DNA from: Nitrosopumilaceae archaeon | GTDB lineage: Archaea; Thermoproteota; Nitrososphaeria; Nitrososphaerales; Nitrosopumilaceae | Direction: 5' to 3' | DNA length: 64,000 nucleotides | NCBI GenBank assembly: GCA_965208905.1 | Contig: OZ242365.1 | Location: 576,001 to 640,000, forward strand | In this document: positions 1 through 64,000 of the stretch, piece by piece | Layout of the letters: each line of letters begins with the position of its first letter | Numbering within the stretch: the stretch's first letter is position 1 | Position numbers and translations under genes: made by a program | Notes under the pieces: model-generated | What the model saw: only the letters and a program-made list of their open reading frames with translations | Databases searched by the model: none | Told to the model about the DNA's origin: nothing

Positions 1-54
1 AGAACTACCCGGATGTGGGGCAAATTCATCGATTCAGGATATTGCGCCCAAAAT

Positions 55-80
55 CTATCGGATCCTATTGTCCGCCAGTA
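55..80 (+). repeat. left copy of a 26-bp direct repeat (att-like site with dyad symmetry)
   Basis: CTATCGGATCCTATTGTCCGCCAGTA matches 20557-20582 at 25/26 positions. Confidence 0.75.
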
Positions 81-225
81 TCCATAATAACGGCAAAACC
101 GCTATACATGTGGAAACTATTGCGCAGAAACTTATGCACGCCGCTATAGGTTCTAACCTTACGATTCAAGCTGCACTGCCGGACACAGGATGATCGCCCA
201 TATCCAACCAGCACTGTATAATACG

Positions 226-1122
226 TCACGATGGCAACACTTTCTCAAACTTGGCCAGTATGCTCTTCCAGTTTAGTATATTACTGGGACGTCCCATCTC
301 TTCCAATGCGGCTTCCACCACGGCTTCCCTTTCGGGTGATCCGAAGAACTGGTCGTCAAATAGTTGAATCGGGCCGTGGTTGACTTCGAACCAGTACACG
401 ACACCGGCCAACACATCTGCTATGAGCGACTGTCTCTTCATAAATCCACTGATCAACTCCTCACGCGTATACTGTTTTGTTCCTAGTGGAGGCGATGTTG
501 ATTTTGGGTTGTACTGCATCGATGATGGATTTTCCAGATTATCGGCAACCAGAACACTACCATCATCGATAATTCGGAACGACGAGTGTGCTATACCGTT
601 GCGCAGGAAATAATCTGCCGCATCCCTCACGTCAAACCCCTGTTTTGCTAGATGCTCGGCGCGCTCTACTGTCTGCGTCCTTTTGTAACGTTTGTCGTCC
701 GAACAGTCATAGACAAAGTCCACGACGACCTTGTAAGCAGATTCATGTAGTATGAGTGTGGTGAGTAGTAGTAGGTGACTATCTTGATGCATGTACAACA
801 ACCGATGCATACCATACTTCTCGGGATCGTCGGGACACACCTTCAGGCCGCCATCCTGCCCAACACATATTTCCCTGATCGTGTCACACACTTCGTGCCA
901 CTGCTTCATCTTGGGCACCGCCGCCATAAGGCCGGTCAATGGATCCATCACTCTGTATGACATCATATCCAGTTCAGACTTCGTAAAGTTACGGTTGTTC
1001 AGAACACTACCAGTCATGCAGTAAAAGCGGTTTATGCTATCCCACGATGTATTGTTGGCGGCGTGTACTTCCTTGAACTTTGCGTCAAACCACGGTCTCC
1101 ATTTCAGGTACGTCTTTGTCAT
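226..1122 (-). CDS. hypothetical protein, possible HEPN-like RNase
   Basis: 298-aa ORF with RNGIAH (RxxxxH) in a helical context. Confidence 0.55.
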   Translation of the reverse strand: MTKTYLKWRPWFDAKFKEVHAANNTSWDSINRFYCMTGSVLNNRNFTKSELDMMSYRVMDPLTGLMAAVPKMKQWHEVCDTIREICVGQDGGLKVCPDDPEKYGMHRLLYMHQDSHLLLLTTLILHESAYKVVVDFVYDCSDDKRYKRTQTVERAEHLAKQGFDVRDAADYFLRNGIAHSSFRIIDDGSVLVADNLENPSSMQYNPKSTSPPLGTKQYTREELISGFMKRQSLIADVLAGVVYWFEVNHGPIQLFDDQFFGSPEREAVVEAALEEMGRPSNILNWKSILAKFEKVLPS

Positions 1123-1393
1123 GTAGACACGAAGTTGCGGTCATGTTTATAGTGTTCGTAACAATGAGGTCGAGAGGACGTAATGTGGTGACACAGGGTG
1201 GCCGCCCGTAACCCGCACGACTAGCCATCGCGTGGTCAGGATCTAGCCATCCAGTAGCTCCTGCCGTTGTCTATGCACACCATCTATCATTCAATTCTGC
1301 TTTGGTATGGCATATGGGCCCGGTCCACCGCATCTCCAGTGGTGGATGCTACAGCCCAAAAACTAGACATATGCCGTCCTAGCCTCTCTAGAT

Positions 1394-2248
1394 GTGTCTG
1401 CGTCAAGGGGCTCAAACTGGAATTTACCATACGGGACTAGACGTCACATCTACGGAGTGGCGTTTTTGTGTATTATTGCCGTTAATGCCTGGTCATACAG
1501 CTCTACGCCGGAGGGGAGTGGCGCGTATTACGGGGATGGTCGGTTAATTTGGACATATGTCACTGCAGGCATACTGGCGTTTATGATTGTAGTTGGCGCT
1601 GTATTTGGCGCATATTACGGGATATGGATGGCTACGGAAAGAGGGCGGACCCGTATTAAGTTGATACTGATGTCCATCATAGCCACCAGCGCATTGGTGC
1701 ATGCCATTGTACAGGGGGTGGGTGGCTGGTGGCCGGAGGAATTTGAAGCCGCTTGGCAGCCCATTATAGCGGCTACGCTGACGTTTATGGTTGCAGCGGG
1801 GGCCGTGTTGGGAGCGCACTTTGAGGCGCCAAATATGTCCAAAAAAAGACGAGTTGGTACGGAGGTCGCGCTGATTGCGATTGTGATCGTCGGCGCCTGC
1901 GTCTTTGCCTCGGAGGCGAGTGGAGGGTTGTTTGATGTCGGTGATGCCCAACCTCTTATTTTTGTAGGTGCATCGTCGGCCATGTCTGCGGGTGGGGCCG
2001 GGTTGGGAGCGCACTATACAGCGCTAGTCAAAAAGATGTTCTGGATACCTGTAGTGCTGACGGCGCTCATATTTGTCGTTGTTTTGGTTCATATTTGGAC
2101 CAAAAGTTTGGATGTCACGGGATGGGATGAGTGTGGCAGATTCATCTGGATGGTGGCTACTGCAACCACACTGGCGATTCCGGTCGTAGCAGGAGCAATG
2201 CTAGCTGGACACTACAGTGTGCGCATGCAGGAGAGTCTCCAAGATTGA
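1394..2248 (+). CDS. multi-pass membrane protein with four internal repeats
   Basis: about 8 hydrophobic segments; recurring GAVFGAYY / GAVLGAHF / GAGLGAHY / GAMLAGHY. Confidence 0.7.
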   Translation: MSASRGSNWNLPYGTRRHIYGVAFLCIIAVNAWSYSSTPEGSGAYYGDGRLIWTYVTAGILAFMIVVGAVFGAYYGIWMATERGRTRIKLILMSIIATSALVHAIVQGVGGWWPEEFEAAWQPIIAATLTFMVAAGAVLGAHFEAPNMSKKRRVGTEVALIAIVIVGACVFASEASGGLFDVGDAQPLIFVGASSAMSAGGAGLGAHYTALVKKMFWIPVVLTALIFVVVLVHIWTKSLDVTGWDECGRFIWMVATATTLAIPVVAGAMLAGHYSVRMQESLQD

Positions 2249-2327
2249 CACGTCGCCAACAGCCATGGTCCTAGCGGACGAGCTCATACACTAGGTTGCC
2301 AGGCAGGTCATTTGCACAACACACAAT

Positions 2328-2770
2328 GTGGCGGTATTCAGGAATAGTTATGACACAAAGTTCGTATTGGGTACCCCACCTCTTGTAGATACCACATCGG
2401 ACAGTTCAGATGATGGTTCAGAGATGCCCACTATTGTGTATGGAGATGCCGCATACGGCTCAAGGGCCAATATTGCTGCATGTGAGCGTGCAGGGGTAGT
2501 TCTAGGTATACTACACAAGATAAACGTGACGCCGCGGAGCAAGGGGTTTGGCGCTGCATGGTGTACATCTGTAAGGGATCAACTGGGAGGCAGTACCAAG
2601 GCTACACGGCTAGACCTGTTAAGCCGAGAAGAGAGAGAATCAGGTGTACTGGAAGGCCAAGATTGGATACCGCAGGAGATGGGTTGTGGAGGGCGTATTT
2701 TCTATATTTAAACGCGTGTTTGGTGAACATATTCTCGCCCTCAAATGGGAGAATATCGTACATGATGATT
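2328..2770 (+). pseudogene. IS5-family transposase remnant (frameshifted)
   Basis: VYGDAAYGSRANI in one frame and YRRRWVVEGVFSIFKRVFGE in another. Confidence 0.75.
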
Positions 2771-3168
2771 ATAAAGTCACAAAGATACAGGACCCGTACC
2801 AGATGTTGCGCAGCATAATAAAAAAGGAGCCCATCATGACGGACACACTCACCTTTAGTTGGGCAGATTGGAAGGATGTTTCTGGTAATATGTCAGGATA
2901 AACCGCGGTAAAGGGTTACATGATAGCGCGATGCAGTTAATGAGGGTTATCGTTAATTTTGGGCGCGCTGGACCTGTGACGCGCGGGGAGCACCACAGAG
3001 GCACACGTAACACATCCGTGGAACCATGCAACTGCGCATAATAGAATAGATGTCTATGCTACCCAAATAGCGCCTTTTAAGTGATGGATATGTGCTACTG
3101 TATTGAGACATAGCGGTACCGCAACTGACAGGAATCTGGCCCAGACAGGCTTAATCGACGAGGTCACC

Positions 3169-4530
3169 ATGACCAGACCGTACGAGGAATATATAGCGCG
3201 CGTCGTTGACAGAGAAAACCTCCTTGTAGTATGCCCAGATGGCACAACACAGAAAGTTGTTGAGCGAGAAGCTGCTGCGCGGAAAGTTGTTGCGCAGGTA
3301 GTGTCAAGTCATATGAAGTCGCATAATAATCGGGAATTAGTGATAGCATCGGAGAAGAAGCTAGTCGAATATTATAGAGACTGGATATCTAGTAAAATTA
3401 CCACAGTAGTCGAGATAGGGACAGTCACCGGCGACATCCCTGTGAAGACGCGCGAGAAGAGGTTGAGCGATATAGACATAGTCTGTACCACCCCGGAGAT
3501 GCTCCTTCACGGCATAGAAAAGGGTGTGGCGTGTCCAAAACAGTTCGGGCTGGTGGTGTTCGTTGATGGTAGCATGGCAAGGGGCAATCACAAGCTTGTA
3601 GAGGCGGCGCGCGTTCTGGCCGGCAGTGATAACTGCAACTGTAATGGCGACAAGTGTCATGGTGTAAAGGAGACACGCATTCTGGCAATAACCAACTCTC
3701 TTCCCTCAATAGACAACAAAGATATGCTAGAAGCGCTCAGGATTACCTGCATTCTCGAGCCTCCATGGTATAAACCAGATGAGACTCTCTACCCGAAAGG
3801 CCTGAAAGTCGAACATGTGTTGGTATACCCATCCCCGGCGATGATCCAGATAAGAGACTGTATGATGAAGGCATTGGGGCGCGCCAAAGCGAATGGGGAT
3901 GACTCGGATATATGGTCTGTACTGCTCGTCTTGCATGTGCTAGAGGCGCACGGGATAGAGTCGTTCCTGAATTCGTATAGGAGGATATATAGCAAGATTA
4001 CTGACTATTTCCTGCCAGACGAACACCCACTAGTCAAGGCAGTCGGCTTAGCACAGGAGGCGTTGAAGTATGAGCTATGCCACCCCAAGGTGGACAAGCT
4101 GGCCAACATAATAAAGTCTGCACAGGGCAGGGTATTGGTAATTGCAGGCCAGGATGATTCGGCGCGAGCCATCAAAACACAGCTAGAGAAGATGGATATC
4201 CCTGCTGCGCTACTACCCGAAAGAGAGGCCGGCCAGACGTGCGCGGAACTAAAGGATGTGGCAAGTAAGTTTCGGTCAGGCAGGTACAAGGCGCTAATAG
4301 TGGCAAAAGCGACAGATGCGTACGAGGGGCTTCTGGTACACGGTGACGCACACACTGTGGTATGTTATGTAAACGACTACAATACTGTGCAGTCCGCACT
4401 GGGTTGTGGTGCGGCCAGAGTGGTTGTCTTGGGTACCAAGGGAAGCGACGAGGACCCCAGCGCACAACCTCTTGTACAACAGGACCAGAAGACGCGGCTG
4501 CTGATAGAAGACCTAAGGATGAGGCTGTAA
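3169..4530 (+). CDS. Hef/FANCM-like SF2 helicase homolog with degenerate catalytic motifs
   Basis: colinear with Hef (RPYE, NLLVVCP, VTGD, IVCTTPE, FGLVVF, HPKVDKL), but Walker A reads GTTQK, the DExH box reads VDGS and motif VI is absent; ATG at 3169 is the more likely start. Confidence 0.75.
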   Translation: MTRPYEEYIARVVDRENLLVVCPDGTTQKVVEREAAARKVVAQVVSSHMKSHNNRELVIASEKKLVEYYRDWISSKITTVVEIGTVTGDIPVKTREKRLSDIDIVCTTPEMLLHGIEKGVACPKQFGLVVFVDGSMARGNHKLVEAARVLAGSDNCNCNGDKCHGVKETRILAITNSLPSIDNKDMLEALRITCILEPPWYKPDETLYPKGLKVEHVLVYPSPAMIQIRDCMMKALGRAKANGDDSDIWSVLLVLHVLEAHGIESFLNSYRRIYSKITDYFLPDEHPLVKAVGLAQEALKYELCHPKVDKLANIIKSAQGRVLVIAGQDDSARAIKTQLEKMDIPAALLPEREAGQTCAELKDVASKFRSGRYKALIVAKATDAYEGLLVHGDAHTVVCYVNDYNTVQSALGCGAARVVVLGTKGSDEDPSAQPLVQQDQKTRLLIEDLRMRL

Positions 4531-4705
4531 GATGGCGCTCTATTGTACACTGCAACAGGAACCCTTTGGGCGCACATACAGCCAAGATGCGCCTTTTACG
4601 TCACCGATATGTGACTTTAGCATGTTGACCATATACATATGTGGGACGATTGGCCGCGCGGTAACGGAGCGCGCAGGTCTTGTACCACACACATCCCACT
4701 ATACA

Positions 4706-6832
4706 TCAAGAGTCATCCGCTTGGACATGTGGGGATCGCGCGACAGTGGCTCCCCTCTGTGTGGCAGTATAGTCAGCACACAGGTCGTTCCCATAAGAGG
4801 CATCGAGGCCTGGTGGCATATCTGTATGGTACATTTGCATGTATTCGACCCAAAGGTCCTTCAATATATCGTCCTTCCAGCCACTCGTCGGAGTGCCATT
4901 GCTGGCCAGATAGTGGTGCACAGCGTATTTGGCAGCATCCTTGTCGATATCAGGGTCTTGACGGCGCATCATACTGACGGCGCGCTTGGTGAAACTCTCA
5001 TCAACTTCCCTCTGCAGAACGCTGTGGTACTCTTTATTGATTCCAGAGATGCCCACCGGCATACTCTTAATGCCCATATCCCAGTGAGGCGAGCCATCAT
5101 CCCCATAATACGGCACGCCCCTACCATGGTGCATACATCCAGGTTGGTATCTGGTCCAGTCTGCAGCGTCATTATACATGAATTGCTTGTCTTCTGGATG
5201 GTCTCTATCTGGGGGCGGTATGCCTCCCCCACCCAAACGGACTATTGCATGCAGGACGCGCCCACACTTGTGGCAGAGATTTACGGTAGACGGGTCCAAG
5301 GCGATAACGGTAAATTTCGATCGTACTCGACTACTATCGTACTTTTCGTATATATTTAATCGGGCTACGATGTATCTGTAGGGTTCATCAGCGGGCTTGT
5401 CGGCGCGGTCCTGCCATTCCTTTTCGAGTATAGGAGCATTATATAGACGCGCCACATTCTCCCGCAAGTATGCTGCCATATTGTTTAGTTTGACATTCTT
5501 GATGGCGCCGTACTCTGCAGAACGTATATCTACGTTTGACAGGCTACCATAACGCTTGTCGCGCTTCCCCCCGCCGTGGCGCGGCGGACATGTCACCATC
5601 TGTATAGACATATCCGCGGACTGCTTCAGACCATCAACTTTACTCATCAATGACTGCTCTATTTTGTCTATGTCAGACCCAGATTCACTACTATACGACA
5701 GAATCTTCTTGGTGGAGAACTTGTTGTTGGAGGTATCCCCAAAGTAGGCGATCGCGTGTCCATAGTTGCTGCCCCCCTCCCCCTCTGGCTTGGGTATGCG
5801 CAGGCCAACATGTGTCAGCAGGTATGTTACCATAGCTGCCAGATCGTCAAACGAACTTGCTTGGGATATTATTGTGTATGTATCGCCCCCGGTCTTTTTG
5901 TTGATCTCTCTTATGGGGTGGGATTCCATCTTACCCAGCATGACACGCTTACCATTCTTGCGGAGGTACTTTTCACGGTCAATATATCCGGCTGCAATTA
6001 TATGGAAGTGTGGAGCAAAATGTATGCCCCCCTTAAACTCCCAGAGATGATAGATGACCAACCCGCCCCTGTAACCAAGCCACTTTATATTCTTGAACAC
6101 CTTTTTTCGGTACCGGTCCACCCCGTCCGGCGTCTTGAACTGTTCGTGATTGTCCTGATGTACCGACACGGCAACATGGTGATAGGTTAATTTCTGTGGC
6201 TCTGTATATAGTGATGAGTTTCGACGCATGGCGCTGACCATCAGGCGATTGGCGGCATTTACAGCATGCCGTTTCATGGAATTTTTGTAGCATACAGGAC
6301 AGGTCAGCCGATTGCATGAAAATCGTACGGTCTTGCTGTGGCGCTGACCGTCGTCGTGAAGACATCCCATGACTACATACTTGCCACACCGGTCATACTT
6401 TGTGCCGTGTGAGGGCAGTGTGTACCCGTACAGGCAGCAGTCGTCTGCCCAGCGGCGCGTGGCAAGTCCATGAAGATAATCTTTGGTCGTGAGTGTTATA
6501 TTATTCGATTTTTCGTCCGTACTCCTTGCGGTTTTATGACTGCCAGCAGCCGTTATGTCACCCATGCAGTCGCATATGGACGCGTTCATCGGGTTTGCAG
6601 TATAATCGTCGGTATGCTTTTTAAAGTCCCAGCAGAGCAGTCTGTGGACTTGTGAAGCTACACCATATGGGTTGAGGTTCAGGCTGGCGCCCACCTCGGC
6701 TACACTCCGCAGTATGTCTGCAATGGCCGTCCCGTCTAACAGGGCCCTCAAGACATATTTGTAGACCTGTTCTGGCAGGGCCAGTTTGCGGGCATGTTCA
6801 TAAAACATCCCCTCCTGGCGCTTGGATGTCAT
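4706..6832 (-). CDS. HUH-superfamily rolling-circle replication initiator (SNJ1 RepA-like)
   Basis: N-terminal Cys cluster (CNRLTCPVC), HVAVSV, HUH motif PHFHII, and candidate catalytic Tyr in YLLTH. Confidence 0.7.
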   Translation of the reverse strand: MTSKRQEGMFYEHARKLALPEQVYKYVLRALLDGTAIADILRSVAEVGASLNLNPYGVASQVHRLLCWDFKKHTDDYTANPMNASICDCMGDITAAGSHKTARSTDEKSNNITLTTKDYLHGLATRRWADDCCLYGYTLPSHGTKYDRCGKYVVMGCLHDDGQRHSKTVRFSCNRLTCPVCYKNSMKRHAVNAANRLMVSAMRRNSSLYTEPQKLTYHHVAVSVHQDNHEQFKTPDGVDRYRKKVFKNIKWLGYRGGLVIYHLWEFKGGIHFAPHFHIIAAGYIDREKYLRKNGKRVMLGKMESHPIREINKKTGGDTYTIISQASSFDDLAAMVTYLLTHVGLRIPKPEGEGGSNYGHAIAYFGDTSNNKFSTKKILSYSSESGSDIDKIEQSLMSKVDGLKQSADMSIQMVTCPPRHGGGKRDKRYGSLSNVDIRSAEYGAIKNVKLNNMAAYLRENVARLYNAPILEKEWQDRADKPADEPYRYIVARLNIYEKYDSSRVRSKFTVIALDPSTVNLCHKCGRVLHAIVRLGGGGIPPPDRDHPEDKQFMYNDAADWTRYQPGCMHHGRGVPYYGDDGSPHWDMGIKSMPVGISGINKEYHSVLQREVDESFTKRAVSMMRRQDPDIDKDAAKYAVHHYLASNGTPTSGWKDDILKDLWVEYMQMYHTDMPPGLDASYGNDLCADYTATQRGATVARSPHVQADDS

Positions 6833-7063
6833 CGGGAGGACTCCTCTGGTATTGCAGCTTCCCGGATATGGCGTATCCTCCCGCCGGCGGATCTGCTCCG
6901 GCGCCCGCCCATCTCTAACAGGCGCCCATTCTTAGGAGTGTGGAGCCTCAAATGTTGTGAACCGGTCATTTCCGTAGTAACTGACCGGTGACGTTTAAGG
7001 GGGTTAATGGCATCTGGGTATGGGGGCCTTATTGGCAAGCATTAGGCACACTCCGCCTACACA

Positions 7064-7460
7064 TGGCGGGGCCCTCTTAGAAGGAGAACGATCCGCGACA
7101 AAAAGTTTTTGGGCCAGCCCGGGAGGCTTAAACCATGACCAAGAATCGCTGGACCGTCGAGGACGATGTCAAGATCGTAATGGAGTCGCTCACCACGTCG
7201 GCCAGCACCGCCGACATATGCAAAAAATATGGCCTGTCACCAAACACCTTCTATCCTTGGTGCGAGAAATTTCTTGAGGGTGGTAAGGCCGCCCTATCTG
7301 GAAGCCCGAGCGTTCGCGCCGCCGGGGCCATCCAGAAGAACGCCACGCTGAAGACCTTGGTCGGTGAGATCACACTGACCAACGATGTTTTAAAAAAAAC
7401 GTTGGAGGGGAAGAAAAGATGATGGCCGTGCAGAGGCTGATCCAACAGGACATGGGCTAG
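7064..7460 (+). mobile_element. truncated IS3-family element (left IR, orfA 7135-7422, first codons of orfB)
   Basis: HTH orfA ending NDVLKKTLE, like orfA of the IS3 copy at 45360; TGGCGGGGCCCTCTTAGA resembles that copy's left IR. Confidence 0.7.
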
Positions 7461-7747
7461 TCGCGGCGATACACGTTTTTGTGATCCCCAATGTCCAATA
7501 ACCGAATTACCTTGGCACCACGATCTACCACAAACAGTAACCGGACAGACTTTGACAACCTTGTTCCGTATGCTCCGTTCAACGGCCCAACCTTGATGTC
7601 CCCCACACGCTCAGGATCTTTTGCATCTTGGAGTGATTTGAGGCGTTCACAGAGCGCCTTGCTTACGTTCTGATCATGTAGGTACCTCTTCCTATGCTTC
7701 TCATACTGCCTACTCTGGACAAGTTTCCACTTGGCCTCTGAGGTCAT
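7457..7747 (-). CDS. RelE/ParE-family toxin
   Basis: 96 aa, basic; GPLNGAYGTRLSKSVRLLF...LLDIGDHKNVY is the typical RelE C-terminus. Confidence 0.8.
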   Translation of the reverse strand: MTSEAKWKLVQSRQYEKHRKRYLHDQNVSKALCERLKSLQDAKDPERVGDIKVGPLNGAYGTRLSKSVRLLFVVDRGAKVIRLLDIGDHKNVYRRD

Positions 7748-7750
7748 GGG

Positions 7751-8782
7751 TTACCTGTCCTTTACTACATCTAACGACAATGGTGTAAACACATGATTCT
7801 CCGGATGAAGTATCATGTCCTCTATCCCCGGATCCAAGTCCGGCTCATTCACACTGACATCACCAAACTGCTCCATACACTTGTTTGTTTCATATTCCAA
7901 TTTGTCCAATACTGTATCATACATCTCCCTCCACTTCCCTAGGTGGCTATCATATTGTGGATCGTGGTGATGCACTCGTACTCCGTACGCAAAAGCATCC
8001 CATATGTCAGCACTTAGTACCGGAAGCCACTCTACTATGTTCTTGGAAGTATGATGAGAGTCCCGTCGCAAGAAGGCGTTCGCCATCTTTGCAAAGTCCA
8101 TGAACATCATCCTATGTTCCATGAACTCTGGGATGGTTGGATAGTCCAACACCGAGTCATCCAATCGTTCCAGCATATCGTTATCTGTATGCACGCCTTC
8201 ACGGCTAGTGAGTACATTCTTACAATACGCCTCAAACTGGGGCTTGAACTCTAGGTTGTATGTGGTGTACCACTTGAACGGAGCCATCTCATACGTATGC
8301 CTGACGGCATCATGTACTTTGGGATTCTCACTCGCTACTAGGCCTATCTCACGCCTGGCAGCATCCAGATCAGCACCACTCGCCACTGGCCGCATGGTCA
8401 GTTCCGATACAAGCTTGTATGTCTCCGACTTGTCAGTCTTGTGGACCTTGACCAAACCACTATCTATCATCTGGTCAAGGTTGGCATACACAACCTCAGA
8501 GTATGGTCCCTCTTTATACCAATAATATGCCAAGTTGTGCTTTATGTGGTTATTATCAGGTAAATTTTCTCTGGCCAAGAACAGGACTTTTAGTATGTGC
8601 TTCTTGGTGACGCCAGCTCTACCACTTCTGGATAGCCGTTGTATGGCAACGCGGATTGTCTCTTGGACGATTGGATTAGCCTCCCGTGCCCAAGCCAGCT
8701 CCATATCGGTCACATCCTCTGTCTTGTTTACATCTATCTTCACTTTATCGACCCCACCATACGAAAAACCCCCATATATCAT
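7751..8782 (-). CDS. putative antitoxin with Panacea/SocA (DUF4065)-like N-terminal domain
   Basis: ILKVLFLA...YYWYKEGPYSE motif; ends 3 bp before the relE start. Confidence 0.6.
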   Translation of the reverse strand: MIYGGFSYGGVDKVKIDVNKTEDVTDMELAWAREANPIVQETIRVAIQRLSRSGRAGVTKKHILKVLFLARENLPDNNHIKHNLAYYWYKEGPYSEVVYANLDQMIDSGLVKVHKTDKSETYKLVSELTMRPVASGADLDAARREIGLVASENPKVHDAVRHTYEMAPFKWYTTYNLEFKPQFEAYCKNVLTSREGVHTDNDMLERLDDSVLDYPTIPEFMEHRMMFMDFAKMANAFLRRDSHHTSKNIVEWLPVLSADIWDAFAYGVRVHHHDPQYDSHLGKWREMYDTVLDKLEYETNKCMEQFGDVSVNEPDLDPGIEDMILHPENHVFTPLSLDVVKDR

Positions 8783-8862
8783 ATGACTGGGGATATTTTA
8801 TTTTACCGCACCGGGCGTGTAGCACTAGTAAAAAGTTGGATAAAGCCAGCACGAATCTTGCA

Positions 8863-9132
8863 TCATGTATGGTGGCCCGAGTACGCGCCAACCTCTATGG
8901 TATGGATTGTGATATTGTCGCGGCTTAGCTCATATTTGCCGTTCTCTACAAGCCACCTTTTGGACTTGTATAATTCGGCCATTGTTATGGCACCTGCATC
9001 GTCTTTGGCATCAAGTATTACCGTATGTGATGTGATATTGGCCAGAATCTGTGATAGCGTGTAGCGCGGCGGCTGTGAGGTCTCCGTATCGGGACGAGGC
9101 ACTGCCATTGTCGACATGTCTTTGTATGGCAT
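8863..9132 (-). CDS. hypothetical protein
   Basis: 89-aa ORF in a co-directional run. Confidence 0.4.
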   Translation of the reverse strand: MPYKDMSTMAVPRPDTETSQPPRYTLSQILANITSHTVILDAKDDAGAITMAELYKSKRWLVENGKYELSRDNITIHTIEVGAYSGHHT

Positions 9133-9141
9133 TCATTGCAT

Positions 9142-9390
9142 TTAAGGAGGGGACTCATCCGCCTTGCTGTTTACCGCCCTGATCTCGGCCTCTACAATCA
9201 TCTGGTCAACCTGCGACTCCATCGCCGCTATGCGTTCGCGCATAACATCAACCAGTACCTCACGCGTAGTACTCGCTGGAAACTCTCCGGCCGCATTACC
9301 GCACGACTTTGTCTTGTGGAGCCCGTTGACATACCGCCCCACGTAAACATACTTGGCCCGCCCTATATGCTTGGTTGTTATACGGCCCAT
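9142..9390 (-). CDS. small hypothetical protein (basic N-terminus, coiled-coil C-terminus)
   Basis: MGRITTKHIGRAKYVY...ERIAAMESQVDQM; co-directional with its neighbour. Confidence 0.45.
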   Translation of the reverse strand: MGRITTKHIGRAKYVYVGRYVNGLHKTKSCGNAAGEFPASTTREVLVDVMRERIAAMESQVDQMIVEAEIRAVNSKADESPP

Positions 9391-9424
9391 TCTATACGGC
9401 ATATGTGCGGTGACGTTTAAGATA

Positions 9425-9770
9425 TTAAACTGCGCGGCCCGACGTTTGATGGCATCCTCGTTTCACGCCTTGATGGAGCCCAAGTTCCTGTTGAGTTTCA
9501 GCGGGGACTGCCTGAATCCGCCCTCAGTGTCGCGCTTGTGGGCGAAGGGGTGGTTGCTATACTCAAGGTTGTATCCGGTGAGCGTGAGGTTTCCCAGAGA
9601 TGACAGATACTCATCGTGTATGTGTTCATGATCCGGCCCGAGTGAAGTCTTCCACTCCCCGGTCAGCTTCTGTGGCATTATGTGCTCCAAGGTGTACGTC
9701 TTGTCAACATACTCCTTGCGGTCATTGTTCTCAATGCGGTACAGCCAATACTTGTCGTCGGGGAACCTGA
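9425..9770 (-). pseudogene. GmrSD-type DUF1524 HNH nuclease C-terminal fragment
   Basis: TLEHIMPQ...LGNLTLTGYN...SPLKLN, then a TGA where W is expected, followed by NEDAIKRRA; N-terminal domain missing. Confidence 0.8.
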
Positions 9771-10037
9771 AACTGTCACGCAACCACCCTCTGCGCGGCC
9801 AGACGCGCAGTACGGACGCGCGTCTCAAGTTCAAAGCATTCCTGAATTATAACGGAACATGTCGTTACAACCACGACGCGCCTCCGCGCATCTTAAACCC
9901 CGCGCGACTGGATGTCCCTACTGGACGCGCTACGTGTAGCGTGGTCGCACCCTCGCATAGTACGGACGCGCGCCACCGCATAGTCCCTGAAGCCTCCCCC
10001 ACGCGACTAGACTCCGTTGTGCGCCCTTGGTCACACA

Positions 10038-10147
10038 CGCGACTGGTCGCATCCCTTAAGCCCCCGAAGCATTCGGAGGATGGCTGTGTTGATGATCCAG
10101 TCAGTCATATCCGCGACTGGTCGCATCCCTTAAGCCCCCGAAGCATT
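10038..10147 (+). repeat. two identical 36-bp direct repeats separated by 38 bp
   Basis: CGCGACTGGTCGCATCCCTTAAGCCCCCGAAGCATT at 10038-10073 and 10112-10147. Confidence 0.9.
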
Positions 10148-10404
10148 ATTGCATAATGACATTTACGGCACGCGCCCCTAAAGGCTCCAGCCGTGTATAG
10201 CCCCTGGCAGGGTAGGACGGACAGCAGGGTATAGTCCCCTAAGATTATGACATGGCCAAGACGGTATAAGACCTCCTGGCGCACATGGCCGCGGTGCGGC
10301 TTGAGTACGCTAGACTGTCCGCTGGCACATAAGCGGAGCAGAGCCTTGTAGCGGCCTGGAATGACGGCCATATTATACGGCGGAAACAAAGGCGCTCACC
10401 CCCG

Positions 10405-11151
10405 TCACTCATTTTTCGTAAACAGGTATACAAACGGGACTAGTCCAAAGAAGCCGCTTGCGACAGTCATGATGCCATCTGCATAGGTGTAGGTTCGGCT
10501 AAGGGCCTCAAGCCCCACCCGCATCTCATAACCTGGTGGCGGCATTCCCCGCTCAGCAACGACCACATACGCCATAACGCCCGCTAGTGTGAGGATTGTC
10601 GCAACCATTACAAAAATGGCATACCAGGCAAGTTTTTTTGCACCAGTTGCATAAAGCGCAACCCCGCCGGAAAACAGTGCATATAACAACGAAACCAGCG
10701 TTTGATTGGCAGGATAGGCAACCATCACATATACCAAGAATGCAGCGACTGTGACCCAACCAAGAAGCGCCCCCCTTAGAGACTTGGTGAGCGACAGGGA
10801 AATCCACACGACTACCAATATTAAGCAAAATATCGCCATATCGTACGTCACTGAGGCAATTTGTGACATGGTAAAAGACACTAGTACTGTAACAGTGGCG
10901 ACAATTCCAGTGTAAGTTATGGCGGTCTTGCGCGATTCTCTAGTTTCATAAAACAGGACTAACGAGACCGCAGTAAATGATAAGCTGGCCGGAGCAAAGA
11001 GGACAAGGTGGAATGATTGGAAAGAGTGGGCGCAGTCAATAAAGTCAAGGGGCCATAGGTAGCAGCCAAGAAACGCCGCAGACAGGTACGTCGCAGCGAT
11101 TCCACCCACTACCGCATATGGCCGGAGGTCTCCCCGCTTGTTCATGAACAT
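10405..11151 (-). CDS. multi-pass membrane protein
   Basis: 248 aa with about 8 hydrophobic segments. Confidence 0.65.
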   Translation of the reverse strand: MFMNKRGDLRPYAVVGGIAATYLSAAFLGCYLWPLDFIDCAHSFQSFHLVLFAPASLSFTAVSLVLFYETRESRKTAITYTGIVATVTVLVSFTMSQIASVTYDMAIFCLILVVVWISLSLTKSLRGALLGWVTVAAFLVYVMVAYPANQTLVSLLYALFSGGVALYATGAKKLAWYAIFVMVATILTLAGVMAYVVVAERGMPPPGYEMRVGLEALSRTYTYADGIMTVASGFFGLVPFVYLFTKNE

Positions 11152-11227
11152 ATACTACTTTAGAATCGGTTGTTTGTAAGCTGTCATGTTTTAACCATGC
11201 CATCTGCCAATAGAACGCATAGTATGG

Positions 11228-11389
11228 TAACAGCTCGCCGTTGTGAAGTTGGTTTATATACTAAAATTATACTTGTTCAGGCCAGCATGGTATCCATGCG
11301 TAAAAAGCAGTCTTTTGCTTGAAGAAATAGACATAACCTGACCAAGTATCAGGTTTTTTCACGCCTAGCTTCACAACGGCGAGCTGTTA
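11228..11389. mobile_element. MITE with 21-22-bp perfect TIRs and an 8-10-bp TSD
   Basis: (G)TAACAGCTCGCCGTTGTGAAG ... CTTCACAACGGCGAGCTGTTA(C), flanked by CATAGTATGG at 11218-11227 and 11390-11399. Confidence 0.9.
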
Positions 11390-11725
11390 CATAGTATGGG
11401 AAAAACTGATATCTTTTGCCTCTCATGTGTGGCAGTGTTCAACATTTGACGGGGTTGGTGCGTAATTCTTTTGCCCGAACCATTCCGATATTGGTTGGGG
11501 GTGTCGGGTAGTTTGACCAAATCTCGGAGTACGGGCAGAAACTAGGGTTGAACACGGCAGATACCCAAATAGACCGGTACAAAAGTGGATGGTGTGAATT
11601 ACGCACCAACCCATGTCTTATGAGGAGACTTTCAACTATACGGAACCAAAAAAACGATACCAAATTATCCCGAATCCCAGAGATGTTACGTACGATCAGC
11701 TTCAAAAAGCAAAACAGTTTCAAAT

Positions 11726-14700
11726 TTACTTGCTTTCAGTTCCCTTGGCGGCGGTCCACCCGTCTGCCAGAACCTCTGCCTGCTCCAGAACGGTCCTAGT
11801 AGCCTTCTCTTGTTTGTCCGGGGGATACCCGTACTTGCGCAGTACCCGCTTCACTAGTATGCGCAGCCTGGCCCTCACACTCTCCCGGATGGTCCAGTCT
11901 ATGGTTACGTTGTTTTGAACCGTCTTAACCAGATCCTGGGCTATGATGCGCAGCGTATCGTCTCCCAGCACCTGAACGGCGCTATCGTTAGTCTCCAGCG
12001 CATCATAGAAGGCCACCTCGTCATCGGTCAGCCCCAGCCGCTCGCCCCGCGCTTTTGCCTCGCACATCTCTTTGGCAAGTTGTATCAGCTCCTCAATGAC
12101 CTGCGCCGCCTCAACCGACCGGTTGTGATACCGGCGCAGTGTACGCTCCAGCATCTCCGCAAAGGATCTGGCCTGCACCACGTTCTTGCGCCGCCGCTCA
12201 ACTATTTCTGCGTTCAGTAGCTTTTGCAGTACGTCCACGGCTAGGTTCTGCTGGGGCATTCTGCGCACCTCCTCTAGAAACTCGTCCGACAGTATGGATA
12301 TATCCGGCTTGTCCAGTCCTGCAGCTGCAAAGATATCCAAGACTCCCTTTGACTCGATTGCTCTGGATACTATCTCGCGGATTGCCCTCTCCAGATCCCC
12401 ACTGGCGTTCTTCCCATCTGCGGCCTTTCTAGCCAAGGCTCCGCGCACCGCTTGGAAGAATCCCACCGCATTGCGTATATCCTCTGCCTCATCTCTGGTG
12501 GAAGCTAGGGCGTAGGCTCGGGTGAGCCTAGTCACCGCCTCATTATACCGTACCTTGCCGTTGTCCAAAGACAAGATGTGTTCCTGCGCCCCGGGCAACA
12601 TGCCAATGCGCATCTTTGAGTCTCCCCCGACCCATCCAGACCAGTCAAACCCGTGGAACATGGCGCAGCAGACCTCATACGTTTCCAGCATTATTTGGAC
12701 GGCCTTCTCCTGATCGATGGCGGGCTCTCCGGTACCACCGCTCTCCGTGTAGGTTGCCAGGGCACGCTTGAGATCCTGGGCCAGTCCGATATAGTCCACC
12801 ACCAAGCCGCCGGGCTTGTCACGAAAGACCCTGTTCACCCTGGCCACTGCCTGCATCAGGCCATGACCGCGCATGGGCTTGTCCACATACATGGTGTGCA
12901 AGCTGGGCGCATCAAAGCCAGTAAGCCACATGTCCCGCACCAGCACTATCCGGAACGGATCGTCTACACGGCGGAAACGGTTGGCCAACGCTTCCCGCTG
13001 GGACTTGCTTCGTATATGCTGCTGCCATGCAGGCGGATCCGTGGCAGATCCTGTCATCACCACCTTGATGATGCCTTCTTCGTCTCTTTCATCATGCCAG
13101 TCGGGGCGCAAGCGCACCAGCTCCTGATAGAGATCAACGCAGATGCGCCTGCTCATGCAGACTATCATCGCCTTACCCTCCAGCGTCTGGCAGCGTCGCT
13201 CCAGATGGCCTATTATATCCTTAGCCACCAATCTGAGGCGTTTTTTGGCTCCTACGACCGACTCAAGTCGCGCCCATTTGGTTTTTAGGCTCTCCTTGTG
13301 CTCAGTTTCTTCACCCTCGGTGATCTCCTCAAAGTCTTCGTCAATGGTCGGACGCTCCCCTTCATTTAGGGACAGCTTGGCCATGCGGCCCTCATAGTAT
13401 ATGGGGACGGTGGCACCATCATCGACAGAGCGCTGTATGTCATATATGCTGATGTGTTCGCCAAAGACGGCGCGGGTATTGGCATCGTTTAACTCGATTG
13501 GCGTGCCAGTAAATCCGATGAACGACGCGTTGGGCAGCGCATCACGCATGTGGCGCGCAAAACCATCTATGAAATCGTACTGACTGCGATGGGCCTCATC
13601 GGCGATAACCACTATGTTGCGGCGTTCCGACAGCGCGGGGTGACGGTCACCCTTCTCGGACGGAAAGAACTTTTGGATGGTCGTAAAGATTACTCCACCC
13701 GACTCCACCGACAGCCTGTGGCGCAGGTCCGCCCTGCTATCGGCCTGGACCGGAGGCTGACGTAGCAGGTCCTGACACCTGGAGAATGTTCCAAATAACT
13801 GATCATCTAGGTCGTTGCGGTCAGTTATAACTACGATTGTAGGGTTTTCCATTGCAGGTTCCCGGATTATCGCCCCCGCATAAAACGCCATGGTCAGGCT
13901 CTTGCCGGATCCCTGAGTATGCCAGACCACGCCGATGCGGCGGTCCCCAAGAGAACCTCCGTGCCGGTCTCCTGACTTGCCATTATATCGACCACCTAAA
14001 GTGTCACCGTCATTCCGACTTGCCGCCGCGCGGATAGTCTCGCCCGTGGCGACACGTACCGCATGGAACTGATGGTATCCGGCCATCTTCTTGGTGATGG
14101 AGCCTGCGCCGTCATCATCAAAGACGATAAAATCGCGTATCAAAGATAGGAAACTGTTCGGCTCGGCTATCCCGTACAGCATAGTTTTAAGCTCAGTCAC
14201 GTTATTTGTAGAATCTGCTCCGGGCAAGTCTCGCCAGGGCTTGAACCACTCCCACTCGGAGGTGATGGTTCCAACCCGCGCCTCTGTGACATCAGACACC
14301 ATCAGCATCTCATTCATCGAAAAGAGTGTTGGTAGCTCCGTCTTGTACGTCTGTAGTTGCTGTCGGGCCATACGAGTGGTGGCGTTGGGGTCGGTGGGAT
14401 TCTTGAGCTCTATTATACACAAGGGTAGACCGTTGACAAACAGTATGATGTCCGGCCTGCGCCGGTGACGGTTCTCGGTTACGGTAAACTGATTGGTTGC
14501 CAGCCAGTTATTGTTGCCAGGGTTTTCTACGTCAAGTATGCGCACCTGCGCACCCCTGACGGCTCCACTTTTATCGCGGTACTCGACGTTTACGCCGTTG
14601 ACCAGCATTAGGTGGAAGGCGCGGTTGCGCACCTCCACAGTGGCCCCTTCAAGACGAGTGAGTTTGTGGAAGGCATCTGTCAATGCAGACGCAGGCAAGT

Positions 14701-14881
14701 CCGGATTCAGCTGGACCAGCGACTCCCGTAATCGACGCTCCAAAATTACCTGACCGTAATCGTCTCGCTCAGCGCCGGTAGCCTCGGGTGCTATGTGAGA
14801 GCCGCGAACCACCTGCCAACCGAGCTCGGCTAACCAATCAAGGCACACTTCTTCAACGTTAGATTCGGAGAGCTGATTCAT
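11726..14881 (-). CDS. hsdR: type I restriction endonuclease subunit R
   Basis: [18 protein letters not shown] nuclease motif, [25 protein letters not shown]. Confidence 0.97.
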
Positions 14882-15402
14882 AGTATGTTATTTCCCATCT
14901 GCCGAAATATTATTTTGGTGCAATCAAGTACAAACCTCGCCTGTCGCTCTCGCAACATTTCATATGGATTGATGCAACGGATGTTAAGGCCTAAACATGC
15001 ATTCGGAATCTTGATCTTTTTGGTGGTATTGGCAGGAATCTCGTGTGTAACCACGATACAATTGTACTTTAGTGCATAAGCAACAAGCCAGTAGTCTGCA
15101 ACCTGTAGGAATGTAGCAACTGCTGCAGAGTCATAGCCTTGACTGGTTGCCCAATGACTGACTTTGTTGAGGGTTGGGATAATGGTTGAATCCGGACGCA
15201 GAAAGAACGTCTCTCCATGCTCCTTGGCCCATTCTGAAAGATCGTCTACACCGGCGCGTATCTCATACCCAACCTGCTCTATACTTGCCACATTTCCTGC
15301 CTTGTTTTCCCTGATTAGCCAGTCCCAGAATGCCGGAACAAAATCGAATCCATAGTGTAGATTCTTTGCCTGAATGAGAACATTCGCATCAAGTAAATAC
15401 AT
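14878..15402 (-). CDS. DUF4411-family PIN-like protein
   Basis: [49 protein letters not shown]. Confidence 0.85.
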
Positions 15403-15404
15403 GG

Positions 15405-16556
15405 TTAAACTGCCACCCCGGCTTTTCGTCCGAGTTCTTTGAGTGTCTTGACCCTTTTGATGCCCAGCATGCGGAATGCATCTCGGTAGAGTGTTTGTCC
15501 TTCAAGCGTACTAACTACCAGTGCACTAACGAATCTGTGCCCGACGCGAGAGAGAGTAAGCCTGTAAAAGTCTCCACCGCTACTATTCTGATCTGATGCC
15601 TGAAATTGTGCAATCTCACGATCCCAGCATGATTCAAAATCTGCACGGTCAATCCATTCTGCATCCAGAAGCCGTCGCAGTATGACCAGCGTACTGACCT
15701 TGAATGTACGCGCCAGACGCGATATGGTGTCGGGTAAAGACTCTTTATTGTTCAGTTCGGCGCCCAAAATGTCCAGCGGTACCAAAAATTCGGCGGCCAC
15801 CTTGTTACACCACTCCTCTTTGAGCAGGGGAGACTGTGTGGGCTTTACCCCCATGTTTGACAGGGCCGAAGATCCGAGCCAGATGTGAGCAAGTTCGTGT
15901 GCAAGCGTAAATATCTGCGCCGCCTTTGTATCGGAGCCGTTAATGAAGACTAGCGGTGCAAACGGATCAGATAGTGCAAAACCGCGAAACTCAGAGATGT
16001 CAAGACTGCGGTGATTGTTGCCCATTACCACCCCGCCGACCATTACAAGTACGCCTGCCCTATCAGCCTTTTGTATGAACAGGCGCAAAGCGTCAGTCCA
16101 TGAAGAGCATTCATTACGATCTTTAGCCTCAAAGTCAAGCGTATTGCGCATACGGGCCGCAACATTACTTGGCGACATGTCATGAGTGGCGCTACCGACA
16201 AATTCATGCTTAGAATGTTGTGACACGCGGGCGAACTCCCGATACCAACTCTGTCGTTCCTGACAGGTATGTATGGTGTCAATCAGGTCCGGACTCGGAC
16301 GGCTTACGGTCTGCCCATGCATGGTACGAAAGTCCGGAATGGGCAACGACTCTTTGGGCGGCTCACTCAGAAACAGATAGCCCACCGGAACGTGGACGGC
16401 ATCAGCGAATGCCTCTATCTGTCTGAGTGTGGGCTCTGCTTCTCCCGTCTCCCATTTATTCAACTTCTTGAACTTACCGGTCAAGTCCCCCTGTGCAAGG
16501 CCGGCGCGCTCCCGTGCCCATTTCAGGAGATGCGGGTTGACCGTGACACTGATCAT
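15405..16556 (-). CDS. XRE-HTH plus ImmA/IrrE (M78) metallopeptidase
   Basis: N-terminal HTH (LKWARERAG...WETGEAEPT) and FTLAHELAH zinc motif. Confidence 0.9.
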   Translation of the reverse strand: MISVTVNPHLLKWARERAGLAQGDLTGKFKKLNKWETGEAEPTLRQIEAFADAVHVPVGYLFLSEPPKESLPIPDFRTMHGQTVSRPSPDLIDTIHTCQERQSWYREFARVSQHSKHEFVGSATHDMSPSNVAARMRNTLDFEAKDRNECSSWTDALRLFIQKADRAGVLVMVGGVVMGNNHRSLDISEFRGFALSDPFAPLVFINGSDTKAAQIFTLAHELAHIWLGSSALSNMGVKPTQSPLLKEEWCNKVAAEFLVPLDILGAELNNKESLPDTISRLARTFKVSTLVILRRLLDAEWIDRADFESCWDREIAQFQASDQNSSGGDFYRLTLSRVGHRFVSALVVSTLEGQTLYRDAFRMLGIKRVKTLKELGRKAGVAV

Positions 16557-18184
16557 GAAACCTCCTCCGTAAACTTTCGCACCCGAATCTCTCCCGACAT
16601 CAATTTCGGCAGCAATGTATTCCTCTGAGCTACCAAGGTTCGAGATTCTATACGAATACTCTGGTTTCTGTCCAAAAGTGGTTTCATATGCCTACTCATT
16701 AATTTGAGGGTTACGTTATTTGGGATGGAGATCTTTGCTTCATGGATATGATGCCTCTGTATATGTCCCATGGTTGTTGCTTTATCTGATGCTATGTCCC
16801 GAAAGCCTGCCAAGTGTCGTCTTATTGAATGATAGTATAACCACTTTGGGTAGTCTACTGACTCAACTTTGAACAAATGTTGATTAAGTGCTCCTTCTCC
16901 ACCTGTCCAGATATCCAACACCAAGCTTCCGGACCAAGAAAATAACACATCCCCATCATGTATTTGGTATTGTTTAGGTATATTTCGACTTGCCACATTA
17001 GCTCTGTGTGTATTGCCGGCTCTTAACTGAGCAATTTTAATAACCGGTAATGATGGTCCGCCATTGGCCGGATACTTCTGCAATGCGAGACCGTTCAAAA
17101 ACGTAGCAATTTCATCCAACGCCTTTACTACCCACCCCTCCGGTATTTCACCAAGTTCCGAGTCCACCAAACGGTCTGGAAACATATCGTAATACTCGGC
17201 GGGAAGTCCTAAAAGTGACTCTCCCTGCTTCCAGCGCCCGTCCATCTTGGCACGAACGGGATCAAAGTCAACAAACCACGATTTGAACAGTGTACGGGCC
17301 ATCTCTTCCAGTGTTTGGTTCATTCGGCAGTTCAGCTCAATCTTGTCGTCCAGTGTTCTTAGGGTGTGCGCTATGCTACGCTGTTCATCCAGGGGTGGAA
17401 GCGGTATCTCTACAAAGCCGATATCGGTCTTACGCAATCCAAACCGTGTTATCCCATTCGCATATGATTGAAACTGATGCCGAGCCTCAACCGTATTCAG
17501 TGCATAGTACAGATAATTTCCATCGATCTTTGGAGTAGGACGGAGTATTGTAAGATGATAACCGCAGACTAGATTTGGTATATCGCCACGGACAAGAGCC
17601 GGCACACCAATGTCGTCGTGCTTTTCTGAGTCCTTGGTGATGATTACGTCACCATCTGACAGCAGACATTTGAAGATCTCATTTTCGGTTGCAGTAGCTG
17701 TCATAAAATCCATATCTGCATTAATGAAGGTATTATTATACACGTCTGTGTAGTTGCAGAGTCGGACCGGGCGTTCACCTTTTTTGGTTTTTTTATCTAC
17801 ACCACTTATTCTGAGATCAACAACATCCCTTAGTGAGACCATATGCCAGTTGTTTTCAGTATTACCCCTATCTTTTGTTATCGGAAAGATTATCTTCTGT
17901 GCATCTACGATCTGTCTGAAACCGTCAGTAACTTGGCTGAGGTCTATGACATCTACCTTGTACGGGATATCGGACTCCTCAAAGGCCGTCTCCAGCACCA
18001 CCATAACACCATAATCCAAGGCCGAGTCGCCCTCCAGCGCCAGATCCAAATCAGAAGAGTCCCTTGTGGTCCAGTCGGCTCTGCTCCCGAACACCCAGAC
18101 TTTAACGCCTACCGGAAGATATTTGCGCAAAATGTCAAGTATCATATCCATATGGTTTGGACTGATGTCAACTGGACTGCTCAA
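16553..18184 (-). CDS. hsdS: type I specificity subunit with an N-terminal fused minimal nucleotidyltransferase (MNT)
   Basis: first ~100 aa carry VWVFGSRA...SDLDLAL...KVDVID; then two TRDs with IPLPPLDEQ, GEIPEGW and LLPKLMSGEIRV, all in one frame. Confidence 0.92.
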   Translation of the reverse strand: MSSPVDISPNHMDMILDILRKYLPVGVKVWVFGSRADWTTRDSSDLDLALEGDSALDYGVMVVLETAFEESDIPYKVDVIDLSQVTDGFRQIVDAQKIIFPITKDRGNTENNWHMVSLRDVVDLRISGVDKKTKKGERPVRLCNYTDVYNNTFINADMDFMTATATENEIFKCLLSDGDVIITKDSEKHDDIGVPALVRGDIPNLVCGYHLTILRPTPKIDGNYLYYALNTVEARHQFQSYANGITRFGLRKTDIGFVEIPLPPLDEQRSIAHTLRTLDDKIELNCRMNQTLEEMARTLFKSWFVDFDPVRAKMDGRWKQGESLLGLPAEYYDMFPDRLVDSELGEIPEGWVVKALDEIATFLNGLALQKYPANGGPSLPVIKIAQLRAGNTHRANVASRNIPKQYQIHDGDVLFSWSGSLVLDIWTGGEGALNQHLFKVESVDYPKWLYYHSIRRHLAGFRDIASDKATTMGHIQRHHIHEAKISIPNNVTLKLMSRHMKPLLDRNQSIRIESRTLVAQRNTLLPKLMSGEIRVRKFTEEVS

Positions 18185-18185
18185 A

Positions 18186-18608
18186 TTATCCGTTCAACTC
18201 TTGCAGTCTATACAGAACATATCTTGCTTCATCCAAAAAGTTTACGGCACTTTCAAAAACTTTTTGCGCCTTGTCTTCATCATATGTATGACTAGTAATT
18301 CCCCGCCGTTTGCGGTACTCGCACCAGACAGAGACATCCGACTTTGCTATATCTTTTCCATGTGCCACTCGTATTATATCATTAAATGTCATGTCATCAA
18401 TCTCTTTTGGATTTTGCAAAGACATTACAATGCGACGCTTAATCATCTTGAACGTTAATTCATACGTATACTCAAAAGCCTGTATCGTTGCACTGCGAAA
18501 ATACTTTTTGGTCTCCGGCATACTTTCAGCTAGCTCGGAATTATACATATCCAACGACCCCCCCAATTGGGAAATGGCTTTTTGCAACGGTGTGAGTTCA
18601 AGTCTCAT
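18186..18608 (-). CDS. HEPN protein (HI0074-like nucleotidyltransferase substrate-binding family)
   Basis: [15 protein letters not shown] and RGITSHTY (RxxxxH). Confidence 0.9.
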
Positions 18609-20203
18609 GTCGTATTACCATACAATCCAAACAACTTTAAGTTTTGGTTAATTTTTTTATCCAGTTTCTTTGCCTCTGCTTGCTGCTGTATCAACTGCGC
18701 CGCTAATCTGGACATCTTTTGCTCGAACGGCTCGCCATCATCAGGCTGTGGCTCGGCTCCAACATATCGGCCCGGAGTAAGAATATAGTCGTGCTTGCGT
18801 ATTTCATCAAGTTTGGCACTCTTGCAGAATCCGGGCTTATCGGCGTATTTGTCTGTGTTTTGGTCACCACGCCAGGCGGCATACGTGCGGGCTATACGGT
18901 TTATGTCATCACCGGTCAGCTCGCGATGGGTTCGGTCCAACATCCGGCCCATACTGCGGGCATCAACAAACAGCACCTCGCCCCGCCGGCGATGCCTTCT
19001 TGTACGATCCCTAGACAAAAACCACAGGCAGGCGGGTATCTGGGTCGAATAGAAGAGCTGGCCAGGCAGTGCCACCATGCAGTCCACAAGGTCCGCTTCC
19101 ACCAAACTCCTGCGAATATCGCCCTCGCCGGACTGTTTGGATGACATTGAACCGTTGGCCAGTACAAACCCCGCCACACCGGAAGGTGCCAGATGGTGCA
19201 CCATGTGCTGCACCCAGGCAAAGTTGGCATTGCCCTTTGGCGGAGTTCCATAGACCCAGCGTCGGTCATTTTGTAGACGTTCGCCTCCCCACTCCGAGAC
19301 GTTAAAGGGCGGATTGGCCAAGATAAAGTCTGCCTTCAGGTCCAGGTGCTGGTCGTTGTGGAAACTGTCCCCGTGGGTTATCTGGCCCGCATCTATACCG
19401 CGTATGGCTAGGTTCATCTTGGCCAGTTGCCATGTGGTATAGTTTGATTCCTGACCATATATGGATATGTCCCCCACGGCTCGGCCCCCGTTACCGTTTC
19501 CGCTAGCGTGGGCGTGGATAAATTCGACTGACTGTACAAACATCCCTGCAGATCCGCAGCAGGGGTCGTAGACGCGCCCATTGTACGGTTGGAGCATCTC
19601 GACCAGCAACCTAACTACGCTCCGGGGCGTGTAGAACTCACCGCCTTTCTTGCCCTCGGCATTGGCAAACTGCGAGAGAAAGTATTCGTAGACACGGCCT
19701 AGCACGTCTTTGGATCTGGCCTCCTCATCACCCATACTTATGTTGCTGATCAGGTCAATTATCCTGCCCAGGCGCGTCTTGTCCAGGGACGGTCGGGCAT
19801 AGTTCTTTCGCAATACGTCCTTGATGGCCGGGTTCTCCCTTTCGATGGATGCCATGGCGCCATCTACAATCTGGCCGATTGTGGGTTGGCGAGCCTGGGC
19901 CTTGATATTTGACCAGCGGCCTTCAGGCGGCACCCAGAATATATTCTGGGCGCGGTACTCGTCGGGATCTTCAGGATCGGCATTCTGTTCCGTGTCCAGT
20001 CTGGCTTTGGCTTCCTCAAAGGCATCGGACACATATTTTAGAAAGATGAGGCCCAAGACGACATGCTTGTATTCGGCAGCATCCATGCTGCCCCTCAGCG
20101 TGTCGGCCATCTCCCACATCTCCGCCTCGATTACCGATGTGTTGTCGGCAGAAGATTTGGTTGCCTGCTTGTAACCAACTCGTTTATGCTCCGTTCTTGT
20201 CAT
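18605..20203 (-). CDS. hsdM: type I N6-adenine methyltransferase subunit M
   Basis: [24 protein letters not shown]. Confidence 0.97.
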
Positions 20204-20556
20204 AATCTATCATACAAGTAGTTCTTTTTACTACTTTATGCTTACGGATGCTGTCAGAAGGTGGAGATGTGTCAATTTACGTCTAGATGTCAGGCAGGAA
20301 AGATTCCCTAGGTTCACCCTCCGCAGCACGAAATTTAGGACCTACGTTTCTACCCCAGGCGCTATTTTTTAACAGGCGCTACTAACCTGACAGTCCGGTC
20401 TTTTTACAAGCACCAGCCAGGCTATCGGGCTCGTAAACGTTGTATAACCCCGGTCGTCGCCACGTACAAACTTGGGCTTTCATTCACCACAAGTGACAAA
20501 CAGCGTAGTTGCGTATCACTGCCATCCCATTCCATGTATCTTGAATGTACTGTATA

Positions 20557-20582
20557 CTATCGGATCCTATTGTCCGCTAGTA
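20557..20582 (+). repeat. right copy of the 26-bp att-like repeat (11-6-11 dyad when read from 20555)
   Basis: TACTATCGGAT CCTATT GTCCGCTAGTA; the arms are near-inverted repeats. Confidence 0.75.
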
Positions 20583-21524
20583 CGCTCCACCTACATCACG
20601 GGACTCTGGTCCAGATTGTTCTAGATGCCACCACTAGTGGGAAGCCTGTGCATGATTTTTTGATATCATAAACATTACTTCAAAAAACAAAACACTTTCC
20701 TATACTAATTGTCTGGTGAGTTTGTAATACGTACTTGTATGCTTGTTATTGTGCGGGGTGGCCTCACATTTTGTAGACTTCTGAGATCAGGTGGCCTAAT
20801 TTTGGAACTAAATAATGCACGATTAAATCAACACGTCCCCCTAGACCCGCAGATCTTCTGGCTGAATTCCACTTGTAAATTTGCCATCGATTTTATGCGG
20901 GTCGATCTTAATACGACGGGGGTAAGTTGTTCATATGCCTCCGGACATTATCTAGTTATTTATGATGCCAGATTGTTAGTTGCAGATCCTGCATCATCAC
21001 TCCCGAGTCCGCCCAAACCCCATCTGGTGTTGTTGAGAATTTGTTCCACCTCTACTGCCTTACTAGCCATTCACTCCGCGCAGTTCTTTCTGGAGAACTG
21101 CCATTTCCTCTATGGCGGCTTCGATCATCAGGCGCAACTCATGCAGTTTTTGCCGGTCAGCCTCATTGTCTGCGTTGCGAGCCGCAATTCTAGACATGAT
21201 GCCGAGTGCGGCGCTATAATCGTCGTCACTTTGCTTAGATAGTTTGTCTAGATTCTCTTTAGCCTAGACTTTCTCTCCTATTCGGACAAGGTAGTCTTTC
21301 ATCTCTCTGTACAGGCGGTTTCCTTTGCGGTATGTGCCCCAGACCCGTCAAAAAATGGTGTATTTTAGGTTCCGCTGTGCCGGTGTCCTTTCACCCGCGT
21401 GTGATGAACTCCCCAAACGGGAGAACACGAAATTTGGTCACAGTCGGATAGCTGTGCCGCCAGACACCTGTGAGCGCCAGTCCCGCGCCACCAGTCTTTT
21501 ATAGGTAGGTCGAGTACGGAACGC

Positions 21525-22160
21525 ATGCACCCCTGCCTGAACATGGCTCTGCGCGTGATGATTCAACCCAATTCCGCATTTACCGAGATACGCGATAACG
21601 ATCAAAGGTACTTTGCGTGGTCGGTCTGGATCTACGTACTCGGCGCCGTTCTGTGGGCAGTCATCACTGTTCCGTTGGACGATTCCGCTAGTGGGTATTG
21701 GGAGGCGGCGGTCCTGTCTACGGTGGTCTCCATACCAAGCGGAATCATCTCCATAGCTGTGATCTACTTGGTTGGAAGGCGGCTCGGCGGAAACGCGAGC
21801 TGGAGGAAGGTCTTCTCTGCTATCTTTTACGCGCATGTCTACGCCATTCCAATGTTCGTCGTACTGATGGCGCTAATGCTCCCGACCGTAGGCCTTATAC
21901 CACTGTATCCTCTGGACGGGCCGGGTCCAGCCGATGTTGGTATCCACGAAATAACCAGTGAATCCCTCAATGCTTTCCGGGACATCATCACGTTCTGGAT
22001 AGTCCTCACTATCATCATGGTCACGTTTGTCATCTGGGGGTTAGTGCTCTTGGTAAAGGCGGTAAAGACCGTCAACGGGTTCGGCACCGCTAAGGCGTTC
22101 GGCATCATCGTATTGGGGTCGGTGGTCTCGATCGTCATATTCGCGCCATTCAGCATATGA
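21525..22160 (+). CDS. Yip1-domain membrane protein
   Basis: PNSAFTEIRD start, LGGNASWRKVFSAIFYA, AVKTVNGFGTAKAFGII. Confidence 0.8.
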   Translation: MHPCLNMALRVMIQPNSAFTEIRDNDQRYFAWSVWIYVLGAVLWAVITVPLDDSASGYWEAAVLSTVVSIPSGIISIAVIYLVGRRLGGNASWRKVFSAIFYAHVYAIPMFVVLMALMLPTVGLIPLYPLDGPGPADVGIHEITSESLNAFRDIITFWIVLTIIMVTFVIWGLVLLVKAVKTVNGFGTAKAFGIIVLGSVVSIVIFAPFSI

Positions 22161-22362
22161 GACCGTATTCATGTTAGTGACATACGCGCCGCGTAGGTCT
22201 TGGGACGCGCCTACAGCATGCAGTCGGATTACAGCCGCTTCCAAGATGGGAAACGCCGAGCCGGTCCCACACTTTTATGGTTCTGTGTACTCATCGACAC
22301 CATACGCACCACCGTTTGTGTCATTCTGCTGACCGGACTGACGGCTCTAGTCCTCTCATTTA

Positions 22363-23472
22363 TAGTTGGGAGTATAAATAATCCTACATTCTGTTAGAAA
22401 GGCATAAATGATCAAAATTATTACCTAATTATATGAATAACCAAACTAATGCCCAAAAAATAAAGGCTGCCCTAAAACAGACTAAGAGTACAACGCAATA
22501 CGCCCGTATCGTAGCCGTAAATATGGTGCGCGTTAAAGGATATACCGTCTCTGCGGCAGCGGATGTGCTTGGTGTAGATCGTAGCACCATATATGATTGG
22601 CTTAATGTCTACGACCATAAAGGCCTGGATGGCCTCGCCGATGGTGCGAGGCCTGGCCGTCCATCTTTCGTACCGCGCCACACATTAGAGAATATAATTA
22701 ACAATACCAAACAATTCACCGCCTACGGATTTGTTAAACTGGCTGAGAAAAAGACCGGCATAAAATACAGCGAATCGCAAGCGCGCCGTATCCTTAGGTC
22801 TCTTGGGTTTACCATACGGAAGACTCCCCGGATATCCGACCGAATTCCACCAAGGAAAGATCTCGAAATCTGGCAGAAAGATGCCAAAAATGAGATAGAA
22901 ACATTGGAAAAAGACGGATTCACGCCTATAATGTCGGATGAAAGCCACCAAAATTTGAGCATGTTTGGCAGCGGCGCAGTCTATACACGCGGTGATGCCA
23001 TACCGGTACAAACACCACTCGGCAACCAGCGCCAGACCATATACGGCGGCATCACGCTGGACGGGCAGACATGCTATATGGCCGCTAGCAAGGCCAACGA
23101 CAGGTCCTTTATCAGGTATTTAAACAAGACAAAAAAACGGTTCGGCAAGGTTGCCGTAATACTGGACAATGCCGCATATCACAACTCTAGTCGTGTAAAG
23201 CGATACTTGAAAAAGAATAATAATTTCGTCAAACTGATATTCTTGCCTCCATACTCGCCGTTTTTAAATCCAGCCGAATGGTTATGGCTCAACGGCAAGG
23301 CAAGGATACGGCGAACTTTCAGGCGGCCGGCCAAAAGATATTTCCGAAGAAAAATCATGCTGATATACGAGTCACTGGAAATAAAGTTTGATCCGCGCAA
23401 TATTCTGTTCAGAAATTTGGACAGAATCCTGCCGGTGTAAAACTGGTGTCGGGTTATTTATGCACCTAACTA
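22363..23472 (+). mobile_element. IS630-family element (transposase 22433-23440)
   Basis: D(SDESH)..D(DNAAYH)..E(NPAE) triad; 19-bp imperfect IRs TAGTTGGGAGTATAAATAA / TTATTTATGCACCTAACTA; TA duplication. Confidence 0.95.
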
Positions 23473-23673
23473 TACACACGCGCAGCAAACACCGGACCAG
23501 CTCCCGTTTATCACCACTTGGAAGACCGACACCGCCAACAGACCATCACCATCCCTTTAGTGTATTCCGGCTACCCAGGGAAACTCTGGTGTCGATAACT
23601 ACTATCTTGCATCCCCATAGTCTTTGACTATCCTAGCCGTAGAACCAACGGCCTCTTTAAGTCGGTAAAGTAA

Positions 23674-24138
23674 CTATGCGGACTCTCCGTCAATTAAAAG
23701 TATGGGGCAGGATACACGCTCTATAATTTTTCTAGAGATGCTGCCTAGTTTCAATACCCCCATTATCCCCGTCAACTTCCTTCTTTTTGCCATCACGATC
23801 AAGTCGCACTTTTCGGCAGCACTTATTCGCACTATCTCGTCGTCGGGATACCCGTGAACGACTACAGTATCGATCTCAATTCCGCTCTTTCCAAGTTCTG
23901 CCGCCTTTGCATCCAACTGCTTGCGCATTTCTCTTTTCATTTCGCTTCTTATCTGATTGAGACTCTCTGTAATCTTCTTTCTCTCGGAATACTCAAGCGA
24001 CAGTGGAATGGGCATGTTTTCAACAACATACAGTACCGTAATCTTTGCATGGTTGTCTTTGGCCATCATTACGGCATGCTGTAGGGCTTCGTCTCCTGCG
24101 CTGCTGCCTGCATGGGGGACCAGTATGTTTCTATACAT
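23674..24138 (-). CDS. universal stress protein
   Basis: YRNILVP, GYPDDEIV, DLIVMA, LGSISRKIIERVSCPILLI. Confidence 0.93.
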   Translation of the reverse strand: MYRNILVPHAGSSAGDEALQHAVMMAKDNHAKITVLYVVENMPIPLSLEYSERKKITESLNQIRSEMKREMRKQLDAKAAELGKSGIEIDTVVVHGYPDDEIVRISAAEKCDLIVMAKRRKLTGIMGVLKLGSISRKIIERVSCPILLIDGESA

Positions 24139-24527
24139 GCCAACCTCCAGACGCAGAAACAGATGCCTTGCGCCACTGTTGGCTTTGCAGATGTTTCGAC
24201 TCCCGAGACTTTGTCGTGGACCTCTGCGCTGCCAGTAGTTTGAATTCTCGTCTTTGCCTATGTGCCGGCCTTGTAATTTTTTTCACCGGCTTGCTGCTTG
24301 GTATGATGGCTAGGCCGATGATAGTAGACCAAGCTACCAACAATAGAGAGTAAGAGGGGTTCTTGGTTTTTGAGGCTTGTAATTTTTGTTTTGGTTTATG
24401 GTGCAGCATCATTATAGAATGCATGGCGGAAACTGATAATTCGTTTCTACCCGACTTCCAGTTCAAACTCCTATCGCCACCATAGCATATCTTCCTATTT
24501 ACTGTATTTATATTGGTAGCAACTCAT

Positions 24528-24820
24528 TAGTTGGGATCAAAAGTAATCCCGTATCCTGTAAGGCATAAATGATCCCAGCTTCAACCCGGTGCATGAACGA
24601 CCAAACCGTGCCAAAAAAAATCAAGACGGTCATAAAACAAACCCGAGGCACATATGAGTATGGCCGTGTCATGACCATAAACATGATGCGTATCAAGGGA
24701 TTTGCCACATTGGTAGCGGCAGACGCGCTAGACGTTGACCGCAGAACCGTCAGCGACTGGCTTGACACTTACAACAGCAAACGCCGGGACAGTCTCGCCG
24801 ACGACGCGAGGGCGGTCCGG
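24528..24820 (+). pseudogene. IS630 5' remnant
   Basis: TAGTTGGGA...GGCATAAATGATC left end, and an N-terminal HTH similar to the intact IS630 copies. Confidence 0.8.
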
Positions 24821-25064
24821 GCCAAAGGCAGATACTGGACATGATACTGAACATGATCTTGTACAAGGATCCCACGCATTATTGATTGTACGCGCAACTG
24901 GGACGAGCACTAAGACCTGATGTTGATACAAAAACACTAGATGCACACCGGGCCGGATTCGGATGGATGGCGCATGCGGAAAGAGGGTTAGATTGCAGCC
25001 AAAACCACTGTAGATGTCCAAAATGTATTCTTAATGAACCGAGCAGTTCAGGCAGCTGACGGCC

Positions 25065-26672
25065 TCAGCGCATGACACCGACCAGCGCCCACTCACCATC
25101 ATGCACACTCCATACTTCTATACTGGAAGGAGAGAGATCCCCGTTCGAGTCCAGAACCATGGGTCCCAGCGTGCCGAAGTGCCTCTGCGCCACGTACGGG
25201 ATAGCCTCCTTCAACCGTTCCGGGTCCATACTCTGGGAATGCTGGATGGCAAGGCCTAGAATCCACGCTGACTCGTAGGCGGCCAGCATATCGTGTGTTG
25301 CAACCTTGCCGGTAGCCTCAGTGAGGCCCTGGCGCACGGTCTCAAGGTTCGGACCTGTTCCTTCCACCTGCAGGGCAGTATATCCGGTAGCAGAGACAAA
25401 CCCGGATATGGCCGGATTGTTCGTGTACCTAGCGTCCCTAGCGGTATAGTCGGTGCCGAACCATCTAACCCTTTCTGCGCCTTGGTGCGTGCTCATGGTC
25501 TCCAAGAAGAGCAGATCTTCGGTGGGTAGCGAAAAGACAGCCACCCGGTTGTCTCCATGGGTATCGGCCAGTAACACTATCCTGTCACGTATCTCCGCGC
25601 CCAAGTCTCCTAGCCTCATGCCAGCATCCTGAGTGATGCCGTCGTCCACTGCACCGCCCAGCCCAGCAAAGGATGTTGCAATGTCATTCCGGTAGTTGTT
25701 GTTCCACGGGTCGTCCGTCCAGACCGGAAGAAGTACACGTATGCCGTTATGCCACATTAGTCTTGCCAAGTCCGCCCCGAGCCGCGCATCGCTGGGGGAC
25801 GTCCGGAACACTCCGTCCGGCTCGTTCAGGGGGCTGGATGTGCCACAACAACTGAGGGCCACCACATCAGAATTATGCTCTCTTAGTGTCATCAGGCCAA
25901 GAAAGTCTGGCGGGCCCAGATATGCAGTTACACCTTCGGAGGAGAGATCATCGGCCAGCTTTTGGATCTCCGCGCCGACGGTATCCTGTATGACTACCTC
26001 CAGCATCCAGTCCTCGCCTATCTCCTCCAAGTATGAGTTAAAGTCTGTCACTCCTGCCATGGTGGACTCTAGCATTATGCTGCCAAAGCCTCCAAAATCA
26101 GCATCCAGCGGGAAGAGACCGCCCACCTTGGTTGGTGTAAACGCGCTCAAGGAGCAGACCGTCTGGCTGCCAGAGATGTGGCGAACATCCACAACAACTT
26201 TGGCACCGCCCGTGCCGTTGGTCGTCTCTATCGGTATCATCAGGGATCCGGATCCCGAGAGCGCCAGCGGGAACCTCTCTGCGCTCAGCCTGATGGGCTC
26301 GGACAGGACGATATCCGTCCTGATTTCATCTTGGTTTAAATATCCTGCGTGATCCAAAGCCATGCCGTCCAGACGCACTGAGTCTGATCTGATGGTATAC
26401 TCTCCGCTACCTTCCGAGACATACAGGTTCAGCGAGTAGAGCAGCGCATCGTCGGTGCATCCGAACACCAGCTTGTGCGTTGCAGTGCCGTCAGAATGAG
26501 GGATAGTAGCATGGAACGTCTGTGACCAGAGCACCGCATCCTGACTTGTGGACGTCATATGGGATGGAGCCTCCGTGGATGCGGGCATATCCAACATAGC
26601 CGGGGCTGCCAGGGCGCCAGGGATGATGCCGCATGTAGCAACTAATATGGCGCCTAGCAATACCGGATTCAA
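25065..26672 (-). CDS. secreted LivJ/K-type (type I) substrate-binding protein
   Basis: signal peptide; FRTSPSDA, AAYESAWILGLAI, GTLGPMVLDSNGD. Confidence 0.8.
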   Translation of the reverse strand: MNPVLLGAILVATCGIIPGALAAPAMLDMPASTEAPSHMTSTSQDAVLWSQTFHATIPHSDGTATHKLVFGCTDDALLYSLNLYVSEGSGEYTIRSDSVRLDGMALDHAGYLNQDEIRTDIVLSEPIRLSAERFPLALSGSGSLMIPIETTNGTGGAKVVVDVRHISGSQTVCSLSAFTPTKVGGLFPLDADFGGFGSIMLESTMAGVTDFNSYLEEIGEDWMLEVVIQDTVGAEIQKLADDLSSEGVTAYLGPPDFLGLMTLREHNSDVVALSCCGTSSPLNEPDGVFRTSPSDARLGADLARLMWHNGIRVLLPVWTDDPWNNNYRNDIATSFAGLGGAVDDGITQDAGMRLGDLGAEIRDRIVLLADTHGDNRVAVFSLPTEDLLFLETMSTHQGAERVRWFGTDYTARDARYTNNPAISGFVSATGYTALQVEGTGPNLETVRQGLTEATGKVATHDMLAAYESAWILGLAIQHSQSMDPERLKEAIPYVAQRHFGTLGPMVLDSNGDLSPSSIEVWSVHDGEWALVGVMR

Positions 26673-27333
26673 TATCTTGTATCATTTCTAGATTCTTATA
26701 ACTTTACTGGCTAAAACAAGGTTGTTGCGTAATTCGATCCTGACCCCATTGAAGTCCACTCGATAAGTTTTTTGATCGTTGATTCCCTGCACACGACAAT
26801 GAGCTAACATACTAGATGACCGGACTATTGGAAATATTAGATGCTTTTTTCTAGTATAATTTTATCAGTAGGAGTACGCTGACAAACCTACACTCATGTG
26901 TATGAAATGCTCGACTTGTTCTACATCTGTCATTAGTTGGCTACAATTTGACCCATCTTATCGGCCTGTAAGGCCTCTAGTATATATGGCCAAGTTTTTG
27001 TAGAGTAGCATCCTGTATGAGTTGCTATACTGACAGTCTCTGTTTTATGATATCGCCTGTGTCTGATTGTTCTAGGCGTTCTTTAGAATATACAAGGGCC
27101 TCGCGCACTTCGGCTATGGACACTTTTGGCAGGACATATTTGGTGGTTGTATGTCTGGATTCCATTGTGCACCACTTCTCATGGAGATTAAGATCTAATA
27201 ACACTTAGATTAGATCATAAATATTTTTAATGTATAATTGTCAGTTATTATTTGGCCCTACGACTACCATGCGCCATAATATCAGTCTAGAATTCATCAT
27301 TAGGTATAACTAGAAGACCATTCAATATTGTAC

Positions 27334-27615
27334 ATGACAGAGCTTCCCACTAGAAACGACATAAAAAAAGGATTAATGGTAGAGGTAGAGACCAAGAAGG
27401 ATCAAGGTACGGGTAGACTTACTGTTGGGACAGTCAAAGAAATTCTCACGGCCAGTAAATATCACCCATACGGCATCAAGGTCAGATTGCAGAGCGGTCA
27501 AGTGGGCCGTGTCAAAAAAATTACCACCGCTATTACAGAAAAACAAACACGTTCATTCACAAACTTGGACATAAAGTCCATTCCAAAAACCGAGAACAAG
27601 TACAATGAGCTCTAG
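27334..27615 (+). CDS. YwbE (DUF2196)-family protein, possibly truncated
   Basis: KKDQGTGRLTVGTVKEILT...HPYGIKVRLQSGQVGRVK. Confidence 0.85.
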   Translation: MTELPTRNDIKKGLMVEVETKKDQGTGRLTVGTVKEILTASKYHPYGIKVRLQSGQVGRVKKITTAITEKQTRSFTNLDIKSIPKTENKYNEL

Positions 27616-27989
27616 GAAGATCATCAAATAGTATAATTGTCATATCGCCTTCTAAAACTGCGTACAGCTCCCCATTGCTCCATTACAAACTAATTCCAGA
27701 ATACCAAGACGCATCGTCATATATCATATTACCTATAGTAATAGTCACGTTTTGTTCCTCAGTCTATAATTTTTTATTTTTATCTTTTAATGTACCATAT
27801 TGCATCATATTGTGTGTTTAAATTCGGTCAGAGATACTGTCTTTAATACGGCTAATAAACATCATATAGTTAACCAATTTTTATGTATAATTTAATTTAT
27901 CAAAAAACAGCCCACACATTGTACGGTATTATTTTATATTTTATTTAATAAAAAATATCAAAAACAAATTATAGTATCGATATAATAAA

Positions 27990-30900
27990 ATGAACCTATT
28001 GGGCTCAGAACAGATAGAAAATAATTCAAAGTTGTTTAGTGCCAATCCGCAGGAGGTTGTAGTAGCCATAGAGGCAAAGCGACTTCAGTATGCATTTATG
28101 TTTGATCCGTTATTGGCAATGAGTACCTCCAAGGTGGATCCACTGCCACATCAAATAGAGGCCGTATACAAATACTTACTAAAGAAACCCCGTATTCGTT
28201 TTCTGTTTGCTCATGATCCTGGTGCGGGTAAGACCATAATGGCAGGACTAGTAATAAAGGAGCTAAAACTACGAGGTTTAATAAATCGAATATTGATAGT
28301 CGTACCCGGGCATCTTAAGGAGCAGTGGCGTTGGGAGATGGAAGACAGATTTCATGAGACGTTCGATGTCATAGATCGTCAGCGTTACAACGAGTTGAAT
28401 AGCACCAATGTTTGGAATGGTTCTCAGATTATTACAGCGCTTGACTTTGCCAAACGTGTGGACGTGTTAGACTCCATAGATGGTGTTAACTTTGATCTCA
28501 TAATAGTAGATGAGGCACACAAGATGAGCGCCTATTCTACTGGTAGGACCACTACAAAGACGCAGAGGTACCGTTTAGGAGAGACGCTCTCATCTGTAAG
28601 CAAACACTTACTATTCTTAACAGCCACTCCTCACAAGGGAGACCCCGCCAACTTTCGACTGTTGTTAGACCTGTTGGAGCCCGGCTACTTTTCGGCGGAT
28701 GGTATGATAGAGGATGCCATCAAAAATCAGGACAATCCATTGTTTCTTCGCCGGGCAAAAGAGAGTATGGTTGATTTTGATGGTAAGCCTTTGTTTATGC
28801 CCCGCCAGGTACATACGCCTGATCTGAAGCTCTCTCCCACTGAGAGAACATTATACAATACTCTATCCAACTACGTACAGAAGCAGTATAATTTAGCTAT
28901 GCAGGCGATCAGGGGCCACAATATCACATTTGCCCTCATAATACTGCAGAGACGTTTTGCTTCCAGTACATATGCGCTCTCCGAGTCATTGAAGCGTAGA
29001 AAGGCACGGCTCGAAGAGTTGGAGAGAAGTGCCACCAAGGTAACCAGTGATAATGTTGATGTCACAACACAGATGGAACGGGTGGAGGAGATGTCTGAAA
29101 GTGAGAGATGGGACGAGGAGAAGAAGTGGGAGATACTCAGTCTTGCCCAAAATACTAAAGAGTTGCGCCAAGAGATAGAGATGCTGGACAAGCTGATACA
29201 GAACGCCAGTCGAGTCATGAAGCGGAAGACCGAGACAAAGTTGAGTCAACTACAAAGCACATTACGCACGTTGGATCAGGAACAACCAAACGAAAAGGTA
29301 CTGATATTTACCGAGGCCAAGGATACACTAGACTATCTCGTATCAAATATATAGTTAGGTGCATAAATAACCCGACACCAGTTTTACACCGGTAGGATTT
29401 TGTCTAAATTTCTGAACAGAATATTGCGCGGATCAAACTTTATTTCCAGTGACTCGTATATCAGCATGATTTTTCTTCGGAAATATCTTTTGGCCGGCCG
29501 CCTGAAAGTTCGCCGTATCCTTGCCTTGCCGTTGAGCCATAACCATTCGGCTGGATTTAAAAACGGCGAGTACGGCGGCAAGAATATCAGTTTGACGAAA
29601 TTACTATTCTTTTTCAAGTATCGCTTTACACGGCTGGAATTATGATACGCGGCATTGTCCACTATTACGGCAACCTTGCCGAACTGTTTTTTCGTCTTGT
29701 TCAAATACCTGATAAAGGACCTGTCGTTGGCCTTGCTAGCGGCCATATAGCATGTCTGCCCGTCCAACGTGATGCCACCGTATATGCTCTGGCGCTGGTT
29801 GCAAAGTGGCGTTTGTACCGGTATGGCATCACCGCGTGTATAGACCGCGCCGCTGCCAAACATGCTCAAATTTTGGTGGCTTTCATCCGACATTATAGGC
29901 GTGAATCCGTCTTTTTCCAGCGTTTCTATCTCATTTTTGGCATCTTTCTGCCAGATTTCGAGATCTTTCCTTGGTGGAATTCGGTCGGATATCCGGGAAG
30001 TCTTCCGTATAGTAAAGCCAAGAGACCTAAGGATACGGCGCGCTTGCGATTCGCTGTATTTTATGCCGGTCTTTTTCTCAACCAGTTTAACAAATCTGTA
30101 GGCGGTAAATCGCTTGATGCCGTTAATTATATTCTCTAATGTGTGACGCGGTACGAAATATGGACGGCCCGGCCTCGCACCATCGGCGAGGCCATCCAGG
30201 CCTTTGTGGTCGTAGGCATTAAGCCAATCATATATGGTACTACGATCGACACCGAGCACATCCGCTGCCAAGGAGACAGCATGTCCTTTAATGCGCACCA
30301 TATTTACGGCTACGATACGGGCGTATTGCGTCGCACTCTTGGTCTGTTTTAGGGCCGTTTTTATTTTTTGAGCTTCGGTTTGGTTATTCATATAATTAGG
30401 TAATGATTTTGATCATTTATGCCTTTCTAATAGAATGTAGGATTATTTATGCTCCCAACTATAGAGTCGTGGGGATATACAGTAAACACCATACATGGTG
30501 CCATGACATCCAATACACGTAAGGAAGCAGAAGCCATATTCCAAGACAAGACGCGCATAATGGTGGCAACAGAAGCCGCGGGGGAGGGAATAAATCTACA
30601 ATTCTGCCACATTATGATCAATTATGACTTGCCATGGAATCCCAACAGATTAGAACAGCGGATGGGCAGAATACACCGATACGGGCAGAAGCGGGACGTA
30701 CATGTCTTTAATCTGGTGGCAGCAAACACCCGAGAAGGCCAGATAATGCAAGTACTCTTTGACAAACTATTAGAGATAAAGAATGCCATTGGGAGCGATA
30801 AGGTCTTTGATGTCATCAGTGATATAGTTCCAGGCAAGAGTCTATCGCAGTTGCTACTGGATGCCACCGTCCGCTCAAGGAGTCAGAAGGTCATAATGAG

Positions 30901-32206
30901 GGACTTGAACCAGATTTTAGATATTGATCGTCATAATGCCCAGAACTATCCCAAGGACAGTCTTGCCAGCAAATACATGGACCAGACCATACTCCAAGAA
31001 AGACAGGAGTCGGCGCGAGAGAGGCAGCTTGTGCCCCACTACACACAGAGTATATTTAATGACATCATACAACTGGGTCAGGGAGATATAACTAATTTAG
31101 GTGGAGGATTAGTCTCCATAGCCCCTCCAAAAGATATGAAACTGGAGGGTGCCAAGACATGTCCAGTAGCAACCTTCCAAAAACAGATTCGTATGGCAAA
31201 TCCCAAAGTAGACCTTATAACATTTGGCCATCCACTCTTTGACTCGACATTACGGTGGGCTGCACGACGCTATGCCGGTACAGCCAATATAGGAGCAGTC
31301 TTTACAGACCCAACTGGCAGTCTATCGGGTGTTATAGCTTTTTGTGAGATGTCCATAAAAGATGGGGTCGGTAGATTGGCAGGCCATACCATGACAGCCT
31401 ATTATGTAGACCTGTCTGGCAATGTAAAGGAGGTACCAACTGCAATCTTGTTGGATTTGGAGCCTAGAGGAGAGATTGTAGAGGCCCCGGATATGAACAA
31501 AGTGCAGCGCTTAGTCTTAAAGGCAGTAAAAGAGTCACAGAGTAAATTTACAGATACCATACAGCAAGATCGAAGCGCTCAAGCTGACACAGCCCAGAGA
31601 TATGGAATTAAATCCATAGACAACATGTTAGCTACTATTAGTGATGATATTGAGGTCTTGCTTGGTAAAAAGACCAAGGGAAAGAAGGTAGATTTGGCCA
31701 TATATAATAAGCGTAAAGATCGTTATCGATACAGGCGGGCTCAACGAGAATTAAAAGAGCGCATAAAGAAAGACAGTATGCTAAAGTCTGACACTCCTTG
31801 TCTAATAGGCATTGCCCTGGTGGTTCCCAGCACTGCCAATATCACACAACAGTACAAGCAAGCAGTACAATTGGCCATGAAACATGAAAAAAGACGCAAA
31901 AGGCAACCAGAAGAGACCACTGCAATGGGGTATGGCTTCAATATACGCTCGGTGGATACTGCAAAAAAGTCTGGGGACACTCCAAATACCAGATATATAA
32001 TATCAAAAGTGAACACAACCAATACAATCACCTTTACACGCAACGAGTGGCTTCGGGCCAACATGTTGGGGGATGACTGTTATCTATACATCTGTAAGAA
32101 GGATATGTCTTCAGGGCGTATACATGAGTTGCAGAATCCAGCCAAGGTTCTTGCAGCCACTAGAACTGAGTGCGGTTACAATATAGACATATCCAACATA
32201 TGCTAG
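27990..32206 (+). pseudogene. SNF2-family helicase with a degenerate DUF3883-like tail, interrupted by IS630
   Basis: DPGAGKT, DEAH and TATP in the 5' half; ATEAAGEGINLQ and EQRMGRIHRYGQ in the 3' half; removing the IS and one TA restores the frame (LVSNI-ESWGY). Confidence 0.9.
29352..30461 (-). mobile_element. IS630-family element, second copy (transposase 29384-30391)
   Basis: closely similar to 22363-23472; IRs and TA duplication at 29350-51 and 30462-63. Confidence 0.95.
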
Positions 32207-32207
32207 T

Positions 32208-33800
32208 CTATATCTCTTTTAGCATTTTTATGAGGATACGCCGGTTTGTGTTATTTGTCTTTAGTGATTTTATAAATTTGGCAAACATTTCTTCGGATAC
32301 AGGAATTGTTTGTATATTCTCCAAGTGTCTCATAACTTTGAGGTAATGATCTTTGCCAGTCTTGGATTTTGTAAATCTCTGTATTGTTCTTCCGTATAAT
32401 TCAAAGTATCTGATGGGGGATTTTTTGGCCAGTTTGGGCAGGTATGTAGCATACATATCATGATTATCCAGCGTTTCTAGAGAATCAATGGCTTTTTGGT
32501 GCATACCTTCCTTTACATATATCTGCACAGAGCGCTCGGGCGCCGTAGCCATCAGGTTGTTGTATATTGTATCTAGTGTTAAGCTCCAATCACTGGAGAT
32601 CTTCTTCAACTTGAAAAAGTACTTCCAATCGCCGGTGGCTTCAAACAGGTATCTTAGTATCTGTTGGTATTCGTCTCTGGCGTTGACAAATATTGGTAGG
32701 GCTTCATCAAGTATCTGTGAATCCGTCGGGAATGCGTTAACTACCCTGCGTGCATCTCTGATGGCGCGTTTATCATCTGTACGTTTTAGTATACTCACAA
32801 AGTATCTGCATGTATCTGCATCGTTTGCATAGTATGGTAATAGTGCATCGGCAGCATCATCCCATCGGCCAGCATCTTCGAGTATAAATGCCTGCATACT
32901 TGCTAACTGTTGGGGATCGCCAGTCTTTGGATTTGATTGAGTTAGACTCATCCAGTGTGACATATCCTCCTCTTCGGTGCAGATAGTCTTTAGCGACTCG
33001 ACATAATAAGGCCAGTATGCTCGATATACGGGATTTGTGGCCCTCTCAAAGACATATTTGATATATTGCTTTTTCGTGTCTGAACTCATTTCTGCACGAA
33101 TTACTGAGTCTGTCAGGTTCTCTATTGCTTCAATGGCGCAGTCCTTGTAGTAACCATAATCATCCTGAGCATCCTTTATTGTGGTGATTATGTGTTCGGC
33201 GATGCTACTGTATGCTCTAGCAGCTTCTATATGATCTCCAGCATTGCGCTCTTCGCGAGCAATCTCGAATATATCCTCAAATGTTACATCTTGAGTCTTA
33301 GTATTACTGTATAGGCTATTTAACATCCGGGTATAGTTGCGTGGCAGATGGACATTCTGCAGTCTAAGATGCTCTACAAAGAGGTTGTAAAAATTAGGGT
33401 CTTTTTTTAGTTGTTTAGATACAAAATTCAGTATTTTTTTATGCGATACGTGGGACATAAAGTAGTCTACCGACTCCATTTGTATATCATGTTCCTCTTT
33501 TAATTTGTCCATGTTATCGGCAACGTGCAACATCGCTGCGATAACATGCCAACACCAATAGCCCATCTTACTGTCATGGCAGTCACAAGATCCACCCACC
33601 TCACCGTGTTTATCCCTTAATTCTACGGATATATCCTCACCATAAGTCTCTATTGCTACATTTATCACATCTTTACTGATCCATGCGTCCTTCACTACAT
33701 CTTGATAATACCCATTGGCTTCAGCGTATATTTTTGAGGGGCAACTAGCCTTTATCTGCTTACTGTCTGGAAAGGTCTTCCAGTGTTTATTAACTGTCAT
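32208..33800 (-). CDS. SWIM zinc-finger protein
   Basis: CDC...CWHVIA SWIM motif followed by a helical region. Confidence 0.8.
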   Translation of the reverse strand: MTVNKHWKTFPDSKQIKASCPSKIYAEANGYYQDVVKDAWISKDVINVAIETYGEDISVELRDKHGEVGGSCDCHDSKMGYWCWHVIAAMLHVADNMDKLKEEHDIQMESVDYFMSHVSHKKILNFVSKQLKKDPNFYNLFVEHLRLQNVHLPRNYTRMLNSLYSNTKTQDVTFEDIFEIAREERNAGDHIEAARAYSSIAEHIITTIKDAQDDYGYYKDCAIEAIENLTDSVIRAEMSSDTKKQYIKYVFERATNPVYRAYWPYYVESLKTICTEEEDMSHWMSLTQSNPKTGDPQQLASMQAFILEDAGRWDDAADALLPYYANDADTCRYFVSILKRTDDKRAIRDARRVVNAFPTDSQILDEALPIFVNARDEYQQILRYLFEATGDWKYFFKLKKISSDWSLTLDTIYNNLMATAPERSVQIYVKEGMHQKAIDSLETLDNHDMYATYLPKLAKKSPIRYFELYGRTIQRFTKSKTGKDHYLKVMRHLENIQTIPVSEEMFAKFIKSLKTNNTNRRILIKMLKEI

Positions 33801-34357
33801 GTGTGATATTTTTATGATCTTTCTAAATATTTTTTTCTATATAGTAATATGGCGAATTTTGTACAGTAGGTGCTTTATACATGAATGGTCCAAAATCTAG
33901 TACAGATAGATGTACTGTATGGTTGGCCGCATATACAGGGTGGCTTAAACGCTATGGGTAGACGCATGGTAATGATGAATCGATATAATGCATCGAAAAT
34001 TGTTGAAAATTCAAATTTGATAACAACAATAAAACAGAAACATGGTGAAGGTTGGAGAGAGATTAGCTGGGTACGCGTATGGTGACAAGACATATTGATT
34101 CTCTGGAGAGAACATCGGACATTGATGCGATATTAGACGATATGGAAGAGATGGTACAACGCATCAAAAATTATCCAGTACATCCCAAGTATGATCTATA
34201 ATATTATTGGTTTATAGCTAAAGCTAAATTATATTGTTTTTTAAATATTACTAGACCTAATATAGGTAGATCGCTGGCTGTGGGGATTATATGTCTGAGT
34301 AAACATGTGTGACAGATACTTCAAACCTTTTTAGGGATGAGGTATTTACCATACACA

Positions 34358-34588
34358 ATGAACGAGGCTTATGTGCTACTTAATGTGTCATATAAGAGTC
34401 AGCAAGATGTCATTGAGAGTGCGGAGAAGATTCCAGTGGTAAGATCAGTAAAGTCCGTATATGGGATATGTGATGTTCTAGTCATACTTGAGTCTGATGA
34501 TATGCAAAAGATCAAGGATGCCATTGACAATGATCTTCACGGTATGGATGGCATTACAAATATGACCTCTCTAATATCGGTAAATTGA
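34358..34588 (+). CDS. Lrp/AsnC ligand-binding domain protein
   Basis: AYVLLNV...VYGICDVLVILE...MTSLI. Confidence 0.8.
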   Translation: MNEAYVLLNVSYKSQQDVIESAEKIPVVRSVKSVYGICDVLVILESDDMQKIKDAIDNDLHGMDGITNMTSLISVN

Positions 34589-34594
34589 TCTCTT

Positions 34595-35569
34595 ATGGCG
34601 CGTAAGTATGAGATAGTCATAGTAGGGGCGGGTCCGGCTGGGCTATCGGCGGGAATGTATGTATCTAGACAGAAAGTCTCCTGTATTGTAATATCCAAAG
34701 ATTTGGGAGGTCAGATGAACTTGATTCCAAAACTTGAAAACTATCCCGGGACGATAATGTCTAGTGGGCCCTTACTAGCAAGAACTTTAGAGAACCAATA
34801 CCTGTCGTTTGGAGGGGATATGACATATGATACAGTAAATAATGTGTCTGAAACAGATGAGGGATTAATTATAAAAACCGTTAGGTCCGAGTATGAAGCC
34901 AAGGCTCTCGTGGTGGCTGCAGGTAAGGTACCCAACAACTTAGGGCTTGAGAACGAGTCCACATACCAAAACAAGGGAGTACACTACTGCACAAAGTGTG
35001 ATGCCCCATTCTATCAAGGTAGAACGACTGCGTCAGTGGGTGTGGGAGCATATCTACTTGAATCAGGAATACTATTATCTAGAATGGCAAATCAGGTCTA
35101 TGTCATATATAAGGGGGGACGATTGGGCGGTGATGCGGATCTGATTAAATCGTTAGAAAATAAGGAGAATGTAGAACTTATTCCCAACTCTAGCATAAAG
35201 GCCATAAACGGAAATGGAGCTCTAGAACAGATTACAATATCCGACAAGGGAGGAAATGAAAAAACCATTCAGATAGATGGTCTCTTTATAGAGATGGGCT
35301 CGAAGATTAACTTGGGTTTTGTCAAGCATTTAGTAGAGTTGAATCCCAAAGGTGAGATCAAAGTCAACAACGGCGGAAAGACATCACATCCAGCAATATT
35401 CGCAGCAGGAGATGCAACTGATATACCATATAAGCAGATTGTAGCTGCATGTGGCGATGGTGCCGCTGCAGGCCTCTCGGCCTTCAACTATGTTGAAAAG
35501 TTAAGAGGTAGGCCTGGCGTGCGAGCCGATTGGAAGAAGCAGATAGGGGACACTGTATTTCATTATTAA
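34595..35569 (+). CDS. trxB: thioredoxin reductase
   Basis: GAGPAG, CTKCD redox motif, IFAAGD. Confidence 0.9.
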   Translation: MARKYEIVIVGAGPAGLSAGMYVSRQKVSCIVISKDLGGQMNLIPKLENYPGTIMSSGPLLARTLENQYLSFGGDMTYDTVNNVSETDEGLIIKTVRSEYEAKALVVAAGKVPNNLGLENESTYQNKGVHYCTKCDAPFYQGRTTASVGVGAYLLESGILLSRMANQVYVIYKGGRLGGDADLIKSLENKENVELIPNSSIKAINGNGALEQITISDKGGNEKTIQIDGLFIEMGSKINLGFVKHLVELNPKGEIKVNNGGKTSHPAIFAAGDATDIPYKQIVAACGDGAAAGLSAFNYVEKLRGRPGVRADWKKQIGDTVFHY

Positions 35570-35656
35570 GATGTATAATTTGAAACAGGTACATTGAGTA
35601 TAATCAAGAGTTGTAGTACAGATGCATATTTCTCAATTTAAATTACATCATAATTC

Positions 35657-36499
35657 ATGCATATTATGAACGAGTTAAAAGTTCTGCAAGATGCTACGGC
35701 TCTCATATACCAGAGCGTAAAGGATTTGGCGGGTACCAAAAGTGCTCAGGAAAGTTTTGGCATGGGGGCAGGTGGCGACATTAGTAAAAAGATAGACATT
35801 GTTGCTGAGAATGTGGTTTTAGACTACCTTCGAAGTATAGACTTTCCATGCATAGTGCTGGGAGAGGAGTGTGGCCGTGTACAAATATCAGATGATCCCC
35901 AAGGATACATCATAATGGATGCTATAGATGGTACCACAAATGCAGTTCGAGGCTTTCCTTTTTACTGCTCATCTCTAGCCTTTGCCAAAGAGTATACGCT
36001 AAGTAGCGTGTCTGCAGGAGTAATCATGGATTTGTATAGCAGAAAAATGTATTGGGCATCAAAAAACAGGGGTGCTTTTGTAGATAAAAGTCGAATGTAT
36101 GTAAGTCGTGGAGACTTAAACGCTGATATAATAGGGATTAATATTTCAGGAGCAACTGTAGATGTTATAGAAAAAGTGCAGTCACTCATGCCTGTAGGTC
36201 ACATACGACATATGGGCGCCAATGCATTAGAGATGGCAATCTTCTCTCAGGGGTTGATGGATGCATTCATAGATTTAAGAAAAAAGATACGAGTTCAAGA
36301 TATAGCGGCAGGTTATCTAATGGTGCGTGAGTCTGGTGGGCTTCTATTGGATGAAAATTTTAAATTTTTAGATGGTGACTTGGGATATGACACTCGATTA
36401 TCATTTATAGCAGCGGCAGATGTGGATATAGCCAACAGCATTGCAGAAAAGATTGGTATGGCGCCCTTGGCGGGATTTGAACACGCGTCTCAGCCGTGA
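35657..36499 (+). CDS. inositol monophosphatase / FBPase family
   Basis: GEECG, DAIDGTTN, DIAAG; 3' end overlaps the antisense tRNA-Asp. Confidence 0.9.
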   Translation: MHIMNELKVLQDATALIYQSVKDLAGTKSAQESFGMGAGGDISKKIDIVAENVVLDYLRSIDFPCIVLGEECGRVQISDDPQGYIIMDAIDGTTNAVRGFPFYCSSLAFAKEYTLSSVSAGVIMDLYSRKMYWASKNRGAFVDKSRMYVSRGDLNADIIGINISGATVDVIEKVQSLMPVGHIRHMGANALEMAIFSQGLMDAFIDLRKKIRVQDIAAGYLMVRESGGLLLDENFKFLDGDLGYDTRLSFIAAADVDIANSIAEKIGMAPLAGFEHASQP

Positions 36500-36536
36500 C
36501 AGGGCCGAATTCTAGACCGGGCTATACTACAAGGGC
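36459..36536 (-). tRNA. tRNA-Asp(GTC), CCA encoded
   Basis: cloverleaf with GCCCTTG/CAAGGGC acceptor stem and anticodon loop CT GTC AC; one U-C mismatch in the T stem. Confidence 0.9.
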
Positions 36537-37017
36537 TTAACTGCATTTACAGAATCATAATTAAAAATCTTGCGAGTTGTATAGTGTTGTCCATGACTAT
36601 ACACACAATCATGCAGTGCTCTACCTGATTTTAGGAAGTATATACCAAAGTAGCATACATGACGCATGCATGTCCCCAGATGCTTCCTTATACTTGATAA
36701 CTCAGATGCTTGTCACTTGTGACACCACATGGCATCTGGAGACATATACGCCAATACTCAGCCGATCTGCAAAAGGCATAAAACAGAGAAGAGGTAAAAA
36801 TGCATAATGGCGCGACGGCGTAATAAACCAAAACAAGTCGAATACAAGCATAGCGCCGAGCATATAACAAAGAAGCCAAAGCCAAAAAGACATCAGGGCG
36901 CGTACTGGTCAGAGTCTGGATACGAACTTTGACTTAGTAGGTATACTCCAAGCATATGAAAAAAGCTCAGTGCCCTCACAGACACATGATCATAGTGTGG
37001 TTCTAGGATTATGTGCC

Positions 37018-38490
37018 CTATACGGCAGTCACTCTGGACAAAGACAAGTACGGTTCATACTGCAAGCACGGGGGTTCCCGCATCCACAATACATCACACG
37101 TCACTCCAGAGGACGACGGTGCATGATACATCTCGTTCCCCGGTCTGTGCTTGACGTTTCTCAGGGGAGCTAATGCGAGAACCCTCCACGTCCAGACACC
37201 CCTTGTACAATGGGTGTTGCCGGTATGGTCCGGCAAGTTTCGTAAGTTTAGTTGGCCATGCCTAACCCCCAGGCCGAGTTTCTTCAGCCCCGCATCCTCT
37301 ATGTTTGAGCCTACATTACAGTCGGCATGATACGTGTGGCCACATTTTTTACACAAGAACTTTCTACCATCCCGGTTATCCTTATGTGTATAACCGCACG
37401 AGTAGCACCGTTGGCTCGTATACGCTGCCGCAACCCAAATTATCTCGCCAGCCAACTTGTACGCCAACAGTAATGCCAACAGCCCCCAGCACTGCTCCAG
37501 GATGGCCTTATTGAGACCAGATTTCTGCGCAACGTTTTTGCCGGGTTTTTCTTTGGTACCTTTGGCAGATTTTGCCATGTTTTGTGTAGGAAGTTTCTCA
37601 AAGGCTGCATGTGTGGTGCTGTTCGATATAACGCGCGATATTTTATGCGCGGTGGTCTTTCGAATGTTTGCAGCTTTGCGTTTGTTCTTGGCTGCACGTT
37701 TGCTGGCTTTGGCCCACCGTCGAGAACCAGGTTTACGATTCGCATAGTCGGGTTTATGCCTGCGTGACGCTATCTTTTGTGCCTTAGAGGCTGTTTTTTC
37801 GGCGTTGTTTATGCGGCGTGCCACCTTTTCGGGTATTATTATTACACAGTCAGGTGTGGCCACATTACCAACATTCTGGTCTATACCAATAACAGTCGGT
37901 TCCGTCACGGTTGGCTTCTCATCGGGTATATCACAGGATATGGTAATCCTCCACCCGCCATCCGGTAGTTGAAACAGTTGGGCCGTCTTGTATCGGTAAT
38001 TCAAGACGGGAAACTCCCGCGACAGTTTAGCCTCGCCCATCTTGGCTATCTTGATTGTACGTGTATCGGTGAAGCGCGCTTGGCCGACGGTACCATCATG
38101 TGTTATCGTCAACGGGATGGAGATGTGACCTCCATATTTCTTAAAGTGCGGTTCACCAAACTCTGCCTTGGGTTTGATGTTGACGGCCTTCAGCTTCTCT
38201 GTTTCCACATATTGGTCATAATGCCTGCCCAAGTCATGTAATATTTGGCGCGTCACCCCGGATATGGATTGACGCATCCAACGCGGACCCGAATGGTTGC
38301 GCAAGTCCGTATACCACGCGTTTATCCTACCACGCGTAGTGTTGACCCTCCCAGCTCGACGGTACTCCTCCTTGAAGGTTTCCAATAGTTTGTTATGCAC
38401 GTACCTGTCCATGCCGGCCTGTCTGGCCAACATCTCCTTCTTGAACCCTTTACGGAATCCAACGCCGAATGTGTATGTGCGTAGTACCAT
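37018..38490 (-). CDS. tnpB: TnpB RNA-guided endonuclease
   Basis: RuvC D (GIDQN), E (FEKL) and D (HADCN); CYSC/CKKC zinc finger; ORF reads through the element end. Confidence 0.92.
37052..37250 (-). ncRNA. putative omegaRNA/reRNA scaffold
   Basis: overlaps the tnpB 3' end; stems ACACCC/GGGTGT and GACGT...ACGTC; boundaries approximate. Confidence 0.5.
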
Positions 38491-38511
38491 TAGCGTACAG
38501 TACGGTTTACA

Positions 38512-38522
38512 TGTTTAAAAAG
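38512..38522 (-). promoter_or_regulatory. TATA box of the tnpB promoter
   Basis: TTTTTAAA about 25-30 nt upstream of the ATG, inside the element. Confidence 0.5.
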
Positions 38523-38609
38523 ATAGTTGAGGTGTGATATATGGCACCCGTCCTTACGGGAGGAACCACAAGTACCAATAGATAAATTTGTCTATGTAGT
38601 AAATTATTT

Positions 38610-38694
38610 GCGGGGGTTGCCAAGCCTGGTCAAAGGCGCAGGGCTTAGGACCCTGTCTTTCAGGAGTTCGCGGGTTCGAATCCCGCCTCCCGCA
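38610..38694 (+). tRNA. tRNA-Leu(TAG)
   Basis: cloverleaf with long variable arm; CAGGG CT TAG GA CCCTG. Confidence 0.95.
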
Positions 38695-38730
38695 TAATCA
38701 CATATATAATTAATAATAAGTCAGCATCCA

Positions 38731-39585
38731 ATGATGGACATGAGTAAAGCAATGGTCGGAATTACTGTAGTTAGTAAAGACCGTAAAGGAATTGTTGCCA
38801 CCATCACCAACTTTGTCTTTACAAGGGGTGGCAACATAGAGAACATAAATCAGAATGTAATTCAGGGGCTCTTTGGCATGTATGTTGAAGCATCGTTCCA
38901 AGACTTGGATATAGACTCTTTTGATGCAGAGTTGCACCAGGTAGCCGTCGAAGAAGAGTTGGACGTGAACATATATCATACTGCCAGCACGCAAAAGAAT
39001 ATAGCCGTATTGGTAACAAAAGAGAGACACTGTCTAGATGCAATACTAGACGCCGTAGCCACTGATAGTTTACATGGCAAGATAGCCATAGTAGTAGGCA
39101 CCGAAGGCACCCTGCAGTCACACGCTGAAAAAGCAGGCATACCCTTTGTTGTCATTCCAGAGAGAAACCAAGAGAAGGCCGAGTCTCAAATACTGGCTCT
39201 ATGCAAGCAGTACAAGATAGACCTTATAGTGCTAGCCCGATACATGCGCATACTCACACCCAACTTTGTCTGGAGATACCCTCGACGTATAATCAATATA
39301 CACCCATCCTTGTTGCCTGCATTTCCTGGCGCATATGCATATCAGCAGGCCTTTGAAAGGGGTACCAAAATAGTAGGAGTTACTTCGCATTATGTTACGG
39401 AAAATCTGGATCAAGGGCCCATCATACTACAGGAATCTTTCCATGTGGATCCCGCCGACACACTAGACTCCATAAAAGCAAGGGGGCAAAGATTGGAGGC
39501 TCAAACACTAACAAACGCTGTAAAGCTACATTTGAACAATAGTCTGGAGGTCTATTGGAGAAAAGTTCACATCAAAGAGGAGTAA
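38731..39585 (+). CDS. purU: formyltetrahydrofolate deformylase
   Basis: N-terminal ACT domain, LARYMRIL, INIHPSLLPAFPG, LDQGPII. Confidence 0.92.
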   Translation: MMDMSKAMVGITVVSKDRKGIVATITNFVFTRGGNIENINQNVIQGLFGMYVEASFQDLDIDSFDAELHQVAVEEELDVNIYHTASTQKNIAVLVTKERHCLDAILDAVATDSLHGKIAIVVGTEGTLQSHAEKAGIPFVVIPERNQEKAESQILALCKQYKIDLIVLARYMRILTPNFVWRYPRRIINIHPSLLPAFPGAYAYQQAFERGTKIVGVTSHYVTENLDQGPIILQESFHVDPADTLDSIKARGQRLEAQTLTNAVKLHLNNSLEVYWRKVHIKEE

Positions 39586-39589
39586 AATC

Positions 39590-40303
39590 TTGAGGATAGA
39601 TACTCAAACTGACCCGGTCTTAAGACAACAAGAAGAGTCTTGCGCCATAGTTCCTGTTGGATCAATAGAGCAGCATGGGCCGCATCTTCCGGTATCCACT
39701 GATTCAGACCTAGTGACTGCGGTAGCAGAGAGGGTAGGTTCAGGAGATAATTTTTTGGTGACGCCCACCATTACGACTGGTGTCTCCTTTGAACATGCTC
39801 CCTTCTTTAATATCAGCATTAGAGCATCCACTCTGAGTTTGATTCTACAAGACGTATGCGACTCGTTATACTCAAACGGAATAAAATATGTATTTGTAAT
39901 AAATGGCCACTATGGAAACAAAAAAGCATTAGAAGGATTTGTCAAAGAAAGGCAGAGCAATAAGCCTGTTGTACGTGTTTTTTCGTATTGGGAGTTTACA
40001 GGGAGGCGTTTTGATCATGCAGGGTTCATGGAGACATCCTTGATGCTAGCAGTGTCAGACAGGGTCATAATGAGTAAGGCCCAAAAGGGTTTGGACACCA
40101 GCAATATGACAGATGAAGAGATAACAGACATCAAAAAGATCTCCTTAGAATCATTCCCAAAGGCCACAGGAAATGGGATTTGGGGGGATCCACGTCAGGC
40201 AACTGCAGATGAAGGAAGAAGTATTCTAAACGAAATAGTCCAGAATATGCAGCAAGAACTTCAGAGTCAAATGCACAACTTCAAAAACAATCCACAGTGT
40301 TAA
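39590..40303 (+). CDS. creatininase-family protein
   Basis: PVGSIEQHGPHLP, NGHYGN, DHAGFMETS. Confidence 0.9.
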   Translation: MRIDTQTDPVLRQQEESCAIVPVGSIEQHGPHLPVSTDSDLVTAVAERVGSGDNFLVTPTITTGVSFEHAPFFNISIRASTLSLILQDVCDSLYSNGIKYVFVINGHYGNKKALEGFVKERQSNKPVVRVFSYWEFTGRRFDHAGFMETSLMLAVSDRVIMSKAQKGLDTSNMTDEEITDIKKISLESFPKATGNGIWGDPRQATADEGRSILNEIVQNMQQELQSQMHNFKNNPQC

Positions 40304-40417
40304 AGATGGCAAGCGTGGCTGTACAAAGGCGATACGTTCTGGTTTAATTAGTATATTTTGTGAAATACAGTACAGGTAATGAAATTTTTATATAGTGTAG
40401 ATGATCGTTGATAACTA

Positions 40418-40651
40418 ATGTCTGTTGATATGGCTGTAAAGGTATTGGATGAGAGCATAAATGAAGTTGTCTTGATCAAGCTAAAGGGTAACAAGACCAT
40501 TAGGGGAACATTACTGGGATTTGATCAGCATATGAACCTCATGTTAGATGGTTCCGAAGAGGTAAGTGCTGATGGAGGTTCAAACAATCTAGGAAAGATA
40601 GTAGTTCGAGGTGACAACGTAATAATGATATCGCCTCCACCATCAAGCTAG
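40418..40651 (+). CDS. Sm-like (LSm) protein
   Basis: GFDQHMNL and VVRGDNV Sm motifs. Confidence 0.95.
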
Positions 40652-40661
40652 GTGAAAAATT

Positions 40662-40829
40662 ATGGTAAAAGGTACAACTTCCATGGGTAAGCTAACCCGT
40701 AAGCCCACTCACATTAGATGTAGAAGATGTGGTAAAAATGCATTCCATAAGAGACACAAACGTTGTGCCAGTTGTGGTCACCCTGATCCAAAAATAAGAA
40801 AATATTCCTGGATTAAATGGTACACCTAG
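40662..40829 (+). CDS. rpl37e: 50S ribosomal protein L37e (absent from the ORF track)
   Basis: [10 protein letters not shown]...HIRCRRCG...CASCG...RKYSW. Confidence 0.95.
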
Positions 40830-41957
40830 ATGCAAGAGGCCATACTAATTCTCTGCGCAGTGGCGGGCATAATGACGGCCACCTTACTAAGACGTGGTAA
40901 GGTAGACACAGAAGCATCGATACTTGAATTAAGTATCAAAAAACTGGAGACCGACACAAGTTATGCAGCTGAAAAAGATGTGTTGTTACCCATATACAAC
41001 AATAAATTAAAGAACTTAAAGTCTAATTCAACTAAGGAGTCGCATGTAATCCAAACTACAGAACAGACAACTGACAGTGTCAGTAGTGTAAAACAAGATG
41101 TAAAGTCAGATAGAATAGGTGCAACATCTACATCCAAATCTGATATACAAGATAAATTAGATAATGTTACAAAGATAGCACCCACGGCCAAGACTGATGT
41201 TGGGTCTAAACCGGATACAACTAAGACGGTTGGTATAGATACCACATCTGAGCTGCAACAGAAATCCAAATCAGATATTCATGCCAAGCCAAGTGTTGCC
41301 ACACCAAGAGTATTACCCGCAGATGACTCTGGTAAAAAATCTAAACCGGATACAGGTGAAGTTGTTGGTGCAGATACTACACCTACGTCTAAACGAAAAT
41401 CAGCAAAACCCGAACGTAAATTAAAGATACAAAGTGAGGGGGTTGTTACTGATACTACACCTACGTCTAAACGAAAATCAGCAAAACCCGAACGTAAATT
41501 AAAGATACAAAGTGAGGGGGTTGTTACTGATACGACACCTACGTCTAAACGAAAATCAGCAAAACCCGAACGTAAATTAAAGATACAAAGTGAGGGGGTT
41601 GTTGCGCAAGAGTCAGGTGACGCAACAGGACTGAATGTTGAGCCGCAATCAACACTATCCACGAAAGGTACTGTTGCGCAAGATCTACCAACCATAATAA
41701 ATGTGGAATCCGAGGCGGATACTTCTGATGTTGAATTAAAAAATACACCAAAAATGGATGTAACACTTCAGACCAGCCCAGCAGAACCAGACACAAAGAG
41801 TGTCAACAAAACTCCAGATGAAGCAAAGAGTATAGTGAAGCCATCTAAAAATATTGAGTCAGTAATTGATGATGATATAGACGAGGAGGAGTTAGAAAAA
41901 ATTAAAAATAGTGTTAAAGAAGCTCTTGCCAAGCTTGAACGCGCAGAGAGTGAATAA
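40830..41957 (+). CDS. membrane-anchored low-complexity hypothetical protein
   Basis: N-terminal hydrophobic anchor; conserved-looking C-terminus ALAKLERAESE. Confidence 0.7.
   Translation: MQEAILILCAVAGIMTATLLRRGKVDTEASILELSIKKLETDTSYAAEKDVLLPIYNNKLKNLKSNSTKESHVIQTTEQTTDSVSSVKQDVKSDRIGATSTSKSDIQDKLDNVTKIAPTAKTDVGSKPDTTKTVGIDTTSELQQKSKSDIHAKPSVATPRVLPADDSGKKSKPDTGEVVGADTTPTSKRKSAKPERKLKIQSEGVVTDTTPTSKRKSAKPERKLKIQSEGVVTDTTPTSKRKSAKPERKLKIQSEGVVAQESGDATGLNVEPQSTLSTKGTVAQDLPTIINVESEADTSDVELKNTPKMDVTLQTSPAEPDTKSVNKTPDEAKSIVKPSKNIESVIDDDIDEEELEKIKNSVKEALAKLERAESE
41373..41603 (+). repeat. 3 x 78-bp coding tandem repeat
   Basis: DTTPTSKRKSAKPERKLKIQSEGVV(T) x3. Confidence 0.9.
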
Positions 41958-42640
41958 TGTCTGAAAATAAAATCATGAATGTAGTTGCCAAGGATGCATT
42001 AAAGTATGTCCAAGACGGAATGGTGCTAGGGTTAGGTAGTGGTAGAGCCGCTGCAATACTGGTAAGAAATCTTGGAGAAAAAATATCAAAAGAGAATATA
42101 TGCATACAAGGAGTCCCTACATCACTACAGATTAAATTAATTGCAGAGGAGGTAGGAATAAAGATGATAGAGCCTGGTGAAATATCAAAGATAGATATAG
42201 TTTTTGATGGGGCAGATCAAATTGATGAATCTAAATATTATTTGGTAAAAGGAGGGGGCGGAGCTCTACTTCGGGAGAATATACTTGCAAATATGGCCGA
42301 ACAAGTTATAATTATGGCCGATGACACAAAGTTTGTAAAAGATATACATGGTCCCATACCAATAGAGATACACTCCGCTGCCAGAAATTTTGTAATAAAT
42401 CATATAAAAAAGAATAATGGTATACCACAGATTCGTAAACAAGAACGCGGCTATCCCATATTCACTGAAAACGGTAACATCATACTGGATTGTGACTTTG
42501 GGGTTATACAGGAGCCATTGGATTTATCTGCTGATCTTAGACAGGTGCCTGGTATACTAGAAGTAGGTATTTTTAATAAACCAGATATAATCTACAATGT
42601 AAGCAAAAATAAATTTTCAAAAATATTAATTAAAAAATAA
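41957..42640 (+). CDS. rpiA: ribose-5-phosphate isomerase A
   Basis: GLGSG, DGADQID, KGGGGALLRE. Confidence 0.95.
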   Translation: MSENKIMNVVAKDALKYVQDGMVLGLGSGRAAAILVRNLGEKISKENICIQGVPTSLQIKLIAEEVGIKMIEPGEISKIDIVFDGADQIDESKYYLVKGGGGALLRENILANMAEQVIIMADDTKFVKDIHGPIPIEIHSAARNFVINHIKKNNGIPQIRKQERGYPIFTENGNIILDCDFGVIQEPLDLSADLRQVPGILEVGIFNKPDIIYNVSKNKFSKILIKK

Positions 42641-42659
42641 TTTTAAAGAAAAATAAATA

Positions 42660-44066
42660 CTAATCAAGGGATATTTGAGAATTAACACTGCGGGGCACAG
42701 ATTCACCATATCCAGGCTTTTCAATTACAGTAAAGTCTTCGGCAACAACATTACCGCGTACAATAGTCTTGACTGGCCATCCACGTAGCATCATTCCTTC
42801 ATATACAATATAATCAGAAAATCCACCAAAGAGATCTGATGTAACTTTTTGTTCATGTTTCATGTTTAGCATGGCAATATCAGCATCATGACCGCATTCT
42901 AGGGAACCTTTTTGTGGATACATTGAAAAAATTTTAGCTGGATTTTCGCTAGTAAGTTTCGTAAATTGGTGTAAAGAGATACGGTGACGATTCACCCCCT
43001 CACTAAGCAATATTGGAATGGAAATTCCAATGCCTGGAAATCCAGCCAGGGACTCCCATACATCAGCACCAACCTTAAGGGATAGTCTGTTGGCAACATG
43101 ATCTGTTCCCACAGTGTCAATCTCCTCATTATGCATGGCATTCCAAACAGCTTGATTGTCTGTAGTTGATCGTATAGGTGGCATCACCTTTGCTAAATAA
43201 TCATCACGGTTCTCGTATGAAAGTATCATGTAGTGGGGACAAGTTTCGACATATATCTTGGTCCCTAAATTACGTTCAACGCGTATCTGCTCAAGTGCAA
43301 TTTTTGATCCTATATGGACAAAATATATTGTACAATTGTATTGGCGCGCATATTCACAGATAGTTTTAATGGCTTTTGCCTCGTATTTTGGATCTCGACT
43401 CTTAGACCATGCACTTAAACTATCTTGTTGCTTCTCTTTGGCAGTTTTCATGCCAGATGCACATGACTCATAATCCTCAGCATGAACCAATACAGGGCAC
43501 TGTAATGATGCAGCAGTCTTGACTATCTTCTCAATTATATCGTTAGTCACATCGACTTTGGCTTCTTGTAATTTGAAGGTGTTTGGCGGTAAATCCATGT
43601 ATACATGTCCAACTTCACCAGCTAAATTCATGTAAATTTTAAAGGATGTGATTCCGTTTGCAACGCAATAACTCATTTCATGAACTTGTTGTTCAGTAAA
43701 TATGGAAGCATGTATTGTATAGTCAATATAGTGTGATGATGATGCGGCATCAAGTTGAGGTGGTAAATCTGTACTAAATTTACCTTGTAGTCGTAACATT
43801 CTCATCATTGTAGTTACTCCCCCAATGGCAGCTGCATGAGATTCGGTTACCGCAGCTTCTTCAATGGGAGAGTAGACTCCATAGTGGACATGAGGATCAA
43901 TTGGACCAGGTACAGAGACAAGACCAGCACCATTTATCTTACAATCACAAGAAGGAACATCGGTAGTAAACTTTACAACTTTGCCATCATCAATTATTAT
44001 GTTCTTGTCAATTATTCCATGTGGTAAAACAACGTGTGAATCCACCACAACCGTATCAAACGTCAT
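42660..44066 (-). CDS. dihydroorotase/allantoinase-like amidohydrolase
   Basis: IDPHVH, SFKIYM, VHAED, ETCPHY, GTDH. Confidence 0.85.
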   Translation of the reverse strand: MTFDTVVVDSHVVLPHGIIDKNIIIDDGKVVKFTTDVPSCDCKINGAGLVSVPGPIDPHVHYGVYSPIEEAAVTESHAAAIGGVTTMMRMLRLQGKFSTDLPPQLDAASSSHYIDYTIHASIFTEQQVHEMSYCVANGITSFKIYMNLAGEVGHVYMDLPPNTFKLQEAKVDVTNDIIEKIVKTAASLQCPVLVHAEDYESCASGMKTAKEKQQDSLSAWSKSRDPKYEAKAIKTICEYARQYNCTIYFVHIGSKIALEQIRVERNLGTKIYVETCPHYMILSYENRDDYLAKVMPPIRSTTDNQAVWNAMHNEEIDTVGTDHVANRLSLKVGADVWESLAGFPGIGISIPILLSEGVNRHRISLHQFTKLTSENPAKIFSMYPQKGSLECGHDADIAMLNMKHEQKVTSDLFGGFSDYIVYEGMMLRGWPVKTIVRGNVVAEDFTVIEKPGYGESVPRSVNSQISLD

Positions 44067-44176
44067 GATATAATGTGAAACATCTACTACATGTATTGTT
44101 TTTGATTAAAAACTGTTTAAAAACAAATATTTCATAGTCAGATGGTTTAAATCAAATACTCGAAAGTGTACATCAC

Positions 44177-44248
44177 GGGCCGGTGGTTTAGGGGTATAAC
44201 GCCACGTTCGCAACGTGGATGTCGGGGGTTCAAATCCCCCCCGGTCCA
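44177..44248 (+). tRNA. tRNA-Ala(CGC)
   Basis: CCACG TT CGC AA CGTGG anticodon arm; G3:U70 identity pair. Confidence 0.95.
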
Positions 44249-44459
44249 TTATCAAGTGAGTTCCGCTGCATTAATGTGTGGTGCCAATGATCCACGGAGC
44301 CGGTACCCGCGCGTTCCCGCACCGAACTCCGCTGCCCAACTGCCCATCCTGGCGGCCTGGTCATGCTACAAGCCCGCGCAGGGGTCCGGGTTGGCACCAC
44401 GATCGGAATCGTTGCATGGTACGTGGGCCGCAACGTACCAGTCTCCGACCCGTGCCGCA

Positions 44460-44760
44460 TCAGGCCGCCATACAGTCCGCTCTCCTGTTTTCTACCCATT
44501 GCAGCTGCGGCAATGTCGTTTCGGACATTACCGCGTTCTGTATCAGCGTGGTCATCCTGTCGGGGTCGGATATAAGCATCCCCGCCTTCTCGGTTTGCGT
44601 GATCTCGCCGAGTCATGTGGGGCAGAGGTAGTTGTAGTACATTCAAGTGACCATTATGCAGGCCTCTGTCAGGCGACCCGCCGACCATGAAACAATCCAC
44701 GCAGGGTAGAGTTAAGCCGCTCGTGCCAGTTGTGCGTCAGTCTCTTCACGTGTACCATTC
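44460..44760 (-). pseudogene. IS6-family transposase C-terminal remnant
   Basis: HNWHERLNSTLR, then YYNYL..LGEITQTEKAG...TLIQNA, across a frameshift and stops. Confidence 0.6.
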
Positions 44761-45359
44761 TACCCGTTATCTCCTGGCCGCGCCTCAGCCTCGCGAGTGT
44801 GGCCAAGTCCCCGACTGCCCGCTCTCATCGGCGGACCACCGTTGAGACATTGCGGTACGAGGGTACATCACAGCCCGAGACATCAGTTCTGTACGCAGCA
44901 TCCACTTCGGATTGGCCATAGCAAAAAGATCATATACGACCTTAAATAGCCACTTTACAAACTTGAAATGGTGTGAATACCTTCTCATTTTAGCTGACTG
45001 AAGAAGCATTGCAACATCAGTATTTAACCAAGAAATCGCGAAACGGCACGGCAAACCCCGCAAAGGAGGGGCGATGCAGGCATGGTTGCCGATTACTCTG
45101 AGGGCGCAGACACCGCTGGGCTCAAGCCCATGTCACACCAGGCTGGCCACTACGCGTTCATGCAAAAGTACCATCTGCACTATATGTTTTGATTCTCGAC
45201 AAGAATCTTATGTTCAGGACTCTTCGCCAATGTATCAATTAGAGGTACCTTGAAAAGAAAACTCTTGACAATTGTATTTTAACTATAAGTCGTGTGAGTT
45301 TGGCTAAAAATAGAGGTTGCGCAAAATTGGTAGAAATGTGTATAATTAGTGACTAAAAT

Positions 45360-46604
45360 TGGGGCGGACCCTGCTAGAGTAGTACCGCAGGCGTTCGTAT
45401 ACCTTAAGGGCTGTGGAGGGGCAGAACAGGCATGACAAAGACCAAGTTCACTCCCGAGCAAAAGATCCAGATTGTATTGGAATCAATCAAGACCAACATC
45501 AGTATGGCAGAGCTATGCCGCAAACACAACGTGCACCCTCCGACGTTCCAGACATGGAGACGGTAATTCTTGGATGCAGGCAAGGCCAGGTTGGCACACC
45601 ACGGCAATGCGGATCCTACAGAAGCTTCTAAAAAAGAGATCGACAACCTTAAGCGGATTATAGGAGAACTGACAATCGCCAACGATGTTTTAAAAAAACC
45701 TTGGAGGAAAGCAGAGATTTAGCGCGGTCAAGTAGATGCAACAGCAGATGAGCCTAGCCAAGTCGCTAAAGTACGCAGGCGTATCAAAATGTGCTTGGTA
45801 CTACAAGCCTACGACACGCGAGGTCCGACTTGACCAAGGTATAGTAGATGCCGTGTCCAGTATAAGCGCCAAGAGGCCCACATATGGAACGCGCCGGATG
45901 GCGGCCCAGATATCTAGGGAGATGGGCGTTCCAGTAAATCGCAAGTAAATACAGAGAATATACCGAAAAAAACTGGCTACATCGACCCGCAAAAGGCGAA
46001 GAACGACATCATCCGTACGAAACGTAGGCTCTTCAAACTTGATACTCCGAACCAATTATGGAAGCTTGACATCACGTACATCTGGTGCGGCATGGATGGG
46101 TGGGGCTACAGCTTTAACGTGGTCGCTTGTTTCACCCGCAAGTGGATATCGTATGCTTTTGACACCAACACCACCCGACATGTGGCCATAGATTCAATCA
46201 CAAACACAGTCGCTGCGGAAAAGCCCGACTGCTCACGGCTGAGGATACGCACGGACAACGGCAATCAGTACGCAAGCCATGACTTCAGAAAGGTGGTACA
46301 GATTCTTGGCATCAGCAAGCACGAATTCATCTGGGAGAACACGCCAGAACAGAACGAGCACGTCGAGTCGTTCCACAAGACACTCAAAAAGGAGTACATA
46401 TAGTCCCGAGAGTTTGGATCCTATCAAGATGCCGAGATTGCACTTGCAGACACTTTTGCGGATTACAACAACCAACGAATACACTCTGCCATCGGATACA
46501 TGACACCAACCGAGTTTGCCATGCAATGGGAGCTGAGAAATAAATGAGGCTCACCATATGAAAAATTATGGCAAAAACGGTCCTATTTTCTGGGGTCCAC
46601 TCCA
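45360..46604 (+). mobile_element. IS3-family element, decayed
   Basis: TG...CA ends with imperfect IRs and an AAAT duplication; orfA MTKTKFTPEQK with an internal stop; orfB WKLDITY, RTDNG, VESFHKTLKKE with stops. Confidence 0.9.
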
Positions 46605-46751
46605 AAATTAATCATATTTTGATTTACTAGTGTAGAATGTATTAGGCATTAATTAATAAGGATGCACGCAAAAAATAATTTCTATTTTTTTGTTAACGTA
46701 TAGAAATAGAAATTGCTTTATTGATCATATATAATTACCCACTACACATGA

Positions 46752-50711
<3,960 letters not shown>

Positions 50712-50858
50712 CTCAATTATGCTGTATAAAGGATCTAATTAAGCGATACAGTTACAAAGCATGTTGAATTACATAGTTAGAACAAAATATGCCACCCTTC
50801 AGATCTGGAAGTTTTACTGTTATAGTTTTGAGTAGTGTCAGAATCATTCACCCTCATG

Positions 50859-51354
50859 GGTTCCTCCCGCAAAGTCGGGTGATTACACCCCCGCCATGCG
50901 GGATAGCCTGTCAGCCCAGTTGCTCCAGCAACCCTGTATGAGTGGTGTGGGATCGAGGATTACGTCCACACCACGACGGACTTCGCCCAGACTGGCCGAA
51001 ACCTGACGACCATATCGGGATACGGCACTTGTTCGCCGTATATTCTCCACTGCATTGACGTCGCGATCTACGCCAACCGTATGGCAGCGGGTGCAGTCTT
51101 TTTTATGATAAGTTCCAGTTAGTGGGGTTCTACATACAGCGCATAGCTTGGATGTGTTGTGTGGACGCATATGTAATGCCTCCACTCCCAAAAACCGGGA
51201 CTTTTCATAAATTAAATCCGATGCCTTTCGCATCATGGCAGAATGTAACCTGCGACGCATACTGCGTCCAAACTTCCCATTCTTCTGCCAATTGTATGAT
51301 ATGTGGGTTAAATCCTCCAACATAACCAAGCACCCGGACTGTGCGGGAGGAACT
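50859..51354 (-). mobile_element. 496-bp TIR element with an 8-bp TSD carrying the 3' half of a second tnpB
   Basis: CCCTCATG at 50851-50858 and 51355-51362; TIRs GGTTCCTCCCGCAAAGTCGGGTG and rc AGTTCCTCCCGCACAGTCCGGGTG; LEDL, TSKLCAVC, CTRC, DRDVNAVENI. Confidence 0.88.
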
Positions 51355-51574
51355 CCCTCATGTAACACATATTTGATAGGGTATAGCCCATATAGCAACA
51401 CAGCAGTGCTTTCGCATATGCGGAACAGACAACATAATCTCGTTTAACAGTGTATACAAACTTGGATTTGTCTGCAAGATCCCAACAATATGGTTCATTT
51501 TTAGATGTGTTTACATCAACGCATAAAACCCGCCATACGGTATGTTTAAAGGATTCATTAAATTCAAAGACTTT

Positions 51575-51649
51575 GGGTTCATAGTCCAGCTCGGTTATGA
51601 CGTCGCCCTTACACGGCGAAGATCCGGGGTTCAAATCCCCGTGAACCCA
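51575..51649 (+). tRNA. tRNA-Val(TAC)
   Basis: TCGCC CT TAC AC GGCGA anticodon arm; GGTTCAAATCC T arm. Confidence 0.95.
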
Positions 51650-52078
51650 CTCTTATGAGGTTCTTCCCACAAAGTGTCTACACTTTATGAGATAATCTGC
51701 CGGCCCTCCAGATAGGAGTGAGATCGTATGACATTGCGACAGACTTTTACCAAACTAGCCGAAACCTTGCAGTCTGCGCAAAATCTTAGCCACTTTACCC
51801 TTCCTTGCATCTTTGATTGACTTTGTATGATCATGTTGTCAATACTGATCCATTTGATTCTTTACTGCGTCTCTGTTTTTCTGCTTTTTTGAGTTTGTTG
51901 TGTCTGCATCTGAGTTTGCTGAATAGTTTGTGACCGCCATTTTCAATCTTCTGTTCCCCACTATGCGCCTCCTCTTTCTTGTGTGTAACCTCCTTTTAGT
52001 ACAGAATTCATCATTAAACTTGTGAAGAGGAACCTCGCATCGTAAAACCATTATTATTTGAGATGTATCAGTATAGTT

Positions 52079-53056
52079 ATGTCTGCATTAGTTGCCAAAA
52101 AATATTTGACAGTCTCGGCATTTATGCTCTTCTCACTGATATTGTTAGGAGTAGTATTTGTGGTCACCTATGATACTGCAGTTAGTGCAAACTCTGAAGT
52201 TACATATCCCTCATGGCTTGTACTATCATATATAGCAGGACTATCCATGATTGCACTCCCGTGTACACTCCCGCTTGTCTTCATAGTAGTACCACTCAGT
52301 GTTGGTAAGGGAGCTCGTCAGGGTCTTGTAATAGCACTGCTATTTGGTGTAGGGCTAACTTGTACCATAACATTTTATGGATTAGGTATAGGGGTTTTGG
52401 GTGGAGCTACTGGCCTAGATGACATATCTACATACATGTTCTTAGTAGCAGGGATAGCTGCATTTGTCTTTGGTCTGTCACAGACCCATCTTATCAATTT
52501 ACATATACCATCGTACTCTGGTAGTCCCAAATTTATACAGAAGCGTGGTAACTATGCCAAAGCATTATTCATGGGATTATTGTTGGGAAATGCCGGTGTC
52601 GGGTGTCCCAACCCTCTCTTCTACTGGCTTTTGATATATGTGGCCAGTACAGGTAGTGCCGAGATAGGATCTAGTTTAGGTTTGGTACATGGTTTAGGCC
52701 GAGCAATACCACTAATACTTCTCTCAGTACTGGCCATCATAGGAATAAATGCCACCAAAACAATAACCACAAATCGACTAAAGATAGAGAGCGTCAGTGG
52801 TTGGATGCTTATAGTTATAGGATCATTTCTAATAATAAATGGCCTGCCTGGTGGCCACCAATGGTATGAAGACACCATAATACACATAATGTGGAATAAT
52901 TTAGTATCTGTAATGGGAATACCACCAGAGTTTCAAATGGAGAGACATACGCATGATTCACCTGTAATCATCCCCCCCAGCTTGATCCCCGGAATTCTTG
53001 CAATAATGATATTGAGTCCTGTTGGTTGGTACTACATGAAGAGGGCTAGATCTTGA
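52079..53056 (+). CDS. CcdA/DsbD-like transmembrane thiol-disulfide protein
   Basis: LPCTLP and GCPNP cysteine motifs in TM segments. Confidence 0.8.
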   Translation: MSALVAKKYLTVSAFMLFSLILLGVVFVVTYDTAVSANSEVTYPSWLVLSYIAGLSMIALPCTLPLVFIVVPLSVGKGARQGLVIALLFGVGLTCTITFYGLGIGVLGGATGLDDISTYMFLVAGIAAFVFGLSQTHLINLHIPSYSGSPKFIQKRGNYAKALFMGLLLGNAGVGCPNPLFYWLLIYVASTGSAEIGSSLGLVHGLGRAIPLILLSVLAIIGINATKTITTNRLKIESVSGWMLIVIGSFLIINGLPGGHQWYEDTIIHIMWNNLVSVMGIPPEFQMERHTHDSPVIIPPSLIPGILAIMILSPVGWYYMKRARS

Positions 53057-53196
53057 AGGATCCTGTATGTGGTATGGAGATAGGTTCTGGTGGCGATGTA
53101 TTAGTACATAAAGGTACAGAGTATAGATTCTGTTGCGCCACGTGTAGGTGGGCATTTGAACAAAATCCAGATCAATATACCAAACAAGATGATTGA
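53053..53196 (+). CDS. YHS/TRASH metal-binding protein (absent from the ORF track)
   Basis: KDPVCGM...YRFCCATC...FEQNPDQY; TTG start overlaps the upstream stop. Confidence 0.85.
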   Translation: MKDPVCGMEIGSGGDVLVHKGTEYRFCCATCRWAFEQNPDQYTKQDD

Positions 53197-53670
53197 TGTA
53201 GATACCATCAATATTCATTTGAGTAGCATCCTGTCAGGCATCAAAGTGCCTTTTTAGTTAGATTTTGAATAATGCCGGTTACAAGTATTCTACAAGAATG
53301 TACAAAAAAGTCTTCAAGGGTCTATAACATATAGATCAGTAAATAAAAAGTAGTGAAACAATTATGAAGGCCGTATTGGGACACAAAGACTTGTAATTAT
53401 ATCCAGTTACACTACACACGACATTTACTAAGACGCTCAGCATAATCATACATGATATTGTAGCTACATGAACGTTCTATTTTATAGAAAGATTACAAGT
53501 TATTTCTGATTAATTCTGGTAATTTTTGTCTACAAGTATATCACTGATAACCAAGTGTGTTAATTCTAACTAATGTTGTACAGGGTTTGGAGTGTTTGAG
53601 GGTGTCCGATAGACTAGGAACCTAGTATTAGTGGATTAAGTATAAAAATCACCTCTTTTCATGTATAGTC

Positions 53671-54552
53671 ATGTCGTTAATGTATGATCCGCCGCTATAC
53701 AGACCACCATCTGAGGCACGCTCGCTGATATTTCAAGTTACATTGGGTTGTTCATTTAACGAATGTTCATTTTGTGATATGTATCGCTCTAAAGAGTATT
53801 CAGAGAGGCCCTGGGATCAAGTTAAGGCAGAGATAGACCTCATGGCCAGGCATATGCCGAACACCAAACGAATATTTTTAGCTGATGGTGATGCGCTTAA
53901 TCTTGACACAGATTATATTGTAAAGATAGTGACATATCTGAAAAACAAATTTTCTAAAATAGAGAGAATAGCGTGTTATGCCATGCCTATGAATATTCTA
54001 AAGAAAAAACCTGAAGAGTTATTGAGAATGCGTAAGGCCGGATTAAGTATGTTGTACTTAGGAATAGAGAGTGGTTCAGATATTGTGTTGCGAAAAGTTA
54101 CCAAGGGGGCTTTGGGTAGCACCATAATTAAGGCAGTCAATAAAGCTAAAACCGCGGAGTATACTATGTCATGTATGATAATATTAGGACTTGGCGGTAA
54201 AAAGTACTCAAAAGAACACATCAGCCAGACAGTCAAGGTTATTAATGCATGCTCGCCAAATTACGTGGGAGCACTAACACTATATCTGGAGAATGGTATC
54301 AAGGACGAATTTATCAACAAATATTCAGGAGAATTTGAGCGTCTAAATGATGATGAAGCTCTGCAGGAACTAAAAGAGTTGGTATCTGGCATAGAGACAA
54401 AAACCGATATTATATTCAGGGCCAACCATGGCTCCAATGCGTATACCGTTAAGGGTACGTTTCCCCATGACAAAAAAGAGATGCTAAAACAGATTGACTG
54501 GATGGGTAAGCATCCGGAGACAGTTAGACATCCTGGCCTGCGAGGTTTTTAG
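53671..54552 (+). CDS. radical SAM protein
   Basis: YRPPSEA and CSFNECSFC cysteine motif. Confidence 0.9.
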   Translation: MSLMYDPPLYRPPSEARSLIFQVTLGCSFNECSFCDMYRSKEYSERPWDQVKAEIDLMARHMPNTKRIFLADGDALNLDTDYIVKIVTYLKNKFSKIERIACYAMPMNILKKKPEELLRMRKAGLSMLYLGIESGSDIVLRKVTKGALGSTIIKAVNKAKTAEYTMSCMIILGLGGKKYSKEHISQTVKVINACSPNYVGALTLYLENGIKDEFINKYSGEFERLNDDEALQELKELVSGIETKTDIIFRANHGSNAYTVKGTFPHDKKEMLKQIDWMGKHPETVRHPGLRGF

Positions 54553-54821
54553 CTGCAAGAATTGATACTGCTGTAAATGCAGTTAACATGCATCTTTTTG
54601 TATATTCTTCTAAAAATCTCTGATAACCATCCGCCGTTTATCTCATACTGAATAGTTTTGATTATTTACTAAATGTTATAATTTATGTTACACATATAAA
54701 AATAAATAATTTTTATAATTATTAGGTGAATGTTAATTTTATTTTTCGTTGAGAATAAGATGGTTTAAAGATGCGGAGTCAGGATGTACATTTTTATAAT
54801 ACAGGTTCAACCAAAGAGCGT

Positions 54822-56909
54822 ATGGCCGAATCGGTCTTTCTAACACCAAAGTCCATAGCTGTAGTCGGCGCATCAGATAAGATCGGCAGTGTTGGAAGCA
54901 CAATTACTAAAAATATTATGTCAGGTTTCAAGGGAAGCATATTTCCAATCAGTCCGTCACGAACTACTGTATTTGACAAACCCGCATTCAAATCGGTACT
55001 TGATGTACCTGACCAAATAGATCTGGCCGTTATTATTGTAAAAAATGTGCTGGTTCCACATGTTTTAGAAGAATGTGGTAAAAAAGACATCAAAGGTGCC
55101 ATTGTAATTACAGCTGGTTTCAAGGAAGTTGACGAGGAGGGAGCTAAATTAGAGAGACGATTAAAGGAGATCTCTAGCCAATACGGGATGGAGTTGGTGG
55201 GTCCCAACTGTTTAGGAGTAATGAATTTAGATCCTAACACCATGATGAACTCTACATTTCTCAAGATAACACCAAAGACTGGCACGATTGCTTTGGTTTC
55301 ACAAAGCGGAGCCATCTGCGCAGCTCTGTGTGAGGACGCCAGTGCGCAGGGAATAGGATTCTCGGCAGTGGTAAGCCTAGGTAATAAAGCAGCTACCAGT
55401 GAGATCGAGGTACTCAAAACACTGGCAAACCATGACCAGACTCGTGTTATTGTGATGTATCTCGAGGACATTGGGGACGGGCAGGAGTTTCTAAAGACAT
55501 GTAAAAATGTCACAAAGGATTACAAAAAACCCATACTTGTACTAAAATCAGGTCGCAGCCCAGAAGGTGCCAAGGCGGCAATGTCTCATACTGGTGCCCT
55601 TATGGGTTCTGATGAACTGTACGATGCTCTACTCACACAGGCGGGAGTCATTCGGGTTGACACCATGGACGAGTTATTTGATTATGCTACGGCATTCTCT
55701 AAGCAGCCCCTACCCGAAGAGGGCCTCGCAATAGTGTCCAATGCCGGAGGGCCAGCAATAATATCCACAGATGCATGTTCAAAATTCAAGATAAGCATGG
55801 CAGATATTTCATCCATACGGGCACAGATTGATGATGTAATACCACCCTGGGGCAGTTCGCGCAATCCTGTAGATATAGTTGGAGATGCGGATTACAATCG
55901 TTTTCGAAATGTGTTAGAACGTGTTTTGAATCACAAAAATGTTGGATCCGTAATTGTAATGTGCACACCATCTGGTACCCTCAATTATGATGAGTTGGCA
56001 CGAGTTGTTGTAGATATGTCAAAAAAATACAAAAAAACCATTCTTGCAAGCCTAATGGGGTTAGATGAGGGTATTACCAATCGACAAATATTAGCGGAGG
56101 GGGGCGTGCCATATTACACATATGCCGAAGGAGCCGTTAGGGCCCTTAGAGCAATGCTGCGATTCTCTGAATGGACTCGAAAAGACCCTGGTAATGTAAC
56201 TAAGTTTGATGTGTCCAAAGATATAGCCAAAAAGATACTAGATGAGGCATCATCTGAAGGTCGTGCTAGTTTATTGGAAGAAGAGGGTCAACGAATATTA
56301 GATGCATATGGCCTGCCGCTGCCGCAGAGTGGATTGGCACAAACCCCAGAGGAGGCTGTCAAGTTGGCTGAAAAAATTGGATATCCTGTTGTAATGAAGA
56401 TAGCCTCGCCACAAATAATCCATAAATCCGATGCCGGGGGTGTACGAGTAAATTTAGTTGCTGAAAATAGTGTAAAGACTGCCTTTGTTGAGATAGTCAA
56501 TAATGCTAAAAAATATGATGCCAATGCCCAGATTAAGGGTTGCCTTGTGGTCGAGATGGTAAAAGGAGGTAAAGAGATCATAATAGGCTGTAAACAAGAG
56601 CCGGGTATGGGCCCTATGTTGATGCTAGGTATGGGAGGAATATACGTAGAGGTGTTAAAAGATGTTACATTTAGGTTAGCTCCAGTGACTATTCATGAAG
56701 CACGAGGAATGATAGACTCTATAAAAACTAAAAAATTACTGGAGGGTACTCGAGGGGAACAACCCTCAGACTTAGAGGCGCTCACCGAATGCATACAACG
56801 TGTCTCACAGTTGGTGACAGACAACCCGCAGATAAAAGAATTGGATATGAATCCGGTCTTAGTTATGGAGAGTGGTTGTAAAATATTAGATGTTCGGGTT
56901 GGATTGTAA
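54822..56909 (+). CDS. ADP-forming acyl-CoA synthetase, probably 4-hydroxybutyrate-CoA ligase of the HP/HB cycle
   Basis: GPNCLG, SQSGA, SHTGAL and an ATP-grasp C-terminus; closely resembles Nitrosopumilus Nmar_0206 as recalled from memory. Confidence 0.85.
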   Translation: MAESVFLTPKSIAVVGASDKIGSVGSTITKNIMSGFKGSIFPISPSRTTVFDKPAFKSVLDVPDQIDLAVIIVKNVLVPHVLEECGKKDIKGAIVITAGFKEVDEEGAKLERRLKEISSQYGMELVGPNCLGVMNLDPNTMMNSTFLKITPKTGTIALVSQSGAICAALCEDASAQGIGFSAVVSLGNKAATSEIEVLKTLANHDQTRVIVMYLEDIGDGQEFLKTCKNVTKDYKKPILVLKSGRSPEGAKAAMSHTGALMGSDELYDALLTQAGVIRVDTMDELFDYATAFSKQPLPEEGLAIVSNAGGPAIISTDACSKFKISMADISSIRAQIDDVIPPWGSSRNPVDIVGDADYNRFRNVLERVLNHKNVGSVIVMCTPSGTLNYDELARVVVDMSKKYKKTILASLMGLDEGITNRQILAEGGVPYYTYAEGAVRALRAMLRFSEWTRKDPGNVTKFDVSKDIAKKILDEASSEGRASLLEEEGQRILDAYGLPLPQSGLAQTPEEAVKLAEKIGYPVVMKIASPQIIHKSDAGGVRVNLVAENSVKTAFVEIVNNAKKYDANAQIKGCLVVEMVKGGKEIIIGCKQEPGMGPMLMLGMGGIYVEVLKDVTFRLAPVTIHEARGMIDSIKTKKLLEGTRGEQPSDLEALTECIQRVSQLVTDNPQIKELDMNPVLVMESGCKILDVRVGL

Positions 56910-57211
56910 TAATTAAAAATAATTAAAAATTTGAAAAAATATTTCTAGAGGCGTGTGATGGTCATGCCATTGATTGAACAGTACATTTGAAAAATTATAG
57001 AGTTAACGTGCATTATTGTTATGTCTACGGAAATGACATATCCATAATTTTGTGACAGGCTTGACTACAGATGTTTTGTATCTAATAGATACATCATGTG
57101 GAATAAGTTGCGGTGTAATAAGATATGTTAGGTGGGGTCTTACGTATAAGAGTGTAATTTGTCTTGCGCAGATGCGGTCATGCTTTTATGTAATTGATAT
57201 AATCAATGATA

Positions 57212-57721
57212 TTATAGCGATTGTTTTCTTTTAGACATTATCTGTTTAGCAATAATGAATCCTACAATTCCAGCTATTATGATATAGTTTATTGGTGGTT
57301 GGATAAGTTTGGGTAAAAATCCTATTTCTGGGATTACATAAATGACCTTGCCCAAATACTCATCTTCAGTGATAGGAGAGTCAGTTCCTGGGATTGACGC
57401 AGGGTTGGCATCCCCCTTGGCACGTAGTGTGTATGGATCGTCATTTAAGACAGAAACAATGCGATGTACTATGACCCGGTTATGATCCGAGGGACGATTG
57501 AACACTATAATATCGCCAACGGTCACATCTTCAAATTTTTCATGCTTTGATATAACAAGTAGATCATGTACTTCTAAAACTGGAACCATACTACCACTGG
57601 CCACAACATAAAATGGATTGTTTGTTCCAAATATAATCATCAAACTTATCCAAATTGCTAAAATGACTCCACCTGCAATAGCAGCATCCTTAACTAACTT
57701 GCGGGTAAATATGCTTGCCAA
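57212..57721 (-). CDS. signal peptidase I (Sec11 type)
   Basis: VASGSMVP, IVHRI, KGDAN. Confidence 0.92.
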   Translation of the reverse strand: MASIFTRKLVKDAAIAGGVILAIWISLMIIFGTNNPFYVVASGSMVPVLEVHDLLVISKHEKFEDVTVGDIIVFNRPSDHNRVIVHRIVSVLNDDPYTLRAKGDANPASIPGTDSPITEDEYLGKVIYVIPEIGFLPKLIQPPINYIIIAGIVGFIIAKQIMSKRKQSL

Positions 57722-57751
57722 TATTATAAAAACAGGTTATGCCCAATTAAA

Positions 57752-58699
57752 TTACTTTGCTAAATCTGTTCCACAGGACTCACAAAACTTGGCATCATCG
57801 GAGTTAGAAGTGTTGCATTCTGGACATGTGCCGGGTTCTAATGGTTCAGATGTAGGTTCTAGTTCAGATGTGGTTTTTAGTGTTGGTTCTGCTGTAGAAT
57901 TGTTCAAAATTACAATCTCGCCAACTCTACGCACTTGACTCCAAGGTATTATCTGCCTTGTACCGTCATCTGACTCTACCAGTAATACCAATGACAGGCT
58001 ACCACTCACGCCTACGTCAGCGATAGTGCCTACCTTACAAGCAGAGTCATCATAGACCACCAATCCTTGAATCGGTGATATGCTGATGGGTTCTGGTTCA
58101 AGTGTGGGCTCTGGTGCTGGTTCTGGTTCAAGTGTGGGCTCTGGTGCTGGTTCTGGTTCAAGTGTGGGCTCTGGTGCTGGTTCTGGTTCAAGTGTGGGCT
58201 CTGGTGCTGGTTCTGGTTCAAGTGTGGGCTCTGGTGCTGGTTCTGGTTCAAGTGTGGGCTCTGGTGCTGGTTCTGGTTCAAGTGTGGGCTCTGGTGCTGG
58301 TTCTGGTTCAAGTGTGGGCTCTGGTGCTGGTTCTGGTTCAGTCTTTAAACCTCTAGCCATACCAGCTTCAGCGTTCGGATCAGGTTTTTTAAATTCTCTG
58401 TACTCCGCCAGTGCAGAGTTGCAAATGTGACAGAGATATTGACCCTTTTCAACAAGTATTAGATTATCTGCGACCTGTTCATTGGGGTTCTCATAAACTA
58501 TCTTTGGTGGCTGGATATGTTCTGTATCGCATCGGTTACAATAGTACTTTGTAATTTTCTCAGAATCTAGTCGTCCCATGGGCGCCAAGAACAACTCTGG
58601 ACCACCCAAGTTACCTCGGGATTGTTGCTCGTCAGTCACATTGGCCATGATAAAACCGCCTGAGCCTCTTAACTTTTTAAGACGAAACTCATTCGACAT
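57752..58699 (-). CDS. zinc-ribbon / PRC-barrel protein with a Pro-Glu linker
   Basis: CNRC, CHIC, PRC-like [10 protein letters not shown]-terminal CPEC...FCESCG. Confidence 0.8.
58089..58339 (-). repeat. 8 x 30-bp tandem repeat ([10 protein letters not shown])
   Basis: GGTTCTGGTTCAAGTGTGGGCTCTGGTGCT repeated. Confidence 0.95.
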
Positions 58700-59572
58700 A
58701 TACTACGCAAAAGATTACAGAATTTAAGGTTTAGGTTTACTGCTTTGTGATCAAAGCTAAATGATTTCTGTCTAGAGCCCACTATCTGCATCAGTTGAAA
58801 CAAACGAGGATAATTGATGCAAGATGTCTACATTACGACCACTCATCTCTGGAAATGATGGATTTACTAAATTTGTATGCTAACGTTTGGGAATTATATA
58901 CAAAAGTTCACCGAACCACCGCATATAGCTGTTGGTGAGGTGTTCGCCATTCAGTATGGTATGCAGTGATGTTGCTGCGGGCGCCAATCTGGCACTAGTA
59001 ACCAGAGTAGTGTGGTTGCTGAGGTATGTTCTGTCTCGTAAGACCAGTCCAGCTTTCTACGACTTGTCGTATAGTTTCGTGGCGCGTTGCGCGCGTCGAA
59101 CCCACTGTACTATACTATAGCATTTGCTGTGGAATATGTGATATTTTTACATGTGCAACATACAAACCTAAGTTCTCTCTGGGGGCTAATACTGCCACAT
59201 AGACAACAGTGCCAGGGGCATGATAGGATACAAGCAAGAATCGATAAGGTTAATGAAGAGACAACCCAATTGAGATACAATATTGCTGCAGACAGGGAGC
59301 TACTACGTTCCTGTTTGTAAATCAATATTTATTTTAATATTATTTAGATTATTCTGTATTAATTCTATATTGTAGTCATGTTATCTAATGTTTATGCGTG
59401 TTGCAACTGCTTCATCGAATATCTGTTGTAAATCTTCTCTGAACTCTTCACGCTTATCCTCGGCTTGATGGAGTTCCGTATGACTAGTCTCAGGGTGCTC
59501 TAACGAGATGGCAGGTTATGAAACATGTTTTGGGTAGCGAAAAGCAATTAATAAAGTAATATCACAGTATTA

Positions 59573-60127
59573 GTGATGGCTTTTGTTCCCCCTGGAGAAG
59601 TTGATACGTTTAGTTTACTCTTTGAGAAACTTGATGCGCTACTAACAGAATCCCAAGACTACTATGAGTCATTTCTAGACACGAATAACTTGTACAAGAG
59701 TGGCGGTATTAGTGATAAAGAGTTCTTCCAAAAATTAGGCGACTATGTTGTGGCATATTCGGCTCTGGAGTTTTTAGCAGTAAAGGCACTCTTTGAATTG
59801 AAAAAGGCCATTAAATCAGGAGGTGGCGGTACTCAACCCTCGGGTATGATGGGAGGCCCAATGGGGGCAAATCCAATGGGTGGACCTCCAGGAATTATAT
59901 CGGGGGGTAATGTGGTGTCAGCCTTTTCACAGCCTGGTACGCTTCCAGCTCCAACTCCCATTCCAACTGCGCAACCTGCGCCAACTCCTCAACCTGCACC
60001 TGCTGCGCAACCTGCGCCAACTCCTCAGACAGCAACACAGAGTAATAGATGTTCATCTTGTGGTGCGCAATTAAGACAAGGTGCAAAATTCTGCACCTCT
60101 TGTGGAAAAAAAGTCAGTATTGAGTGA
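59573..60127 (+). CDS. zinc-ribbon domain protein
   Basis: C-terminal CSSCG...KFCTSCG with a Pro-rich linker. Confidence 0.8.
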   Translation: MMAFVPPGEVDTFSLLFEKLDALLTESQDYYESFLDTNNLYKSGGISDKEFFQKLGDYVVAYSALEFLAVKALFELKKAIKSGGGGTQPSGMMGGPMGANPMGGPPGIISGGNVVSAFSQPGTLPAPTPIPTAQPAPTPQPAPAAQPAPTPQTATQSNRCSSCGAQLRQGAKFCTSCGKKVSIE

Positions 60128-60458
60128 CGCCGCACTGATTACAAAACTTTGCTGTGGCAGATAGCTCTACACCGCATTCTGAACAAAATTTGGTGGTGGG
60201 TTCAACCGTACCAGTAGCCAGAGAGTTTAACACAGCACCACTTGGAACGTATACGTCTTCGATAATCGGCGGTTCAACGACTTCGCGAGTCATATACATC
60301 ATCACTCGGGACACTGACTCGTTCTTATTAGTTGGATCAGTAACGGTGTCACCCAGCCAAAATGCAAATCGATTCAATATTAGCTCGGGTGTAGAGTACG
60401 ACATTGAATTAGATGACATGTAGTCTTGAGCGGCTTTTTTCCCATCAAAAGCTTGCAT
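60114..60458 (-). CDS. zinc-ribbon domain protein
   Basis: KFCSECG...KFCNQCG. Confidence 0.8.
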   Translation of the reverse strand: MQAFDGKKAAQDYMSSNSMSYSTPELILNRFAFWLGDTVTDPTNKNESVSRVMMYMTREVVEPPIIEDVYVPSGAVLNSLATGTVEPTTKFCSECGVELSATAKFCNQCGVTQY

Positions 60459-60582
60459 AATAGTACTATAGTGCTAGTTTAAAATTAATGTTTTCAATCT
60501 TTAATGAAATATTATGCTTAGTTTAAAATAATTAGATTAAATGAAACGCGCTCTTTTTAAATTATTGAAAAATACCTGTAAT

Positions 60583-60759
60583 GTGAAATGTAGTATTTCA
60601 GAATGTAGTAACACCGCAGTCAAAACAATAAAAGTGGGCTCAAAAGAGACCAGAAACCTCTGTAAAACTCACCTTGTAATTTACATGAATAGAGAGAGGC
60701 AACATACGCCCATATTTCACAAAGCATCGAATATACCACGTGATTACAAACAAGTTTAA
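60583..60759 (+). CDS. small Cys/His (zinc-binding) protein
   Basis: KCSISEC...LCKTH. Confidence 0.55.
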   Translation: MKCSISECSNTAVKTIKVGSKETRNLCKTHLVIYMNRERQHTPIFHKASNIPRDYKQV

Positions 60760-60899
60760 CTAATTATATAAACATAATTGAATTTACAGTTGCAGAGTTC
60801 GTATCCAGATACGCCTCAAAGATATGTGGTAATTTAAGCAAGTAATCAGCAGTCTGCTTGGGCCAACATGAATGTCAGACACCCTCAAAGTATAGCCTC

Positions 60900-61120
60900 A
60901 ATCTACATCTAGTTCAAGAGACTACTGGGCGAGGCACTGCGGGCGGTAAAGCCCGAGTATCTGATGATAGAGATTACTACAAAGATGGCTGTGTATAACA
61001 AAATCCGAGACATCATGCGCAAGACCACGGGGGTGGACAGAACGCCACCCCGCGCGGTCCAGAATCCACATGGCGGCCGGACTATCCAGATTGCGTTAGG
61101 TTACAAATTATGAAACACTG
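60900..61120 (+). pseudogene. IS5-family transposase C-terminal remnant
   Basis: FKRLLGEALRAVKPEYLMIEITTKMAVYNK resembles the end of the 2.7-kb remnant. Confidence 0.55.
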
Positions 61121-61161
61121 TCAGCAGAACCCTTTAATTTAATACTAGAGCAAGAATTTCT

Positions 61162-61956
61162 GTGAGGTGGTTACTTGTATTGTTGTTATTTATACCTGCA
61201 TTGGCCTTTGCCGAGTCACAGACGACATCAACGGATGGAGGAATATTAGACCTAAGAATTACTTATGATGATATAGAGCCTGGTACAAACAGTATTGTAA
61301 CAATTGAATTCATAAACCCCAACACAGATAAAATTCAACTACATATCGATTATGATATCAATATGACAGTAAATGACACTGTCATTGCTACAACTCCCAT
61401 GATTCACTCCTCAGGGGGCATAGTCCGGGGATTGCAGGTTCCATTTCCTACTGTTGGCGAATACAATCTCAAGATAGGTGTTGAAGGTATATTATTCCAA
61501 CCCATAAAGAGAGAAGTGGCATCCTTCATAATACCAGTGGGTATGGCGGCAGCACAGACCCCTGAGCCTGGAGGGGGGTGTCTGATAGCAACTGCAGCGT
61601 ATGGTTCAGAGCTGGCTCCACAGGTACAAAATTTACGAGAGGTTAGAGACCAGATGGTTCTATCCACCGACTCAGGGAGGTGGTTTGTTTCAATGTTTAA
61701 TCAGGTATACTATATCTTCTCCCCGACAATTGCAGATATGCAGAGGGAGAGTCCAGTCTTAAAGAATACCATATTGTTGTCAATGCAGCCCATGCTAACA
61801 TCATTAGGTGTAATGGAGTATGCAGATTCGGAGCTAAAAGTGTTGGTGTATGGTATTCTTGTGATTATGTTTAACATTGCAACTTATGTGGTGGTACCAA
61901 TTCTAATACTGGTATGGTTGCGATGTCAAGCAAAGCGCCTAGCCATAGCACAATAA
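61162..61956 (+). CDS. CFI-box-CTERM domain secreted protein
   Basis: signal peptide; GGGCLIATAAYGSELAPQVQNLREVRD; C-terminal TM. Confidence 0.88.
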   Translation: MRWLLVLLLFIPALAFAESQTTSTDGGILDLRITYDDIEPGTNSIVTIEFINPNTDKIQLHIDYDINMTVNDTVIATTPMIHSSGGIVRGLQVPFPTVGEYNLKIGVEGILFQPIKREVASFIIPVGMAAAQTPEPGGGCLIATAAYGSELAPQVQNLREVRDQMVLSTDSGRWFVSMFNQVYYIFSPTIADMQRESPVLKNTILLSMQPMLTSLGVMEYADSELKVLVYGILVIMFNIATYVVVPILILVWLRCQAKRLAIAQ

Positions 61957-62002
61957 GTATACATCACAAAAGGAGCCAAAAAGTGTCATAATTAAAAATG
62001 CG

Positions 62003-62323
62003 TTATGCGCTTAGTACGCGGTCTATCATTGTACGATAAGAGTCCTTGTTGGCAGCGCCTATCTTTTGATCCACAACTTGGCCCTTGTTAAAGAGTATCA
62101 ATGTAGGAATGCTCATTACATTATATTGTGAAGCTAGTTCTCCAGCGTTATCGACGTTCACCTTGACGAACTTTATCTTGTCTTGATAATCAGCCGCCAG
62201 CTCTTCAAGTATGGGAGACACCATTCTACAAGGTCCGCACCATTCTGCCCAAAAGTCCACAAATACTGGCACATTTGAGTCAAGTACCTGTGACTGCCAT
62301 TGGTTTGTTCCGATATTATCCAT
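62003..62323 (-). CDS. trxA: thioredoxin
   Basis: WAEWCGPC. Confidence 0.96.
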   Translation of the reverse strand: MDNIGTNQWQSQVLDSNVPVFVDFWAEWCGPCRMVSPILEELAADYQDKIKFVKVNVDNAGELASQYNVMSIPTLILFNKGQVVDQKIGAANKDSYRTMIDRVLSA

Positions 62324-62744
62324 AAAATAACTGCTTTTATTACTATCTAAAAATGTTCACTGCTAGATGGGCGTGCCCTACAGGTAAATACCCTTAACTC
62401 TGGCGTCTTGCGCTCCGCCCACAGCATCATTATACGGTTTTGTAGTCGAGTCTTTGTAGATACGTTATACATGGCCCAGATGTATCCAATTGTACTACTG
62501 GTTTAGTGCCGCCGGGGGCAACCCTGAAGGTTTTATACTAATGAGTATACCTCCCCCGCTAGATGATACTAATTTGATTTTGTATTACATATGTAATAGA
62601 GGATTGTCATGGATGATTACGTTGTGGGCTAAACTATTGGAAACCTATTTGCAGGTCATGCCAATATGGTTAGATTTGATTTTGTAGTCATAATTCTCAA
62701 AAGTCAAGAGAGACTTTTATTAGTGTGAGTAATTAAATACGGTA

Positions 62745-63623
62745 ATGAATATTATAAACGCTGTATCAGCTTTTGTAATGCTTGGCGCCATAGTAGGTGT
62801 TGCAGCTGCCCCCATGGCATTTGCAGACCACAGTACCGCCACCGTACTAAATCAGGAAGGATCATCTGTACCTGGTTGTGAAGAGACCAATGACTGCTTT
62901 ATACCCAGCACGGTCACCATAGACATAGGTGGGGAAGTAGTCTGGAAGAATGTTGACAACGCAGCCCACACTGTCACCAGTGGTGTACTAGCCGATGGTG
63001 GTCCAGATGGTATATTCGATAGTGGCCTGTTTACTCCAGATGCCGAATTCTCTCACGTATTTGACACACCAGGCGAATATCCATACTTCTGTCTTGTCCA
63101 TCCATGGATGTCAGGTATGGTAGTTGTACAGGAGGCAGCAGCCGATGATCATATGGAGAAAGAACATGACGACATGGATAAAGGTATGGCTATGACACTT
63201 GAGGAAGCATCTGCTATGTCTGTACTATCAGATGGAACTAATGTTATGATTATGGCAACTGAGCCCATGGCTGGTGAACAGATGAGAATAGATGTGGTGT
63301 TCAAAGACAGTGAACATGTAAACTACGATATCGTAGTAATGCAAGGAGACGAAGAGGTCTTGAATGCAATGGGAGCCCACCAACATGAAGGAATGGGTTC
63401 GCATCAGACATCACACCTGCCTACAAGTGACCCGGTAGACATAACAATTACATTCCAAGGATATGGTATAGATGAAATGACAGGTCCGATCAACGAAGAG
63501 ATTGTGTTTGCACAGGTTGTACCTGAATTCGGTACCATCGCAGCGCTGATACTTGCAGTAGCCATTGTATCAGTTGTAGTTGTCTCGACTAAATCAAGAC
63601 TTAGTATAATTCCAAGGTACTAG
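62745..63623 (+). CDS. plastocyanin-like copper protein with PEFG-CTERM sorting signal
   Basis: AAHTVTSG and YFCLVHPWM ligands; VPEFG followed by a TM segment and basic tail. Confidence 0.92.
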   Translation: MNIINAVSAFVMLGAIVGVAAAPMAFADHSTATVLNQEGSSVPGCEETNDCFIPSTVTIDIGGEVVWKNVDNAAHTVTSGVLADGGPDGIFDSGLFTPDAEFSHVFDTPGEYPYFCLVHPWMSGMVVVQEAAADDHMEKEHDDMDKGMAMTLEEASAMSVLSDGTNVMIMATEPMAGEQMRIDVVFKDSEHVNYDIVVMQGDEEVLNAMGAHQHEGMGSHQTSHLPTSDPVDITITFQGYGIDEMTGPINEEIVFAQVVPEFGTIAALILAVAIVSVVVVSTKSRLSIIPRY

Positions 63624-64000
63624 CCGTTTTTTCCTTTTTAGATGACCATACAGTGGGGGAGTCTTTGCTCATTCCAGTGGAGTGGAAATTTTGATGTCTA
63701 GACAAAATAAATTTGAAAAAGGCGCTGGTCGTCTAGCCATGGCGTGTTAATACTGCAATTCATGGTGAATTGTATGCGGGTGCAGATCTAACTTATCGAT
63801 AAAACCTTGTATCTGTCCAAGAACAAAAGACAGAGTCGATTATGAATTTGCCGGCCCACTATACAGAGGGGCGTCTAATTAGCGCCAAAACACTCAAAAC
63901 CACAGCGGCGACTCCCAAAGACAGTCCCAAGACAGCAAAATTATATGATGTAGTGTCAGTTACAGGATCAGAGCCGCTTCGCAACTGCTCAATCTCAGAC

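Follow-up and report, generated by a model that had tools for sequence, protein, structure and literature searches.

Background

The closest described relatives of the locus considered here are TnpB genes residing on transposons of the DDE type. The main text of Altae-Tran et al. 2023 (PNAS; PMC10691335) distinguishes six branches of DDE-associated TnpBs, inverted terminal repeats being present in each, and names IS630 for one of them; it also describes solo TnpBs whose ends are almost the same as in transposase-bearing elements, a likeness read there as mobilisation in trans. Both findings are restated in a 2026 review (PMC13565253), the pertinent passages of which list ISL2, IS630 and IS1031 as DDE partners, leave open how OMEGA nucleases serve duplication-making transposons without clean excision, and suggest inflexible TAM recognition as the reason why such pairings are rare in prokaryotes. 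For Fanzor1 and Fanzor2*, RNA running through the terminal inverted repeat (TIR) and transcripts extending beyond the element are reported in the relevant sections of Yoon et al. 2023 (NAR; PMC10711439).

The window studied here is a 64,000-nucleotide stretch (contig OZ242365.1, positions 576,001 to 640,000) from the genome of a Nitrosopumilaceae archaeon, i.e., a marine archaeon. It harbours a tnpB element of 1516 bp (37052-38567), as delimited by reading the sequence. A preceding sequence-only reading had proposed this element as a candidate new class of RNA-guided transposon, which is not supported, since TnpBs of the DDE-associated and the solo kind, with inverted ends, had already been described in the main text of PMC10691335.

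Results and discussion

Borders of the element and its copies

The 1516-bp extent, the imperfect inverted ends (17/23 matches between one 23-bp end and the reverse complement of the other) and the perfect 8-bp target-site duplication (TSD) claimed previously were confirmed on the sequence (Table 1). The borders are not due to chance, since at least eight full-length copies in the genome share them and carry differing 8-mers in the duplication position. Altogether 15 matches to the element were found in the genome, eight of them full-length at 86-100 % identity and with homology stopping exactly at 37052 and 38567. Among these eight, four (including the window copy) have 8/8 duplications and two have 7/8; one of the remaining two abuts another element, sharing with it an 8/8 duplication as a composite, and the other (c8) has no duplication. 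Loose ends of other copies were encountered in DNA runs at 37052 (run X11) and at 37050 (run X15). The 5' TIR of the window copy deviates from the family consensus by one base.

Table 1. Coordinates of the tnpB element, its flanks and related features in the window
Feature	Position	Strand	Remarks
TSD, tnpB 3' side	37044-37051	.	ACAAGTAC, identical to 38568-38575
TSD, upstream of tnpB	38568-38575	.	ACAAGTAC
TIR, tnpB 3' end	37052-37074	.	GGTTCATACTGCAAGCACGGGGG; homology among the copies of the genome stops exactly at 37052
TIR, tnpB 5' end	38545-38567	.	reverse complement GGTTCCTCCCGTAAGGACGGGTG
Conserved foldable 3' region	37052-37236	-	candidate omegaRNA scaffold; overlaps the ORF tail and ends in the TIR
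tnpB ORF as read in the window copy	37018-38490	-	490 aa; conserved TnpB part approx. aa 1-431 (37198-38490)
TATA-like box	38514-38521	-	TTTTTAAA; precedes the tnpB ATG by 24-31 nt; candidate promoter
TTG (CAA on the + strand)	38576-38578	-	candidate TAM; in tnpB orientation, adjoins the upstream duplication on its 5' side
Neighbouring TATA-like box and tRNA-Leu(TAG)	38582-38695	+	ATAAATTT at 38582-38589, tRNA at 38609-38695; direction of transcription away from the element
Family-B 3' fragment	50859-51347 (genome 626859-627347)	-	TIR of the same type; covers the C-terminal 154 aa of a second TnpB-like protein

Further copies with the same ends, the search for which had been suggested together with a tabulation of their duplications, were also obtained from congeners: in six genomes, many independent copies are bordered by differing 8-9-bp duplications and have inverted ends matching at 17-24/24 positions. 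A profile search of genome contigs with a seven-sequence alignment (A2) yielded 17 loci, exclusively in known congeners, and two scans of metagenome contigs (alignments A2 and A3) gave no matches. In a family-wide search (E<=1e-40), the element type of the window (family A) was detected in 6/301 genomes and 1/27 genera.

An element-free allele should, according to the sequence-only reading, retain the 8-mer only once. An allele that lacks the element and does not contain the 8-mer twice was found in a closely related strain (run X15; flanks differing at 3/971 positions), but it is 5 nt shorter than an ideal empty site.

TnpB gene and protein

The tnpB gene is the sole long ORF of the element. 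Its product exceeds the curated cut-offs of three profiles, i.e., Pfam Cas12f1-like_TNB (PF07282; 48.2 bits, cut-off 26.3), Pfam OrfB_IS605 (PF01385; 36.4 bits, cut-off 30.5) and NCBIfam guided_TnpB (147.1 bits, cut-off 100), and scores below threshold with NCBIfam IS200_TnpB (105 bits) and IS607_TnpB (53 bits). A RuvC-like triad (D204/E298/D390) and a CCCC zinc finger (C362/C365/C380/C383), the cysteines of which lie between RuvC-II and RuvC-III, are invariant in alignment A2 and align with the corresponding residues of solved TnpBs. The protein looks intact, as had been proposed from its D-E-D triad and zinc finger, and from these residues also looks active. TATA-like boxes comparable to that of the window copy are present at the equivalent place in relatives.

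The window ORF overruns the element end by 34 nt, its tail being shifted in frame because of a 2-nt indel. In 4/7 other full-length copies (c4, c5, c6, c8) the stop is located 41-42 nt inside the element end, at the conserved stop motif TGACGTGTAA, which recurs in relatives. Stops of two further copies are located 32 nt (c7) and 5 nt (c2) inside the end, and c3 is truncated.

The protein tail overlying the 3' region is read in different frames among the copies. An alignment of this region (A1; 23 sequences from six genomes) was folded by RNAalifold into a structure of 35 pairs, only three of them with compensatory changes, so that covariation is thin; the structure is derived from the same alignment, in which 96.6 % of the cells are paired as compared to 32-52 % in slid controls. 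Contigs from two RNA libraries (X1, X2) bridge 37052 into the flank; they are unstranded, have a depth of 2-4 and stem from metatranscriptomes possibly holding DNA. In both libraries, parts of the element and the interval 36500-36835 have no RNA cover, gaps to which we attach no meaning. A search against Rfam returned two tRNAs and one chance miRNA match and nothing else, hence no Rfam family for the 3' region.

The second type of tnpB-like element with the same ends (family B) is represented in the window by a 3' fragment. Its protein scores 28.3 bits with Pfam TNB (cut-off 26.3), has no match in PDB by phmmer, and aligns with family A by hhalign at 35 % probability over the zinc-finger/RuvC-III stretch only. 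The designation TnpB-like follows from the Pfam TNB score and motifs read by eye. MITEs of 163 bp with the same ends also occur; these are too decayed to inform on the motif discussed below and have a duplication in 1/5 cases.

Probable partner transposase and mobilisation

An autonomous, DDE-encoding element with the same ends, as sought by the sequence-only reading, is present intact in congeners. It encodes a transposase of 388 aa (locus L020 and others) and has the ends GGTTCCTCC.GCAAG.ACGGGTG as in the tnpB element, a length of 1.45 kb and 8-bp, sometimes 9-bp duplications. In congener G009, 9/9 scorable short copies have 8/8 duplications and three further copies carry IS110-like inserts, amounting to 12 DDE copies with 8/8 duplications and GGTTC-starting ends; the 23-nt 5' end of the tnpB element differs from these copies by 1-2 mismatches. 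The transposase comprises a SWIM finger, a zinc ribbon and the DDE core. It scores above the cut-off with Pfam DDE_Tnp_IS240 (PF13610; 30.4 bits, cut-off 27), a domain also carried by its database homologues. Since the score with the NCBIfam IS6 equivalog (73.8 bits) is below the cut-off of 125, the partner is regarded as IS6-like and not filed as an IS6 member; taken together, the domain scores point to an IS240/IS6-like partner, the sequence-only reading having named families such as IS1, ISH6 and IS1595.

In the genome studied here, a frameshifted DDE copy with identical ends is located at 926302-927837, its left end differing from the 5' TIR of tnpB by 0-1 mismatches. Besides this broken copy and one fragment, a DNA search of the genome revealed no intact cognate transposase, and no GGTTC-type ends or duplications surround the 13 other IS240-type ORFs. 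Because the only cognate transposase copy is frameshifted, the copies in this genome are probably stranded. The genome (99.57 % complete) has no match to Y1_Tnp (PF01797), which a control search recovered in 6/14 genomes, nor to the resolvase/serine recombinase domain (PF00239).

A physical connection of both element types is provided by a composite of a tnpB element, an 8-bp spacer and a DDE element that is flanked by one 8/8 duplication (TTAAACTC). Moreover, TIR variants shift in parallel in tnpB and DDE elements of the same genome (G006, G009). Judged from these sequence relations, the tnpB element is very probably moved in trans by the DDE transposase. The earlier proposal of a DDE-mobilised non-autonomous element is thereby supported by a DDE element with the same ends and 8/8 duplications, by the lack of Y1 and serine recombinase matches and by the element-free allele.

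Flanking trinucleotide

A trinucleotide motif adjoins the duplication on the tnpB-upstream side. In family A, counting insertions for which the duplication is supported, T is present at -3 in 20/20, and TTG or TTA in 14/20, or 14/16 in a closer subgroup. The opposite flank of these elements has TTG/TTA in 0/16 (vs 14/16, Fisher 5e-7). The TTG and TCA subgroups of family A were separated after the motifs had been seen. Family B has WTA upstream in 17/18 cases vs 1/18 on the other side (7e-8), and TTG occurs at 9/16 family-A sites vs 0/18 family-B sites (2e-4). No position within the duplication is conserved (16 + 18 insertions), which rules out a TAM inside the duplication as in Fanzor. An initiator of transcription was likewise rejected as an explanation of TTG, since by our own reading the TATA block of the neighbour is only 4-7 nt off.

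The counts do not include copies without a supported duplication (c8, B2, B5, B10, L074, L053, L062, L064-L067, L077), those with a single end captured (L031, L037-L039, L047, L048), and L032, which has no credible TIR pair (11/24) though both ends are in the fetched region. Six of these uncounted copies (c8, B2, B5, B10, L031, L037) still show the upstream motif of their family.

If a guide reads out through the duplicated 8-mer, the trinucleotide would stand, as can be inferred from the sequence, at the place of a TAM. Whether it actually is one we consider about evenly balanced. The principal alternative, which we regard as less likely but as a serious contender, is that the trinucleotide and an adjacent AT-rich block reflect target choice by the transposase, in one orientation and upstream of BRE/TATA, with TnpB as a passenger whose own TAM and guide are unrelated to the motif. 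Transposase-only elements indeed have T at -3 and at -2 in 10/17 cases each on the transposase-proximal side, as well as this AT-rich block, between -13 and -6; among the copies of this kind in G009, TT at -3/-2 was observed in 7/12 vs 2/12 on the other side. Given this bias, which is weaker than that of the tnpB elements, the transposase may account for part of the motif by its choice of target. However, they have no preference at -1, and TT is present in only 1/5 further DDE-only copies. The base at -1 is where the two TnpB families differ despite having the same ends in one genome (G in 5/8 family-A vs 0/10 family-B sites of the genome studied here, and in 9/16 vs 0/18 overall).

Also in agreement with target choice, at 6/8 family-A sites in this genome the insertion precedes the start of a divergent gene (ORF or tRNA) by 14-38 nt, which means promoter-proximal targeting, and the AT-rich block beside the window insertion is the promoter (TATA) region of the neighbouring tRNA-Leu. 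The motif, though, keeps a constant position with respect to the duplication, the AT block being by our reading 4-7 nt away, and the trinucleotides (TCA or WTA) persist in GC-rich flanks without an AT block.

Proposed mechanism and alternatives

The explanation we consider probable for the element as a whole is that of a non-autonomous insertion sequence, mobilised in trans by an IS240/IS6-like DDE transposase and presumably equipped with an omegaRNA/TAM part that reads the flank. The insertion sequence consists of two 23-bp imperfect inverted ends starting with GGTTCC, a gene for a TnpB with intact-looking catalytic residues and a TATA-like box, and a conserved, structured 3' region extending into the end. 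Mobilisation would proceed by the transposase (approx. 388 aa) acting in trans on the ends of the tnpB element. TnpB would bind an omegaRNA made from the 3' region, the guide of which would be read across the element end into the flank, i.e., the duplicated 8-mer and the DNA downstream of it, and TTG/TTA 5' of the upstream duplication would serve as TAM, the duplication itself forming the first 8-9 nt of the guide target. Such a complex may recognise the unoccupied allele, composed of TAM, single 8-mer and flank. The occupied allele would escape, as the match breaks after 8 nt and the 3' junction is preceded by ACC. Cutting of the unoccupied allele would then favour copying the element back by recombination. 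Homing or retention is a conceivable function, to which we assign somewhat less than even prospects.

More tentatively still, one may speculate that two unrelated TnpB lineages are coupled to one DDE family via a new arrangement of TAM, variable 8-9-bp duplication and inverted end, the 8-mer being the guide seed, and that either TnpB steers the place or the orientation of insertion by the DDE transposase, or TnpB-driven homing decides on the survival of insertions. With the duplicated 8-mer as guide seed, the nuclease would recognise the empty allele of any insertion beside its own TAM. If true, this coupling would be a prokaryotic equivalent of Fanzor1, with another solution to the problem of a variable TSD.

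The elements might, on the other hand, be stranded relics in which TnpB has been retained because it serves the host or a regulatory purpose and not for spread, e.g., RNA-guided binding at its own upstream end by means of the TAM and an 8-nt partial match. Copies diverging by 6-14 % and the broken cognate transposase of this genome agree with such a role, and yet 6/8 family-A ORFs are at least 464 aa long and most family-B ORFs are intact. We nevertheless consider it improbable: known regulatory TnpB derivatives are nuclease-dead, and the window TnpB has an intact D-E-D triad. Furthermore, the presence/absence polymorphism between near-identical strains implies recent gain or loss, and congeners possess intact transposase copies.

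An IS200/IS605- or IS607-type tnpB-only element (IS1341-like) with merely coincidental inverted ends and repeat, as might be surmised from TnpB being the usual cargo of IS200/IS605 and IS607 and from the sub-threshold NCBIfam scores, can practically be dismissed in view of the differing duplications in six genomes, the matching inverted ends, a candidate TAM that does not abut the element end, and a genome devoid of Y1 and serine recombinases. Interpretation of the TIRs as IS605 subterminal hairpins and of the repeat as a coincidence of TAM and right end was ruled out by the recurring borders with differing duplications and, again, by the missing recombinases.

The genus offers a compact natural case: insertions that are dated number in the dozens, two TnpB families share one set of ends, sister genomes contain cognate transposases, and an empty allele is available at strain level. 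If the trinucleotides are TAMs, the rule of a TAM outside and the duplication as guide seed would be directly testable at the bench and would provide a route for TnpB hitch-hiking on DDE transposons, with bearing on the origin of Fanzor. If they are not, the element is another member of the described DDE-associated TnpBs.

Comparison with known systems

The partner transposase resembles IS6/IS240 in having a DDE_Tnp_IS240 domain above the Pfam cut-off. Its element also has both GG-starting ends and 8-bp duplications, which we take to be traits of the IS6 family (ISfinder). Classical IS6 members are approx. 0.7-0.9 kb in size; the partner differs from these by its 1.45 kb, its 388 aa and additional SWIM and zinc-ribbon domains. 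Transposition of IS6-type elements is regarded as replicative and, if this holds, the known role of TnpB in retention after excision would be unnecessary here.

With the tnpB-only elements of IS200/IS605 (IS1341 group), the archaeal element shares a single tnpB, a 3' end over the ORF tail that is putatively RNA-coding in the archaeal case, and a short motif on the tnpB-upstream side. In IS200/IS605, however, the TAM lies directly at the left end and mobilisation is by a Y1 TnpA, whereas the TSD separates motif and end in the archaeal element and its genome is without Y1. IS200/IS605 elements moreover have neither TIRs nor TSDs according to the review passages concerned (PMC13565253), and the archaeal element has both. 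IS607 likewise lacks TIRs and TSDs and employs a serine recombinase, differing from the archaeal element with its TIRs and TSDs in a genome without PF00239.

The closest likeness is to the DDE-associated TnpBs of Altae-Tran et al., i.e., prokaryotic TnpBs bounded by TIRs, with the 3' end of the gene less than 250 bp from the transposon end (main text of PMC10691335). The archaeal tnpB is correspondingly enclosed by TIRs (17-24/24), stops within this distance, and has ends nearly identical to those of the DDE element. Different from that set, the main text contains neither an IS240/IS6-like partner nor an example from Nitrosopumilaceae, though the lineage may be included in its supplements, and it does not state duplications or a TAM outside the duplication. 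Likewise, the literature covered, comprising for PMC10691335 the main text, contains no TIR-bounded TnpB elements that are linked to IS240/IS6 or come from Thaumarchaea, and no TAM located outside a TSD. Three features may therefore be new, namely the family of the partner transposase, the second TnpB-like family on the same ends, families A and B being unrelated, and the family-specific trinucleotide outside the duplication.

Fanzor1 and Fanzor2* are similar in that a non-autonomous element with TIRs and TSDs contains no gene other than that of a TnpB-type nuclease (relevant sections of Yoon et al. 2023, PMC10711439). By the same account, the TSD of Fanzor elements is of fixed sequence, lies within the RNA scaffold and is part of the TAM, whereas the archaeal element combines a variable 8-9-bp duplication with a motif outside of it.

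The tnpB element, its copies and an element-free allele

The sole long ORF of the element encodes a TnpB. It exceeds the cut-offs of Pfam Cas12f1-like_TNB (48.2 bits) and OrfB_IS605 (36.4 bits) as well as of NCBIfam guided_TnpB (147 bits, cut-off 100), and its nearest solved structures are of TnpB type (9j09, 5e-18; ISDra2 TnpB 8h1j/8bf8, 1e-10). Residues D204, E298 and D390 and four zinc-finger cysteines are invariant across seven aligned homologues (62-81% identity). Both element ends begin with GGTTC and, compared as inverted repeats, agree at 17 of 23 positions. The sequence-only reading had described a 1516-bp element with such ends and a perfect 8-bp duplication, containing an intact TnpB with D-E-D triad, zinc finger and TATA-like box, all of which is borne out; its placing of the ORF within the element is not, since the window ORF overruns the end by 34 nt. 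In four of the seven other full-length copies, the ORF stops 41-42 nt inside the element end, a position at which a conserved stop motif (TGACGTGTAA) is found throughout the alignment, and the reading frame of the tnpB tail varies from copy to copy.

Features of the window and related elements of the same genome (G000)
Feature	Position	Strand	Description
Target-site duplication	37044-37051 and 38568-38575		8 bp, ACAAGTAC, identical copies
Element	37052-38567		1516 bp, bracketed by ACAAGTAC
tnpB ORF	37018-38490	minus	490 aa
TATA-like box	24-31 nt upstream of tnpB ATG		TTTTTAAA
Truncated family-B element	50859-51347 (G000 626859-627347)		same-type terminal repeat, C-terminal 154 aa of TnpB-like protein
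DDE element	G000 926302-927837		1536 bp, same ends, transposase frame broken three times
Composite of tnpB copy c6, 8-bp spacer and DDE element (L016, L019)	G000 924780-927837		one perfect 8-bp duplication, TTAAACTC, around all

A search of the 2.2-Mb source genome with the element gave 15 matches, of which eight are full-length (86-100% identity), and homology among the copies stops precisely at 37052 and 38567. Perfect 8-bp duplications flank four of the full-length copies (ACAAGTAC, GGAGACCT, GACTGCAA, GACATGTG) and 7/8 duplications another two; one copy (c6) adjoins another element, and the flanks of one (c8) show no duplication. A 7/8 duplication also surrounds a 355-bp internal-deletion derivative. 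The window element is thus a repeated, bounded, duplication-making element. This family (family A) was detected in 6 of the 301 genomes that represent the taxonomic family, in one of 27 genera, and was not found in two metagenome scans.

Public runs were compared over window 36500-39000. Contigs of DNA run X11 span both junctions, and X11 therefore holds the occupied allele. In DNA run X15, which represents a sister strain and carries a different organism label, one 19,947-nt contig links 37040 straight to 38570, and 3 differences from the window occur in 971 flanking positions. This allele (GGACAAAG joined to TACCAAT) is 5 nt shorter than the expected empty site and has a 3-nt microhomology (AAG) at the joint. 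The element could have been lost almost precisely through a deletion between AAG repeats, or the site could have been empty from the start and have undergone a separate 5-nt indel. A tnpB-less locus keeping both 8-mers had been named as evidence against the sequence-only reading; the X15 allele does not contain both. A contig of RNA-library run X2 joins window 37061-37166 to 38359-38445 with 30 unrelated letters at the joint, i.e., an internally deleted derivative, and X15 contains a similar joint; deletion derivatives therefore occur elsewhere and may be transcribed.

Probable partner transposase and mobilisation in trans

An end-motif scan of the whole G000 genome yielded a single DDE element with the same ends, the left end of which is identical to the 23 nt at the 5' end of the tnpB element. 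Its broken transposase has intact homologues in congeners, with at least eight copies in G009, whose 395-396-aa open frames share 66-73% identity with the core fragment. The transposase of one G009 element (L020, 388 aa) comprises a SWIM-like CxC...CxH finger, an IS1/IS1595-type zinc ribbon and a DDE core passing Pfam DDE_Tnp_IS240 (30.4 bits vs 27), its best NCBIfam match being the IS6 equivalog at a score below the cut-off (73.8 vs 125); database homologues have the same Pfam domains and uninformative names. The L020 element measures 1.45 kb, with inverted ends GGTTCCTCCCGCAAGAACGGGTGA, and CGCCATCG on either flank, and 12 DDE copies of this type have 8/8 duplications.

Since a single duplication encloses tnpB copy c6, the spacer and the frameshifted DDE element, this composite moved as a unit and reads, in effect, as a tnpB-plus-transposase transposon. 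End variants of tnpB elements are mirrored by DDE elements in the same genome, i.e., GGTTCTTGTGCAAACGCGGGTGTT and GGTTCTTGTGCAAATTCGGGGGTT in G006, and GGTTCTCTTGCAAGCCGTGTTGAT (tnpB element) and GGTTCTCTTGCAAACTGTGTTGAT (DDE element) in G009. Y1 and serine-recombinase domains were sought in G000 and not found. On account of the shared and parallel ends, the composite and the lack of these recombinases, we accept mobilisation in trans by this IS240/IS6-like DDE transposase as the best reading, as the shared ends suggest. The proposal of a DDE-mobilised, non-autonomous element is thereby supported, and a DDE transposase element with the same ends, such as it called for, exists, intact in G009 (L020 type) and broken in G000.

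G000 holds 13 other intact IS240-type DDE ORFs (356-501 aa; e.g., G000 18890-19306 and 1337897-1338319), 66-82% identical to each other at the DNA level over the coding part only; matching or recognisable inverted ends or duplications were sought around them and not found. These genes may be ancient transposases or domesticated ones and, as no matching ends were found around them, the tnpB copies in G000 may be stranded. In four G009 DDE elements (L077-L080), one or two insertions disrupt the transposase gene; they code for a protein of 364-376 aa, presumably IS110-like as judged from its N-terminal sequence, which suggests site-specific insertion into this DDE element.

The scan also uncovered a second family (family B) of about 13 copies (1.6 kb) with near-perfect ends GGTTCCTCCCGCAAAGTCGGGTG. 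Nine full-length copies have duplications of at least 7/8 (eight of these 8/8), and a 585-bp derivative has another 8/8 duplication. The 520-aa protein contains a TNB domain (28.3 bits, cut-off 26.3) and, by eye, GVDIN, LEDL and CxxC...CxxC...DRDVN motifs; hhalign gives only 35% probability for its relation to family A, and a search against the PDB returned no match. It thus appears TnpB-like at the level of the TNB domain only. The truncated family-B element of the window sits about 230 nt upstream of tRNA-Val. A MITE family (162-166 bp) with the same GGTTCC... ends is kept across three species (L141-L145; G005, G001, G006), with the 8/8 duplication retained in just one of five copies.

A candidate 3' RNA region

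In an alignment of the 3'-terminal 290 nt of 23 elements, drawn from six genomes, a strongly conserved core terminates at the shared stop motif; the approximately 42 nt beyond it, inverted end included, vary between end variants. RNAalifold predicted five helices (35 pairs); compensatory changes affect three of the pairs, one of which turns from AU to GC in 8-9 sequences. Pairing holds for 96.6% of cells vs 32-52% with slid partners, a support overstated by deriving the structure from the same alignment. An extra hairpin recognised by eye (GCCGG/CCGGC, GCCAG/CTGGC, GTCAG/CTGAC, CCGGG/CCCGG) is out of register in the alignment. Two RNA-library contigs, one of X1 (36923-37073) and one of X2 (36878-37072), extend from the flank 21 nt into the tnpB-3' end, and RNA cover was absent over the adjoining 36500-36835. 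Being unstranded and shallow, these contigs give a hint, and no more, of read-out transcription from the tnpB-3' end into the flank.

A flanking trinucleotide as candidate TAM

Elements were oriented by tnpB and the bases directly 5' of the upstream duplication (-3 to -1) compared, counting only insertions with at most two mismatches in the duplication.

Trinucleotides upstream of the duplication (family-A subgroups were split after the motifs had been seen)
Group	n	Upstream side	Other side
Family A, G000/G005/G001/G006	16	TT at -3/-2, 16; TTG 9; TTA 5	TTG/TTA 0/16 (Fisher 5e-7)
Family A, G009/G002 (9-bp duplications)	4	TCA 3; TGT 1	not counted
Family A, pooled	20	T at -3, 20	not counted
Family B and 33-45%-identical relatives with other ends	18	A at -1, 18; T at -2, 17; WTA 17	WTA 1/18 (Fisher 7e-8)

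TTG occurs at 9 of 16 family-A sites vs 0 of 18 family-B sites (2e-4), although both families have the same ends in G000, where TTR and WTA have backgrounds of 3.3% and 4.0%. No conserved position was found within the duplication. The trinucleotide has the position and strand expected for a TnpB target motif (TAM), provided that transcription of the guide runs out through the tnpB-3' end. With a guide reading out in this way, the empty allele would present TAM, single 8-mer and downstream flank; in the occupied allele, the match would extend for just 8 nt before the inverted end. ACC precedes the 3' junction. We regard the chances that the trinucleotide is the TAM as evenly balanced. On the tnpB strand, the X15 allele would match the predicted guide over only 6 nt beyond the TTG; under the TAM model, this allele would resist cleavage.

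Part of the TT may instead be the doing of the transposition system. In 12 DDE-only copies of G009 and G004, oriented by the transposase gene, T is found at -3 in nine and at -2 in eight, and TT in seven vs 2/12 on the other side; five further copies have TT only once. Pooled, T occupies -3 in 10/17 and -2 in 10/17, and -1 shows no preferred base. DDE-only elements and the closer family-A subgroup share an AT-rich block (-13 to -6). In G000, six of the eight family-A sites are upstream of an ORF or tRNA that starts 14-38 nt away in divergent orientation; the block is thus the TATA region of that gene (in the window, the tRNA-Leu promoter). From this bias, the block and promoter proximity, the system itself seems to place its insertions immediately upstream of promoters and in a fixed orientation. 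Family-A and DDE-only insertions share one orientation, 4-7 nt from the TATA-like block, a pattern suggesting that this transposon family targets promoter-proximal sites in an oriented manner. In favour of TnpB, the third base of the motif is family-specific, its register to the duplication is fixed whereas the AT block floats by 4-7 nt (our own reading of the alignment), and TCA or WTA is kept at GC-rich sites devoid of the block. Both could be reconciled if the TAM evolved to fit a target preference of the transposase, with subsequent sharpening by TnpB-dependent retention, a model patterned on the IS605 case.

Comparison with known systems

The suggestion that such elements form a new class is not supported, since DDE-associated and solo TnpBs are already in print: Altae-Tran et al. 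2023 (PMC10691335) describe six DDE-associated TnpB branches, every one with inverted terminal repeats, TnpB 3' ends at most 250 bp from the transposon end, and solo TnpBs with ends matching transposase-bearing elements, interpreted as mobilisation in trans. In the relevant passages of that paper and a literature search, we did not find an IS240/IS6-like partner or a thaumarchaeal example, a lineage that the supplements may catalogue, nor two TnpB families that share a single set of ends or a TAM-like motif lying outside a duplication of variable sequence. The bench-testable part of the finding is the geometry of TAM, duplication and guide. In Fanzor elements, according to the relevant passages of PMC10711439 and PMC13565253, a fixed target-site duplication forms part of scaffold and TAM, whereas in elements of the window type the duplication is variable and the conserved motif lies outside it.

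Follow-up and report, generated by a model that had tools for sequence, protein, structure and literature searches.

A decayed TnpB element with IS6-type transposon ends in a Nitrosopumilaceae archaeon

A 496-bp element in the genome of a Nitrosopumilaceae archaeon is, probably, a decayed nonautonomous relic of a TnpB element that we call family A, and this reading, together with a family-level model in which an IS6-like transposase and TnpB act on the same elements, offers the best explanation of the observations as a whole. The element lies at positions 50859 to 51354 of the window (the whole stretch of 64,000 nucleotides that was analyzed), with tnpB in the minus-strand sense, and it is an internal-deletion derivative of family A.

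The 496-bp element and its flanks

Direct reading of the letters places the 8-mer CCCTCATG at 50851 to 50858 on the right-end (RE) side, 3' of tnpB, and again at 51355 to 51362 on the left-end (LE) side. The two copies abut both termini of the element, as an earlier reading made from the sequence alone (the sequence-only reading) had described. The 8-mer is not rare by itself, with 3 occurrences in the window against 2.42 expected; the nonrandom feature is that two copies adjoin the two termini. The RE terminus (50859 to 50881, plus strand) reads GGTTCCTCCCGCAAAGTCGGGTG, an intact IS6-type terminal inverted repeat that matches the family consensus exactly, and the opposite terminus, at 51331 to 51354, reads CACCCGGACTGTGCGGGAGGAACT.

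When up to 3 mismatches were allowed, the 23-mer GGTTCCTCCCGCAAAGTCGGGTG was found at two sites in the window, at 50859 (plus strand, no mismatches) and at 38545 to 38567 (minus strand, 3 mismatches), and none was expected from 100 shuffles. A 12-nt core of the end, with at most one mismatch, occurs 3 times in the window compared with 0.22 expected. The second site is the 20/23 identity to the upstream end of an element near 37 kb that the sequence-only reading had noted. The ends of that element have to be placed at 37052 and 38567. It is a minus-strand TnpB element of the same end family (guided_TnpB E value of 8.3e-43), which we call family B, and it is flanked by the duplication ACAAGTAC at 37044 to 37051 and 38568 to 38575.

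A second, more decayed family A-like relic (51659 to 52036, minus strand) is recognizable by an end-like sequence at 51659 and a 74% match to positions 669 to 764 of family A, and a tRNA-Val gene (51575 to 51650) lies directly before it. A search for related loci returned one relative only.

Two TnpB families share one set of ends

The genome searched is a single contig of 2,214,775 bases with an estimated completeness of 99.57%. Searching it with the 496-bp element returned about a dozen places where positions 1 to 488 align at 91 to 95% identity, each with a second inverted end about 1.1 kb away. A whole-genome BLAST search with one complete element as the query (L003, positions 1501 to 3116, 1,616 bp) recovered 12 full-length copies of ~1,615 bp that are 89 to 99.8% identical to each other, so that full-length parents of the window element do exist elsewhere in the genome. 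Family A also includes one copy truncated at LE, some fragments, and two internal-deletion forms, each present as a single copy, namely the window element and the element at genome positions 999540 to 1000124. Seven of the 12 full copies have open frames of at least 505 amino acids, and between its IS6-type inverted ends the family A element carries nothing but tnpB. Family B comprises eight full copies, one partial copy, and one single-copy deletion form in the whole genome, and one of its copies forms a B+C composite with a neighboring element under a shared outer duplication.

The two families have common ends (GGTTCC..GCAA[AG]G.CGGGTG) and 8-bp duplications, and they differ at a few inner positions of the ends (AAAGTC in family A versus AAGGAC in family B). 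Among the 14 family A copies with both ends, matching duplications were found in 11 and unmatched flanks in 3; the repeats vary from copy to copy and are 8 bp long, with 9 bp in one case and one mismatch in another. Duplications are present in 7 of the 10 family B rows, 3 of these matching at 7 of 8 positions. Two family A copies that are 99.75% identical have different duplications, suggesting that some transposase source was active recently.

TnpB-A appears to be a very divergent TnpB

The minus-strand frame at 50883 to 51401 translates as CLVMLEDL..RRRLHSAMMRK..CAVCRT..CTRCH..DRDVNAVENI, in which the zinc finger has the form CxxC...CxxC, and it matches Pfam Cas12f1-like_TNB (PF07282) with an E value of 1.3e-7. 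Translation, the PF07282 match, and alignment to the full-length parent L003 delimit the C-terminal ~150 codons of TnpB-A at 50886 to 51346 (minus strand). The LEDL, RRRLHSAMMRK, and DRDVNAVENI motifs and the finger that the sequence-only reading had listed are thus all in place, but the retained piece amounts to ~30% of the parent (488 of 1,616 bp) and not to the half that had been claimed. The complete family A gene is a frame of ~505 to 522 amino acids with GVDINEKN, MLEDL, the CxxC..CxxC zinc finger, and DRDVNA, and in a full copy the acidic residues of RuvC-I, -II, and -III and the finger are arranged as is usual for TnpB. Of these four motifs, the window fragment has lost GVDINEKN and retains MLEDL with the RuvC-II glutamate, the finger, and DRDVNA of RuvC-III, along with a C-terminal tail overlapping the RNA discussed below.

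The fragment had been judged to come from a TnpB clearly unlike the one near 37 kb, and no BLASTP similarity was detected either between the window frame and the TnpB at 37018 to 38490 (best E value of 11) or between the full-length TnpB proteins of families A and B (best E value of 0.43). Against the NCBIfam guided_TnpB model, with a cutoff of 100 bits, TnpB-A scored 30.7 bits (E value of 1.9e-7) versus 147.1 bits for TnpB-B. According to BLASTP and these profile scores, the two tnpB genes do not belong to the same lineage. Because they lack BLASTP similarity and nevertheless have the same ends and 8-bp duplications, the proposal that one end system carries several tnpB lineages holds. TnpB-B appears to be a typical TnpB and TnpB-A a very divergent one.

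Full-length TnpB-A matches PF07282 at 28.8 bits (cutoff, 26.3), and its catalytic motifs and finger are invariant among seven aligned homologues. All top Foldseek matches of its AlphaFold model, which is of low confidence (pLDDT of 53.6), are Cas12f, TnpB, or Fanzor proteins, with E values down to 4.8e-12 and TM-scores of 0.24 to 0.31, and a PDB sequence search returned no significant match. Relatives of family A in four genomes (G043, G083, G100, and G125) encode proteins with 38 to 40% identity. Counting the present genome and one weak match in G077, family A was found in 10 of the 151 genomes searched, and across these genomes it appears to be confined to this genus and one neighboring genus. 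For RNA-guided, TAM-dependent cleavage, a candidate function of TnpB-A, the observation made was the positional TAM-like motif described below.

The ends belong to an IS6-like transposase

TnpB TNB domains are abundant in this genome (77 matches, 74 of them over the cutoff). No match to the Y1 (HUH) transposase profile PF01797 was found in it, the control being positive in 6 of 14 known genomes, and the 99.57%-complete single contig contains no serine recombinase detectable by searches whose positive controls worked. The end pattern, on the other hand, is genus-wide: it was found in 9 of 10 genomes, with 55 matches in the present genome versus 4 for a reversed control.

In the congener G125, elements of 1,442 to 1,455 bp with the same ends carry an open transposase frame of 388 to 396 amino acids. 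One of them (L077, 1299 to 2740) has an intact 388-amino-acid transposase, the same ends, and a perfect duplication, CCAATTTG, and perfect 8-bp duplications flank 9 of the 13 end-bounded IS6-like loci examined in G125, G113, and G043. This transposase (L077, 1495 to 2661, minus strand) combines a zinc finger with a DDE domain and matches Pfam DDE_Tnp_IS240 at 31.8 bits (cutoff, 27). Its best NCBIfam match is IS6, at 77.1 bits, and we call it IS6-like because this score is under the equivalog cutoff of 125. In the available text of PMC7986276, IS6 ends are described as 15 to 20 bp long with GG tips and a caaa motif, and the present ends (GGTTCC..GCAAAG..) fit this description. The cognate copy in the present genome, at 926302 to 927837 (1,536 bp, same ends), is a pseudogene with frameshifts and stops, and no intact cognate transposase was found in this genome. 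Taken together, the owner of the family A and B ends is an IS6-like DDE transposase, which, supplied in trans, would move both kinds of elements by copy-in transposition.

Several other candidate owners were rejected. One end abuts a truncated copy of an ISH3-like transposase gene at genome position 1578215, but this junction is accidental, since intact copies and the copies in relatives have other ends (CAGCTAACCC..). IS1595-like transposases have ends of their own, GGGAATTATATAC, which belong to two further TnpB families of this genome, likewise with 8-bp duplications. The 13 IS6-like genes of this genome also have different ends (e.g., GGTTCTGGGAAATCA.. and GGTGCATCTTGG..). Two longer end-bounded loci, L062 in G113 and L067 in G065, contain frameshifted IS6-like genes without matching duplications, and at L065 and L066, IS630 copies have inserted into other elements. 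A related IS6-like protein of this genome was observed to match Pfam SWIM.

A family-specific motif lies beside the duplication

Immediately 5' of the LE-side duplication, in the tnpB sense, the window element has a TAM-like motif at 51363 to 51365 (minus strand; TAA on the plus strand, TTA in the tnpB sense). The dinucleotide TA (WTA in the tnpB sense) is found beyond the LE-side duplication in all 14 family A copies with LE, for which the chance probability is 7e-17 given a genomic TA frequency of 0.070. The three family A copies without a matching duplication are among these 14. TA is also present in the second relic at 51659 to 52036 and at the same position in five of six family A relatives examined (in G083, G100, and G043). 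In family B, the corresponding triplet is CAA (TTG in the tnpB sense) in six of nine evaluable copies (P = 5e-9), the remaining ones having TAA twice and AAA once. TTG was seen in all three G083 family B loci in which an end was found, the end pattern search having found no end in the other six of nine, and in only two of five distant family B relatives. Autonomous IS6-like copies in G125 have TA on 1 of 18 flank sides and TTG on 2 of 18, and the difference in TA between autonomous and family A copies is significant (Fisher's P = 3e-8).

The motif therefore seems to be specific to the family and to the TnpB-bearing copies, being absent from the autonomous IS6-like ones. As judged from the flanks, it appears to occupy the position required of a TAM if the guide consists of the duplication plus the flank beyond RE, and the candidate TAMs are WTA(Y) in family A and TTG in family B. 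Which insertions persist may, we infer, be shaped by TnpB cutting alleles that lack the element, or by insertion linked to the TAM. In this model, the omegaRNA scaffold would end in RE and its guide would be made up of the duplication and the adjoining flank; TnpB carrying this RNA would cut the unoccupied allele, in which the TAM (WTA for family A, TTG for family B) would lie directly 5' of the guide-matching sequence. Recombination would then copy the element in, and TAM-adjacent insertions would be retained.

The same flank pattern could arise if the motif were no TAM but reflected the sites preferred as targets by two transposases that differ slightly, or by TnpB-assisted insertion, an explanation that we consider unlikely. 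The inner differences between the ends (AAAGTC versus AAGGAC) make two transposase variants conceivable, and the target motifs of IS200/IS605 TnpA equal TnpB TAMs according to the part of PMC13565253 available to us. Nevertheless, the autonomous G125 copies are without the motif whichever end variant they carry, the motif is kept in the G083 and G100 family A relatives despite their different ends, and a one-sided, tnpB-oriented motif would be unexpected from a symmetric DDE complex.

The retained 3' region encodes a structured RNA

The 230 nt beside RE were aligned for six copies from this genome and eight from G043, G083, G100, and G125. RNAalifold predicted seven helices at 50907 to 51077 (minus strand) with 40 pairs, 17 of which have changes on both sides, and 95.3% of the alignment cells are paired versus 37 to 43% when the partners are slid by 1 to 3 columns. 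The stem noted in the sequence-only reading (GTGGTGTGG/CCACACCAC) corresponds to helix 6, at about 50942 to 50974, where seven of eight pairs are compensatory among relatives, and the window copy keeps all helices. That the deletion derivative retains both the zinc finger and the structured 3' stem is thus confirmed. The z score of the single-sequence fold is -1.79. By covariation, the retained region is a real structured RNA, an omegaRNA-like scaffold overlapping the C-terminal tail of tnpB. The covariance-model scan that had been suggested brought no support, as Rfam contains no matching omegaRNA model; no Rfam model matched over the element, and tRNA-Val was the sole match. The known TnpB/omegaRNA layout would place the guide, made of the duplication and flank, at 50839 to 50858 (minus strand).

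Five sponge metatranscriptome runs contained small shares of the stretch, and four of them were compared as contigs only; X1, X2, and X4 come from one study, and X3, which covers only 50500 to 50692, comes from another. Short contigs from X1, X2, and X4 span 50870 to 51062, 50883 to 51102, and 50870 to 51038. At 50964 (G>A), at 50970 (A>G), and after 50882 (TG inserted), they read as other family A copies do, and in the four runs no RNA contig extends over the joint at 51346/51347, the flanks, or the predicted guide. Depth in X1 was 23.9 over the element versus 2.2 on a neighboring gene, and DNA carry-over is possible because this ratio is close to the copy number. The contigs thus give a weak hint that the family A 3' region is present as RNA, and they give no evidence of a transcript from this copy, for which a check of the minus strand over ~50840 to 51010 had been suggested.

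The short form arose by internal deletion

The left terminus of the window element (51331 to 51354, plus strand) was compared with internal and terminal sequences of the 12 full copies and is chimeric. Positions 51331 to 51346 are tnpB coding sequence that resembles the end, with TGCGG (51342 to 51346) as the crossover, and only 51347 to 51354 are the true LE tip, whose last base is T instead of C. All 12 full copies have ..ACCAAGCACCCGGAYTGTGCGG followed by CCCACTG.. in the coding stretch and ..CACCCGACTTTGCGG followed by GAGGAACC at the true left end; the window element has ..ACCAAGCACCCGGACTGTGCGG followed by GAGGAACT. The upstream inverted repeat described earlier is therefore a chimera, mostly of coding sequence that happens to look like the end, to which the true end contributes only its final 8 bp. 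In the other deletion form, at genome positions 999540 to 1000124, a separate 9-nt repeat, CTTCTGCCA, marks the joint.

These junctions are consistent with the following history. A ~1,615-bp family A element would have inserted at CCCTCATG, creating the 8-bp duplication. Later, recombination or slippage at a pair of imperfect direct repeats would have removed ~1,120 bp; one repeat is inside tnpB (CACCCGGAYTGTGCGG, coding for AQSGCLV), the other is the true LE (CACCCGACTTTGCGG), and the crossover falls within TGCGG. This would have left the C-terminal ~150 codons of tnpB together with the omegaRNA module and RE, plus 8 bp from the tip of LE. For Haloquadratum, the accessible portion of PMC3119063 describes tnpB elements that lost their cores by deletion between repeats similar to the terminal palindrome. 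The 16-nt look-alike of the end does lie inside tnpB, but its use by a transposase as a pseudo-end was rejected because the true 8-bp tip comes after the look-alike.

The sequence-only reading had gone further and suggested that the short form might be a mobile 496-bp MITE, a guide-RNA-only module for a TnpB-A supplied in trans, and this we consider improbable. Such a module would be well equipped in several respects, having a perfect 8-bp duplication with recognizable tips at both ends, a complete conserved omegaRNA-like region with the right end, and a possible protein source in the 7 of 12 full copies with long frames. Real MITEs of ~160 bp with these ends are found in congeners, and RNA library contigs cover the RE-proximal ~200 nt of family A. 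However, only one copy with this joint is present in the genome, its left terminus has just 8 true bases with the final T, the region upstream of tnpB (promoter side) is deleted, this genome has the cognate transposase only as a pseudogene, and the RNA contigs agree with other copies where the sequences differ. The element also differs by at least 5% from every other copy and must for that reason be old. In-situ deletion that kept the original duplication explains the short form equally well or better, because the deleted form is single copy. Both in-situ deletion and transposition of the short form fit the locus itself, since no full copy or empty site at this position was found in any strain or relative; at the orthologous position, G083 has neither of these but an unrelated stretch of 540 bp. 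The window copy could still supply guide RNA for TnpB-A from the seven open-frame copies.

Implications for TnpB elements in ammonia-oxidizing archaea

The window element itself is an ordinary decay product, and the interest lies in the system to which it belongs. In this genome, tnpB-only elements appear to hitchhike on IS6-like ends (families A and B) and on IS1595-like ends (two further families). We tentatively propose that in sponge-associated ammonia-oxidizing archaea, several unrelated tnpB lineages may live as tnpB-only hitchhikers of DDE transposons, the surviving insertions lying exactly one duplication length downstream of a lineage-specific TAM. If this is true, TnpB homing or TAM-directed insertion would decide which copy-in DDE insertions persist, the TnpA/TnpB logic in which the target motif equals the TAM would extend to duplication-making transposons, and relics such as the window element would go on specifying a guide that targets the unoccupied form of their own site.

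Two open questions are touched by these results, namely, the rarity of links between TnpB and DDE transposons and the multiplication of tnpB-only elements without TnpA. For the second, the answer here is that tnpB-only elements carry the ends of an IS6-like transposon or, in other families, of an IS1595-like one. The one-sided, lineage-specific motif provides a testable prediction of TnpB-driven retention in a duplication-making transposon. In addition, TnpB-A, with ~520 amino acids, a very divergent sequence, and a conserved guide RNA scaffold, may be of interest for compact-nuclease mining.

Comparison with known systems

One could also take the window element for a common relic of the IS200/IS605 type that a Y1 TnpA had moved, its ends and duplication being subterminal hairpins and a target motif, but this is scarcely credible. 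In its favor, TnpB usually travels as a passenger of IS200/IS605 or IS607 elements, the end has a short internal palindrome (CCCG..CGGG), and close to LE there is a short conserved motif. Against it, the ends are true inverted repeats of 23 to 26 nt, the 8-bp flanking repeats (11 of 14 family A copies) vary among copies, neither a Y1 nor a serine recombinase was found in the genome, congeners have an IS6-like DDE transposase between these ends, and IS200/IS605 and IS607 elements are defined as having no inverted ends or duplications in the available parts of PMC13565253 and PMC3119063.

Closer parallels exist with IS1341-type elements, the tnpB-only branch of IS200/IS605, which in Haloquadratum, as far as the available text of PMC3119063 goes, likewise occur as many tnpB-only copies without a working TnpA. 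According to the same text, the core-deletion and PATE derivatives in that archaeon resemble the window element in decaying via short terminus-like direct repeats and in keeping a C-terminal coding remnant with the 3' RNA region. Unlike IS1341-type elements, family A has 23- to 26-nt inverted ends and variable 8-bp duplications, in a genome without a Y1 transposase.

With IS6/IS26, as presented in the accessible sections of PMC7986276, the elements share GG tips, the caaa motif, 8-bp duplications, and, in the autonomous form, DDE_Tnp_IS240; those sections describe IS26 as having 8-bp flanking repeats and as moving through cointegrates. Copies with unmatched flanks are a further likeness, as expected from cointegrate formation or targeted exchange; the 3 such copies among 14 in family A and the B+C composite are indirect signs of a cointegrate route. 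The present system differs from IS6/IS26 in that the transposase has 388 to 396 amino acids, a CxC..CxxH finger, and an N-terminal zinc-binding domain of the IS1/IS1595 type, and in that families A and B carry tnpB in place of the transposase; in the available text of PMC7986276, a passenger gene is noted for a single IS6 member.

Like MITEs, the window element is short, has no transposase coding capacity, and is bounded by inverted ends and a duplication. Unlike MITEs, which occur as many copies of one short form, the window form occurs once.

Eukaryotic Fanzor1 proteins are reportedly found in transposons with terminal inverted repeats and target-site duplications. These and the DDE-linked TnpB branches resemble the present elements in combining an RNA-guided nuclease with symmetric ends, duplications, and movement by a DDE transposase. 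Among such branches, the available text of PMC10691335 describes TnpB with IS630 DDE transposases and symmetric ends (DDE-6 branch), and that of PMC13565253 lists ISL2, IS630, and IS1031 as TnpB linked. An association of tnpB-only elements with IS6 or IS1595 was not found in the literature searched, and the supplements of PMC10691335, which lay outside this search, may bear on the point. In the DDE-linked reports, tnpB sits beside the transposase gene within one element, whereas here tnpB-only elements would borrow the ends of a transposon and depend on its transposase in trans.

MITEs with IS6-type ends and a further family-A-like relic

Directly after the tRNA-Val gene (window 51575-51650) lies a family-A-like relic (51659-52036) that is more decayed than the element, the single-copy relic of family A. 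Its tips are end-like, and it matches family A positions 669-764 at 74%. On its left-end side a TA follows after 8 nt, and its flanks show no matching duplication. Immediately beside the element on its other side, a 1319-aa ORF on the minus strand (46752-50711) consists of long tandem repeats of PEPEPE.. units and a second unit type.

One family of ~160-bp elements, bearing the IS6-type ends of families A and B (the two TnpB lineages sharing these ends), recurs in the congener genomes G083 (e.g., G083:C1:1640520-1640682), G125, G135, and G065; its members are genuine MITEs built on these ends. A 146-bp MITE with such ends is present in this genome (1496677-1496822).

Reading frames and genomic associations of families A and B

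In both families, the RNA scaffold is wholly spanned by an open tnpB frame (positions 1376-3082 of L003, the locus of a full family A copy, and window 37018-38490 for family B), which in some copies continues past the element end into flanking DNA. Annotated tnpB lengths (up to 568 aa) therefore overstate the protein.

A DNA methyltransferase gene, present in five copies, adjoins the left-truncated family A copy (genome 159986-163066), with two IS6-like genes just upstream (156690-159492). Elsewhere, 8 bp separates a family B element from the pseudogenized IS6-like element C (924780-927837), and TTAAACTC flanks the two jointly, as if the pair had undergone composite movement or flank exchange.

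TnpB load of the genome

The whole 2.2-Mb genome contains 77 TnpB-domain matches, and a search of it for Y1 TnpA and serine TnpA found neither. Inverted GGGAATTATATAC ends and 8-bp duplications bound two further TnpB families, with 17 and 9 ORF copies (genome 33496-34967, 415597-417068, and ~20 more; window ~58889). IS1595-family transposase genes are also flanked by GGGAATTATATAC ends, one of them carrying along a DNA methyltransferase (1043578-1046414). At least one TnpB family without inverted ends (14 ORF copies, e.g., 394396-395718) looks like classical IS1341.
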